A stretch of DNA of 64,000 nt from Scyliorhinus canicula (lineage: Eukaryota). Position 1 is the stretch's first letter. The number at the start of each line of letters is the position of its first letter. Below are positions 1 through 64,000 of the stretch, in pieces. A program made the translations under genes and the position numbers. Location: NCBI RefSeq assembly GCF_902713615.1, contig NC_052157.1, positions 46,152,553 to 46,216,552 of the forward strand, written 5' to 3'. Under the pieces are notes generated by a model. The model saw nothing but the letters and a program-made list of their open reading frames with translations, was not told where the DNA came from and ran no database searches.

Positions 1-295
1 GGTTATAACAGATTGGCTGCAGCATTTTTCTCCATTACAATTGTCACTGCATTTCTGAAGTGCCAAATGGACTGTCCAGTACTTGTGGAGTCCTGAAGTT
101 TGCGAAAGCCAACACAAAAGTTCAAGTCTTCTTTTTAATGGTTCATATGACCTGAGTTAGCCCATTCATTACTATGAAAAAAATGCCCTTGTTCCCGAGG
201 GCCTTAGGCTGCTCCCCCCTGTTGGAGGGAGAGGCGAGGGGCGTAGGAAAGTGGTGAGGGTAATGGGGGAGGCAAGAGAGTAGGAAAGTAGTGAG

Positions 296-680
296 TGAAG
301 TATTGGCTACTGTAGACCTGAGAGATGAACAGACACTTCCAACACTGATGAAGGTTCAACTCAATTTTATTAACTAACTTCTAACTAACTAACACACGAC
401 GACTGTAGGTCTAATTGATGCTAACTTAAACTAGAGACCTAAGCCTAGTCTGAACCAGTTGATTCTCTCAGCACGTGTTGTCAGTCTGTGCTGGGCTGGA
501 TGAGTTCTTGTTACACTGAGAGGCAGCACCCAGAATGAGCAGGAACCATGGTGCCCTCTGCCTTTATAGTGTGTGTATTCTAACTGGTGATTGGCTGCGG
601 TGTTTGTACATGTTGATTGGTCCCTGTGTGTGTCCATCAGTGTGTGTCTGCACCATGATATACTGGTGTATATTATGACA
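296..680 (-). repeat. 3' LTR of the Gypsy element
   Basis: Direct repeat of 5142-5524; flanked internally by the polypurine tract. Confidence 0.95.
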
Positions 681-691
681 TCCTCCCTTTT
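681..691 (-). other. Polypurine tract (AAAAGGGAGGA)
   Basis: Purine run on minus strand directly abutting the 3' LTR. Confidence 0.85.
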
Positions 692-952
692 ATAAAAAAA
701 TGTTGATATAGGCATGTGATAATAAATAGTGTGGGTATGTGGAGAATGTACCTAGCAACATGTGAGGTGCGAAGACATATGTACAAAGCTATATACAGAG
801 AACAAGACTATTTACACAGGAAGGTACCTGGTGCAGATGACTACCAAGAACTGGAACAACAACGAATCTATTTACAAATCACTGGAGAACAAATGCAACA
901 AGGAAGGAAATATTTAAAAAAACATTTCAGAAAGTCCACATGTGCACAGAGT

Positions 953-3900
953 TCATAAGTTCAGTCTCTGAGGTGGGCGATGAACTCTGGTTGACCGCTG
1001 CAAGGGTGGGGCAATGGCTGGCACATCAGGATCCGGGAGGGCTGCAGCACAGTCAGGGGCAGGCAGAGTGACTGGAAGCGCCACACAGTCCACGGTAGGA
1101 GAGCTGGTCGGAGGATCCCGTGACGACCCTGGAACCAGGCAAAGAGCACGCCTGTTGCGGCGCCGAATGGATCTATCTGGCAAGCAGACAAGGACGGAGC
1201 GGGGGGCCACCTGCCTTAGAACAACAGCAGGCGCAGACCAGCCACCATCCGGGAGGTGGATGAGAACCTTGTCGCGTGGATGGATGGCGGGAAGGTCAGC
1301 AGCCCGTGAGTTGTAGGAAGTTTTCTGCTGCAGTTGAGACATGTGCATGCGGTGGAGCACAGGGACATAATCGAGGTTGGGAGTGAGAAATGACGGCACC
1401 ATCGTCCTGAGCAGTTCATTAGTAGCTGAGCAGGCGACAGGCCGTTGGAGAGCGGGGCAGAGCGATAGACTAGCAGAGCAAGATGGAAATCTGAGCCGGC
1501 GTCAGCGGCCTTGCTGGGGAGCCACTTAACGATGTGGACCCCCTTTTCCGCCTTCCCATTGGATTGGGGGTACAGGGGACTGGACGTGACGTGCTCGAAG
1601 TTGTAGTGGCGGGCGAAGCCGGCCCATTCCTGGCTCGCGAAACAGGGGCCATTGTCTGACATGACTATCAGCGAAATGCCATGGCAGGCAAACGTCTCCT
1701 TACACGCCCTGATCACAGCCGAGGATGTGAGATCGTGCAGCCTGATGACCTCCAGGTAACTGGAGAAGTAGTCGATGATGGTGACGTAATCCCTGCCCAA
1801 TGCGTGGAACAAGTCGATGCCCACTTTGGTCCAAGGTGATGTGACGAGCTCATGGGGCATCAGGGTCTCCCATGGTTGGGCGGGCTGAAAACACTGGCAG
1901 GTAGAGCAGTTGAGCATCACATTGGCGATGTCATCGTTAATGCCCAGCCAGTAGACGGCTTCTCTGGCCCTGCGGCGGCATTTCTCGATTCCTAAATGGC
2001 CTTCATGGAGTTGCTCCAACACTAGCTGGCGCATGCTTTGTGGAATGACGATGCGATCCAATTTCAGGAGCACCCCGTCGACAACCGCCAGGTCATCTTG
2101 GACGTTGTAAAATTGCGGGCATTGGCCCTTGAGCCACACCGTCTAACATTAGACGCATCACCCGCAGCAGAAGTGGATCAGCCGCTGCCTCACGGCGAAT
2201 TTGCATCAGTCGTGCATCCGAAGCTGTCAAATGGGAGGCTGCAAACTGAACTTGAGCATCTATTTGGCAGACGAAGCCGTCATGATCACACGGAGTTGTG
2301 ATTGACCTTGAGAGGGCATCGGCAACGGCAAGGTCCTTGCCAGGGGTATAGACCAGTTGAAAGTCATACCTGCGCAGCTTGAGTAAGATACGCTGGAGGC
2401 GGGGCGTCATGTCATTTAGGCCCTTTTTGATAATATTTACAAGTGGGCGGTGGTCGGTTTCAACCGTGAACTGCGGAAGTCCATAGACGTAGTCGTGGAA
2501 CTTCACGACTCCAGTGAGAAGACCGAGACACTTTTTCTCAATTTGCGCATAGCGCTGCTCTGTGGGCGTCATCGCCCGCGATGCATACGCAACGGGGGCC
2601 CATGACGAGGCCTCGTCTCGTTGCAGGAGCACGGCACCACTCCCTGACTGACTGGCATCAGTAGAGATTTTGGTCTCTTTGGTCGGGTCGAAAAAGGCCA
2701 ACACTGGAAAGCTTGACCTTCAGCTCCTGCCATTCACGTGGTCTGTGGTTTTGCGAATCTGGTCTCTGAGTGCTGTGGTGTGTGAGGCGATAAACTTCGG
2801 GATGAACTTCCCGAGGAACTTCACCATACCCAGGAACCGGAGGACCGCTTTCTTGTCCTCGGGTGTCTTCATGGACATGATTGCTGCAATCTTGTCCTTG
2901 TCCAGACGCACCCCCTGGTGGGAGATGTGATCCCCCAGAAACTTGATACTCGACTGTCCGAAGGAGCATTTGGCCCTATTGAGGCGGAGGCCGTATTCCT
3001 GGATGCGCCTCAAAACACACTTAAGGCGGACAATGTGTTTCTGCGGGGTGGTTGACCAGATAATAATGTCGTCGACATATACCGGACGCCGTCGATCCCC
3101 TCCATCATCTGCTCCATGATCCGATGGAAAACTTCGGATGCAGAAATGATGCCGAATGGCATCCGGTTGTAGCAGAACCTGCCAAAGGGTGTGTTGAACG
3201 TCCAAGCTTCCTGCTTGACTCATCTAGTTGGATCTGCCAGAAACCCTTCGAGGCATCCAGTTTTGAGAATCGTTTGGCGTGGGCCATCTCGGCCGTGAGC
3301 TCCTCACGTTTCGGAATCGGGTAGTGCTCCCGCATGATATTCTGATTCAGGTCTTTAGGATCAATAAAGATCCGCAGCTCGCCGGATGGCTTCTTGATGC
3401 AGACCATGGAGTTTACCCAGTCTGTGGGTTCCATGACCCTAGAAATGACTCCTTGGTCTTGGAGGTCCTGGAGCTGTTGCTTGAGGCGGTCCTTAAGGGG
3501 CGCTGGGACTCTGCGAGGTGCGTGAATGACAGGCGTGGCATTGGGCTTGAGTAAGATTTTGTACGTGTACGAGAGCGTGCCCATGCCTTCGAAGACATCA
3601 TTGTATTGCTGGATGATGGAGTTGAGTTACTCCCTGAAGTCTGTGTCAGAGGATGCAGACACATCGCTTGCAGAGAGAGAGTGTACTCTCTGCACTAAGT
3701 GGAGCAGCTTGCATGCCTGCGCACCAAGCAAGGAGGCTTTGAGGCAGCAACAATCTCAAAGGGGAGAATGATGTGTCACCTCAAGGCGGCAGGAGTCGCT
3801 GGCGGCGATGGCATTGCCATTGTAGTTCAGCAATTTACACGCAGATGGCAGGACAGCAGGCTGTACGCAGAGCTTGTGAAAATCAGAAGACGCAATGAGA

Positions 3901-4028
3901 TTGGCAGAAGCGCCAGTGTCCAGGCGGAACCTGACGGGGGACCGGTTGACCGTAAGGGTGGCACACCACTCATCATCCTGGCCGACGCTGTGGACGTGGA
4001 TGGGTTTGGTGCCACAATTGGGGGACAT
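953..4028 (-). pseudogene. pol: Gypsy pol (aspartic protease, RT, RNase H, integrase) broken into several frames
   Basis: LDTGAS protease motif (3756-4028); KLDASKGFWQ and YVDD RT motifs (3105-3584, 2720-3223); TDASQSG...TDHRPL RNase H (2093-2704); LHEGHLG...CSTC zinc finger and DLF/SDNGP/NGKAE integrase core (1216-2139). Confidence 0.93.
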
Positions 4029-4071
4029 CCTGTTCGTGGTAATGACGCCGATTTGGAACGGGACCTGTGGG

Positions 4072-5055
4072 TCATTGCAGGCACAGTCGGAAGCAAGGTT
4101 TAGAGTAGGTTAATTGATGGCAGGCTGGATAGCCCTGACATCTCTGTGGGGCTGGGTGGACCTCCAAAAAACAGCAGGCAGGGAAGATCTGCACATTATA
4201 GCGTTGTGGCCTAGTTTGCCACACTGCAGGCAGCGTCGGGACTTTGCGGGACATTGCCGCTTTAAGTGGACGGAGCCATAGTTGCCGCACGTCGGAGCGT
4301 CGGGATGTTCGTCGCGCCACCGCGCATGCGCGGGGCGATCAAGCGAGGCGCACCTGCGCAAAGCGATCCGTGACGTCAGCATGTTCCCTGCGTGTAAGCA
4401 CGGGACACCGCTAAAAGCACTCGAAATTGCCGCCATCGTTCAGATCATGAGCCTGAAAAGATTTAATCATTTGGACCCGTTCTGCCTTGTAAGGGGCTTG
4501 CCGCGCCGTTTCAGCAGCCTGGATGCAGGAGTAACGCGTGGAGGCATGTTCATGAAGTACACAGGTCTCAATGGCCGTGGAGAGAGTGAGCTGCTTTACC
4601 TTTAGTAGCTGCTGGCGCAGGGGCTCAGATTGAACACCGAAAACAATCTGGTCATGGAGCATGGAGTCAGAGGTGGACCCATAGTTGCAGGACTGTGCAA
4701 GGACGCGGAGGTAGGTAATAAAGGACTGGAAAGGCTCGTCCTTACCCTGAATTCTCTGCTGAAACATGTATCTCTCGAAGCTCTCGTTGACTTTGACCGC
4801 GCAGTGGCTGTCGAACTTTAGAATGACGGTCTTGAACTTCGATTTGTCCTCCCCCTCAGCGAAGGTGAGCGCATTGTAAATGTGCAGAGCATGGTCCCTG
4901 ACTGTGGAGAGGAAGAGAGCAATCTTCCGTGCATCCGAGGCAGCTTCCAGGTCCCTGGCCTCGAGGTACAACTGGAAGCGCTGTTTGAAAAGTTTCCAGT
5001 TCAAGCCCAGATTCCCGGCAATGCGGAGAGGCGGCGGCGGGCGAACGGAGTCCAT
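4072..5055 (-). pseudogene. gag: Gypsy gag, frameshifted, with Cys/His zinc knuckle
   Basis: ORF 4411-5055 (NWKLFKQRFQLYL...DQIVFGV) plus CGNYGSVH...CPAKSRRCLQCGKLGH in 4110-4436. Confidence 0.9.
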
Positions 5056-5128
5056 TCCGTAGGATGGCGCGAGACTGGTGGAAGGCAGATCACTGAAAGG
5101 TAGGTCTCAGAAGTGCTAGCATCCCTCA

Positions 5129-5141
5129 ACTTCTGGTACCA
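5129..5141 (-). other. Primer-binding site TGGTACCAGAAGT, likely tRNA-Leu(UAA)
   Basis: Immediately downstream of the 5' LTR on minus strand; complementary to a ...ACUUCUGGUACCA tRNA 3' end. Confidence 0.8.
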
Positions 5142-5524
5142 TGGAGTGTTGGCTTGTGTAGGCTTGAGAGATGAACAGACACTTCCAACACTGATGAAAG
5201 TTCAACTCAATTTTATTAACTAACTTCTAACTAACTAACACACGATGACTGTGGGTCTAATTGATGCTAACTTAAACTAGAGACCTAAGCCTTGTCCGAA
5301 CCAGTTGATTCTCTCGGCACGTGGTGTGAGTCTGTGCTGGGCTGGATGAGTTCTTGTTACACTGCGAGGCAGCATCCAGAATCAGCAGGAACCGTGGTGC
5401 CCTGCCTTTATAGTGTATGTATTCTAACTGGTGATTGGCTGCGGTGTTTGTACATGTTGATTGGTCCCTGTGTGTGTCCATCAGTGTGTGTCTGCACCAT
5501 GATATACTGGTGTATATTATGACA
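5142..5524 (-). repeat. 5' LTR of the Gypsy element
   Basis: About 95% identical (by eye) to 296-680. Confidence 0.95.
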
Positions 5525-6280
5525 GTGAGGGGAGTCGGGGAGAGGCGAGAGGAATAGGAAAGTGGTGAAGAGAATGTGGGAGAGAGGTGAGGAGAGTGGG
5601 AAAGTAGTGAGGGGAGTGGGGGATGTTGAGGGGAATAGGAAATCGGTGAGGCGAATCAGGGAGAGGCGAAGAGTGTGGGAACGTGGTGAGGGGAGTGGGT
5701 GAGAGGCGTGTGGAGTAGGACAGCGTTGAGGGGAGAAGCGAGGGAAGTAGGACAGCAATGAGGGAGCGGGGGAGAGGCATGAGAAGTAAGAAAATGTTGA
5801 GGGGTGCTGGGAAGACGTGAAGAGAGGTGGAAAGGAGTGAGAAGTATGGGTGAGAGGCATGGGGAGTAGGATAGCGATGAGGAGAGTGAGAGGTGAGGGG
5901 AGTAGGTCAGCAATGAGGAGAGAGAGTGAGAGGTGAGTGGAGTAGGTGAGCGATGAGGGGAGCAGGGAGGAGCCGTAGGGAGTAGGAAAGTGGTGATGGG
6001 AGAAGGGCGAGGTGAGGGGAGTGGTAAACTAGTGAGGGGACTGGGGAGAGGCAAGGGGAGTAATAAAGCGGCGAAGGAAGCGGGTGAGAGGCAAGGGGAG
6101 TAGGAAAGTGTTGAGGGGAGTGGGGTAGAGGCGAAGGGAATAGGAAAGTAGTGAGGGAAGAGGGGGAAAGGCGAGAGGAGTAGGGAAGCAGTGAGGGAAG
6201 TGGGAGAGAGGTGAGAGGAGTAGGGAAGAGGTGATGAGAATGGGGAGAGTCGAGGGGAATAGGAAAGTGGTGAGGGGTGA
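5525..6280. repeat. GA-rich degenerate tandem/low-complexity repeat (also 225-295; split by the Gypsy insertion)
   Basis: Recurrent GGGAGAGGCGAGGGGAGTAGGAAAGTGGTGAG-like units on both sides of the element. Confidence 0.9.
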
Positions 6281-6282
6281 AC

Positions 6283-8400
6283 ATAGCAGAGTAGGTGCGG
6301 TAGATTTAAAATGAAGTCTGCAGGCCTCAGAGGTTCAAACAAACAATGAGCTTTATTCGAAGATGTTAACACTCCAAGCTGCTCTGTCAAACTGCCTGTT
6401 TGCCCACGCAAATGGCTGGGTCCAATGGAGTCAGGTAATCAGTCTGTAAAGTGCCCCTGTTCCAGTGCAAGGCTGCTAGTGAGGAAACACTGGAAATATC
6501 ATGAAACACAACATTTACCTCCCCCTTTAAATCAAAGGTTCCTGATGATGGTCAGTGTTGGTCTAACATCGACTGCAACTGGGTGCAGTAAAACGAGAAA
6601 CAGGCTTCCGACACAGGAGATGGTCCAACACTGTTTTATTGAACCTGTTGATTGCTGTACATAATCTGCTGTGGGTTGACACTCTATTAACCTAACTGAT
6701 AACATCCTACTGGCTTGACCAGACTAGCTCTCTATCACATGGTGATGATGTTCATTGGCCTGTGCACTGCGACTATCTCCCTAGCCATGTCCTGTGAGAG
6801 AGAGAGAGCCTTAATGCCCTGTGGGCTTTATAGAGGTGGTGTCCTGTCTGGTGATTGGTTGTTCTGTGTCGTGTGTGTTCATTGGTTATCCTGTGTGTCA
6901 ATCACTGCCTGTCTGCATCTCATGATATACATGAGTGGATATTATGACACCTGACACAATGAACAATCTAACATTAACAATCAATCAACAACAATAGTCA
7001 ATACATCAGGCGCTTCAGACGTTGTCGTTCTCTGTGTGGTTGTTGGCAAACCTCAGACGTCTGCCGTTTAGTGCTTGCTGCAACCTCTGGTGTCTTTGGC
7101 TTGGTTTGGACATTGTCCGTGGTTGTCTTCACCATAGTTGACCTGGGGGTTCCGAGGGTTACTTGGTGTCTGGCTCTCAATTGCTTTCCTCAATTGGTTC
7201 GAACAGCATCAGGCTCTCCAAGCCATCTCTTGGCACAACGTGATTTGGAATCTGTCAGTTCTGAACAGGGTTCTGTATCCCGGGACACCCAGAACCACCT
7301 CTACCCCCCCCCCCCCCCCCCCCCCCCCCGCCACCCCCACCCCCTAAGGAAAGAGACTCCTGTCTAACAGCTGGAGAGCAGCCCAGACAGGGCCAATGAG
7401 AAGAATTACAGCTGTAACAGTTACCTTCCAGCTTCACTTGTCCATTCCTCGAAAGAGAGCAGCTGTGACCTGTATCTGAGTCTCACAATCCATTATCTGC
7501 AAGCCATTTATAGCTTTCTAGCAGCGGTCTCTGATTGGCAATTTCTACAAACCATCTGTAGCTTTGAGTCATTCATCTCCCTTCACGGTTTGGTGATCCC
7601 AGTGGTGAAACCCCAATGTTTGTAAACATTGACCACATCAAAGAAAGGTAAGTGCAGTGAAATCACACACTTGAGGGATTGGAATGCACTTAGTGCTGGG
7701 AATGCACTTACCTCTCCTTGTCCCGTACATTCCGTCCTCCTTCAAGTTGTGTATGAACTGTTCCGAAATGAACTACAGCTCATTATCGCACAAATTGATC
7801 AGGGTAATCGAATCTGCTGAAGATTTCACCTAAACTCTCAATTGCTGTGTCTGCTGACGTTGTCTTCATGATGACCACTTCAGGTCATTTCGAGTGAACA
7901 TTGACTTCAAATGGTCTGCCATAATCAACATATACCCATTGGCAGGCCTCTTCTGGCCATTCCTGTGGGTGTAATGGGGCTGATGGCAGCAGGTTCCGCA
8001 CTACTGTGCAAGGCGAACACAGTCCCAACTTCTCCTCAATTTTGGCATCTAGCCCCGGCCACCAAAGATAGCTTCTGGCTATCTCCTTTCTCCTTACAGT
8101 CCCACAGTGACCTTCATGTAATTAGTTTAATACACATTTTCTTAGTCGTGGTTGAGTGATGATTCTCATTCCCCAGAGAAGATAACGTGTCTGCACGGCT
8201 AATTCATGTCTTCGAGTGGAATATGGCTTTAACTCAGTTTCTGTTCCTGAAGTATTTCCTCGAAGCACTATGTCCGTGACCTCTGACAGTACTGGATCAT
8301 TTCTGATATGCTCCTTAACTTGTCCTGCGGTTACAAGAATATTATCTCCTAGCTGGAAGTAGAAAATGTTCCCACACTTTAATAACCAAGAAAGCCAGCT
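6283..8400 (-). mobile_element. Highly decayed Gypsy 3' portion (LTR remnant, PPT, pol C-terminus)
   Basis: PPT-like CCTCCCCCTTT near 6518; pol-tail-like RERQRLKRLMY* at 6998-7180; boundaries approximate. Confidence 0.55.
6546..6949 (-). mobile_element. Solo LTR of a family related to the 296-5524 element
   Basis: TG...CA ends; 5-bp TSD CCTGA (6541-6545 / 6950-6954); shares the terminal ATATTATGACA and GTGATTGG motifs. Confidence 0.85.
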
Positions 8401-11305
8401 GTAGGAAGGAAAAGATTCATTTTACTTTTAACATAAAGTTGCCCTGGGCAGTCGCAGTTCCCATTTCGAGTTCCGCGTCTACAGAGTTCTTCATACAACA
8501 GTAATGGGACGTTCCATGCCTTCATCCCATCTGTGGGCCAGCACTGCCCGGTGCCATAGGGGACGCATCGCACATCAGGAGAAGCGGTCAAGATGGTCAT
8601 AATGGTGAGGAGTTGCAAGGATGACAGAACACTTCTTCCTGTGAGGCAGTCCAAACCCACTTTTGGTTCCTCTTGAGCAGTATGTGGAGGGGTGTCAACA
8701 GTTGGCCAAGTTTGAGATAATCTTTCCGTAATAATTGACCAGTCCCAAGAATGACCAGAGTTTGGAGCATTCCTCGGAGCTGGAGCCCCCTTTATGGCCT
8801 GAACCTTCTCCTCCATGGGGTTCAGGCCATCTCTGTTAACCCTGTACTCCAAATACATTTACGCCTTTGCCCTGAACGTGCATTTGCTCTTCAGCCGAGC
8901 GCCAACTTGGAAGAACTGTCGGAGTACTTCCTCAAGGGTTTCCATGTGCCCCTTGTCGGTAATGAGCAATTCATCTAGTATGCAGCTACTTTTGGAAGCC
9001 CTTGAAGAATGCCTTTAATTACAATTCAGAAGATTTCCAGAGCTGACCAGATCCTGAATGGGAGGTGAGTGGAGTCAAATAACCCACCGTGGGTGTTTAT
9101 ATTTGCCTATTTCCTGGATGCGGAGTTCAGTTCCACCCGTAAAGAAGCATGGCTCATATCGAGATTTGTACACTGAAAATCCTCCACTCTCAGGTGGATC
9201 AGGTAATGGTCCAGGCAAGGGGCCCTGTTCACCATGAGTTTGTAATCTCTGCAGAGTCAGACAGACTTGGCTGGTTTCATAATCGGTACTATAGGTGCGG
9301 CCTATTCCTCAAACTGTATCTGGGGGATATGATTACCAGGTTCTTTAGGCGCTGAAATTCTACATCAACCTTGGCGAGTAAGGCATAGCGAACAAGGCTT
9401 GCCGTAAAATATCTGGGTTAATCCTCTGGGTCCACGTATATATGAGCTTTGACCCCTTTTATCCTGCCCAGATCCTCCTGCAATACTTCAGGATGCTTGC
9501 CGAGGACTTCATAAAAGGTTCCAGTGCCCATCCAGAAAATCTGCTGCCAATCAAACGGAGGACTCGGAAGCAGTCAGGCTCCAGTAGATTGGATCCCAGT
9601 CCCTGCACCCCAACTGAGGGTAGCCTGACCCTTTGCTGCCCGTGGGTCAGTGGGGTCATGGTGGTCCCCACGATGCTCAGTGGTTCGCCGGCATCCGTTG
9701 CCAACGTGGCCTCGGTGTCCAACAGGTTAGTGGTATGATCCGTGTATGAAGCCGAGGAAAGGTTTTTTGGCGCACGATGGAGACGACGCTCCCATGTCCA
9801 TCTCCATCACCAGAGGATGCCCATTCACTTGCAATATGACCTGGATCTGCGCCATCTTTGGGATTTGGCATCATGCAGTCTTCGTCTGGTGGGGCCACGT
9901 GCAAAGTCCTGGCTTGTGGTGACCTCATCGGCTGCGCTGGGCCGTGTACTTTCCACGAGTTCTAGCGGCACTGACCACCACGTGTTCTCTGTCCACATGT
10001 CTAGCAATATGGCTGGCCTTCCTCTTCATCCTCGGGGGAAGTATCCTGCACGTCTGCAGCTGCTCCTGACTACTGGGCCCGACTGCATAACTACGCCTTT
10101 GGTCGCCTCTTGGGAGATGAACTAGCCATTCTGGCACAGTCCCGAGATGATGCGGGAGTCCGAAACGGGGGTCGGGTCAAAATATGAATCCCATAGTTAA
10201 TGGACACTTGAAGCTGTTGCACCCCTTTCTCCACATTTTCACAGGATAGTTCCCGTTTTAAGTCTAACATGGGCTCTGCCAACAGTTTCCTTTGTGTGGC
10301 CATGTTATTTATTCCAGAAACAAACCTATCACTCAACATCTCCAAAGCGAATAGCCTGAACTCGCAGTGCTCCTCCAGCCACTTAAGGCAGGTCAAAAGG
10401 TTAGTGATTGATTCATCTGAAGACCGCACAATCACATTGAACCAACAATGTTACATTATAATATAAGGTTTTGGATCATAGTGTTCAGCCATTAGTGCAA
10501 CCAACTCATCGAACGATTTGGAGCCTGGTGCAGCTGGGTAGGTAAGGCTCTTCATAATCTCAAAGGTCAGGGCCCGACAGGTTGTCAGGAGGATCACTTT
10601 TTGATGGTCTTCCCCTAAGATGCCATTGGCCTGAAAAAAGTACCTCATACGTTCCGTATATTTGCCCCAATCCTCCAGGCCCACATCGAAGGCCTCCAGC
10701 TTACCAAGCAATAGCATATTTTTTATTTTTTTTTAATTTATTTTTTAATAAATTTAGAGTACCCAATTAATTTTTTCCAATTAAGGGGCAATTTAGCGTG
10801 GCCAATCCACCTACTCTGCACATCTTTGGGTTGTGGGGGCGAAACCCACGCAAACACGGGGAGAATGTGCAAACTCCGCACAGACAGTGACCCAGAGCCG
10901 GGATCGAACCTGGGACCTCGGCACCGTGAGGCAACAGGGCTAACCCACTGCGCCACCGTGCTGCCCCTGCAATAGCATATTTAAACTTTATATCCTCTTG
11001 TTACCGCACAGTAGTCGTCGGAGTGGTTAGGCATCTTGAAAACCGAGTCCGGAGTCTCCTTTCTCCTCATACCTTAATGACCAAGGAAACCATTTGCTTT
11101 ATTTGTGACATAAAGCTGCCCACAGCAGTAACTACAATCACAGTCCCTGTTGGGGCTGTCTGTCCCTGCCCGGGCCGGGTTTTATGCTCGGTTTAATGAA
11201 CCCCGGCTGAGTGGGTCTCTGCCCCATACTTGGGAAACTACTGCTCCACAAGCCCCAGGGGAGATCAATAATAGTTTTCCAGTGGACTTTGTGGGGGTTA
11301 TGGCC
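8400..11305 (-). mobile_element. Decayed Gypsy element: LTR (~11070-11305), gag, protease, RT/RNaseH fragments
   Basis: gag MLLLGKLEAFDVGLEDWGKYTERMRYFFQAN (10451-10717, continued 10091-10435); RT-thumb-like EEKVQAIKGAPAPRN (8379-8858). Confidence 0.8.
10722..10968 (-). mobile_element. tRNA-derived HE1/V-type SINE, short A-rich tail
   Basis: GGGCAGCACGGTGGCGCAGTGG head, GGTTCGATCC box B, GGATTGGCCACGCTAAATTGCCCC body; 14-bp TSD GCAATAGCATATTT (10708-10721 / 10969-10982). Confidence 0.92.
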
Positions 11306-13800
11306 CTTCCACCCTCCAAGTCAGTAGGCACCCCCTCTGCCGTCATCAGCATGGGTCTCCTGCGCCACTTCACTCGAGGCTGAGCTTCTGTCTGCGGTGG
11401 GTCTGGGTCAGGCGGTGTACACTGATTGGCTGGCCGCCCTTTGAAGGCCACCTCTGGAGGGCTATCGCCAGAACCTTGACCCTGGACACAACATCGTCCA
11501 TCTATTCGGACGCCTCTGTGTCCACATACCAGCCAAAGTCATCTTTCTCCTGCTGGTCCGGTCGATAAGTCATGGTCGGATGGGTTCCCTGGCTGAGGAG
11601 GGTTCCTAGAAAGCCGGAGGCATCAACGTCTCTGATTGGGCGCCGTGTAGTGCGGGCTCCCACTTCTCAAGGTGGCCCGCAATCCTTGCGTTGGATTTTT
11701 CCTTCAACCTCGACTCGACGGGAGACTGGTCCCATTCTATCTATTGTGATTCCTGTGAGTCAGAGTGCCCCGCCTCCTCCTGCATGTGTGGGTATTGTCT
11801 CCTGGTTGGGACACCCGACTTGGTGCCCAGCGATCATTGTGCCACCTCTGCCCCTCTTGCTGCACTTCCACTTTCCCACCCAGCTTTGGGAAAGTCAGGC
11901 TTAATCAGGTCCTGAGCCTGTGGCCCTTCAACAATTCCATTGGTTCCACCCCTGTTGTAATGTGCCGCGTAGTCCTGTAATTAAAAAGGAATCTTGCAGT
12001 TGCGTGTCTGTGAAGTCCGTGGTCTGCTTCTTTGTGGACCTCGTGGAGGTTATGACACACACAAACTGCTTATCGACAAATATTTGTTAAGGTTAGTTGG
12101 GAAAGTCTATCTGCGTTCCCAGGAAGATTAGACTGGCGATACTGGATCGCGTATGTGTGTGTGCTGACTAGAGCAATGTCCACCTCTGCATCCTGCTCGC
12201 TGCCATTGATAGAATCCCGGAATGAGGTCCAAGAATCATTGTTAATGGACAATGGTACATCATTAAAGTGAATTTCCTCCCAGACAGGAATGTGTAGAAC
12301 TGTTTTATGCCTAAAATGATTCCAAGAGCTTCTTTCTCTATCTGTGTTTAATTGCTTTTGGCTTTATTCAAAGTCCTGGACATGAAAGCTATCAGCTTCT
12401 CTTTACCTGTGGCCATTATTTGGGAAACAATCTCCCCAACCCCATAAGGTGTAGTGTCACATGGCAGTCGCAGGGGTAAATTTGGATCAAAATGTGTCAG
12501 GAATTCTAACTTGAGTAACCCCTCCTTGGCTTGCACGAATGCCCTCTCACATTGATCCACCCATTTCCACTTTTTATTTTGACACAGTAGATTGTGTAAG
12601 GGTTTTAGTATAGTCGTCAGATTAGGGAAAAACCTTCCGTAATGATTTAGTAAGACTATGAAAGTTTGAAATTGTTTCACATTCTGAGGTACAGGTGCCT
12701 TGGTAATGGCTTTGTCATTCAAAACCGACATAAGCAGTCCTTTGGCATCAAGGACATGACCCAGGTATTCAAGTGAAGGTTGGAAAAATTCCCATTTGTC
12801 TTCTTGGACTCTTAATCCATAATCTTCTAATCTCTGGAGTGTGGTATCTAGGTAGTGGAGATGTTCTTCCTTATTCTTTCCAGTAACCAAGATGTCATTG
12901 AAGTAACACTGGACTCCATCTTATCCGCTTAAAATTTGGTCCATAGCTGATTGAACAATGCTGGCACTGAAGTGATGCTAAATGGCAATCTTTTATATCA
13001 AGATAACCCTTTGTGTGTCTTAAGGGTCACGAACTGTTGTGAATCTGGACTCATGTTCATTTGAAGATATATTTGACTGCCGTCTATTTTACTGAAGTGT
13101 TGCCCAATGAACGAGTCAACAATCAAGGGCATAGGGTACAGGATTAATAGTGACTTTAAAATCGCCACAAATGCATATGAATCTATCTTTTTTCATCACG
13201 GGTACGATTAGTGTGACCCAATCACTCAAGTTAATGGGGTCAAGGACGCACTTTCTGACCAACCATTCTAATTCTGCTTCTACCTTGTGTTTGATTGCGT
13301 ATGGCACTGACTGAGTCTTTAAGCATCTCTCCTGACTTTCTTCATTCATCTTCAGCTTTACTGAGATATCCTTCATGCTTCGTAGCTCACTGTTGAAGGC
13401 ATTGGCATGTTGCTTCTAGGTTTTGGGTAGATTCGGAATGATTCGGAATCTGTCACAAGATTTATTTTGGCTCAATGCAATTTGATATTTTCCAGCCAAG
13501 TTCTTCCCATTAGTGCTGGCTAATTTCCTGTGACTGTATGCAAGGGCAAATCTGCTGTCTGCGCATTTAATTGTACTGTTACATTAATACAGCCGCTCAA
13601 TGGAACCACTTCTCCAGTATAGGTTTTTAACACTATCTTCCAAAGTTGCACAGCAATATGCCGAAACTTTGCTTGATAAACAGTTTGTGATACCAACGAG
13701 GTGACTGCCCTGTGTCCACCTCCATCTTACATCGGCTGACCATCCAGCAATGGAGTGACCCAGTAGTGGTTTGTTTCACCTGCAAAGGGCAGTGCCATTA
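11306..13800 (-). mobile_element. Decayed Gypsy pol fragments (probably two elements)
   Basis: RT/RNaseH peptide 12348-12890 (YLGHVLDAKGL...CDTTPYGVG); 13116-13376 (ICGDFKVTIN); pol 3' end and PPT next to the LTR at ~11305. Confidence 0.8.
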
Positions 13801-13879
13801 ATGCCAGTCCATCTTCAGTCTGTGAATCGAGTTTCTTCTCACGTCTTTTTTGAACCACGTTCCGCTTTTTCCTTTATTC

Positions 13880-14760
13880 GGTTTCCCATTTAATTTATTT
13901 GGCTCACTTGGTTGATGCATGCCAACCTCCGCATCAGAGAAAGCCTTCTCCTGACCTTCGCTGGCTAACTCCAGCGCTCTCTGCTCCGCAGGGGTGTCAG
14001 CCCTGAGGTCTGGATGCCCCTGCAGTCTTCCCGATTGTGGGCTGCCTTTTCCTAGGGGACACATAAAGGGCATGGTGAGGCACATGGAGACGTGATCCAT
14101 GGGGTGTCTGTAGCTGGTGGCATGTGTGCGCAAGGCACCTGGCCAAAGAGGACAAGACAGGTGTTGGAGTTTGGTGGAGGGTGGCATGTAAGGGAGTTGC
14201 TGGCAGATAGATGGATTGTGGTTGGCCTCTCGGGGAGTGGGGAAGGTGATGTGAGGAGTGAGGGACAGGAGTGATGCCAGCAGATCAGAGGTGGTGATTC
14301 ACCCAAGGTGCCCTAAGGAGGTCATTCATCATTTTTCAGGACACTGGTTGCCAGTCTGCCGAGTCAGGCTGGCAGCACTGACTGCCTCTGCCACCTCCTC
14401 CCAGGTCCGGTTCATGATTGCATCCTGCCCACCCTGGGGAAGAGGGTGACCCTCCTCTCCTCCACCATGTCGAGCATCCTATTCAGATCTGAGTCCAGGA
14501 ACTCGAGGGACTGCTCACCGTGTAGCCATCTTCTTGGCTGAATGAGAGAGTGTGGGGAGTGAAGTGCTCAAAAGTAGGTCCTGTTTGTAAAGTGCTAATT
14601 CCAGCCCCAGCGATTCCCATGCTGGTGGGAATGGGACTTGCTCACGATTCACGTGGGCAGAGTGCTGGCCCATTGCTCCCCGAATAGCCGAATACACGGC
14701 CCGCACACAATTCAGTCCTAGTGGCAACACTTAGTCTCCCAAACGGAGAGTCCCTTTAAG
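13880..14760 (-). mobile_element. Decayed Myb/SANT-encoding element (PIF/Harbinger-like)
   Basis: Minus strand reads DLNRMLDMVEERRVTLFP...WEEVAEAVSAASLTRQTGNQC; second exon ...TPAEQRALELA. Confidence 0.65.
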
Positions 14761-16056
14761 CTGAGATGTAAAATCATGCCGTCTCTCTCAGAAAGATATA
14801 AAAGATTCTGTACTCTTAGATGAGCAGAAGAGTTCTCCACTCCTGACCTTATAAGGGAGAGAAGGTCATTGAGGAAGTAACTGAAGATAGCTGCACCTAG
14901 GATACTACCCTGAGGAACTCCAGAACACATGGAGAACACTCCTGCTCTTCTTCTGGAATCCTGCAATTCCCTCCCCAAATGCACTGTGGATGTACCTACA
15001 TCTTTAAAATTACAAGAAGGTGGCTCAGCGCCATCTTTACAAGGACAAATGAGTAATAAATACTGACCTTGGCAGAAACATTCACATCTAAAGGACGAAT
15101 AATAAAAATGCCACTCCATTCACTGAAGCTAGAATTGATTTTCTTTTAGCTGATAGTCCACCATATATTTCTCTGTCAGCTACAGCATGAATGGTGCACA
15201 ATGCACTTACCTGGTAGCGGTTGTAACATTGACAACTTAATAAGGGGCCTACAGCACCCATTGGCTCAACATTTTCAACACTGAGGTGGTGTGGAGAAGT
15301 GATGATAAAAGCAAATCGAAGGTTGGCTGATAGCTGGTATGTAATTTTCCAGATGTTGAACTGAGACTTCATATTCCGCTGCTCACTCCTCACTCAGAAT
15401 ACACAAGGGCAAACAAAATAAATGATACACATCCAAGATCCACCTAGTTCATTTCCTACCATTTTGGTAGTTACATGCTAGAACAATAGTGTGGTTGTTT
15501 TCTAATAATCTCTATCAATGAGTCTACCTCTGATGAATGCAGAAATTGTGATATTATATTTTAAATCTGCTGCAGTAATGTTAGTAAAAGTGTGGGTAAA
15601 GGCATATGTTTGTTGCAGTAATATTATTAAAGAAGCTAGATTTATGTAACCAGACTGTGTGTCTGCTGTAAATAAGAAGCTGTAAAAGAGAGGTCATGAT
15701 TGTTTATAACAATTTACTCGTTTACACATATAGGGCTAATGGAACATTGTTATGATTGTTGGAAATTCCCTTTGAGTAGATAATTCATAAGGTTTTGTAT
15801 TTAGTCCTAGCTCAGCAGGTCATGTGACATCTTAGTGTGATGCAGATGATGTAATTAATGGGAGGAGTCAGGTCTGTCTGTAGTTTTGCAGTTTTGCCAT
15901 AGGATTTGAGTCTGATAAGTTAGAAGTTGAACAGCAGTTTTGCCAAATTCTGCTAGATTAACCAGAAGTGTACTGGCTTTGTTCCTGAAAGGGACTCTTT
16001 CCAAGGTTTTCTACACAGCTGAGCAAATAATCTGCTTGTTAACTTTATTTACAATG

Positions 16057-16361
16057 ATAATAATCTTCATTGTCACAAGTAAGCTGACATTAACTCCGCA
16101 ATGAAGTGACTGTTAAAAGCCCCCAGTCGCCACATTCCGGCGCCTGTACAGGTACACGGAGGGAGAATTCAGAATGTCCAAATTACCTAACAGCACGTCT
16201 TTCAGGACTCGTGGAAGGAAACCGGAGCCCCCGGAGGAAACCCACGCAGACACAGGGAGAATGTGCAGACTCCGCACAGACAGTGACCCAAGTCGGTAAT
16301 CAAATCTGGGACCCTGGCGCTGTGAAGCAACAGTGCTACCCACTGTGCTACCGTGCCGCCC
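16057..16361 (-). mobile_element. HE1-head SINE with alternative (L2-like) tail
   Basis: Same tRNA head and body as 10722 but tail GGCGCCGGAATGTGGCGACT...GTGACAATGAAGATTATT. Confidence 0.85.
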
Positions 16362-17154
16362 GTTGCAACTTTGCCACCCATAAAATTACATTTGAACTGG
16401 ATTGGGTGCTTAATTTGAATTAGTTTTTTCTTTCACTTAAGAACTGTTTAACTGATTGTGAAGCTATTTATTTGATGTTAATGTGGTTAATTTTGTGTTT
16501 AAGTTAAAGTTTATTGTAACAGAGTCATTTTGGGATGAAGTATCCTTTACTCACAGGTCTACAAATTGAAAAGATTGTTTGGGGTTCTTGTCTAGTATCC
16601 TAACAAATCTTGGGATTTGTCCAGTATCTTAACACTACAACACACCCAAACATGGGGGCGAGGAAAACTCTGGTGATGGAGGGCCAATAGTGAACCATAG
16701 ATCCAAGGTCACCTGTTCCTCCTGAGCACGATACACTGAATACCAATCGTGTTTCAAATCACACATCGCACATATTATTCTGCCAAAGAATTTGTCCTGT
16801 GCGTCCAGGGCAGATCAATAAGCATCATCTCGACTTTAAAGGGAATAAGTGATGAGGAAACATAAGAAAACCTTAAGCTGTGCAGTCTGATGAGAAGGCC
16901 ACTTTGGGAGACTTCATCAAAGGGTAAAATGAACCGTGTGGCGTTTCCCGTGCAAAACACAGCACAATGAGAGCACGGACTGGCAACTCAAAGATCAACA
17001 CACCAAATCTGCAGCCTTCACAATTCTGGGGTCCGTTATATTCTACGCGTCACTGATCCCTGTGGCTAAATTCCCACAATACCCCTCCTCATTCTTGGGT
17101 TGTGTGCGACACTGGCTTGCCCCCTTGGTGGCGTGTTAGGCAATTTCATTGTTG

Positions 17155-17430
17155 GGGCAGTTACGAGTCAACCACAACGCTCTGTGGGTCTGGAGTCACA
17201 TGTAGACCAGGGCCGGCTGATTTCTTTCCCTGAAGTATATTAGTGAACCAGTGAAGTACATTAGCGACAATCGGCAATGGTTTTATGATCATCATTCGGC
17301 TTTTAATTCCAGATACTTATTGAATTCAAATTTCACCATCTGCTGTGGTGGGATTTGAACCTGGGACCCCAGAGCATTATCCTGGGTCTCTGGGTTAATA
17401 ATCCAGTGACAATACAACTTCACCACATCT
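17155..17430 (-). mobile_element. tRNA-derived short element matching the leader of the 25586 LINE
   Basis: Reverse strand TATTGTCACTGGA...CCAGGTTCAAATCCCACC...GTGACTCCAGACCCACAG, collinear with 25586-25692 plus 26813-27010. Confidence 0.75.
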
Positions 17431-18739
17431 CCACATGAAAGGACCTGCTCAGAAAGAAGCCTTACCTCGTTTAAGTGTAAAGTGACATATAGATAACTGA
17501 AGTTGGTGATTCATGTTCTTGGTGCAGAAAACATAAATTGGTGAAACGTTAAAACAGATCTCAGAAAAAGTATCCCTTTATTCTTGGGTTAATTGAATAG
17601 GAGTAAAGCAGGTGAAATAGTAGGGTATTGAAAATATGGGTGCTCGGCCGCGTCGATCACAATAACAGTGATGCTTGCTTAACAGGGCTGAACATTTTTT
17701 CTAATTTTCTTAATTTGGATTTGTTTCTCATAAATTAATAAATTTAATTCATAACAAAATTTGGTAAAAGTTACCACCACTTATATTCAGAGGAAAGAAA
17801 TAATAAAATTGGGAAATAAGAATACTGCTTTTTCCTTCTGGATGATGTGAGTCCTTTCTGACCTCTTAAGAGATAGACTTTACCGCAACGTTCTGACAAG
17901 TGATTTTACTTATTGAATTGCAGTCAACAAGCAACATTAATTTTACCAAATGCTACTGAGCTTCCCGTTAATACTGGGTGGCAGGCCCATTTTATTAAGG
18001 TCACATGCCAAAAGACTTTAAAGGCACAGCATAAAAAAATGTATGACGACAAAAGTCCCTGTCACAAACGCAAAATATTGTGGATTCTGCTTATTTAAAA
18101 TAAAATGTTTAAAATAAAAGCAGAAATTGCTGGGAAACTTCGGCAGGTGTGGCCGTATTTGTGGAGAAAGAAACAGTGTTAAGGGCCATAATTTCTGAGC
18201 TCCCCAGCATTGGATTTGGGGGGTACCGCAAAACTGCCGCTTCCGATGCTATGCTGCAGTCCCCCGCTGGTGGCGTTATCAAATTTTTCACCCCATGTTG
18301 ATGGGTCCATGCAAAACCGTCATTTGCACAGATTTAAATATCATTAGCAATTTGGACATTTCATTCTCCATCTTCTGCGATGCCCTGCGCACTCTTAGGT
18401 GGACGTCTCGCGGGGACAAATTGGTGCAAGTATTTACAAGCAGGGTCTGGGCGCATGGCGGCCGAGGGAAGGAAGTGGCTAAAAAACTCAAAAAGCCTCA
18501 AAGCTACAGGGCTTGCTGGGAGGTGGCTGCCCAGCAGGGGGCAGTAGCGGGGAACAACTTGGTGCCAAGTCTGTGGTGTCCCTTTCGGGATTGGGGTGGC
18601 CTGGTTCTGACCACCACTGTTGGAGTATGTGGATTAAATGCACCCCTTTTGTGCTGCTTACAGGTCCTGGCTGTTCACATTGCTGAGCACTGCTGGAGTC
18701 CTTTGAATGCTCAGAGAGCCTCTGGTCATCTGGAAACCG

Positions 18740-19692
18740 ACCCAGGCTGCCCCTCTGGATACCATCATACACCAGTTGTAACAACACCAAATACCTGCAG
18801 AAGGAAGTCTAATAATATTGAAAAATTACAGACCTGCGCTTTGAGCCTGAGATCTGCAATAAAGCAGTCAAGTGTTTCACTTGTTTTCCGGACTCTTCTG
18901 GAAAATATATCTTCCAAAAGTTTCATTTATCTGAAACTCACAATGCCTGTCAAACATTTTGATAACTTTACTATATTTCTTTGAGTCATCCTCATTCTCA
19001 AAATGGAATGAGTTGAAAATCTCTAGGGTTTGCGATCCAGGCATTGTTAAAAACAATGCAATTTTTTGCTGGTCTCTGGCCACTTTGTGGTCTAAGGCTG
19101 AGATATATAATTCAAACTGCTGTTTGAAATTTTTCCAGTTAACATCAACATTACCCGATGTCCGGAATTGCTTTGGATTCTGCAAACCCTCCATTTCTCT
19201 TTCACTGGGCAGGTTTCTTCCGGCGTTCTGGCATCCGTGAGGTAGTTGCGATCGGAGCCTGGTTGAGTTTTCTTTTCTTCTGTCTTTGCAAGTTTTTTTC
19301 GCACGGATATTTTTTTCTCTCACTAAACCTTTCTATATCACCTTAGCAACCAATACTGGTACCATGTGATGTTCTCTGTTTTCTTTGTAATGATGGCTTG
19401 GATGTGTAGTGTTCAACAAAGAACATCAAGCTATGTTAATTAACAAAGCTGATTTATCAACACTACTTTAAAATAGATTCAAATGTATTCCTAAGTACAA
19501 AGGTTCCTAAAATAAACTATGCTGTAACTATATCTACAGAGCTCTCAAATACACAAGTCTCTCACGCCTAAACGCCTTTGCCCCGAATCAAGGGTTGTCA
19601 CGTGCTCCTACATGACTGCTCTTGAGCACCTCTTGGTGGTGAGCTGTATTTACATTAAATTGTTAATTCTTCATTCCCCATACAATATCACA
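18740..19692 (-). mobile_element. 5' part of a Gypsy element: LTR 19365-19692, PBS, gag fragment
   Basis: LTR termini TGTGATGTT...AATATCACA; PBS TGGTACCAG at 19356-19364; gag NWKNFKQQFELYISAL (18877-19323), homologous to 4411-5055. Confidence 0.85.
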
Positions 19693-19699
19693 TTGTTAC

Positions 19700-19960
19700 A
19701 GACACCTGCACTGTGGTCTTTGGAGCCCTCTCTGGTTCTGTGCCCTTCTCAGGACCGAGGCCTCACCAGTGACTCCTACCCCTCAGGATCATGAGCTGTC
19801 TCATCCCGGTGAGGCTGGCAGCACTGACTGCCTCAGCCAACAATTCTCACCCGTTAGTCACGCGGCGAGGGTGTCCCTCCTCTCCTCGCTAGCATGGAGC
19901 TGTGGGTCCACCTCAGTCTCCCGAACCTGGGGATAGGTCTTCTCTGAGCAATCTTCGTGG
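19700..19960 (-). mobile_element. Truncated Myb/SANT element fragment
   Basis: Shares GAGGCTGGCAGCACTGACTGCCTC and CCCTCCTCTCCTC blocks with 14360-14470. Confidence 0.55.
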
Positions 19961-20264
19961 TTGCAGTGAGTGTGTGGAAAGTGGACACCAGCTGCCAGGC
20001 TCTTTAGCACTAATTATGGCCCAGCGGTTTCAACACCGGAAAATGGGGTGAGGGGCTTTGCGTCTGTGAGGCATTCAAGCAACTTTAAATATTGTGAAGA
20101 CCCATTAAGGAGGCAACTACAGCTACAGCCTGAGTGTCCTATCAAACTCTCTCAGGATACAGCTATGCTGCAGCTTCTCTCATGACCTGACCTCCACATG
20201 ATGGACATCAACAGCTGTGTTGCTCACCAGATAGTACCCCCGAAACCTGTGCACTGATGTCTTC

Positions 20265-20648
20265 TGAAGTGTTGGCTAGTGTAGACTTGAGAGATGAACA
20301 GACACTTCCAACACTGATGAAGGTTCAACTCAATTTTATTAACTACTTCTAACTAACTAACACACGATGACTGTGGGTCTAAATGATGCTAACTTAAACG
20401 AGAGACCTAAGCCTAGTCTGAACCAGTTGATTCTCTCAGCACGTGGTGTGAGTCTGTGCTGGGCTGAATAAGTTCCTGTTACACTGCGAGGCAGCACCCA
20501 GAATCAGCAGGAACCGTGGTGCCCCCTGCCTTTGTTGTGTGTGTATTCTAACTGGTGATTGGCTGCGGTGTTTGTACATGTTGATTGGTCCCTGTGTGTG
20601 TCCATCAGTGTGTCTCTGCACCATGATATACTGGTGTATATTATGACA
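20265..20648 (-). mobile_element. Solo LTR of the same family as 296-5524
   Basis: Near-identical to 296-680; 5-bp TSD TCTTC (20260-20264 / 20649-20653). Confidence 0.95.
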
Positions 20649-21215
20649 TCTTCCACTGAGATGTGTGTCTCTGCTCGGTGGAAGGTGCGGGTGAAAGCCG
20701 TGACTCACCAAAGTGGTCTCTTGGGTGGTCGGGGGTGTGGGGGGGGGGAGGGGGGGGGGGGTATGTCTCAGGATGGCCCGACTCAATCAGATGGCAATCC
20801 TGTAAGACAATGGACATGTGGTCAGTGACAGGGAAAGGTTAATTTTGTGGGACATCAATAACTCACTTGAGACAGTTTACCGGGTGAAGGGACAGTGGCT
20901 CTCACTTCTCTGGTGCAGGCCCTTCGTGCTGTCGGTCACTGCTCTCTCCTCAGGCAACCCCACATTCTCCAACACTCTTTCCTCGTCGGGGATGAGGACT
21001 CGGATCTCTGAGATTCCTCCCCCACCCCCGTCTTCACCCTTTCCCCATTATTAATGTTACATTCTCCTGCGGGAACAAAGAGAGGACATTGTAAGTCTCA
21101 TGCTTGATGGGTCAGGGAAGTCTATAGCAGGTGGAATGTGTAGGCACCGCACATAGCCATGAAGGGGATGTTCTGGTGGATGCAAGGGTTTCTCAGGAAC
21201 AAGCTTGAAGAGCAG

Positions 21216-21908
21216 GGGCGGGATTCTCCCCTACCCGGCGGGGAGGGGGGTCCCGGCATAGCGGAGTGGCGCCGACCATTCCGGCGTCGGGCCTCCCCAA
21301 AGGTGCGGAATTCTCCGCACCTTTAGGGGCCAAGCCCTCACATTGAGGGGCTAGGCCCGTGCCGGAGCGGTTGGCACCACGCCGACTGGCGCCAAAACCA
21401 GCAACAACAGCCTTTGACACCCGCCGCCTGGTGCCGGGGCTGGCCGAAAGGATTTCTCCGGTTCGCGTCAGCTGCCGCTGACGTCACCACCGGCACATGC
21501 ATGCTGGGGGATTCTCTTCCGCCTCCGCCATGGTGGAAGCCGTGGCGGCAGCGGAAGAAAAAGAGTGCCCCCACGGCACTGACCTGCCCATCGATCGGTG
21601 GGCCCCGATCGCGGGCCTGGCCACCATGGGGGCACCCCTGGGGTCCGATCACCCCGCGCCCCCCCAGGACCCCGGGGGCCCGCAAGCGCCGCCGATCCCG
21701 CCGCCACCAGAGGTGGTTCAAACCATGGCAGCGGGAGAGGCCTCCCAGCGGCGAGTCTTCGGCCCATCGTGGGCCGGAGAATCGCCGCAGGGGGCTCGCC
21801 GATCGGTGGGGCATGATTCCCGCGGAGAATTTCTGCCACGGCGGGGGTGGGATTTGCAGCGGCCCCGGGCGATTCTCCGACCCTGCGGGGGGTCGGTGAA
21901 TTTCGCCC
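21216..21908. mobile_element. GC-rich MITE, PIF/Harbinger-like
   Basis: Imperfect TIR GGGCGGGATTCTCC / GGTGAATTTCGCCC; 3-bp TSD CAG. Confidence 0.82.
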
Positions 21909-22489
21909 CAGATGTTGGAAGGGTGTGAGGTGTCAGCCAGTGGACTGGGGGAGAAGAGGGGGAATTTGGGAGAAAGAACTGATGCCAGGAAAGATTTGTG
22001 CAACTCGTTGGAGGTCATTCACCTTCCGACATTGGATAGCGGTCCTCCTGGTCACGTTGCCCACACTCATTGCAGCTGTCACTGCCTCCCAGGCGGCTCT
22101 GCTGATCCTGCTGCTACTTCTCCGACCCCCTTGGGGGAACAGGATGCCCCGCCTCTCATCCACTACGTCGGGAAGCTTGGCCAGGATAGGCATCCCCAAA
22201 GCGAGGAGCAGGTCTGCGTGTTGCCATCTTCATTTCTTGACCGTAAGTGAGTGCTGCGGGAGTGTTTAATAGCTGCTGCCCCTCGTTGGCAGCGAGCAGC
22301 TGAAGCACGAGTGTGGTCAATCAGACGGTGACAGAGCCAGGCATGATGGGATTCATGTGGAGACTCATTTGATGTACCAAGTGCGGGATGAATGAAGGCC
22401 ACGATCTCACCATCACAGCCGACGCAAAACAACCCGCCAAACTCGCCCAAAATGACACTGAGAATTTCTGGGGGTGAATTCCGCCCTTA

Positions 22490-22660
22490 GGGCTGGATTC
22501 TCCGCCGGCGGGATGCTCCGTTTTGCCGGCAGCCTAGGGTTTTCCCGACGGTGTAGGCCAGCCCAACAATGGGAAACCCAATTGACCAGCCTGCGTAACA
22601 GAGCGTCCCACCGGTGGGGTGAAACAGAAAGGTGGCGCGGCGTGGCGGAGAATCCAGCCC
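22490..22660. mobile_element. 171-bp MITE, PIF/Harbinger-like
   Basis: 17-bp perfect TIR GGGCTGGATTCTCCGCC; 3-bp TSD TTA. Confidence 0.88.
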
Positions 22661-23183
22661 TTAGTCTGCCAAACAGAGAATCCCGCCCAGTTTCTGTTCA
22701 CTCTCACTCTCACTACAGCTGCTGCCCCAATGGCTGACATTTGCCAGCATTTTCAGTTTTGTTTTAAGAGTGTTTGACAGGTAAGTTTGGAATGAATCTG
22801 CTGGTTAATTACATACAGGGATGCTCGTCATAGTCTTGGATAAACGATCAGGAGGACACGCCGCAGGACCAACGTCTTCCATAACCATGGCAACAGTGTC
22901 TCATCTCCACTGGATCTTCTTCTTTCTCTTCCCTCACCGAGTGTTCCCCTGAGGCAGATTTGTGTCTCTTTCCATATCTAGTCATTCCCGGAACAGGTCG
23001 CAAGGGGCTTATGGCTTGAGGGGCGCCACTCCACATCAAGCGTAGCTGACTGGGAGTCTCTCCCGCTCTTACCGTCAGCCATTATCACATTGGAAGGATT
23101 TTGACCGCATGGTGAATGCACCTTCCTTGGCCATCAAATCCTGGAGTGGGACGTGAACCCGGAGCTGCTGGCTCAGAGTCACG

Positions 23184-24036
23184 GGGCGGAATTCTCCGCT
23201 CCCCACGCCGGGTGGGAGAATTGCGGGAGGGCCGGCGACTCACGACACACCCCCCTGGCGCCCCCCGCGATTACCCCACCCCCGCTCGGAAGAATCGCTG
23301 CTCGCCATTTTTCATGGCGACCGGCGATTCTCCCGCCCGGATGGGCCAAACGGCCTGACGTTCCCGACCGGTTCACGACGGCGGCAACCACATTTGGTCG
23401 AAGCCGTCGTGAACATGGACGCCAAATGCTGGTTGAAAAATGAAAATCGCTTATTGTCACGAGTAGGCTTCAATGAAGTTACTATGAAAAGCCCCTAGTT
23501 GCCACATTCCGGCGCCTGTTCGGGGAGGCTGGTACGGGAATGAGGCTTGTGGGGGGTAGAGAGGGGAGTGAGCACCATGGCCGTGCTCGAGAGGGGACTG
23601 TGCCCACCGATCGTCGGACCGGCATCTCAAAATGACGCACACTTTCCCCTCTGCCGCCCCGCAAGATCAAGCCGCCACGTCTTGCGGGGCAGTGGAGGGG
23701 AAGACGGCAACCGCGCATGCGCGGGTTTGAGCCGTCAGCCGTCGTGACGTCAGCCGCACACGCGCGGGTTTGAGCCATCAGCCGTGTGACGTCAGCCGCG
23801 CATGCCCAGCCTGCGCATGTGCGACTAACGTCACTTAGGCGCTGCCGTCACGTCATTCTTGGCGCGCCGCCTTGTGCAAGCGTCAAGGCCCAGCAGCTGA
23901 GAGTTACGGAGCGTCGCTCCTAGCCCCCCGGGTGGGGGTGAATAAGGTGAGAGGAGCGGCCTCCGAGGCCGTCGTGAAACTTGGCCGAGTTCACGACGGC
24001 CTTCCCGATTTATCGCGGGAGCGGAGAATTCCGCCC
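23184..24036. mobile_element. GC-rich MITE, PIF/Harbinger-like, containing a SINE tail fragment (~23436-23540)
   Basis: 20-bp perfect TIR GGGCGGAATTCTCCGCTCCC; 3-bp TSD ACG; splits a minus-strand tRNA-like head. Confidence 0.88.
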
Positions 24037-25692
24037 ACGGACACTGCCCACTGCACCACAATTATCCACAGGATGCACTTCAGCAACTCACCTAAATCTT
24101 CTTCGGCAACACTGTCCAAACTGTGACCTCTCCTGCCGAGAAAGATAAATAACAGGTGCATGGGAACACTACCACCTCAAAGTTCAGCCATCTATCATGC
24201 AAGTCAGACAAACTATTTAGCCTTGGACATCTATCGCCATTCCTTCATCCTCCCGAACAGCACTGTGCGCGCTCCTTCACATGCGGTTCAAGTAGAAAAT
24301 CCAGCACAACCACCTCAAGGGCAATCAGAATGGATGATGAATGGTAGTTTTGCCAATGAGGCTGACATCTTGAAAACTGTTTTAAAATAAGGACAAGGAG
24401 CTCTCCTGCAGAGACAAGGAATGGTAGAGATTAGAGTCTTCTTCAGAATTCCAAGAGCAGGCAAACTGGCTGTCTCCATGTGTGAATAAATATGCACATG
24501 TGATGCAAGATACCTGAACACAAGGAAATGAATAGAAATAAACATTAATACAAATATGCGAATATGTCAATGACTTGGCCTGTAGTTAACATTACACGGA
24601 GCACGTTTGACTCGTGAATCAGTCGCATTTAGCTTTTAAGTTAATGAGATATTATGTGGCAGAAAATGTCAAAACATAGAGGCCCAGTTCATTAAAACAC
24701 AATGGGGGATAATATCAGCTAGTAAAACTTTATAAGGTACATTAAAGTGCATTAAACCACATCATTGTTTATTCATGAAATGAATTTGAATACAGTCGCA
24801 ATTCACCTTTCAGGCCATGGATGAATTACTGTCAGAGTTTCTCCTTTAGATGAAATCCCATGTGTGTTTCCTTTAACGACAGGCTGTTGAGGAATTTATT
24901 GAAAGCTGACACACATCCCACAACCTTGTCTTATGGACCAGGCCTTCGCTCATAAATATAACCATTGTTTAGAACAGACAGAAACATCTGAAAATAATCA
25001 TCTGACGGTAACATATCTGATGACAGAATGTAGCAGATGAAGGGAGTCAGGTTAATTTATCAGTGTCAGATAACAGAGCAGGACAGATTTATTATCCATG
25101 TAGACTCCATTACTTTGCTCTGATATAATGAACACACCAAGTTCATGATGCTGTGGTTAGAGGAGGATAATAGAGACTCGCCTCTGCAGACATAAATAGA
25201 GACAGACTCGGGTGGGGCATATTTCACTTGGGTTCCTTCTTAATGCTCAGCCCTCGACTGACCTGTCCATTATCATCAGAACTTTTAGGTGGCGAGTGAA
25301 CTGCTCATGGGCATTGACACCAAAACTAAGAGCCAGATTGAACAGGTTTCTGCAACCAAAATGCAGTTGTTATTTGATGATCAGTTGACCAAAATTAATT
25401 GGGATTATCAATGCTCTTCTGGAATGTGTAGTAGGTAGGCTGCTGATGGCATTGAAATATAACAGGTCTCTTGTGAGAACGAAGCACACATAGCGTCTAG
25501 GTGACGTAGACTTACACATAACACAATGGGAGAAGGAAACATTCAAAGTATTTTAGGTGCGGAACATGTTCATCCCATCTGATCAGGGAGGTGGTGGCAT
25601 AGTGGTATTGTCACTGGACTGGTAATCCAGAGACTCAGGGTAATGACCCAGGTTCAGAATCCCACCACAGATGGTGGAAGTAAACTCAATAA

Positions 25693-26790
25693 ATGAGGAC
25701 TGTCAGAGGATATAGTTCAGTTGGAGACTTAGGCAGAGAGATGGCAGATAGAGTTTAATCAGGAAAAATGTGATGTATGCATTTTGGAAGGTCGAATGCA
25801 GGTGGGAAATATACAGTAAATGCCAGAACCCTTAAGTGTATTGACAGGCAGAGGGATCTGGGTGTACAGGTCCACAGGTCACTGAAATTGACAATGCAGG
25901 TGGAGAGGATAAATAAGAAGGCATACGGCATGCTTGCCTTCATCGGACAGGGCATGCAGTATAAAAATTAGCAAGTCATGCTGCAGCTGAATAGAACCTT
26001 AGTTAGGCCACACTTGGAATATAATGTTCAATTCAGGTCTCCACACTACCAGAAGGATGTGAATGCTTTGTAGAGAGAACAGATGAGGTTTGCCAGGATG
26101 TTGCCTGGTATGGAGGGCATTAGCTTTGAGGAAAGGTTGGATAAACTTGGTTTGTTCTCACTGGAAAAACAGAGGTAGAGGGGCGACCTGATAGAAGTCT
26201 ACAGGATTATGAGGGGCATGGACAGAGTGGATAGTCAGAAGCTTTTTCTCAGGGTGGAAGAGTCAATTATTTTTTATTTTTTTTTAAATTTAGATTACCC
26301 AATTATTTTTTCCAATTAAGGGGCAATTTAGTGTGGCCAATCCACCTACTCTGCACATTTTTGGGTTGTGGGGGCGAAACCCACGCAGACACGGGGAGAA
26401 TGTGCAAACTCCACACGGACAGTGACCCAGAGCCGGGATCGAACCTGGGACCTCAGCGCCGTGAGGCAGCTGTGCTAACCACTAGGCCACCGTGCTGCCC
26501 TAAGAGTCAATTATTAAGGGACATAGGTTAAGGTGTAAGGGGTAAATTTTAGAGATCTGCAATGGAAGCTTTTTATACAGAGGCCAATCAATGGGTGCCT
26601 GGAACTCACTGCCAGAGGAGGTGGTGGGCGCAGGTCCGATAGTGACGTTTAAGGGGCAAATACATGAATAGGATGGGAATTGAGGGATAGGGACCCTGGA
26701 AGTGTAGAAGATTTTAGTTCAGACGGGCAGCATGGCCTGCACAGACCTGGAGAGCTGAAGGGCCTGTTCCTGTGCTGTAATTTTCTTTGC
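25693..26790 (+). mobile_element. 5'-truncated CR1 LINE (RT C-terminus + 3' UTR)
   Basis: MHFGRSN...QRDLGVQVHRSLK peptide; CR1 tail GAAGGGCCTGTTCCTGTGCTGTA; homologous to 31208-32433. Confidence 0.88.
26272..26501 (-). mobile_element. HE1/V-type SINE, short A-rich tail
   Basis: Homologous to 10722-10968; 14-bp TSD AAGAGTCAATTATT. Confidence 0.92.
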
Positions 26791-26958
26791 TCTTCGTAGT
26801 TATTTCTTCTAAAATATCTAGAATTAAAAGTCGAATGATAACCATGAAATCATTATCAATTGGCGGAAAAGACCAACTGGTTCACTAATGTCCTTTCGGG
26901 AAGAAAATCTGCCATCCTTACCCGGTCTCGTCTACATGTGACTCCAGACCCACAGCAA

Positions 26959-26990
<32 letters not shown>

Positions 26991-28722
26991 GGTTGACTCT
27001 TAAATGCCCTCTGAAATGGCCTAGCAAGCCACTCAGTTGTATTCAATCACTATGAAAACTTAAAAAAGAAATGAAACCGTACGGACCACTCGGCATCGAC
27101 CGAGGCACCGGAAACAACAATGGCAAACCCAGCCTGCCGACCCTGCAAAATCCTCCTTACTAACATCTGAGGGCTTGTGCCAAAGTTGGGAGAGCTGTCT
27201 CACAGGCTAGTTACGCAACAGCCTGACATAGTCATACTCACAGAATCATACCTTACAATGTCCCAGACACCACTATCACCATTCCTGGATATGTCCTGTC
27301 TCACCGGCAGGACAGATCCAGCAGCCGTGGCACCATAGTGGTATACTGTTGGGAAGGAGTACCCCTGGGAGTCCTCAATGTCGACTCTGGACCCCATGAA
27401 GCCTCATGGCTTCAGGTTAAACATAGGCAAGGAAACTTCCTGCAGATTACCACATACCGTCCACCATCAGCTGATGAATCAATACTCCTCCATGTTGAAC
27501 ACCACTTGGAGGAAGCACTGAAAATGACAAGGGTGCAGAATATAACCTGGGTGGGGACTCCAATGTCCATTAGCAAGAGTGGCTCAGTAGTACCACAACA
27601 GAATGAGCTGGCCGGGTCCTAAAGGAGATAACTGTTAGACTGGGACTGCAGCAGGTGGTGAGGGAACCATGAAGAGGGAAAAAGATACTTGACCTCACCC
27701 TCACCAACCTGCCTGCTGCAGATGCATCTGTCCATGACAGATTTGGTAAAAGTAACCACTGCACAGTCCTTGTGGAGACAAAATCCCATCTTTACATTAA
27801 GGGTACCCTCCATCATGCTGTGTGGCATTACCATCATGCTAAATGGGATAGGCTTTGAACAGATCTGGCAACTCAAGACTGGGCATCCATGAGGCGCTGT
27901 GGGCCATCAGCAGCAGCAGAATTGGGCTCACACACAATCTGCAACCTCATAGCCTGGCACGTCCCCCACTTTTCCATTCCCACCAAGCCAGGGGATTAAC
28001 CCTGGTTCAAAGAGGAGTGCAGGGGAGCATTCATCACATACTACTATTTAACTCCAATGAGCATTTCTTGGATACCACCTTCCTGTGATTTTATAAATTT
28101 ACAACTAATATTGAATAAAAATGAAATAAGACACATATCCACCTTTAATATATTGAAAATCTGTTCATACCTCCTGTCAACATTTTCCTGCGACAGAACT
28201 TACATGGAAACAGTTATCCTGATGTGCTATAATTGCACCGCCCACCAGTGGTGGTACTGTAGCTGAACATTACTCCTCACGTATAAATATTTCACTTGTT
28301 ACACAACAGCATATCCTTCAATTCACTCTGAGTATTGCCATTTGAGTACAAGTATCTATATGAATTAAAAATCTTGCCTGTGCTGTGCACTTCTTGTAAG
28401 TGCTATGTTTACCTCCGTAATTGCTTTCCTCTCAACCCTCATTGATGACTCGATTATTTTCTTGAATCAACACATGACCTGACTCACCAAGTATATAGTC
28501 CGAGGAGAGTGTGTCAGAATTATAACTCGGCCCATCTGATGCATTTATCTTTGAGAGATGTTAACCCAGGAACTCTGGGGAAATATTTTCAGATGGTAAA
28601 AAGTGTCTCCTGCTCACCTAAAGTAAAGTCGCCAATAGTCCCAAATAACTTAGGCTACTTTCCCCTTTGAGGGGCAGAGCTGACTGGTAGTGATTTAACC
28701 TGAGGATCACCACACCTCAGAC

Positions 28723-29350
28723 CAGCGCCGGCCCTAGGGTTGCTGGTGCCCCGGGCAAGCTGAACTTCGGCGCCCTTGGGGGGGGGGGGGGGGCCGAGAG
28801 GGGGGGCGGGGCCGAGAGGGGGGCGGGGCCGAGAGGGGGGGGCGAGAGGGGGGGGCCGAGAGGGGGGGGCCGAGAGGGGGGGGCGGGGCCGAGAGGGGGG
28901 GGCGGGGCCGAGAGGGGGGAAGGGCCGAGAGGGGGCGGGGGCGGGGCCGAGAGGGGGGGCCCGCGGCTGAGAGGGGGGGGGCCGAGAGGGGGGGGCGGGG
29001 CCGAGAGGGGGGGGCCGAAAGGGGGGGGGCTGGGGCCGAGAGGGGGGCGGGGCCGAGAGGGGGGTGGGGCCGAGAGGGGGGGGCCGAGAGAGGGGGCGCG
29101 GACCCGGGGGGGGGCCGAGAGGGGGGTCGGACCCGGGGGGGGGGACCCGAAGGGGGAGCGGGGGGGGCGGACCCGAGGGGGGGACGGACCCGAGGGGGGG
29201 GGGGGGCCGGCCTGGGGGAGGGCGGCCACCGCGCATGCGCTGGTTGGCACCGGCCCAACTGCGCATGCGCGGGACCCGAGTCTCTGGCGCCCCCTAGCAC
29301 ATGGCGCCCCGGGCGACTGCCCGAGTTGCCGGTGCCTTGAGCCGGCCCTG
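28723..29350. mobile_element. Non-autonomous hAT element with internal G-rich minisatellite
   Basis: TIR CAGCGCCGG / CCGGCCCTG; 8-bp TSD CCTCAGAC (28715-28722 / 29351-29358). Confidence 0.88.
28778..29215 (+). repeat. (GGGGCCGAGAGGGGG)n-type G-rich minisatellite
   Basis: Tandem CCGAGAG/GACCCG units separated by G runs. Confidence 0.9.
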
Positions 29351-29489
29351 CCTCAGACGAGGGGCGAGGTTGAGAAGGTGGAGCTCTCATGAATAACTTC
29401 AGCCATCCCGCATTGTTAGCCTTGCTCCAGCATCACAAACCAGCTGTCCAGCCAACTGAGCCGACTGCTCACCGACTGCCACATTGGAA

Positions 29490-29970
29490 TAATGAGTAGG
29501 GAATCCGGCTATTTATCCTGCTCCAGCGATCAATAAATCATGGCTGATCTGATTGTGCCCTTAACTCCATTTTCCTGTCTGCCCCCCTTGTCATCCTTGA
29601 CCACCTTGGCAAGCAAAAGCCTGTCTTGAATAAATTTAATGGGTGGAATTTACCCATTAAATGCCACTCCTGCCAACGGGATCTTCCAGTGCCGCCGACG
29701 TCAATCGAATTTTGAACAGCTCGCCATGTTTTCTGGCCCCACCCCTATCGCATCAGGGCCTTAAAACTCCGCCCACCGACCCAGCCTCTACTGCTCTCTG
29801 AAGGAATGGATTCCAAACACTAATGACCCTCTGAGGTTCCTCTGCACCTCCATCATAAATGGGAAATTTTGAAACTGTGCCCCCAGTTCTACATTCTCCC
29901 ATGAGAAGGAAACATCCTCTCAGCATCTACCCTGTCAAGCCCCCTCAGAATCCTATCTGTTTCAATAAGA
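29490..29970 (-). mobile_element. Old CR1 3' fragment with a small MITE inside (~29640-29775)
   Basis: Reverse CR1-like 3' motifs ATCATGGCTGATCTG and GCATCTACCCTGTCAAGCCCCCTCAG. Confidence 0.55.
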
Positions 29971-30452
29971 CTCTCATGTATTGTACTCGCAGGATAAAAG
30001 AATGGAAATGCTGAAGCTTGCGGAGTTGAACGCAACAATCAACAGAGGTTTATTGAATGGTTGTGAACTGTGCAAAGGTTTAATCCAGCCTGCAAAGTAG
30101 CCGACGATGTCACAGGCTATCATGTGACTGAGCTCTTAAAGTGACCATGCAACAACATAACAACAACCCACATATAAATAACAAAGATCACCTGCCTTTC
30201 TTTGCTTTAACAAAGGGTCATCTGGACTTGAAACATTATCTCTTTTCTCTCCCTACAGATGCTGCCAGACCTGCTGAGATTTTCCAGCATTTTCTCTTTG
30301 GTTTCAGATTCCAGCATCCGCGGTAATTTGCTTTTATTACCTCCCTTTCTTTTGACTGCAACGTGTATAGACCCAAATCGTTCAACCTCTCCTCACAAAA
30401 CAACACCTCCATCTCCAGAATTAGCCTTGTGGATTTCCTCTGAGTTGCCTCC

Positions 30453-30727
30453 TGTCATAGCCCCCAGGAGGTCCATGGGGAAACAACCATTGATGTCCCC
30501 GTGGGACCCGTGGAGGACGGGCCGCCCAAGTAGAGGGCGGAGGCCAACCACCTGGGGCTCGTTAAGGTAGGGGAGAAAAGCAGGCCCAACTCAGGGCCTG
30601 GTCGGACCGATCCTGACAGCGAGGTTTGCACCGGAGTGAGATGCAGTGCCAAGCATATAATTGTAAATAAATGTAAATAAATTCATCTTTGTTGGCGACA
30701 CCTTCCTTGTGGTGTTTTATACCTCCA
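30453..30727 (+). mobile_element. Probable solo LTR related to the LTRs at ~11070-11305 and ~46910-47020
   Basis: TGTCATAGCCCCC start, AATAAA; similar to the reverse complement of 11070-11305; no clean TSD. Confidence 0.5.
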
Positions 30728-31207
30728 ATGGGAGTATGTCCCAGATCTTTATGCAAGGTGACCAAAATTGCACCCAGTGCTCAAGATGCAGTCTGACAAA
30801 TGTTCTGTGTGGTTGCAGCAAGTATTCCTTACTCTTATACTCCATTTATAACTTCAGTGGATGATCTGCAAGGATCCTGGAAATACAAAGTAGACGGAAT
30901 TTAAGGTTTATGCCAAGGATCTTACAGCTCATTTACTGAAGCTCAGGTAGATTATTGGGAACCAGCCCCATGGAAATAATTTTCCTCCACTTGCATGGTC
31001 AGGTGGATGTTAAAGATCTGAGCAAGGAGGTCTCCTCCTCTCCGAGTTGACCTTCAAAACACACCCTGGCATAACAAAGTCGAGGTGAGCTGGCCTTTGG
31101 ACTCAGCACTGTTTCTGGTCCATTTCCTCATATTGAATGGCCGCTGTGGTTCCTACGGAGCTCAGGGGTGCGGAGGTCAATTGCAGGGCATTTACCATCC
31201 ATCAGGC

Positions 31208-32433
31208 CACAAAGGTGATTGATGCAGGTAGGGCAGCGGATGTTGTCTATATGAACTTCAGTAAGGCCTTTGAAAAGGTCCCTCATGGCAGATGGGTACA
31301 AAAGGTGAAGTCACACAGGATCAGAGGTGAGCTGGCAAGATGGCTACAGAACTGGCGAGGTCATAGAAGGCAGAGAGTAGCAATGGAAGGGTGCTTTTCC
31401 GATTGGAGGGCTGTGACTAGTAGTGTACTGCAGGGATCAGTGCTGGGACCTTTGCTGTTCGTAGTATGTATAAATGATTTGGAGGAAAATGTAACTGGTC
31501 TGATTAGTAAGTTTGCAGACGACACAAAGGTTGGTGGAATTGCGGATAGCGATGAGGACTGTCAGAGGATACAGCAGGATTTAGATTGTTTGGAGACTTG
31601 GGCGGAGAGATGGCAGACGGTGTTTCATCCGGACAAATGTGAGGTAATGCATTTTGGAAGGTCTGATACAGGTAGGGAATATATAGTGAATGGTAGAACC
31701 CTCACGAGTATTGACAGTCAGAGAGATCTTAGTGTACAGGTCCACAGGTCACTGAAAGGGGCAACACAGGTGGAGAAGGTAGTCAAGAAGGCATACGGCA
31801 TGCTTGCCTTCATTGGCCGGGGCATTGAGTATAAAAATTGGCAAGTCATGTTGCAGCTGAATAGAACCTTAGTTAGGCCACACTGGGAGTATAGTGTTCA
31901 ATTCTGGTCGCCACACTACCAGAAGGATGTGGAGGCTTTAGAGAGGGTGCAGAAGAGAATTACCAGTTGACTGGTATGGAGGGCATTAGCTATGAGGAGA
32001 GGTTGAATAAACTTGGTTTGTTCTCACTGGAACGACGGAGGTTGAGGGGCAACCTGATAGAGGTCTACAAAATTTTGAGTGGCATAGACAGAGTGGATAG
32101 TTAAAGGCTTTTCCCCAGGGTAGAGGGGTCAATTACTAGGGGGCATAGGTTTAAGGTGTGAGGGGCAAGATTTAGAGTAGATGTGCGAGGTAAGCTTTTT
32201 ACACAGAGGGTAGTGGGTGCCTGGAACTCGCTGCCGGAGAAGGTGGTGGAAGCAGGGACGATCGTGACCTTTAAGAGACATCTTGATAAATACATGAATG
32301 GGATGGGAATAGAGGGATACGGACCCCGGAAGTGTAGAAGATTTTAGTTTAGATGGGCAGCATGGTCAGCGCAGGCTTAGAGGGCCGAAGGGCCTGTTCC
32401 TGTGCTGTACTTTTCTTTGTTCTTTGTTCTTTG
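31208..32433 (+). mobile_element. 5'-truncated CR1 LINE (RT domain + 3' UTR)
   Basis: ORF 31137-31970 with QGSVLGPLLF and KFADDTK; (TTCTTTG)n tail. Confidence 0.93.
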
Positions 32434-32699
32434 TTATCAAGCGAAAATTGGCCGAGGCAGGAGAAGTAGAGGAACCACACAACCTTTCACAAAGTAAACC
32501 ATGCCAAGGCATTTCATAGGAGGGCTAATCATTGAAAGAAAAAAAGAGTAAGTATAAAGTAAGCAAAGTAGCAGAAATCTGCACATTTCCGTTTAAACAG
32601 AGGTGGGTGTGTGGGGGAGGGATGTTCAAGCTACCTGAATATGCTCAGGGACAAAACAGTCAAAAATATATTTTGAGAAGCCTGAGAGTCTCAATTTCA

Positions 32700-33062
32700 A
32701 GTAACTCACATCCTGACTCCCAAAGCCTGTTCACCTACAAGGCACAAGGCAGGAATGTGATGGAATATTCTACACTTGCCTGGATGAGTGCAGCCCCAAC
32801 GACACTTAAGAAGCTCAATACCCTCCACAACAAGTCAGCCACTTGATTGACATCCCACCCACAAACATTTGCTCCCTCCACCACCAATGCACAATGGCAG
32901 CCGTGTGTACCATCTATAAGACGCATTGCAGGAACTCACCAAGGTTCCTTAGGCAGCACCTTCCAAACCCACAACCACTACCATCGAGAAGAACATGGGC
33001 AGCAGAAACATGGGAACACCACCACCTGGGGGTTCCCCCACAGGCCACTCACCATCCTGATT
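32700..33062 (+). mobile_element. LINE RT C-terminal fragment (related pieces at ~24060-24375 and ~35597-35780)
   Basis: YKAQGRNVMEYSTLAWMSAAPTTLKKL, typical of a CR1/L2-group RT C-terminus. Confidence 0.65.
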
Positions 33063-33082
33063 TGCAACTTTGTGCGTGATTC

Positions 33083-34460
33083 AGGGGAAAATTTCTAACT
33101 GTCTTCTGGGACGCGTATGGAGCATGTTTCTCAGCGGCTGCGTTAGCACGAACACGGCCTTTCTGCCAAAAATGAGTCCCCACGAGCTTCTTGCCATTAT
33201 TGGCTGCCTTGCCATCTGATTCGGCTGACTCAAGCGTCAGTGTCTCACCACTAACAAGAGGGAGCTGACTTTAAAACGCTCCCTTACCACGCACTCCCAG
33301 TCAGCACACAAGCATGGCAGTGCGCAGACCTACTGCTCGATTTGGGGTTGCTGACCTGGCCAGGCTCCCCGACACTGTGAGTGCAAGATGAGAAATGCTG
33401 TTCCCCCGAGGTGGGGGTCAAAGAACCAGCAGCAGGGTCAGCAATGCCGCCTGGGAGGCAGTGGCAGTTCGGGCAGCATGGACCGGGTAGGACCGCCGCC
33501 CAATGTCAGAAGAAGACCAACGACATCCACCGAGCTGCAAGGGTAAATTATCACCTCTCTCCTGGCATCCATCACCTGCCACCCCTCAAATTCCAAATCT
33601 CCCAACCCCCCGTCGCTGATCACTGGCTGATGCCTTGCACCCTCACCAAATCCGATCTGGGTGCTTGCTTCTCAGAACTCACTGGCACCCACAGCACAAC
33701 CCCTCCATGTTCAGCTGCAGCACCCACAAATGCCACCTGCTATCGATCCCCCACTGACTTATCAAGCATGTGATTCACAATGCCCTCTCTATGTCCCCAC
33801 ACACAAAAATGGCCCATAAGCGGGAAAGGGCCAAGACGGGGGCAAGGCAGAGTCCCAAAGATGCGAGGCCTTATTCCCAATGAAGAATGGGCCCTGGAGA
33901 GCGCTGGGTTGACCGAGGAGAGAGCAGTCACTGACAGCGAGGTCAGCCTGTGCCACAGAGGAGAGGATCATTGCCCCTTCATCCAGATGGCCTTTCTCAA
34001 GTGAGTAGTTCATGTCAGACAAAATGATCCTTCCTTCTCACTGACCACATGTCTATTGTTTTGCAGGATCTCCATCTGATGAGGCCAGGCCATCTGGAGT
34101 CAGTCCCACCCCACCACCGCCCAAGAGACCACCTCGGAGGAGAGTTCTCAGGAGATCACCAGCGATGCATCACAGCTATCACTGGACCTTCTACCAGCAC
34201 AGAGACACACAAACCTCGGTGGGCGACATTCGTGGTCTGGTTTCTGGGGCACAATGTGGTGAGCACCACACAGTTGCTGATTCACATTAGGTGGTGGCAG
34301 AAACGTCCAAGGAAGACACCAGTCAGCGATCTGCTGGATTCCAGGACTCAGCTGGGTCTCAGTCAGATGCTGAGCCTCTGGACAAGATTCTTCCAGAGCT
34401 GATGCTGATGATAGGCCACAGCAGTGACATTCAAGAGGGGATGTCAGGTATATTACAGCT
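33083..34460 (+). mobile_element. Decayed multi-exon Myb/SANT element (PIF/Harbinger-like)
   Basis: ATG 33314: MAVRRPTARFGVADLARL...NAAWEAVA...TAAQCQKKTNDIHRAAR then GT at 33543; second exon KMAHKRERAKTG...EEWALE; acceptor TTTTGCAG at 34066. Confidence 0.7.
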
Positions 34461-34632
34461 GGGGCAGCACGGTGGCATATTAATTAGCACTGTTGCCTCA
34501 CGGCACCGAGGACCTGGGATCGATCCTGGTCCCAGGTCACTGTCCGTGTGGAGATTGCACATTTTCCCAATGCCTGCGTGGGTCTCACCCCCACAACCCA
34601 AAGATGTGTAAGGCAGGTGGATTGGCCATACT
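34461..34632 (+). mobile_element. 3'-truncated HE1/V-type SINE
   Basis: GGGGCAGCACGGTGGCA head to GGATTGGCCAT. Confidence 0.85.
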
Positions 34633-36685
34633 AGTTATAGGCAGCACTCATCATTCCAGCAACAAAAGCATCATCAATCTGCAAAAACATTTCCTCAACG
34701 GCGTCATCAGGTGGCCCATTTGGATCAATGGCACGCACCAGGTCACACAACGTCTTCTTGCTTCAAACTGGATTGCCTTCTGGACTCATACGTCCCCCTG
34801 AGCCTGGTATACCAGGATCCAGGTATCTTAGAACAAATTCTCCTTCTTTCCAGATACAGAAAAGGAAGGAAACAGGAACAACAGTCTCCAGGCATTTGCA
34901 GCCAGCAGCAGGAGCAAGCAGCAAACACAACCTGCAGCTGTGAAGTGCTCTCGCAACGAACAAGGCTAATTCCCCATTTGAAATAACCTTCAGCTGTGAA
35001 GCTAGAGGCTGCTCACAGTCACAGGGAGTGAAATTGACTTTCAGCATCAAAGCCACAGTAGGGCTGTGTCCTGGATATGTTTGGTAGGGCAAACAAGCTG
35101 CAGCTGTGGTTTCCCCTATTATAGGCCTCCACAATATTTAAATATGGCTTGGAGGCCTTACATATGCAAAGCCACCCCCCCCCCCCCCCCCCCATCAGCC
35201 CAGGGATGACCCCAGACCTGGAACGCTTCAGCCCTCCCGACCAAGTCCAAACCCCGTAAAGGGTTCCCCTACCCCACGCCCCTCCCTTGAGCACTGGAGC
35301 AGCAGCTCTGGTCCCCTTGATCAGCATGCTGGAAAATGGAAATGGGTACTCACCTCCTCATGTCCCCTCGGAAGCCATTGTGGGAGATTCACGTTTTGGA
35401 AAAGGAGTACTGAACAACACCGACGGGACCTCTCGCTGGCAACTCGGGTAACTCCCAGGAGGCCGCTGCATTTGACTTCAATCTCGCTAATGAGGTTGAA
35501 ATGAATGCAAATGAGGGTTAATGACGCCCCCGCCATCTTCGGACAAGATCTAGAACTGTCCACGCCAGACGCAACACTAAGGTTGAATCACACCCTATAT
35601 CGCTATTCCTTCACTGTCGCTGGGTCAAAATCCTGGAACTCCCTCCCTAACAGCACTCTGGGTGCACCTACAGCTCAGGGACTGCATCCATTCAAGAAGG
35701 TAGTTCACCACCACCTTCTCTAGGGCTATTAAGAATGGGCAAAAATGCTGGTCTAGCAACAGCGATCCCCGTATCCTTTGATAAATTGGAACATAATTAA
35801 TAGTTTGGCATGATTTAAATTTTGGAACTTTGATTCAGTGAATCCATCAGTCTGATAATTCAGCCAATTTACATATTTACAAATAATCCAAGACTAAATT
35901 GATTGATAATGTTCTGGGGAAAAGAAACAGCAACTGAAAATCCAGCTGAATGAAAGACTAGGGTTACCATTGCAAGTAAGATGTATTAAGGATGCAATTT
36001 TCCAGGTTGGAATTAATGTCTAAAAACAATTACATTAAGTCAAAACTCTTTCTGTATTCTGACACAAGTCTAAAGGAATGTTTATAAACTGAATTAAAGG
36101 CAGAGAAATGTGTCTGGGCAAACCCCCAATTTATTATTTTTAGTAAGCTAGTTGTGCCTTCTCAATCTCACTCAGATAACGACAGCACTAAACCGTAGTT
36201 AATAAGTGCTCATTCTTTGCTTTCAGCTTTCAGATTCAATAGGGATGCATCATAAATGAGTGTGGGGGTTGGAGCTGTAACTGGATAACCCATTTGTAAC
36301 TTCAAACCTTGGCTGAAGGCCTCCCGAGCCAAAATATGTTTCCCCATGTGTTCTTCACGCAAATTTGCTTTCCTGATCTGAACTCAGAGAGACTGGGAAT
36401 GATCTGTGACTGGCATTGCACGCGTTCCTGGGACTTTACAATGTTCTTCATTGCAATTCAGCTAGAGAATTCTCTGTATTAAATTAGAGTGGAGAACGAG
36501 CCAACAAGCTGAAAATATATTTCATAAAAAGGTGGAATCAAATCAGCAGACTCTCATTGATTTTCTTTCCCTCCCTCAAAGACTGCCATTGTGAATGGTA
36601 ATGAGGAATGAGATGCTGCTACTTATAGAGCAACGGTGGGTGATGAAATCTTGAGACCTTTGGGCCAAGATTCTTCGACCCCACG

Positions 36686-37282
36686 CCGGGGGTGGAGGAA
36701 AGGAGAGGAAAGAGGCAAAGGGGAAAGGAGACAGAAGGAGAGGAGAGGGGAGAGAAGGGAGTGGGACGAGGAGAAGAGGAGAGAGGGGAAGAGGACGAAG
36801 TGAAAGTGAGGCAAGGGAAAGAGGGGAGGAAAAGGGAGGAGAGGGAAAGGGAGAAGAGGGAAGAAGAGTGAAGGGGAGGAGAGGAAAGGAGAGGGAGGGG
36901 AGCAGAGGGAAGAGCAGGAGAGGGAAAGGGAGGTGAGGGAAAGGGGGGAAGGGAGGAGAGGGAAGGAAGAGAGGGAATAAAAAGATGGAAAGGGGAGAGA
37001 TGGCAAGAGGAGTGGGAAAGAGATGTGAGGGAAAGAGAGGTGATGGGAGGAGAGACGGAGGGAAGGGGAGGAGAAGGGGGAAAGGGAGGAGAGGGGAGGG
37101 GAGGAGGAGGGAAGGGGAGAAGAGGGGAAGGGAGGAGAGGGAAGGGGATGAGAGAGATGGGGAGGTGAGGTAAAGGGAGGTGAGGGAAAAGGAGAAGAGG
37201 GAAATGAGGAGTGGGAAAGGGAGGAGATGGAAAGGGAAGAGAAGGAAAAGGAGGGGAAGTGAGGAAAGAAGAGGGGATGGAG
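36686..37282. repeat. Polypurine GA low-complexity tract
   Basis: Almost exclusively G/A on plus strand for ~600 bp. Confidence 0.92.
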
Positions 37283-37943
37283 ACGAGTGCTAAAAGAAAT
37301 TCAATTTTGGGATTAACATAGCAAAAAGAAAATCAGTGTGAAAAATAATTTCTTCACATTTTTGTCAAACATTTACTCAAGAAAATAGATGTTTGCTCCT
37401 AAAAGTGATAAATGACCACAGAAACACTCGTGCTTCCTCCATACTCTTCCGTGACCAGTTAGTTTGCTTCTCTCATTGACTGCAGCTACTAGGCTTGGCG
37501 CAGTGAGGTAACATTCATTACCTCACCAGCTCCTGCCTGTCACATTCAGGATACTCCTTTGTTGCGGACCCTGCTCAGAGCGTTGCTCCTCCATTTCCCT
37601 GGTGTTGAGAGGCTGTAGATAGCCGATGTTCTGAAAATTCCCCCTGTAGTTGTCAGCTGAACTGGCCAATCGACTGTCAGCACACTGAGCTCAGGATGGA
37701 GACCAAAATACTTTCATTGGACGTGCGGTGCAAAGTTAGTTTAGGAACAGATGTTAAAACTTAAGACCTGACACTCAAAATACTTCCAGCACCTTTGTGT
37801 GCATTGACTGCTGCACGCTTAGTGCAAGGAGCAATATAGTAAAAGCTGAAAATTCCAGACCTGATATTCACCCCTAAACACTCACATTAAAGTATTTTGT
37901 TTCTGTTCATTTAAGAATGACTGGATATTTACAGACCTCCACA

Positions 37944-38259
37944 ATAGAACAGTACAGCACAGAACAGGCCCTTCGGCCCTCGATGTTGTGCCGAGCAATG
38001 ATCACCCTACTTAAACCCACGTAACCTGTATACCCGTAACCCAAGAATCTCCCCATTAACCTTACACTACGGGCAATTTAGCATGGCCAATCCACCTAAC
38101 CCGCACATCTTTGGACTGTGGGAGGAAACCGGAGCACCCGGAGGAAACCCACGCACACACAGGGAGGACGTGCAGACTCCACACAGACAGTGACCCAGCC
38201 GGGAATCGAACCTGGGACCCTGGAGCTGTGAAGCATTGATGCTAACCACCATGCTACCC
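37944..38259 (-). mobile_element. HE1/V-type SINE with CR1-derived tail
   Basis: Tail CATCGAGGGCCGAAGGGCCTGTTCTGTGCTGTACTGTTCTA matches the CR1 3' end at 58420-58479. Confidence 0.9.
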
Positions 38260-38419
38260 CTTTTCTTGATTGGTCGTGACAGGTCCCAACAAACTCTGCC
38301 CCCATTTTATACTGGAGGCAAATCTCATTCGGAGTGCCAGCGTTTAAAAAATATTTGTAATGTTTTCACAGAGAAAATTGACCCAATGAATTCAACAAAA
38401 CATTTCAGAATGAAAGCCA

Positions 38420-38590
38420 AATACTGTGAAGGCTGAAGGTGCTGGATAAACTCAACAGAACTGGCAGCATCTGTGGAGAGAGAAGAAGAGTTAATTCAAG
38501 TTTGGAAGACGTGTCATATTGACCTCTAAACACTTTTCTCCGACAACAGATGCTGCCAGACCTGCTGCGTTTTTCCAGAACATTTTTCTT
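38420..38590. mobile_element. Short inverted pair of the CAGATGCTGCCAGACCTGCTG repeat (probably Penelope-related)
   Basis: CTGGCAGCATCTGTGG at ~38461 facing ACAGATGCTGCCAG at ~38546; other copies at ~18115, ~30210 and ~59675. Confidence 0.55.
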
Positions 38591-38914
38591 ATAGAATTTA
38601 CAGTGCAGAAGGAGGCCATTCGGCCCATTGAGCCTACACCGGCCCCTGAAAGAGGACCCTACCTAAGCCCACACCACCACCCTATCCCCATAACCCAGCA
38701 ACCCCACCTAACCTTTGGACACAATGGGGCATTTTAGCGTGACCAATCCACCTAACCCGCACATCGTTGTACTGTGGGAGGAAACCGGAGCACTCGGAGG
38801 AAACCCACGCACACACGGGGAGAACGTGCAGACTCCGCACAGGCAGTGACCCAAGCCGGGAATCGAACCTGGGACCCTGGAGTTGTGAAGTAACAGTGCT
38901 ACCATACTGCCCCC
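38591..38914 (-). mobile_element. HE1/V-type SINE with CR1-type tail
   Basis: Conserved body; tail GGCCTCCTTCTGCACTGTA...TTCTAT. Confidence 0.88.
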
Positions 38915-39896
38915 TTTCTTAGGACGTCTTAGAATCCCTATTGAGTAAGTCACATCCTTGATTCTGAATTGACCCGCCTACTTTGCAGTTAACTGAAAGT
39001 TAAACATGCATAATTCATCCCAAAGATGATAATTTGTAAAACAAAAAGGAACTACGAGCTATAAAGTTTAAATACAGGGCTATTTTTCTCTTCCTGGACC
39101 TGGGACTATTCAACTACCTGAACTAATATCAGATATTGAGCAGAATTGTACATGGTGCAGCCACCTCCAAACACAATTTTCACTGGATAAGCGATTCAAC
39201 AAAAGCAGCCACAGGAACAAAAAAAATCTGCCCTTGACATTGGTATATGCACTCGAACAACGGTCCCAATGGTTTTTAAACGTCAGCCCTTATCTAACAG
39301 CCAGGCCTTCATTGAAGGCCTCAGAATGACTGCCGCAGAGAAAGGGGTCTCAACAATATTCAAATTGCTTGTTGAGTGAGGTTCACCTTTAATCTCGTTT
39401 CTCAGGTATTTCAATTTACTCTTCACGACAACTTGACGGCCTTTTGTCTGGTCAAACTTGAGTACGAGTAATTTGACTTTATGGTTGCCGCCCCACAGCC
39501 TGAAATGACATTAGCCATGAGTGCATTGGAGAGAGAGAGACACTGGCAGAATGGAACCCACTGATAGAGGGAGGCAGCTGTGGAAATCACTGAAAGAGGC
39601 AGCAAATTTCTTTGTCCTGTCTCAACCTGGAATGCAACGAAAGCTGGAACAGTTTCATTTGGAAAAGCAAGAGTGACCCCTAGTGCATCAAATACTTGCG
39701 GCCTCACAACACCCAGAAGCTTCTGCTTTACAAACTCTGATCCAAAACATTTGAAATCAAATGATCTGATATTTCAACATATATTAACATTGAAGTCCTA
39801 TTTAATTCAATTGTTGGATAATTCATTTTTTAACTGCAATAGCCCACAACAACAACTTACATTTGTAAAACACCTTTAACCTAAGTCCACTGAGTC

Positions 39897-40224
39897 CATA
39901 GAATCTCCACAGCGCAAAAGGTGGTCTTTTGCCGATCGAGTCTGCACTGACCCTCTAAAAAAGCACCCTACATAGGCCCACTACCCCGCCCTTGCCCTGT
40001 GATTCAACTTGACCTGCACATCTCTGGACACTAAGGGGCAATTTATCATGGCCAATCCACCTAACCTGCCCATCTTTGGACTGTGGAAGGAAACCGGAGC
40101 TCTCGGAGCAAACCACAAGGAGAAATTGCAAACTCCGCGCAGTCACCCAAAGCTAGAACCGAACCGGGCCGGGTCCATGGCGCTGTGGGGCAGCAGTGCT
40201 AACCACTGTGTCACCATGTCGCCC
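39897..40224 (-). mobile_element. HE1/V-type SINE (diverged)
   Basis: Same head, body and tail architecture. Confidence 0.82.
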
Positions 40225-41663
40225 TCAAATATCCCAACACTCTTCACAAGTCATAATATTGACACAGAGGCGAGGAAAGTGACATGTCAATAGGTGACCA
40301 ACTACTTGGCAAAGAGGTAGGTGTGAAGGAGCATCGAGAGACAGGCAGCAAGGCTCAGAGAGTGAATTGCAGAGCTAAGTCCGAGGCCAGGCGTACAAAA
40401 GAGGTCAGAACTGGAGGAAAGCAGATACCTCATGGAGTTGTATGGCTGGAGGTGGTCACACAGAAAGAGATTGGCCTTGGAGACCATGGAGGGATTCAAA
40501 TACAAAATTGAGAAGTTTAAAATCGAGGTGCCAGTGCAGGTGGATGAGAGTAGAGGGGTTGGGATGAGTTTAAATTGTTAGGAATTGGCTCAATTGTGCT
40601 TCATATTTGGATACATTTTGGTTGAAGTGGTGAATATTCCTTTGTGACAATAAATGTGAAATTGAGAAGAAAAAAAATGACACTTTTTCCCAGAAGGTGA
40701 CTGGGATGCTGTCATGCTGAAACTCACCTCAACAGTTATCTCAGCTGCTCGACCCCAGAAATTGGCTCAAATAGTTTGGACACAAATGCTGCCTAGGTTA
40801 TAAGACTGGCGTCATTTATACTATAAATAACAAGCCTCAATATCTGAAAGGTATTAATAGAAATCTGTTAAGTGTGCTTGCAATTCTAAACCAACCATTT
40901 TTTTGAAGGCGTGATATTTTCATTCTCTGAGGACAAATGAACAACAGGTGCCCAGTGGTTTACGTTTTAAAGTGACGTGTTCGCCTGTCAAATCAGATAT
41001 TGCACCATTAATGAAGATGTCTGATAATGTTTGTAAATTAATTATTTTTTTCATATATTTTTTATTAGATTTTTCAATTTTTTTTACAAGTATACTGCAA
41101 TGGTTCTAAAAGGACATTCTTCAGCAAAAGTGAGGGGACTAACTCTGAGGCCCTACTGTCGTTACCAACAGCATACTATCTCCTCACTCATTAAGAGATG
41201 TATCCACCACCCACCCTTCGGCAATGGTGCCACTCAATTCTGCCATGCTTAAGACACAAATAATAAGAAACTGAAGCAAACCTGTGCCGGGCAATCAGGG
41301 TAAGTGACAGATTGTAGAGCGAATGGCACACAGAACGTGCAGAAGAGCTGCTATTCCCGCGCCCGCATCGTGCAATCCTGAAAATGGTTTCTGACCAGAC
41401 CACTTCCTCACCAAATAAAATCGCTCATAGAATCCCGACAGTGCAGAAGGAGGCTATTCGGCCCATCGGGTCTGTACTGACCCTCCGATAGAGCCCTCTA
41501 CATAGGCCTACTCCCTTGCTCCATCCCCATAACCCCACCCAACCCATTTGGACACGATGAGGCCATCGGCAGGACCGTAAAATCCCATCAGCAGGAAGGG
41601 CTGGAAAATTCACCCTGCTGAGTAAACAAAAGTAAAAAGATTGTTCATTAACTCCTGGAAGGA

Positions 41664-41842
41664 GGGACTGGCTTAGCACAGGGCTAAAGAACTGGCTTTT
41701 AAAGCAGACTAAGGCAGGCCAGCAGCACGGTTCAATTCCCGTACCAGCCTTCCTGAACAGGCGCCGGAATGTGACAACTAAGGGCTTTTCACAGTAACTT
41801 CATTTGAAGCCTACTTGTGACAATAAGCAATTTTCATTTCAT
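41664..41842 (+). mobile_element. Second tRNA-derived SINE family with L2-like tail
   Basis: TTAGCACAGGGCTAAA...CGGTTCAATTCCCG head; tail shared with 16057; ends in (TTTCA)n. Confidence 0.85.
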
Positions 41843-43703
41843 GAAATGGGGAATTTATATCCATTTAACATTGCGACATTCACTGGAACATCGTTTGTTA
41901 CTGATTGCTGTTCTGTGGCCTGCATATCTCATTGCAAATATACTTTCCTCATGGTGTTAGAATCAGTCATTACTTCAAGCTGTCCCCACCTGTTTTAAGA
42001 TGTGTATAGCTCGATAGGTCTCATGAAGAGGTTCTGAATCTTGTATAGTTAACAGTTTGGGTTTATTAATTACCTGGAATTCTAGATGTAACTACAGCAT
42101 AAGACCTAAGTTGGAAGTTGTCTCCATGCTTTCTTCTACACATATTCCTGCCCCGTACGAGACAGTGCACTAACTGGGCCATGTGTTCCTTTGCATCACA
42201 GTGTGGGCGGTAACAAAACCAGCCCCGCTTTAACTCCTCTTATGCCAGACCCTCAGACTACACCAACTTTGCTCCCACCCTCGCTTCCACTCTTACCTCT
42301 GTCCTGAAGTCCCTCTTTCCCTGACTCCAGCGCCCACTCTTCATCCTCAATGTCAAATTTACCTGGGGGTCCATTGCCACTCCCATGGGCTTCTTAAGAT
42401 GGGTCCCCTTTCCTTCACTCCTGCTCCCATTCTTAACTTACACTGAAGTTCAGGGCTTCTTTAACTGCCAAGCACACCGACCAACTCTTACCGCTGGATG
42501 GAGCCTAGTCAGTATGAAACCAGACAGATGGGGGGTGTCATTGTTTTTTAAATCTTTATTTATATTCACTGTATATTGTGTTTCTCCTTTAAAAATGTAT
42601 TTAAAGGTTATTTCATTTATCAATGTTGGCATTTTGGAATGTCCTGTATTTTAACAATGTTTCTGCTAATGAAGGTCCCAAAGGAAATAACTACAATATT
42701 TATTTCTTTGAGAGATTTATTTTACTTCAGCTAAGAATGCACAGTGCTGCATGTGTACAGGTTTTCAACTTGCACATTGATTTGACTAGGAATGAAATGT
42801 CCAACAGAATCCTCTGGTTCACTTAAAGTCAATTACGTGCGGGATTCCCCGGCCTCCCGGCCATGTGTTTGCCGCGGTGGGAGGTGGCGCGTTGTTCGCT
42901 GCTGGCGGGATTCTCTGTTCCTGTCGCTGCCAATGAGAATACCCATTGAAGCCAACCCATGATGGAGCATTCCGGCCTATAATTTGAAGCGATGACTTGC
43001 CGTGTTGTGGGGTGCCGATATGTCTCCCAACCGCTGATGGGGTTAGGGTGGCAATGTGGAGTATTCCAGATGTTTGTAGGGGGCGGGATTCTTCCAATTG
43101 CTGCTGGAGATGAGGAGCTGTGGGGGAGGGTGGTGCTATCCCAGAAACACAGGCACATTGGACTAAATTATTTTGAATGAGCTGAGACTGGATACAGACA
43201 GGCAATTCGCTGTTTTGCCAGCACATTCCCACCTCTGGGTCACCTTGGCAAATGCAGGTTTGGTGTAGGAGCAGGAAGGCCTCGCTGATGCCCTAATGAG
43301 GCTGCTCGGCCAATGCCAACTGGAATTTGCGGAGGGTAGAGATTCATCTACCATTCTGTGCCCCGCCCCGCTTTGGCTGCAGACCAGCCGCTGGAACGGG
43401 CTTGCAGCTGCAGCCAGGTTTAAAGTTAGCTTCCCAAATTAATCTTTCAAAAAAGGTGAGAGTCGGAAAATGTGAATAAAAATATTTTTTGAAATAACGG
43501 TGCATCTCGAGGCTCGCTCTCTGACTCTCTTGCCTGCATTCCCTCCTGAGGGTGTAGTCGCTGATGTCTTACGGTCCGACACCCTCCTTCAGCTTTAGGA
43601 GGATCTCTGTCCGCATTCAGGCAATGTGGATGGTGAGGATCTCTCTGGCTACTAATTAGCTAACTTTGTGAAAACAAATTGCACCAGCCAGCGCCACACA
43701 GAT

Positions 43704-43891
43704 GGGGCTGTTTAGCACAGGGCTAATTCGCTGGCTTTGAAAGCAGACCAAGCAGACCAGCAGCACGGTTCGATTCCCGTAACAGCCTCCCCGAACAGGA
43801 GCCGGAATGTGGCGACTAGGGGCTTTTCACAGTAACTTCATTTGAAGCCTACTCGTGACAATAAGCGATTTACATTTCATTTCATTTTCAC
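43704..43891 (+). mobile_element. Second tRNA-derived SINE family copy
   Basis: Homologous to 41664-41842. Confidence 0.88.
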
Positions 43892-44936
43892 ATTGTGGGG
43901 TTGGGACCCAGAAACTCAGTTGACATCGGTGTCCCAACCCCAGAATTAAAATGCAGCCCTACTAGAGCTGATGCTTTGATTGTTCTGGGTTTTTTTAGGA
44001 GCTTCTGACTGCAACTGAAATCTGTCAGCACCAGGGCGGCACGGTGCTGTAGAAAGTCTATGATTTGCTTTCCATTCGGCAGGCATTGGGCTTTCCACTC
44101 CTTGGACCTGCATGGCTGGAACTTGAATCGCTACACTCCAAAAAGAAGTGCCTGATTTTTCTTTGCAGAAACAAACCCTGGCAGTCTGTATATTTCCAGT
44201 CATGTTCCTTTGTACATATGATGCCGGCAAGCAGGAAGGAGGCTTTGTTTTGTTTGGAGAGGATGGAGTTTTGCAGGACAGGCTGGGAAATCAGTGGGAT
44301 CTGCGCAGGCTGCAGTATGCCACCAGCACTAATCCAGGACATATGCTTTCACTCTGTGAGCACTCCCTGCTGCTCCAGCTCAGGAAGGGCTTTGTTTAGT
44401 TAGACTGAAGCTGACCAAATCTGACGACTTTTCGCACTTTGGTTCGCCGTCCTCAATCCTGAATGCGGAATCGGCCCGGGGAATTGACGAAAGCGATGGT
44501 GACTGCATTTCGTCCAAGCTTTAAACCAAACGTTGGCTGAATGCGGACAGGGCAGATTCTGCATGTGACGTTCGCCACACTGTTTACTTCGCTTCAAATT
44601 AAACCACTTACAAATTCCCATTTGTCATCGGAGTGTTCCTGAGTGAACTCATACAACAGATTTGCTGAGGTTTGACATTTTATTCTAAATTGGAGCTTTT
44701 ATGATTTTTTTTAAAGTATGTTTCTGGAGGTTTTACATTTTCACGCACAAAACAACAAAACCACAAGAATGATACAGTACAGTAAGCAACAAAGAGTTTC
44801 AGCATACATGAATACAGAGGGACAACCAGCTCCATACAATTATTCTTGACACGACTTGATGCCTCTATAATCCGAATCAGAAAACAAGGGAGAAACAGGC
44901 TAAGGCGACAAGACATGGTAAAATTGAGCACACATT

Positions 44937-45249
44937 CATAGAATAGAACCCCTACAGTGCAGAAGGAGGCCATTCGGCCCACCGAGTCTGCACCAACCCT
45001 CCTAAAGAGCACTTTACCGAGGCCCATTCCCCTGCCCTATCCCCATCATCCCCGCGCACTGATCGTGACAATCCACCTAACCTGCACATCTTTGGACTAT
45101 GGGAGGGAACCTGAGCACCTCGAACAAACCCAGAAAGACGTGGGGGAGAAGGTGAAACTCCACAAAGATAGTTACCCAAGGTCGGAATTGAATCTGGGTC
45201 CCTGGCGCTGTGAGGCAGCAGTGCTAACCACTGTACCACCGTGCCGCCC
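44937..45249 (-). mobile_element. HE1/V-type SINE with CR1-type tail
   Basis: GGGCGGCACGGTGGTACAGTGG head on minus strand. Confidence 0.85.
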
Positions 45250-45711
45250 ATGCAATGATTTCTCGCAATCGCCACAAGAGTTCAGGATAATATTTTCATG
45301 CCATGTTCAGGAGAGCACCAATATACATATATCAATACACACCACAACCTCCTCTCCTTGGACACCAGACTCGTCTGCACTCCTGCAGGAACCAATCACG
45401 GATTCTTCATATCCACCCTGAGAAAAGAGGAAACATACAACAAAAACATGCAAGAAAACACTCCAATCTCAAGGACAAGTCAGGAGGAACCCAGTCCTCC
45501 CCAAAATACGTAATCTACCCAGGCCATCAAGGAGACAATCATGGATTCATAAATTCAAATACAACTCCACACCAATCAACTACCCATCACCCTGCCATGG
45601 GTCCATTCATCCTCATTGTAAATGAGATGTGGAGATGCCGGCGTTGGACTGGGGTGAGCACAGTAAGAAGTCTTACAACACCAGGTTAAAGTCCAACAGG
45701 TTTGTTTCAAA

Positions 45712-45746
45712 CACAAGCTTTCGGAGCACGGCTCCTTCTTCAGGTG
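45712..45746 (-). ncRNA. Minimal type I hammerhead ribozyme motif
   Basis: Minus strand CAC-CUGAAGA-A-GGAGC-CGU-GCUCC-GAAA-GC-UU-GUG. Confidence 0.75.
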
Positions 45747-46286
45747 AATGGAAAGGCTTGTTCCAGAAATGTTTATATAGACACAGTCAGAGATGCCCCG
45801 GAATGCGAGCACCTGCAGGCAATCAAATCATCAAAGATGCAGAGAGAGAGGTAACTCCAGGTTAAAGAGGTGTGAATTGTCCCAAGCCAGTTCAGTCGGT
45901 AGGCCTCTGCAAGTCCAGGCTTGTTGGTGGGGGCCGAATGTAATGCGACATGAATCCCAGATCCCGGTTGAGTCCGCATTCATGCGTGCGGAACTTAGCT
46001 ATAAGTTTTTGCTCAGCAATTGCGGAACTTATAGCTAAGTTCCGCACGCATGAATGCGGACTCAACCGGGATCTGGGATTCATGTCGCATTACATTCGGC
46101 CCCCACCAACAAGCCTGGACTTGCAGAGGCCTACCGACTGAACTGGCTTGGGACAATTCACACCTCTTTAACCTGGAGTTACCTCTCTCTCTGCATCTTT
46201 GATGATTTGATTGCCTGCAGGTGCTCGCATTCCGGGGCATCTCTGACTGTGTCTATATAAACATTTCTGGAACAAGCCTTTCCATT

Positions 46287-46321
46287 CACCTGAAGAAGGA
46301 GCCGTGCTCCGAAAGCTCGTG
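46287..46321 (+). ncRNA. Minimal type I hammerhead ribozyme motif
   Basis: CAC-CUGAAGA-A-GGAGC-CGU-GCUCC-GAAA-GC-UC-GUG: core boxes, 5-bp stem II, 3-bp stem I, palindromic AGCU stem III. Confidence 0.78.
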
Positions 46322-46702
46322 TTTGAAACAAACCTGTTGGACTTTAACCTGGTGTTGTAAGACTTCTTATTGTAAATGAGATAAGGGGCGCCCAAAAAGC
46401 AGTCTCCTGCCATATCCACAAAGGTTACAGCACATAATTAAAAAATAGGAGTAAAGCTGTCCACAGATCCATTTGACATGATTTTTGCTAGAACAGGATA
46501 ACAAGTCACTCTCAGCCTTATGCTCACACCTCGCAGGAGGAAAGACGACAACAAATAATCAACAACAATATCACTCGGGAGTAACATCCAGGATTATTGA
46601 CGAATTGCAGGATAATAACACCATCTATGTTGCTCGAAAAGGCCAAAGCTGTGACAGGATCATCAAACACTCCTCAGGACCTCTCAAGGAATAAAGCACT
46701 GT

Positions 46703-46909
46703 GGGCGGCACGGTAGCACAGTGGTTAGCACTTTTGCTTCAGAGCTCCAGGGACCCGGGTTTGATTCCTGGCTTGGGTCACTGTCTGTGCGGTGTCTGCC
46801 CATTCTCCTCGTGTCAGTGTAGATTTCCTCTAGGGTGCTCCATGTTCCCCCCCCCCCCCCCCCCCCCCCTCCCCCCCAAAAGATGCGATAGTTAGTCGAA
46901 TTGGACATA
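46703..46909 (+). mobile_element. HE1-head SINE (truncated, internal poly-C)
   Basis: GGGCGGCACGGTAGCACAGTGGTTAGCAC head. Confidence 0.8.
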
Positions 46910-48744
46910 CATGGTTTAGGGTCTCTCCCTCCTCCCCCACCTTTAACGGGGAACCTCAGATTCAGCGAGGCTCACGGGGAGTTCAATCAATGCCATTTTG
47001 TAAGATCCGGGTGATGACATCCCACCCCCCAAAGTCTAAAGAATCCTCAGAGGACTGTAGCGATGAAGGGCGCCGAACTTGCTTTGTCTCGGGCTGTGCA
47101 TCGTGAAACCCTGGCGCAGGATTCGGCATGGTACACCAGAGGGTGAATATCACTTCCAACTGGAATGCTGAATCAGAATCTCTGCCAGAGGCTGCTGCAT
47201 TGTGGACTCTCTGTCAGAGACCCACCAATGGATGGGTCTCCATCCCTGAATAAGTGGTGACGACCTCTCCCATGTCGACATCCTGATCCCCCTGCCGTTG
47301 TGAACGGGCCAGCTCAGGCATCTCGGTTCGGATGGACAAGATTTTTACATTCATGAGGAATTTTACAAAGGAATTGGTCACCTGGACCTAATGAGATCCA
47401 CGTGCTTATGCAATACTCAACCCTGAACGTGTATTTGGTGGGAAACCAGCCCTGACTGCCAGTCCTGGAGATTCACTTGGCCCAGTTTGCAAAATTTCGG
47501 ATATTCACTGTATCACTTGTATGAAGACCCAGGGTGGTCGATGTTGAACTGGGAAATTCCCTTGTAGGTTTTGGTTGTGGCGCACCATCCCACAGATGTC
47601 AGGAAATACCATACTAAGGTAGGTCCGAAGTCTCCGTCCCATCAGCATCTCAGCCAGGAGTACCCAATCACGGCGTGTGGGGTAATCCTGTAAATAAACA
47701 AGAACTGGGCCCAGCCCAGTGGTCATTAACCCGGAAGACTGTTTTTGTAGTCCAAGTTTGAACGTCTGGATCATCCTCTCTGCTAGCCCATTCGGTGCTG
47801 GGTGGCACGCCGAATGTGTCATACCCTGTTGGCCTTCAGAAACCAAGAGAACTCTTCGCTCGTAAAAGGTGTGCCATTGGCCATGACTAACACCTTGGGC
47901 GTGTCATGGGTGCAAAAAGACAAGCCTCACCTTTTGATCGTAGCCCTGGATGTGTCGCCCTCACCTTGTGGAACTCCAGCCATTTGGAATGGGTGTCAAT
48001 TAAGAGGAGGAACCTGAACCCCTGAAACGGCCCGGCAAAATCGGCATGCAACCGTGCCCATGGCCGTCCTGGCCATTCCCAAAGGTGAAGGGGTGTGGCT
48101 GGCAGAAGCTTTTGGTGCTCCTGACGGATGAAACGTTGTTGGGCCAATCGTTCAATGTCAACATCCAGGCCTGGCCACCAGACGTAACTGCGCGCTGACA
48201 TTTTCATTTTTGACACCCTGGATGTCCATGGTGGAGATATTGCAGGATGAAAGTGTGGCTTTTTACCAGGACGAATACATGTGCACCCTCCACACTAAAC
48301 TCAGACATCTTGGATGAGTAAGCCCGTAATTCACCTGGGAGCTGTCAACGCTGTCCACCATATAACACGACATGTCGAGCCTTGGAAAGAACTGGATACG
48401 TTTGGTTCTACTCATGGATCCTGGGTGCAGTGACCAGCAAGATGTCCATCAGGATGGCGACAATGTCGTCCATCCTGGGAGGAGATGGGGAGGTAGTCAG
48501 CAAAGGTAGCTGGCTCAAAGCATCAGCATGTGCAATTTGAGTGTTCGACTTATGCTCGAACGAGTATTCAGAGGCGGCCAATAAAAGAGCCCACCACAAG
48601 ATCCTCTTGAAAGTGATAGGTGGGATGACCTGTCCTCCTTGAATAAACAGAGCAACAGTTTGTGGTTGGTGATGAGGGTAAGTTGGCACCATACACATAT
48701 TGGTGGATTTTCTGAACTATGAAAACCACCGCCAGGCCCTCCTT
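46910..48744 (-). mobile_element. Decayed Gypsy 3' half (RNaseH, integrase, PPT, partial LTR)
   Basis: ARSYVWWPG...RLHADFAGPF (47887-48216), NGLAERMIQTFK (47505-47846), HADALSQLP (48408-48698); PPT GGGGGGTGGGA at ~47020-47030. Confidence 0.85.
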
Positions 48745-49054
48745 ATAATAATAATAATCTTTATTGTCACAAGTAGGCTTACATTAACACTTCAATGACG
48801 TTACTGTAAAAATTCGCCAATCGCCACATTCTGGTGCCTGGTCAGGTACACTGAGGGAGAATTCAAAATGTCCAAATGACCTAACAGCACGCTTCTCGGG
48901 ACTTGTGGGAGGAACCCAGAGCACCCATAGGAAACCCATGCAGACACGGTGAGAATGTGCAGACTCCGCACAGAAAGTGGCCCAAGCCAGAATCGAACCT
49001 GGGACCCTGGAGTTGTGAAGCAACTGTGCTAGCCACTGTGTGCCCCTGCTGCCC
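48745..49054 (-). mobile_element. HE1-head SINE with L2-like tail
   Basis: Same architecture as 16057-16361; (ATT)n end. Confidence 0.85.
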
Positions 49055-49604
49055 ACAAAAATCTGCTGTTTAATATCTTACAACACCAGGTTAAAGTCCA
49101 ACATGTTTATTTGGAATAACGAGCTTTCGGAGCGTATTTAAAGAACGTGATGCGATTGCCGTTTTTTAACATTGAACTGGTTGGACCATGCCTGCGCCAA
49201 CCAGTTTTATTGGTGATCCTGCTGAAGAGGATACAGAAAGTTGGTCCTTAAATTACCCAAGAGAAGAAAAGGTGTTCCCTGGATTGTCCAGTCCTTGCAA
49301 ATAGCACCTTAGTGGCGTGATGTACCTTGAAGGTGCAGTTGGTGAGGCAGTCAGTTGGTGTGTGAGCTGCTTGGAGTGTGTTAAATAACGAGGAAAATTT
49401 AATAGACTTCAAGAGCGTTCAGGGCAGGTGGAATGGGCGGACAGGTGGCAGCTGAAGTTTAACACTTTGTGAGGTGATGCAGTTTGGTAGGAAGGATGAG
49501 ACAAGACAATACTTGTTAAATGCCAAACTTTTTTTACAGGGGTGGCATTAAGAGAGAGTTATGGGGCGGTCTTGCATTAACCTTTGAAGGTGGTGGGACA
49601 GGTT

Positions 49605-49949
49605 AACATAGAACATAGAACAGTACAGCACAGAACAGGCCCTTCGGCCCTCAATGTTGTGCCGAGCCATGATCACCCTACTCAAACCCACGTATCCACC
49701 CTATACCCGTAACCCAACAACCCCCCCTTAACCTTATTTTTATTAGCACACTACGGGCAATTTAGCGTGGCCAATCCACCTAACCCGCACATCTTTGGAC
49801 TGTGGGAGGAAACCGGAGCACCCGGAGGAAACTCACGCACACAGGGGGAGGACGTGCAGACTCCACACAGACAGTGACCCAGCCGGGAATCGAACCTGGG
49901 ACCCTGGAGCTGTGAAACATTTATGCTAACCACCATGCTACCCTGCTGC
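49605..49949 (-). mobile_element. HE1/V-type SINE with CR1 tail, inserted in an old CR1 fragment (~49370-50240)
   Basis: (TTCTATG)n terminus; flanks show decayed CR1 RT sequence. Confidence 0.88.
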
Positions 49950-50354
49950 AACAAAGCAGTTAATAAAGCATAGATGCTTTCAGACTTTGAAATTGAGGCA
50001 GAGAATACAAAAGCAAGAAAGATATGCTAAATCGGCGCAAACTACTCCTCAGGCCTATTGAGGTCCAATTCTGTGCACCAAATAAAACGACTTTGGAGAG
50101 GACAAAGAAAAGATTTCCTAGAAAAGTTCCTGAAATAAGTGATTCAGTACATGGAGAGACTGGAAAAGCTACGGTCGTTCACCAGTGAGCGGAGAAGGCT
50201 GAAAGGAGATTTGATGGAGGTGTTTAAAACCTTGAAGTAATTAGGAGATGGTTAGCTTACTTGGCTCAGAGTGTGGTGCAGACTAGCACCAAACAGTCTG
50301 GGCTCAATCTTTGCGTCAGCTGAGGTAATTCTTGGGGCCTTTACTGTGACCCAA

Positions 50355-50526
50355 AATGAAATGAAATGAATGAAAATTGCTTATTGTCACGAGTAGGCTT
50401 TAATGAAGTTACTGTGAAAGCCCCTAGTCGCCACATTCCGGCGCCTGTTCGGGGAGGCTGTTACGGGAATTGAACTGTGCTGCTGGCCTGCTTGGTCTGC
50501 TTTCAAAGCCAGCGATTTAGCCCTGT
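50355..50526 (-). mobile_element. Second tRNA-derived SINE family copy
   Basis: Reverse complement of 43704-43891. Confidence 0.88.
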
Positions 50527-50531
50527 GCAAT

Positions 50532-50943
50532 ACAGTGCAGAAGGGGGCCATTAGGCCGATTGAGTCTGCACCGGCCCTTACAAAGAGCACCCTACTGAAG
50601 CCCACGTATCTACCTTTAGTTTTTTTCCATGTCGGTGCAACATCGAGGGCCAAAGGGCCTGTACTGCGCTGTATCGTTCTATGTTCTATGTTCTACCCTA
50701 TCCCTGTAACCCAGTAACCCCCACTTAACATTTTTTGGACACTAAGGACAATTTAGCATGTCCAATCCACCTAACCCGCACATCTTTGGACTGTGGGAGG
50801 AAACCTGAGCACTCGGAGGAAACCCACGCAGACACGGGGAGAACGTGCTGACTCCGCACAGACAGTGACCCAGCCGGGGATCGAACCTGGGGCCCTGGAG
50901 CTATGACGCAACTGTGCTAGCCACTATGCTACCGTGCTGCCCA
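50532..50943 (-). mobile_element. HE1/V-type SINE carrying a ~70-bp CR1 3' end in opposite orientation (~50625-50695)
   Basis: SINE body split by GTCGGTGCAACATCGAGGGCC...TTCTATGTTCTA. Confidence 0.82.
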
Positions 50944-51255
50944 AGGATTAACTGCCCTTGGACAATGAAGACACCAGGGAGTGAAATAATGAGGAACTGT
51001 TGATGAAGAGAGGCACAGATTGTAGGTGATCCAGATGCCACATGAAGAAGATCTGTTTTGCATAATGAAAGGTTTGGAATGCACTGCCTGATGTGGTGGT
51101 GAAAACAGATTCAAAAGGAATATTGATAAATTGTTGATTAGTTTCACTGCATCAACCCTGCTATTTTTCCCTAACTGCAAGCTAACTGTTTGGGTATAGT
51201 CAGCATTTTCATCCACCGACTTGTGGCTTTGTGTGCTTTTCCAGTGTCTGCAGCA

Positions 51256-52157
51256 AGAAGTCTTACAACACCAGGTTAAAGTCCAACAGGTTTATTTAGA
51301 ATCATGAGCTTTTGGAGCATGGCTAAGTGAAGAGGTAGGTTATACAAACACAGCATATGTAGACAAAGCCAATGATACAAGGTGATACTTTGCAGATAAT
51401 TAAGTCTTTACAGGTCCAGACGGTGCAACTGGAGAGAGGGATAATCACAGGCTAAAGAGATGTGAATTGTCTCAAGCCAGGAGAGTTGGTAGGATTTTGC
51501 AAGCCCAGGCCAGATGGTGGGGGGTCCAGTCATTGTCCAGTACTTCCCCAGGGCGGAGAAACTGCAACATCTTCTTCGAAGCCTTCAACACGTCATCAAT
51601 GAAGACGAACATCTTGCCAAGGTGATCCCCACAACCCCACTACTTGCCTTCAAACAACCGTGCAACCTCAAACAGACCATTGTTTGTAGCGAACTACCCA
51701 GCCTTCAAGAGAACTGCGACCACGGCAACACACAACCCTTGTCATGACAACCTCTGCAAGACGTGCCAGATCATCGACATGGATACCATGATTGCACGTG
51801 AGAGCATTATCCACCAGGTATGCGGTACATACTCGTGCGACTCGGCCAACGTTGTCTACGTCATACACTGCAGGAAAGGATGTCCCGAAGCGTGGTACAT
51901 TGGCGAGACCATGCAGATGCTGCGACAACGGATGAGCAGACACCACACGACAATCGCCAGGCAGGAATGTTCCCTTGCAGTCGGGGAACACTTCAGCAGT
52001 CAAGGACATTCAGCCTCTGATCTTCGGATAAGCGTTCTCCAAGGCGGTCTTCAGGACGCACGACAATGCAGAATCGCTGAGCAGAAACTGATAGCCAAGT
52101 TCCGCACACATGAGTACGGCCTCAACTGGAATCTTGGATTCTTGTCTCACTACATTT
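51256..52157. mobile_element. Penelope-like element with 5' inversion; GIY-YIG endonuclease fragment
   Basis: ORF 51644-52159: CKTC...VVYVIHCRKGCPEAWYIGET...LRQR...EHF...EQKLI...GLN; 3' UTR inverted at 51256-51523. Confidence 0.9.
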
Positions 52158-52749
52158 AACATTCTGCATTTAAAGAGAGGCCGGGTCTTTTATTTTAGGC
52201 AGTAAATCTAACTCTCTCCCCAAGACATGCATTGACATCAAATTAATCATACTGTTCCTATTCTCGCCCCATAATCATATGTCTATGTCAACATAGGTAT
52301 CTGTTGTGATATTGGATAAATATAGAATGAAATCTCCATCAGAAACGGGTTGGTAATGCTCACAGTGACATAGTCCGGGATCGATTCAATGATTGGCTGA
52401 CATTGGCCCTTACAGAACAAGACAGGATTCAGTACCAGCTTTCTAGGCTCAATATGCCAGGATAAAACAGCATTTTATACTGACAGCGTGTGGTTTTAAC
52501 TTTCCCTGTGTGTTTCTAATGGTTCATAAGCCCTGATGGAACATTCATGAGGAAATGAAAGGGCAGCATTGATGCATTGATGTGAATAAAAACCTAATTA
52601 AATGTGGCCGGAAACAATCAAAAAACCCTCATGACACTCAATCCCAGATTTAATGGTTCATGAGGTTGAAGTGAATTACTTTGCTAATTTATCATTGTCA
52701 AGGAAAGAAACGTTTAAGATGAACCAGAATTAAAAATAGCTAGTTATTT

Positions 52750-53237
52750 GGGCGGCGTGGTGGTACAGAGGTTAGCACTGCTGCCTCACAACGCCAGGGA
52801 CCCGGATTCAATTCGGGCCTCGGGTGACTGTGTGGAGTTTGCCGTTCTACACGTGACTGCGTGGGTTTCCTCCGGGTGCTCCGGTTTCCTCTCACAGTCC
52901 AAAGATACACAGATTAGATTGATTGGCCATGCTAAATTGTCCCTTAGGGTCCAAAACGTTATGTGGAGTTACGGGGATAGAGCGGGGGCATGGGCTTAGG
53001 TGGAGTGCTCTTTAGGAGGGTCAGTGCAGACTCGATGGGCCGAGTGGCCTCCTTCTGCACTGGCTGTTTAGCACAGGGCTAAATCGCTGGCTTTGAAAGC
53101 AGACCAAGGCAGGCCAGCACCACGGTTCAATTCCTGTACCAGCCTCCCCAAACAGGCGCCGGAATGTGGCGACTAGGGGCTTTTCACAGTAATTTCATTT
53201 GAAGCCTATTTGTGACAATAATCGATTTTCATTTCAT
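52750..53237 (+). mobile_element. HE1-type SINE (52750-53061) with a second-family SINE (53062-53237) inserted in its tail
   Basis: Two consecutive tRNA heads. Confidence 0.85.
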
Positions 53238-53579
53238 AGTGATGCTATGATTCAGTGTTTTGATTTAAATTCCAGAACATTGGAACAAGTGTGTAATCAA
53301 TTCTGAATAAACCTACCTTACAGGAGAAGCGGCCTGCAGGTTTTTGGCAGGAGCAGTGTCCAGGGGCCTGTCGGGAAGGTAAGTTTAACTTTAAAAACTT
53401 ACCTTTAGAGCTGCAGGAAGTTGGCCGTGGGGATTTCTGGAAAGATTTGTTAGTACCTGTATATAAGTTGGGCGGTTGATAAACCTGAGACACAACACTT
53501 GTAGTGTCCCCCACCCTTCCACCTCCTCTAACCTAAGGAGTTGAGTGAAAATCAGGTAAGCTCTTCCTTTCTTTTTCTT

Positions 53580-53707
53580 CTGATTCACCTGAGGAAGGAG
53601 CTGCGCTCCGAAAGCTCGTGTTTGAAACAAACCTGTTGGATTTTAACCGGGTGTTGTAAGACTTCTTACTGTGCTCACCCCAGTCCAACGCCGGCATCTC
53701 CACATCA
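53580..53707 (+). mobile_element. Very short Penelope 3'-end insertion
   Basis: Matches the reverse complement of 45629-45748; 12-bp TSD TTTCTTTTTCTT (53568-53579 / 53708-53719). Confidence 0.88.
53586..53620 (+). ncRNA. Minimal type I hammerhead ribozyme motif
   Basis: CAC-CUGAGGA-A-GGAGC-UGC-GCUCC-GAAA-GC-UC-GUG; differs from 46287 only at N7 and the stem II loop. Confidence 0.78.
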
Positions 53708-53735
53708 TTTCTTTTTCTTGTTTTATCTAGAAGGG

Positions 53736-54654
53736 ATGGTAGGGAAGGCAGTACAATGTTCCTCCTGCAGAATGTTTGAGGTGAGGGACGCCATCAGTGT
53801 CCCTGCTGATTTCACCTGTGGGAAGTGCACCCATCTCCAGCTCCTCAGAAACCGCGTTAGGGAACTGGAGCTGGAACTGGATGAACTTCGGATCATTCAG
53901 GAGGCAGAGGTGGTCATAGATAGGAGCTTCAGGGATGTAGTTACACCGAAGAATCAAGATAGATGGGTGACGGTGAGAGGGGCTGGGGGTAAGCAGTCAG
54001 TACAGGGATCCCCTGTGGTCGTTCCCCTTAGTAACAAGTATACCGTTTTGGTTACTGTTGGGGGACGACGACTTACCAGGGGTAATCCATGGGGTACAGG
54101 TCTCTGGCACAGATTCTGTCCCTGTTGCTCAGAAGGGAAGGGGGGAGAGGAATGGAGCATTAGTCATTGGAGACTCCATAGTTAGGGGGATAGATAGGAG
54201 ATTCTGTGGGAACAAGAGAGACTCGCGGTTGGTGTGTTACCTCCCAGGTGCAAGGGTCCACGATGTCTCCGATCGTGTTTTCGGGATCCTGAAGGGGGAG
54301 GGGGAGCAGCCCCAAGTCGTGGTCCACATAGGTACCAATGACATAAGTAGGAAAAGGGATAGGGATGTAAGGCAGGAATTCAGGGAGCGAGGTTGGAAAC
54401 TTAGATCTAAGACAAACAGACTTATTATCTCTGGGTTGTTACCCGTGCCACTTCCTGGCGAGACGAGGAATAGGGAGAGAGAGCAGTTGAACACGTGGCT
54501 ACAGGGATGGTGCAGGAGGGAGGGTTTCAGATTCCTGGATAATTGGGGCTCTTTCTGGGGTAGGTGGGACCTCTACAAACGGGCTGGTCTACACCTGGAC
54601 CAGAGGGGTACCCATATCCTGGGGGGGGGGGGGGGGGGGGGGCGAATTTGCTAA
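53736..54654 (+). pseudogene. CR1 ORF1: zinc finger/coiled coil + SGNH esterase, frameshifted
   Basis: CSSC...CGKC, LRNRVRELELELDEL; GDSIVRG, VHIGTND, GLHL blocks. Confidence 0.9.
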
Positions 54655-54744
54655 TGCTGTTTGGGAGGGTTTAAACAAGTTCAGCAGGGGAATGGGAACC
54701 TGAATAGTAGCTCCAGTACACAGTAGGTTGAGAGTAGTGAGGTC

Positions 54745-57700
54745 ATGAGTAAGGTTTCAAAGTTGCAGAAGTGTACCGGCAGGAAGGAAGGTGGTTTAAA
54801 GTGTGTCTACTTCAATGCAAGGAGCATCTGGAATAAGGTGGGTGAACTTGCGGCATGGGTTGGTACCTGGGACTTCGATGTTGTGGCCATTTCGGAGACA
54901 TGGATAGAGCAGGGACAGGAATGGTTGTTGCAGGTGTCGGGGTTTAAATATTTCAGTAAGCTTAGGGAAGGTGGTAAAAGAGGGGGAGGGGTGGCATTGT
55001 TAGTCAAGGACAGTATTACGGTGGCAGAAAGGACGTTTGATGAGGACTCATCTACTAAGGTAGTATGGGCTGAGGTTAAAAACGGGAAAGGAGAGGTCAC
55101 CCTGTTAGGGGTTTTCTATAGACCTGCGAAAAGTTCCAGAGATGTAGAGGATAGGATTGCAAAGATGATTCTGGATAGGAGCAAAAGTAATAGGTTATTT
55201 GTTATGGGGGACTTTAACTTTCCAAATATTGACTGGTAACGCTATGTTCGAGCACTTTAGATGGGTCCGTTTTTGTCCAATGTGTGCAGGAGGGTTTCCT
55301 GACACAGTATGTAGATAGGCCAACGAGAGGCGAGGCCGTATTGGATTTGGTACTGGGTAATGAACCAGGACAGGTGTTAGATTTGGAGGTAAGTGAGCAC
55401 TTTGGTGATAGTGACCACAATTCGATTATGTTTACTTTAGTGATGGAAAGGGATAGGTATATACCGCAGGGCAAGAGTTATATCTGGTGGAAAGGCAATT
55501 ATGATGCGATGAGGCAAGACTTAGGATGCATCAGATGGGCAGGGAAATTGCAGGGGATAGGCACAATGGAAATGTGGAGCTTGTTCAAGGAACAACTACT
55601 GCGTGTCCTTGATAAGTATGTACCTGTCAGGAAGTGGTCGCGCAAGGGAACCGTGGTTTACTAAAATAGTTGAAACACTTGTCAAGAGGAAGAAGGAGGC
55701 TTATGTAAAGATGAGACGTGAAGGTTCAGTTACGGCGCTTGAGAGTTACAAGTTAGCTAGGAAGGACCTAAAGAGAGAGCTAATAAGAGCCAGGAGGGGA
55801 CATGAGAAGTATTTGGCAGGTAGGATCAAGGATAAACATAAAGGTTTCTATAGATATGTCAGGAATAAAAGAATGACTAGGGTAAGAGTAGGGCCAGTCA
55901 AGGACAGTGGTGGGAAGTTGTGCGTGGAGTCCGAGGAGATAGGAGAGATGCTAAATGAATATTTTTCATCAGTATTCACGCAGGAAAAAGACAATGTTGT
56001 CGGGGAGAATACCGAGATACAGGCTACTAGACTAGAAGGGCTTGAGGTTCATAAGGGGGAGGTGTTAGCAATTTTGGAAAGAGTGAAAATAGATAAGTCC
56101 CCTGGGTCGGATGGGATTTATCCTAGGATTCTCTGGGAAGCTAGGGAGGTGATTGCTGAGCCTTTGGCTTTGATCTTTAAGTCATCTTTGTCTACAGCAG
56201 GAGTTCTCAACCTTTTTTAACCCATGGACCCCTTTTCCTCTTAATTTTTTTTTGTGGACCCCCATAGCCATTCCACAGAAAAAAAAGCTTCTTATATGCG
56301 TGGTAAACTAATCCTAAAGTCCATCTACCTTACCATGAGGGTTGGAAATGGATTAGCGGTATTTTCATACGTTGCCAAACTTATTCTAATATGAAAAGTA
56401 ATGAAAAAAACTTTTTACTGACTAAATTGAATTAAATTACTCTAAAAATAACCAATTCATATCAAATATACACAGTTTCTAGTGATTACTGTGTTAAATC
56501 ATTCATTAAATTTGTCAAGGAGAAACGTGGCATAAGCGTCAGGTCAACCGTGGGTATTTAATAAGCTGCTTCTGTCATTAAAGGTCCTCTGGGCTGTTCC
56601 TAGGGGACAATAGCCCGGGCAATCTTCAACAACAACTGTCATTAAAGCACAATAAACCCATTTGTCATCAACCGGTATGGATTTTTTTTTCTCAGAATAC
56701 AGTACCACAAAAATAAACACAGCAAATGCACCTTTTTGGTTCTGAGCCCCTTCAGCCCTCAAGGTAAATTAGATAGATTATAATCTCTCTTTGACCTTTG
56801 TCAGTGCGAGAGAGAGAGTGAGAGAGAGAGAAAGGTGAATTTTCATCATGAAAACAAACATTTTTTTCTTCTACTTGATTCTCAGTAATAACAATTGTTC
56901 TGAAGTAGAATTACTCTATGGACCACTAAAATATCACCGTGGACCCCCAATTCGGTATTTTTTTTGTGTGGACCCCCAGTAATGTTACATGGACCCCCAG
57001 GGTCCATGTGGACCCCGTTTGAGAACCACTGGTCTACAGGAATAGTGCCAGAAGACTGGAGGATAGCAAATGTTGTCCCGTTGTTCAAGAAGGGGAGTAG
57101 AGTCAACCCCGGTAACTATAGACCAGTGAGCCTTACGTCTGTTGTGGGCAAAGTCTTGGAAAGGTTTGTAAGAGATAGGATGTATAATCATCTGGAAAGG
57201 AATAATTTGATTAGAGATAGTCAGCACCGTTTTGTGAAGGGTAGGTCGTGCCTCACAAACCTTATTGAGTTCTTTGAGAAGGTGACCAAACAAGTGGATG
57301 AGGGTAAAGCAGGTGATGTGATGTATATGGATTTCAGTAAAGTGTTTGATAAGGTTCCCCACGGTAGGTTATTGCCGAACATACGGAGGCATGGGATTCA
57401 GGGTGATTTAGCAGTTTGGATCAGAAATTGGCTAGCTGGAAGAAGGCAAAGGGTGGCGGTTGATGGGAAATGTTCAGACTGGAGTCCAGTTACTAGTGGT
57501 GTACCACAAGGATCTGTTTTGGGGCCACTGCTGTTTGTCATTTTTATAAACGACCTGGAGGAGAGCGTAGAAGGGTGGGTGAGTAAATTTGCAGATGACA
57601 CTAAAGTCGGTGGAGTTGTGGACAGTGCGGAAGGATGTTACAAGTTACAGAGGAACATAGATAAGCTGCAGAGCTGTGCTGAGAGGTGGCAAATGGAGTT

Positions 57701-58397
57701 TAATGCAGGAAAGTGTGAGGTGATTCATTTTGGAAGGAATAACAGGAAGACAGAGTACTGGGCTAATGGTAAGATTCTTGGTAGTGTGGATGAGCAGAGA
57801 GATCTCGGTGTCCATATACATAGATCCTTGAAAGTTGCCACCCAGGTTGAGAGGATTGTTAAGAAGGTGTACAGTGTATTAGCTTTTATTGGTAGAGGGA
57901 TTGAGTTTCGGAGCCATGAGGTCATGTTGCAGCTGTACAAAACTCTGGTGCGGCCGTATTTGGAGTACTGCATGCAATTCTAGTTGCCGCATTATAGGAA
58001 GGATGTGGAAGCATTGGAAAGGGTGCAGAGGAGATTTACCAGAATGTTGCCTGGTATGGAGGGAAGATCTTATGAGGGAAGGCTGAGGGACTTGAGGCTG
58101 TTTTCGTTAGAGAGAAGGAAGTTAAGAGGTGACTTAATTGAGGCATACAAGATGATCAGAGGATTAGATAGGGTGGACAGTGAGAGCCTTTTTCCTCGGA
58201 TGGTGATGTCTAGCACGAGGGGACATAGCTTTAAATTGAGGGGAGATAGATACAGGACAGATGTCAGAGGTAGGTTCTTTACTCAGAGAGTAGCAAGGGC
58301 GTGGAATGCCCTGCCTGCAACAATAGTGGACTCGCCAACACTAAGGGCATTCAAATGGTCATTGGATAGACATATGGATGATAAGGGAATAGTGTAG
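54745..58397 (+). pseudogene. CR1 ORF2: APE endonuclease + reverse transcriptase, disrupted
   Basis: NARSI, ISETW, YRP, GDFNFP, LDLVL, SDHN; NYRPVSLTS, GVPQGSVLGP, FADD; hAT insertion, frameshifts and a stop at 57983. Confidence 0.93.
56198..57031. mobile_element. Non-autonomous hAT (Charlie-like) element
   Basis: TIR CAGGAGTTCTCAA / TTGAGAACCACTG; 8-bp TSD GTCTACAG (56190-56197 / 57032-57039); subterminal TGGACCCC repeats. Confidence 0.92.
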
Positions 58398-59798
58398 ATC
58401 GGCTTTAGAGTGGTTTCACAGGTCGGCGTAACATCGAGGGCCGAAGGGCCTGTACTGCGGTGTAATGTTCTATGTTCTAAGCCTCAATGTACACAATGAG
58501 AAATTCATCCTGCGCAGCCCCTCCTTCATCTGCGTTGGAGAAGGAATCCAAACTGGAGTTGACACCAATCCAAATCATAAGATCTTAATTGGTTTGAGCA
58601 GGCAGTATCTACTTGCACAAGTGCAACAGAAACATTCACCCCCCGCTCCCAAAAAAAAACTAGGAGCAGTGGTCTAGCATACATTGGGCAAGCCTTTGAC
58701 AGGTTAGAGATAATGGACATTTTTTTATTTTGTTAACTTAATAATACACTGGACCTCCAAACATCCAAAGGAAATCTACCCTGTTTTCTACAGTCTTTGG
58801 AAGGCCCAGGATGGAACACACTCCCATTCTTAGCAACCGCTGTGTTACAATCCACCCCAGGTGAGGTTCCCCAAAGTTGTTGATCCAGGAGAGACCCCTT
58901 AATTTGTCACTATCCAGCTGAGATATCGCCAAATTGTAATAATTCCAGGTGCTTCCTGTCTTAATTCAACTCCTCCTCTGTTGGTCACAACAAGATTTAA
59001 TCTTGAAAGGATCCCTTTTCACACATGCTTTTTCCCCTCCAGACCCAATATTATGTTTTTAAAGGGGCCGATTTAACCAGACTTTCCTAAGTTCAAGATA
59101 GAGTGAGTTTATTAATTACTAAAGGCAAGAGAATGGTAAAATGCATGCATATACATTAATATTTATTAGAAGGGAGAGTTGAGTTCAAAGTGAGTAAATA
59201 TTTTAAAAATATGGAATAGTCCTTGACTCGTGAAGAGTAGATGATTGAGCATTGCGGCGGTTGCGTTTCAAGATTCCGTTAAAGTTGACTTCAGCAGGCA
59301 AATTGTTGTGATTCCGGTATTCAGTTGATTGGCAGAAGAGCTTCCCAGTTCCTGTTTCACTTTTAAGCTCGGGTCCTTGCTGAGCGGGTTGACTTCCACA
59401 GTCAGAGAAAGAGAGAGCAAGAGAGGTAAATATAAAATGGCTGTGTGAAGGGCCATTTTGAATGTTCCTGCTGGCTTTTGCATGTGTCACTTCCAGCACT
59501 TCTTCTCACAGCACACACACACTGACAGACACCGTTGCAGCTTTTCAGCTGCCTATTTACCCATTCATTGCCTATTCCACAGGGGAAGGTGAATCCATAA
59601 AGATCTGTCTGGGGATTACACAGGCAATCTCTTGATAAGATGCCCATTATGTCTCACATAAAGAGATATTCATTCTGATGAAAAGCCATCACCCTGAAAA
59701 GTAAATCCTGTTTCTCTCTCTCCAGATACTGCCTGACCCACTGAAATTTTCCCGCACGTTATGTTTTCATTTCAAATTTCCAGCGCACCATTTGGTGG

Positions 59799-59932
59799 TG
59801 GCTGGAATCTCTACTCCCGGTGCTTGTCAATGGGATTTCCCATTGAAGCCACCACATGTCACACGGAAACCCATGGGCAGGGGTGAGTTGCCAGCGGGAA
59901 GAAAGAATCCCAATGGCTGGAGAATTCCAGCC
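59799..59932. mobile_element. Small MITE of the GG(G)CTGGA TIR group
   Basis: GGCTGGAAT...ATTCCAGCC termini; interior related to 22490-22660 and ~42838-42975. Confidence 0.65.
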
Positions 59933-61464
59933 AGAGAGTGTAGATTTACAGCTGCTATTCAGGTGGGAAGTGAGTGATCCATGAGGTTAGATGCTGTGTT
60001 TACTGCGGTTCACTATTCACATCAATTTGCGAGTGATATCAAATAGAGAGGTGTAGTGAGAAAAGGAAGAATGTTTTAAAATTCAGGAGGACATTAATAA
60101 GCTTGCAGAATAGGTTTGAAATTGGCACATTAATTTCAGTATAACTCAGCCCTCTCCAAAGACAAGTTTGAGGTAGGGGGGCATTTGATGGAACAGGGTG
60201 GTGGCAGGTGAGGAGCACACCATCATTCCACTTTTGTCCTGATGTTACAACACCCTGGGCCAGTGCGCAGTTGATTACAGTCCCACAAACTCTGGAATCC
60301 CAACATAAGTGAATGAACCAAAAATTTGCATATCGCTACTGAGACCTTTGACCCTTGACTGCTCCATTGACTTAGAGGCATCAGATTTCTAAGTAAAACA
60401 TACCAACTGTTTATTTAAAAAAAAACAGAGATACCTATACTCCCACTTTTACCGTCCCACCCTCCTCAGAAACACACACAAGACAGGCACACACAGCGAG
60501 CTATGGAGGTGTAAAAATAATAGGAATTAAAATATGATATGGAAGGTGAGTATCCTTGGGTTGGAAATTGAAGTCGTTGTAGCAGTAGGCAGTCCTTCCA
60601 GGATGTGGAGTGATTGAAAACCATTCTACCAAGGATCTTCTGGCAGTGAAATTCAATTGGAACTCCCAGGCTTTAGGGTTTCCTTTGGGGAGTCACCTTA
60701 ACTTTTATTACTCTGGGTCTTCATTCAGAAAAACAGCCTCAGGTCAGTTTGATTCCTAAGACTCTCAGTCTCGCTTCTCCCCAGTTTCCACCTGTGGTTC
60801 AATCTTAACGGTTTCCAGGCTCACCGGAATGCCCCATAGCTTCACTGGACTGGAGAAAAACTTCAAAAAGGGTTTTTAAACAACTGACTCTGCCTGCAGC
60901 TGCTGGCAGGATTGTCTTTGCAGCTCAATCTGGCTGTGCAAAGAGAAAGATCCTTACTTTGGACCTTCAGAAAGAATCTATCAGGTGAGGGAGGTAGATC
61001 AGGGCTATGATCCTCCATCTTGTGTTGAAAACAAAAACTAAAACAAGAAGAAGGTCTGGCAATTGGAAAACAGCTCATTGGCCACCAGCCAAGTCCATCA
61101 AGAGGTGTTATCAGTGGTGTCATACCAAACAGCACATCCTGCTGGAATGTCCTGTTTATTTTAAAATTAAAGGTGAAGTCCATCTTAAAGGCATAGGTCC
61201 CATTAATTATCCAGATACGGAAATTGAAATAGCATTCATATTCTAGGGGCCGAGCATCAGGAATGGGGGTGGGAGGTGACTGCTGAATGCCATCCTTTTG
61301 CCTTTGCAACTGACCCCTTCCAGCCCCTCCCATTAATTGTAAGGGATGGCCAGAGACTAAAATAGACCTGCTGGACAGAATCACATCATAATCTGATGGA
61401 TAGAGCAGTGTGAGTGTTAGCTCCGTACAGAACTCCAGGGCCTCTGGTTAACAGCCTACAAAGA

Positions 61465-61595
61465 AGAAACTTAATTCTGGAACAAAATAGATTAAAGATG
61501 ATTTCTTGAGGTATGATTTTGTCAATTGTGCCAATGCAAATAAGGATGCAAAGCCCATGTGTGTTATATGCAGGGAAGTACTGGCAAATGAGAGG
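61465..61595 (+). pseudogene. hAT (Charlie/SPIN-like) transposase N-terminal BED-finger fragment
   Basis: DDFLRYDFVNCANANKDAKPMCVICREVLANE. Confidence 0.6.
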
Positions 61596-62024
61596 AGCAC
61601 TTTCAGATTTTGAAAGAGACGTGGTGGGTGAAAAATTCCTTTTGAGGTTGTGACCCCAGAGTCAGTTATTAACTTATAACCAACTTCAAATGAAAAGATG
61701 TGGAAGCAATTTAATGGAAAAGTTTCCAAGTATGTTAATGATGGGAACTGGCACGAGCTTCCCGACCAGCAAATTCGATGTAGTGTCCTTCTGAATTTCT
61801 GTTTCATAGAAAATAGGAGGGCTCCATTTGGCCCTTCCAGCCTGCTCTGGCATTCAATATGATCATGACGGATCATTCAATTCAGTAAATCTGTTCCAGT
61901 TTTCCCCTGATATACCTTGATCCCTTTCACCCCAAGAGCTATTTCTAACTCCTTCTTGACATCAATGCCTGTCTGCTGTACTCTGATGTTTACATTGAAC
62001 TTATACCTCATGACTATCAAATCT

Positions 62025-62255
62025 AGGGCGGCACAGTGGTGCAGTGGTTAGCACTGCTGCCTCGCGGCGCGGATAACCCGGGTTTCATCCCGGCCCCGAG
62101 ACACTGGCTGTATGAAGTTTGCATATTCTCCCCGTGTTTGTGTTGGTCTCACCCCACAACTCAAAGATGTGCAGGCTAGGTGGATTGGCCATGCAAAATT
62201 GCCCCTTAATTGGAAAAAAATAATTGGGTACTCTACATTTATTTTTTAAAATGTG
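62025..62255 (+). mobile_element. HE1/V-type SINE, short A-rich tail
   Basis: 10-bp TSD TATCAAATCT (62015-62024 / 62256-62265). Confidence 0.9.
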
Positions 62256-62959
62256 TATCAAATCTCATCAATCTACAAGTCCTGGGCATAATTTATTATG
62301 CACTTTCAAGAACTAGATAACATCGAACATTAGTTGGGGTGGATGGGTGGGAGGTTTGGGGGGAGGGGGGCTGAGTGTATTAAGGGTTACTATGGGTAAT
62401 CCCTGATTCCTTTTTGTCAGTTGTTTATGTAAACATGCAGGCTGATGTTTGGGGATTGGTGGGAGGATGGGGTCATTGTTATTGTTATGGAGATTAACAT
62501 GTTTGTTGCTGATTATTGTTTATTGTTGGTGGGTGTAAATTTGGGAGAAAATGTGAAAAAGGAGGAAAATAAAAATATTTTTTTAAAAAATCTCATTAAT
62601 CTTAATTTTAAACTTCTGAACTATTGACGATATCACTGCAAGCTCTTTTGAATTCTACAGTATGGCTAAACCTTTGTGTTCTCTTTCTATTGTAATTGAA
62701 GACCTAAGACATCAGCAATTATCGCACATCCTCACATGACTGCTAATGCTTCCTTTTCAATCACTGTGTATCTCTTCTCTGGACTTGTTAATGACGCTGA
62801 TATGTCATCGACTAGTCTGTATTTTCCATCGCTTTGTACCTGAAAATGTATTGCACCCAATCCTGTAGAGGGTGTGTCTGCCACTATTATTTCAGGTGAG
62901 AGACTGTAATGGCTGGAATTCTCCTGCCGTTTGCTTTCAGTTTAAATTGGGATGCAACT

Positions 62960-64000
62960 GACCTACTATCCGAATTCAGAATTTTTAAGCAGTGCACAGA
63001 GAAATGGTTTCTTGATTCAGGTGTGTCTGCACCAGATTGCCTAGCAATTGGAAATTAAGGTCTACATGGGACAAACACATCAGGATTTACAACAACAGAG
63101 CTAAAGGATCCTTGGACTTACAAACCACATTGGAAGACTGGTTCTGCATCAGGTTAAACATCCTAGAGTGCAAGTACAATCAATCCTCCTGGGTATCACA
63201 CACGTTTTAAACCATGGAAACTAATGGCCCAACAATTCCAGTTCTACCTGCATGTGGTGACCTCACATGAATGACAATCCATGGAATTATTCAGTCCTCA
63301 CATATTAGATCAAACTCAGAAAGTACTCCTATCACCTGAGTTCATGACTTAACATCACAAAAATGACAACATTGGCAGTTTCAAGGGAGCTGCAATGTTA
63401 CACTTGCAAGAGAATGCAAGTCTGGCAATTTATCGAGTGCATTTTATAAAATGCAAATGCCAGAAACTATTAGAAGAAATTGTGAAGCATGCCATGCTCC
63501 AGAAACTCTGGAAACCCATAATTGAAGGATGGGCTCATTCAATTCAGCATGTCAACAAATACACCAAACTATTTTGACCTGACCAGGACAAATTAGGCAA
63601 CTTCCACGGAATCATTCTTAAAGACAGGTAGGTCATCATACTAGAATCTTTGCAATCTGATATCCTTCAATAACTTCATCGCTCACACATGGGCATAGAT
63701 CAGTGGAGAAGACTTGAAAGAGAGACTGTTTATTAGCCAGGTACAAACCATGATATTGAAGCTATCACCAAACAATGTGAGGCATGTCAAGAACATACGT
63801 CAAATCAGCAGAAAGATCCATTAATTCTATGTGAAGTCTTGATCCAAAATCACATCTGACCTCTTTCATGTCCATGACACTGACTTCATTTTCATTGTCA
63901 ATTACTTTCCGATGTACCCCATTATTGGACAATTGAAGAATATAACAAGCACAATTTTCACTCACACCCAAAGTGTTATTTTCAGTTTGTTTGGTGGTCC
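62960..64000 (+). mobile_element. Decayed Gypsy pol (integrase region), runs off the window
   Basis: LHRSHMGIDQWRRLERETVY*PG...CEAC integrase zinc-finger region at ~63670-63795. Confidence 0.7.

Follow-up and report, generated by a model that had tools for sequence, protein, structure and literature searches.

A polymorphic head-to-head Penelope insertion in Scyliorhinus canicula and what its young family suggests about two-ended priming

A near-perfect palindrome at 45615-46382 of the window, the whole 64,000-nucleotide stretch of DNA analysed here, raises the question of how one transposon insertion comes to hold two opposed copies of the same sequence, and whether the product has a role of its own. 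A sequence-only reading had described arms of 344 bp, an 18-nt spacer and a 14-bp target-site duplication. The geometry proved exact: the arms base-pair throughout with a sole mismatch (45715 A / 46318 C), the spacer occupies 46008-46025, and the window holds two copies of the duplicated motif ATTGTAAATGAGAT, one at 45615 and one at 46369, and no more. An inverted-repeat check of 40000-52000 returned this palindrome as the longest and most complementary one in that interval. That reading had missed a 35-nt element tail, present on the left arm only. The first 14 nt of the spacer (46008-46021) continue the element sequence, so that the left copy extends from 45629 to 46021, and the remaining four (46022-46025) are a filler lying inside an 11-nt direct copy of 45987-45997. 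Three nt of the left duplication and 1 nt of the right one are common to the element, so the true stagger of the cut is 10-14 nt. At 45715 the mismatch reflects a CpG-type change that only the left arm carries (1 of 104 arms compared). Coordinates are collected in Table 1.

Table 1. Features of the palindromic insertion and its left flank, in window coordinates.
Feature	Position	Strand	Remarks
Left flank: pieces of old dispersed repeats, the element's landing place	45255..45614	.	71-85% to other copies
Left target-site duplication, 14 bp	45615..45628	+	Last 3 nt also match element beyond the tail; single copy in empty allele
35-nt tail, this arm only	45629..45663	-	Ends correspond to two inferred reverse-transcription start sites; tail and sites as described in PMC11167929
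Tail-bearing 5'-truncated copy of element 3' end	45629..46021	-	Matches 0 to -392 of the full-length copy L080:5085-8064 at 99.7% identity
Left palindrome arm, 344 bp	45664..46007	-	Pairs with right arm
Minimal hammerhead motif, minus-strand copy	45712..45746	-	Predicted cleavage-site base 45715 is the single CpG-type change; numbered by hand against PMC4209133
Internal hairpin 45992-46007 (6-bp stem, 4-nt loop) and source of 11-nt junction duplication	45987..46007	.	From sequence
18-nt spacer: 14 nt of unpaired left copy and 4-nt templated filler	46008..46025	.	Junction genome-unique
Right arm: tail-less 5'-truncated copy of element 3' end	46026..46369	+	Element -378 to about -35
Minimal hammerhead motif	46287..46321	+	Core 46290-46296, 5-bp stem II, GAAA 46311-46314, palindromic AGCT, predicted cut after 46318
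Right target-site duplication	46369..46382	+	First base common to element

Both arms are 3' ends of a family which its domain order would place in the Penelope/Poseidon clade, and they are 99.7% identical to the 3' end of the full-length copy L080. This parent encodes a single open frame of 878 aa with a reverse transcriptase domain (RVT_1) above cut-off and, at its C-terminus, a GIY-YIG domain, whose motif is visible in the translation and whose profile score lies just below cut-off (PF01541, E 5e-4, 20.7 bits against 22.6). Partial tandems forming pseudo-LTRs were found at L072, L080, L083 and L107, and the optional 30-40 nt tail and inverted 5'-truncated copy are represented at the window locus by the 35-nt tail on one arm. 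Among 113 arms only 162 substitutions were counted in 108,957 bases (0.15%), and a comparison of 104 arms revealed no minor allele carried by three or more of them, a pattern which on sequence grounds is that of a very young burst. A MITE or fold-back DNA transposon was considered and rejected, since in that class the terminal inverted repeats extend to both ends and one fixed unit recurs at many sites, whereas here the ends differ by the tail and a genome-wide exact search returned the centre junction once, with no second copy. The uniqueness of that junction also rules out spread of the window palindrome as a unit.

The claim of a single recent Penelope insertion with a true target duplication is borne out by the structure, the family match and an empty allele. 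The latter, with the single copy of the duplication that had been anticipated, was recovered from one sample (S1) in both of its runs, X1 and X3, where one contig each joins 45614 directly to 46369; an old paralogous repeat (L017) also crosses the insertion site with one motif copy. The filled allele is represented by one X2 contig covering 46350-46455, which includes the right junction and 19 element letters, and the X2 sample may be the source of the window. Among the contigs listed, none crosses the centre or the junction on the left. The filled allele thus has weak read support, and the case against a fold-back sequencing or assembly artefact rests on anatomy: flanks are unique on both sides, the duplication is single in the empty allele, the tail is one-sided, the filler is templated, there is one mismatch of CpG type, and the same anatomy recurs at dozens of loci. 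Despite the lack of spanning contigs among those listed, we consider an artefact exceedingly improbable. The insertion is real and polymorphic, being absent from at least one haplotype of another sample, and can be used as a presence/absence marker. Three runs labelled as other organisms (X8, X18, X19) contained 0.31-0.36 of the sampled words from 45629-46369, about one arm's share; word sampling of this kind is compatible with close relatives, host DNA or horizontal transfer.

Palindromes of this type are the normal product of the family in this genome and are not special to the window locus. An exact-pattern search with a 34-mer from the arm gave 4,897 matches in the genome (G000) and none for a control 34-mer. 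Among 100 listed matches there were 30 head-to-head pairs within 6 kb, against 0.15 expected by chance, and a single pair in the opposite order. Extrapolation gives about 1,470 to 1,500 inverted insertions genome-wide, about a third of them near-symmetric. Our main sample was the first 98.5 Mb of one contig, in which the 100 matches were grouped into 65 regions; 60 of these and the window were analysed first and the last five later.

Two 2.9-kb palindromic insertions 1.12 Mb apart on G000:C1 (L053:403-3322 and L055:475-3395, at about 1.72 and 2.84 Mb) contain the same 28-nt centre junction, found nowhere else in the genome, with different target duplications and no private variants in common; this leaves two readings, copying of a completed palindrome as one piece and conversion of its centre from the neighbour. 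On the same contig, L098:5108-6116 lies 72 kb from L097:466-1519 and consists of a tail-less copy of the latter, about 135 nt of its genomic flank and an inverted 98-nt flank piece. It is likely a local copy of a truncated element made from read-through RNA.

The ends of the inverted insertions follow a simple rule. One end is tailed and the other tail-less in 47 of 49 young insertions, and in none are the two ends alike. In the first set, 36 of 38 inverted junctions had one end that reached the tip of the tail and one that stopped about 35 nt before it, the exceptions (L077 and L082) having one end at neither site. The later sets agree (2/2 in the last five regions and 9/9 young insertions among 17 further loci), as do 23 of 24 older insertions scored by BLAST segment, with one unclear exception (L157). 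Under free choice of ends the probability of one of each is at most 1e-10 for 33 insertions. Single-arm copies end at either site, from which it follows that each start site can prime alone. One such copy lies in the window itself (53583-53706); its 121-nt arm carries the tail and has a target duplication, rich in pyrimidines, of about 12 bp.

Arm lengths were compared in 33 of the 38 insertions of the first set. We excluded L055, whose junction is that of L053, L075 with its chimeric arm, an older insertion in L054, and also L077 and L082. The longer arm was the tailed one in 13 cases and the tail-less one in 20, often by more than 1 kb. Nonetheless, the 5' ends of the two arms fell within 25 nt of each other in 11 of the 33 (permutation mean 1.0, maximum 8 in 100,000), and in seven of these near-equal cases it was the tail-less arm that was longer. 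Centre junctions across loci display overlaps of 1-5 nt or short fillers. Seven of ten fillers of at least 6 nt match nearby element sequence at or near the control floor (p 0.04-0.08) and three do not, which is suggestive only of templating from nearby element sequence. Several arms (L078, L089, L105) end near the internal hairpin at element -403 to -378 (window 45987-46021), a possible hot spot for stalling or joining.

Arms of the same locus also have rare substitutions in common. Ten such cases were counted in 34,781 positions within loci, with 0.03 expected, and three in 3,169,124 positions between loci; arms of inverted pairs also differ from one another at 63 positions, gaps included. 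Six arm-shared variants were searched genome-wide. The double variant of L090 was carried by its own two arms only, and such a private pair fits copied polymerase errors or conversion as well as it fits a lost source. Three variants present on both arms of L169 recur in L170, which lies on a different contig; as far as sequence comparison can tell, this suggests a minor source lineage. A variant at -437 was present on both arms at four of six carrier loci, and one at -50 on both arms in four of 24 usable loci (46 fetched), a test of limited use, as these four resemble one older subfamily. The searched variant was on one arm only at L166, L173 and L175, at the first of which the -437 variant was confined to one arm though two other variants were common to both. 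Later arm-to-arm conversion may add to the sharing but leaves the lineage variants unexplained. A 4-kb palindrome was observed at L168:295-4270; each of its arms ends at -1997, and the four substitutions are all common to both.

The window locus is a real and recent head-to-head insertion that unites two truncated 3' ends of the element. We think it somewhat probable that a single event produced it: each strand of a staggered cut would have primed on one RNA, using one of its two start sites each, and the two cDNAs would have been joined at the centre afterwards. Nicks in the two strands would be set 10-14 nt apart by the enzyme. Priming at the outer site with a 3-nt match, the left 3' end would copy to -392; the right 3' end would start from the inner site, which lies about 35 nt deeper, and copy to -378. 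Both cDNAs would end close to one point on a shared template. The right copy may then snap back on its own 6-bp hairpin, gain 4-5 templated bases and join the left copy. The reverse transcriptase is not known to have RNase H activity, so the RNA would persist for a second round of copying. Such twin priming from two sites is supported by the one-each ends, the freedom of either arm to be longer, the coupled stops and the shared rare variants. In the published in vitro system a Poseidon protein was shown to cut the two strands and to extend each of them, with two start sites that bound the tail, and it is predicted to form a dimer (PMC11167929). No difference in start site between the strands is reported there, so the in vitro work alone does not give the one-each rule. 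For Penelope-like elements (PLEs) more broadly, we see about an even chance that two-ended priming is obligate, a dimeric enzyme copying one RNA twice with one active site at the outer and one at the inner start site. Every inverted insertion would hence have one tail, the same template variants on both arms and often a joint stop; the family would preserve the outcome of about 1,500 reactions of this kind, and at least one completed palindrome would have been copied, junction included, to a site 1.1 Mb away.

At the window locus the junction also allows another reading, in which the left copy jumped a short way backwards and then folded back, a version which sequence alone would not separate from the snap-back of the right copy. 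Near-equal arms and shared variants are likewise predicted by fold-back, and the variants do not distinguish a single RNA from a pair of RNAs that came from one source locus. In one variant of this idea twin priming is followed by capture: the longer cDNA folds back, its sense strand pairs with a short second cDNA, and most of one arm is copied from the other. This accounts for the one-each ends, near-equal arms, junction microhomology of 1-5 nt and shared variants, and it fits the private pair of L090 and the equal 2-kb arms of L168 with all four substitutions shared. The rate of shared variants, about 3e-4 per base, is also close to typical reverse-transcriptase error rates. However, several of the shared variants mark source lineages, making copied errors unnecessary, and by our reading near-symmetric insertions show no greater density of sharing than lopsided ones; sharing also occurs 15 nt from a tail-less end. 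We regard capture as possible but doubtful. Junction palindromes of head-to-head PLEs have been explained in print by a single priming event followed by self-priming on the antisense template (PMC3846280), with the outer ends set later by the endonuclease, to whose resolution the tail has been ascribed (PMC8557442). Near-equal arms and shared variants agree with this too. A cDNA that started from the inner site would, however, offer no tail for copying, so that under plain fold-back the longer arm has to be the tailed one, and the tail-less arm is longer in 20 of 33 insertions and in seven of the 11 near-equal ones. The former count rules out plain fold-back from the tailed arm as a general rule. 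Both boundaries of the tail are, moreover, start sites in vitro (PMC11167929), and self-priming with later resolution appears improbable to us.

Whether the locus acts as a source of hairpin RNA was a further suggestion of the sequence-only reading, in which the hairpin could silence the family and switch off its ribozyme through antisense pairing. The structural part stands, in that a read-through RNA is predicted to fold into a very stable hairpin (360 pairs, -731 kcal/mol); the locus is not special in this respect, as palindromes are what the family normally produces. Inverted Penelope copies able to give double-stranded RNA did yield siRNAs in transformed Drosophila, and these are reported to have silenced the element inefficiently (PMC3681739). 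The window insertion is missing from at least one haplotype of another sample, is by extrapolation one of hundreds of near-symmetric copies, and is surrounded by transposon debris. A Pfam scan of 32 of the window's 59 long ORFs returned only retroelement-type domains and no host gene, although short exons would escape such a scan. Remains of LTR-type retroelements (integrase, RNase H, reverse transcriptase) and LINEs (esterase-like ORF1, endonuclease, reverse transcriptase) lie at 956-3626, 12351-12920, 31137-31967 and 53977-57980, and an older head-to-head Penelope remnant, 69-84% identical to the young family, at 51251-52156. Weak Rfam matches to microRNAs at the palindrome centre were rejected because any hairpin gives such matches. 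A working hairpin source, which would be compatible with the other readings, seems to us quite improbable, and silencing or a ribozyme off switch special to this locus is predicted to be unlikely.

The ribozyme part of that suggestion concerns a minimal hammerhead motif, of the kind described in PMC4209133, in each arm. Read by hand, 46290-46318 has the core, the unpaired base before stem II, the G10.1-C11.1 pair and the palindromic 15.2-16.2 positions listed in that paper. Rfam returned nothing at gathering score in the window, hammerhead included, and as a monomer the region folds no better than shuffled sequences (z -0.12). Read-through RNA of the locus would contain one sense hammerhead of this minimal type. 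A minimal hammerhead showed no monomer cleavage in the case reported in PMC4209133, and cleavage is described as dispensable for insertion in vitro (PMC11167929). With minimal hammerheads regarded as needing a dimer, and with cleavage dispensable in vitro, the idea of a built-in off switch is weak. The product of the insertion is a non-coding remnant and an ordinary member of a described kind.

That kind is established in print: PLE insertions with an inverted truncated copy and a tail at one end have been published (PMC8557442; PMC3846280). Head-to-head insertions of endonuclease-bearing PLEs with an inverted pLTR, Pen2a_Av (PMC3846280) and those in Fig. 2 of PMC8557442, resemble the window locus in the inverted 5'-truncated copy, the 30-40 nt tail at one end, the target duplication and the palindrome at the junction. 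Unlike them, both arms here are short remnants without an ORF, the target duplication is longer (14 bp, and mostly 11-15 bp across loci, against the 8-10 bp given for rotifer PLEs), and the family is large and young enough for statistics. Poseidon PAc of Anolis (PMC11167929) has a comparable reverse transcriptase with C-terminal GIY-YIG, a hammerhead near the 3' end and genomic ends at two adjacent sites, but its start codon is placed at the hammerhead, whereas the likely start codon here lies just after the tail. The literature we searched lacked most subscription papers, older Penelope reviews included, and in it we found no two-ended, one-RNA model, which may nevertheless be in print. In twin priming of L1 elements both nicks prime and the cDNAs are joined with microhomology, with the second primer annealing internally so that the pieces do not duplicate one another. 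Here, by contrast, both copies start at fixed 3' sites and the same sequence is copied twice.

The structure itself is therefore already known, and it is the family statistics, rather than the window locus, that carry weight. The origin of the inverted copies and one-sided tail of PLEs was called undefined in PMC8557442, and the family pattern bears on this open question of how PLEs make them. The regularities measured in the family (a single tail for each insertion, no fixed longer arm, coupled stops and shared template variants) provide sharp predictions for the existing in vitro Poseidon system.

Follow-up and report, generated by a model that had tools for sequence, protein, structure and literature searches.

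Minimal hammerhead motifs in the pseudo-LTR of a young Penelope-like retrotransposon of the catshark Scyliorhinus canicula, and their probable place at the 5' end of a mostly uncut template RNA

Hammerhead motifs in the pseudo-LTRs of Penelope-like elements (PLEs) have been described from metazoan genomes, and an unpaired extra base and a palindrome are listed among their general features in the available text of that work (PMC4209133). For the Poseidon PLE of the lizard Anolis carolinensis (PAc), the accessible part of the report describes a protein, predicted to act as a dimer, that nicks and extends both target strands, a reverse transcriptase (RT) that starts at two sites defining the tail, and a hammerhead whose cutting depends on the protein and which is dispensable for insertion in vitro (PMC11167929). 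As far as the available text of these two sources goes, cutting by the PLE ribozyme is weak, with no in vivo evidence for it and no in vitro need (PMC4209133, PMC11167929). Inverted copies, one-sided tails and target duplications are likewise published features of PLEs; the parts available from these sources explain the inversions by self-priming or nuclease resolution, and a putative TATA/initiator is noted there in an Adineta pLTR (PMC3846280, PMC8557442, PMC2377424). The related non-LTR retrozymes also carry type I hammerheads, which in vertebrates are more effective in dimeric form, and are connected with PLE pseudo-LTRs; in the available descriptions they form head-to-tail arrays of non-coding units of 170–400 nt with canonical ribozymes (PMC7229834, bioRxiv 10.64898/2026.07.22.740005).

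The window analysed here is a 64,000-nt stretch of the S. canicula genome, in which an earlier note had pointed out three hammerhead motifs thought to work only as dimers. All three 35-nt motifs lie where the note had placed them and contain all of their parts (Table 1). A structure-aware scan, in which a match had to combine the core with a paired stem II, a short gap in stem III, UH and a stem I of 3 bp, gave exactly 3 matches in the window compared with a mean of 0.02 and a maximum of 1 in 100 shuffles, while the loose pattern CUGANGA...GAAA on its own is not significant in the window (11 seen, 6.75 expected). With Rfam the window gave no hammerhead match at E<=5, and its tRNA-like, snoRNA and miRNA matches all remained below the gathering scores. 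The Rfam models describe the canonical hammerhead with a closed helix III, and in the window motifs stem III would require a 2-nt loop. All three copies have the core C3-U4-G5-A6-N7-G8-A9, G12-A13-A14-A15.1 and U16.1-H17. G10.1-C11.1 opens stem II, the pair probabilities of which are 0.94–0.99, and stem I consists of 3 bp with a pairing probability of 0.35–0.41 in the inverted-insertion arm and 0.06–0.07 in the 53586 copy. The segment 15.2–16.2 is palindromic (AGCU) with no loop 3 in the window family. The note was right that stem III cannot close within one molecule, and the palindrome covaries in a second family described below; the extra A that it had reported after A9 is likewise genuine, being present and unpaired between positions 9 and 10.1 in 72 of 73 sampled copies covering the core.

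The motifs belong to the minimal type I hammerheads, and the element whose pseudo-LTR carries them is a young Penelope-like retrotransposon. Such a motif is ordinary for PLEs, and the extra A, the palindrome and the idea of a dimer have already been published. The window motifs share with the metazoan PLE hammerheads, as described in the available text of PMC4209133, the type I core, the unpaired base 9/10.1, the G10.1-C11.1 pair, the palindromic 15.2–16.2 without helix III, the position in a pseudo-LTR, and the occurrence as thousands of dispersed single copies and as pairs 100–700 bp apart on opposite strands. They differ from those described there in that their stems are shorter (5 bp in stem II, 3 bp in stem I) and their copies highly uniform; compared with the same text, the position directly after a TATA/initiator and the extra G discussed below are features noted for the window family.

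The window contains two intact insertions, plus two broken relatives, rather than three independent hammerhead copies, because the 45712 and 46287 copies are the arms of a single inverted insertion and are consequently not independent. The arms (348 nt, 99% complementary) open with the last codons of the PLE ORF, and a read-through transcript of the insertion is predicted to fold as a 351-pair hairpin. With the two hammerheads on opposite strands, any one transcript contains at most one of them in sense orientation, and pairing of the two inside a single RNA is ruled out. Their sole internal difference, C or U at position 17, concerns a CpG site, and post-insertion deamination explains it better than selection. 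In the older head-to-head insertion, the pseudo-LTR arm has a hammerhead with its 5' half deleted, and the endonuclease fragment is 76% identical in protein.

Table 1. Positions of hammerhead motifs and associated element features in the window
Feature	Position	Strand	Remark
Minimal type I hammerhead, short tail-less arm	46287..46321	+	predicted cut between 46318 and 46319
Minimal type I hammerhead, long tailed arm	45712..45746	-	predicted cut 45715/45714; U17 likely CpG decay
Minimal type I hammerhead, older haplotype, in solo 124-nt insertion	53586..53620	+	predicted cut after 53617
Long arm: end of GIY-YIG coding region, 3' UTR, pseudo-LTR with hammerhead, tail	45626..46021	-	
Short arm: same sequence head-to-head, ending ~34 nt before tail end	46026..46369	+	
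Filler at junction of the two arms	46022..46025	.	
Tail of ~35 nt, on one arm only	45626..45660	-	
Left target-site duplication, 14 nt including overlap with arm end	45615..45628	+	
Right target-site duplication	46369..46382	+	
Last 42 codons of PLE ORF (end of endonuclease domain)	45895..46020	-	100% identical to longer genomic copy
TATA-box match, 30 nt before putative start; mirror 45772-45779 (-)	46254..46261	+	function putative
Initiator-like A, putative capped start, 35 nt before cut; mirror 45749 (-)	46284	+	putative
Solo start-to-tail insertion	53583..53706	+	begins at putative start A; preceded by non-element G (53582)
12-nt target duplication of solo insertion	53568-53579 and 53708-53719		
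Older head-to-head insertion of window PLE family	51251..52156		endonuclease fragment 51526-52156 (+), pseudo-LTR arm 51523-51251 (-)
Stub beginning in 3' strand of stem II, no intact hammerhead	49076..49133	-	

In longer genomic copies (L003/L053, L027 and L054) visual inspection revealed a YIDD-bearing RT together with a C-X4-C-X2-C linker and a nuclease resembling GIY-YIG, and at five loci (L167, L169, L171, L174 and L177) direct pseudo-LTRs bearing the hammerhead flank the ORF ~3 kb apart. These features bear out the Penelope-like host proposed in the note, and the host, judged from motifs read by eye, is an endonuclease-bearing PLE. With a 398-aa fragment as query, a Pfam search gave no match and a PDB sequence search only one at E=0.46 to endonuclease II. 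A linker of the CX2-5CxxC type is common to Neptune, Nematis and Naiad in the available part of PMC8557442, and the linker found here conforms to it, which makes the host Neptune-like by this criterion. In full-length copies the ATG lies directly 3' of the tail, that is, of the last base of the repeat. The tail, 30–40 nt long, is optional, with 56 long (tailed) and 44 short 3' ends in a sample of 100 copies. In PAc, according to the accessible text, the ribozyme contains the ORF start and the ORF in turn includes the tail (PMC11167929). In the window PLE, by contrast, the tail precedes the ATG, which is ~90 nt downstream of the cut, and the linker is of the Neptune/Nematis type. Identity with non-LTR retrozymes was considered and set aside: in the window the copies occur singly or inverted, and they retain pieces of the ORF.

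The searched genome (4.2 Gb, 646 contigs) contains 30,918 exact matches to the 35-nt motif (control 0) and 44,611 matches to a looser core pattern (control 59). The earlier description of the family as recently active holds as regards its youth, with copies of the window subfamily on other chromosomes 99–100% identical, and falls short as regards present-day activity, with no intact ORF among the 15 ORF-start copies examined. One near-full-length copy (L053; contig C17, ~20.71 Mb) lies in a 42-nt tandem satellite, its ORF open for 679 codons and then frameshifted. There are also many composite insertions that contain only the first 94–125 nt of the ORF followed by another pseudo-LTR (L061, L063, L064, L067, L069, L071, L073, L074, L077 and L082), and a hot spot of template jumping, or an RNA boundary shielded by protein, may lie at this point.

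The reading that we favour, and consider probable as a whole, is that the hammerhead is located at the 5' end of a capped transcript, that it is predicted to cut only weakly, as a dimer assisted by protein, and that most copies are made from uncut RNA. The junction analysis assumes that copying of cut RNA would give copies whose 5' ends lie at the predicted cut. The sample comprises 100 copies, the first among 41,678 hits to an anchor placed downstream of the motif. It is drawn from the initial 8.5 Mb of a single contig, and 5 of its members belong to one repeated segment and account for 5 of the 10 junctions at -36. Its 5' junctions are found at -40..-19 (58 copies), further upstream (33) and between -12 and +12 (9), with 0/100 within -7..+5 of the predicted cut. 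Genome-wide, the 34,409 anchored copies include 111 with a junction at the cut, a few of these being small indels, and 134 junctions lie at a control site 5–6 nt downstream. After correction for detection the rates are 1.0% at the cut, 1.0% at the control site (the denominator of which is estimated from the 100-copy sample) and about 18% at an A 35 nt before the cut. Among the copies that reach the ORF start, 3/38 begin at 0/+1 of the cut (L054, L069, L178), more than the 1% found genome-wide though in small numbers, and cut RNA may feed ORF-bearing copies. The idea prompted by L054 that full-length copies start at the cut was dropped, since junctions are missing close to the cut in the sample and at control level genome-wide, and leave only this small residual hint. 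No C17 copy with a downstream insertion, a linkage that would indicate cutting and rejoining, occurred among 149, a count that is insensitive if both repeats of the source copy are alike. Judging from these junctions, most inserted copies were likely reverse-transcribed from uncut RNA. Because cleavage followed by decay or circularisation would leave no junction, the absent footprint does not refute cleavage as such. The proposal of the note that dimeric self-cleavage processes the RNA of the family is, however, not supported by the junctions; in addition, the close copies in the window face opposite ways, and structure prediction prefers other folds to the active double hammerhead.

The predicted energies are -17.3 kcal/mol for the active double hammerhead, -19.0 for two monomers and -27.1 for an inactive stem II duplex, from nearest-neighbour parameters that ignore core contacts. 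On this model dimer cleavage likely needs a helper, which agrees with the low in vitro activity reported in the available text of PMC4209133. The same energies bear on a different model, proposed in that text (PMC4209133), in which dimeric cleavage at both pseudo-LTRs is required, the unit-length RNA passes through circles to full-length or tandem copies, and the capped stubs are by-products. Conservation of the core and the palindrome, the existence of direct pseudo-LTRs ~3 kb apart, and the three ORF-start copies that begin at the cut are in its favour, and some copies reaching upstream of the start carry ORF-start bases past the tail, as a tandem or circular template would produce. We nevertheless regard this model as unlikely: tandem transcripts account for the latter copies, junctions are not in excess at the cut, the active dimer is predicted to be less stable than either the two monomers or the inactive duplex, and in the accessible part of the lizard PLE study the element could do without its ribozyme in vitro, with no read ending at the cut (PMC11167929).

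The proposed capped start rests on the A located 35 nt upstream of the cut. Of 32,889 copies extending to this A, about 18% have a non-element base in front of it. A TATA match lies 30 nt upstream of the A, which itself forms part of an initiator-like sequence; the consensus TATA-to-start spacing provides the yardstick for this distance. The A is preceded by G in 3,639 of the 32,889 copies, or ~60% of those starting there. In hand tallies (the first 30 script-checked) the extra G is present at 67/100 listed start-A junctions versus 9/100 at the cut, and it is found in 9/13 non-inverted start junctions; the solo insertion of the window shows the same combination of start A and preceding G. Some of these G's could be templated by the partner arm. 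In L1 insertions an extra G marks capped 5' ends, according to the available text of PMC11702581. From the pile-up at the start A, the TATA/initiator and the extra G together we infer a capped start at this position. The hammerhead would then likely take up the first 40 nt of a capped RNA, and the RT would usually have continued past the uncut site. The promoter proposed for the window PLE differs from that of D. virilis, which lacks a TATA box in the available sources (PMC3846280, PMC8557442, PMC2377424). Literature searches, judged from their listings, turned up neither a cap-like start nor a two-template pattern for PLEs, and earlier work, including a 2017 RNA Biology paper on dimeric PLE hammerheads, may already describe the motif or the start site.

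The pile-up of 5' ends could alternatively reflect stalling of the RT or a fold-back hot spot caused by the hammerhead structure, with no transcription start involved. Many of the junctions are inverted, some are centred on stem II, and they are spread over ~20 nt, as this would predict. However, the RT meets the structure from its 3' side and yet the ends lie beyond it, the TATA spacing is 30 nt, and the extra G is specific to the position (67 versus 9 of 100) and also present in non-inverted copies, so that we consider this explanation quite improbable.

The capped-transcript reading includes selection on the ribozyme fold. Among the sampled copies 73/100 cover the core, and in agreement with the note, which had placed the differences only on tolerant positions, the shared variants within the 35 nt fall only on N7, two bases of loop II and H17 (naive P ~1e-4 for such a placement). 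The shared states at position 17 are C and A, and G17 occurs in 1/149 copies. No lineage-level core variant occurs among the 73 copies; core changes are rare and mostly CpG decay. A pattern excluding the stem of the window family detected a second, older family (966 matches, control 133) with the stem II GAGUC/GACUC, the extra A retained and its own 4-bp stem I complement. In this family 15.2/16.2 is CG or one of its CpG-decay products, CA or TG, in 82/90 listed non-focal matches (hand tally, 10 focal rows aside), and the palindrome is switched from AGCU to ACGU. Because lineage variants spare the core and because stem II and the palindrome covary in the second family, the hammerhead fold is likely under selection. 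The switch is as the dimer design would predict, and the dimer idea of the note fits this covariation. RT-like similarity, which ties the second family only weakly to PLEs, was found in 1/15 loci. Many of its copies (loci L229-L243) appear to begin at the 5' edge of the motif, and L240 and L241 have a TATA-like stretch ~25–31 nt upstream. It is very improbable that the motif no longer cuts and is kept as a promoter-proximal, protein-binding or RNA-pairing element, an idea suggested by its location directly after the TATA/initiator, by the 3-bp stem I of low pairing probability and by the missing footprint at the cut, since the tolerated changes are those that a hammerhead allows (N7, loop II, H17 not G), the second family keeps the core with different stems, and related PLE motifs cut weakly in the available sources (PMC4209133, PMC11167929).

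The inverted arrangement seen in the window recurs in other copies. Among the fetched loci there are 119 candidate head-to-head pairs, 62 of which have a target duplication of at least 9 nt; the other 57 were excluded from the pair counts. The duplications are 12–13 nt long in 35/62 pairs, and every one of the 62 pairs consists of one tailed and one tail-less arm. Such pairs resemble the inverted-pLTR insertions of endonuclease-bearing PLEs, with a head-to-head 5'-truncated copy, a tail at one end and a target duplication, as described in the available sources. The arms carry different linked two-base loop haplotypes in 7/62 pairs (L022, L031, L039, L061, L158, L164 and L241), the background difference being ~3% per site, and in several mixed pairs both arms start near the putative start. 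L130, L133, L138 and L148 were not counted as mixed, since their loop differs through a stem II fold-back common to both arms. The two arms share their haplotype in 41/62 pairs, which is above random pairing. Fold-back of a single template thus appears to explain part of the inverted pairs, and the junctions centred on stem II read as clear fold-backs. Since one molecule has only one capped end and the arms differ in haplotype, the mixed pairs likely used two RNAs per insertion. Unlike the self-priming and nuclease-resolution accounts, the strict asymmetry of long and short arms together with the mixed haplotypes points to two primed cDNAs in at least some insertions. By analogy, the inverted-pair data fit the lizard PLE picture of two-strand nicking and two-site priming; as in the accessible account of PAc, two end points define a tail of 30–40 nt, both target strands appear to be used, and uncut RNA would be the main template.

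Inverted junctions centred exactly on the hammerhead stem II were observed at L130, L133, L138, L148 and L156, and the stem II hairpin can act as a self-priming or annealing site in cDNA. L041 and L042 (contig C1, ~1.72 and 2.84 Mb) lie in opposite orientation and agree almost completely in their 2.75-kb inverted structure and in the sequence of the junction; the tailed and tail-less ends are swapped between the arms, and the whole inverted unit may itself have been copied.

Taken as a mechanism, the capped-transcript reading would run as follows. Transcription would be driven by a TATA/initiator promoter in the pseudo-LTR and would begin 35 nt upstream of the cut and ~125 nt upstream of the ORF start. 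The RT-endonuclease would nick both target strands ~12–13 nt apart, and cDNA synthesis would start at two internal sites corresponding to the two ends of the tail. As is evident from the DNA, copies extend past the predicted cut and often end at the putative start with the extra G. Two cDNAs, at least sometimes from different RNA molecules, would join head-to-head to give an inverted pair such as that in the window. The ribozyme may be kept by selection for an occasional cut that yields, for example, circular or decapped RNA, for which a second hammerhead copy would be needed to supply stem III.

A more speculative extension, which we think possible but doubtful, is that the insertion complex holds two capped, uncut RNAs with the hammerheads in their first 40 nt, that each nick receives one cDNA, and that the stem III palindrome pairs the two 5' ends in trans, so that the ribozyme fires only when two transcripts share one protein dimer. 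If so, cleavage would remove the cap and thereby circularise or silence transcripts, and inverted insertions of mixed haplotype would be a record of the two-RNA complex. Irrespective of this extension, the tens of thousands of young copies constitute a large natural record of PLE insertion. To the published picture they add a mapped likely start, probable uncut templates and likely mixed-template insertions, and the copy record defines constructs for studying trans-dimer, protein-assisted cleavage and the origin of PLE inverted repeats.

Several other repeats were observed in the window. A repeat of ~380 nt, possibly LTR-like, has three copies that are 71–96% identical (296-676, 5142-5522 and 20265-20644). 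A tRNA-like SINE-type repeat is present in many copies, including 10737-10945, 16049-16361, 38064-38901, 46703-46835 and 52750-53237, and Rfam tRNA matches below threshold fall in SINE-type repeats at 43706 and 25588. Purine- or G-rich tandem arrays with units of ~15–40 nt and strong strand skew are located at 28752-29220, 36685-37289 and 5538-6299.
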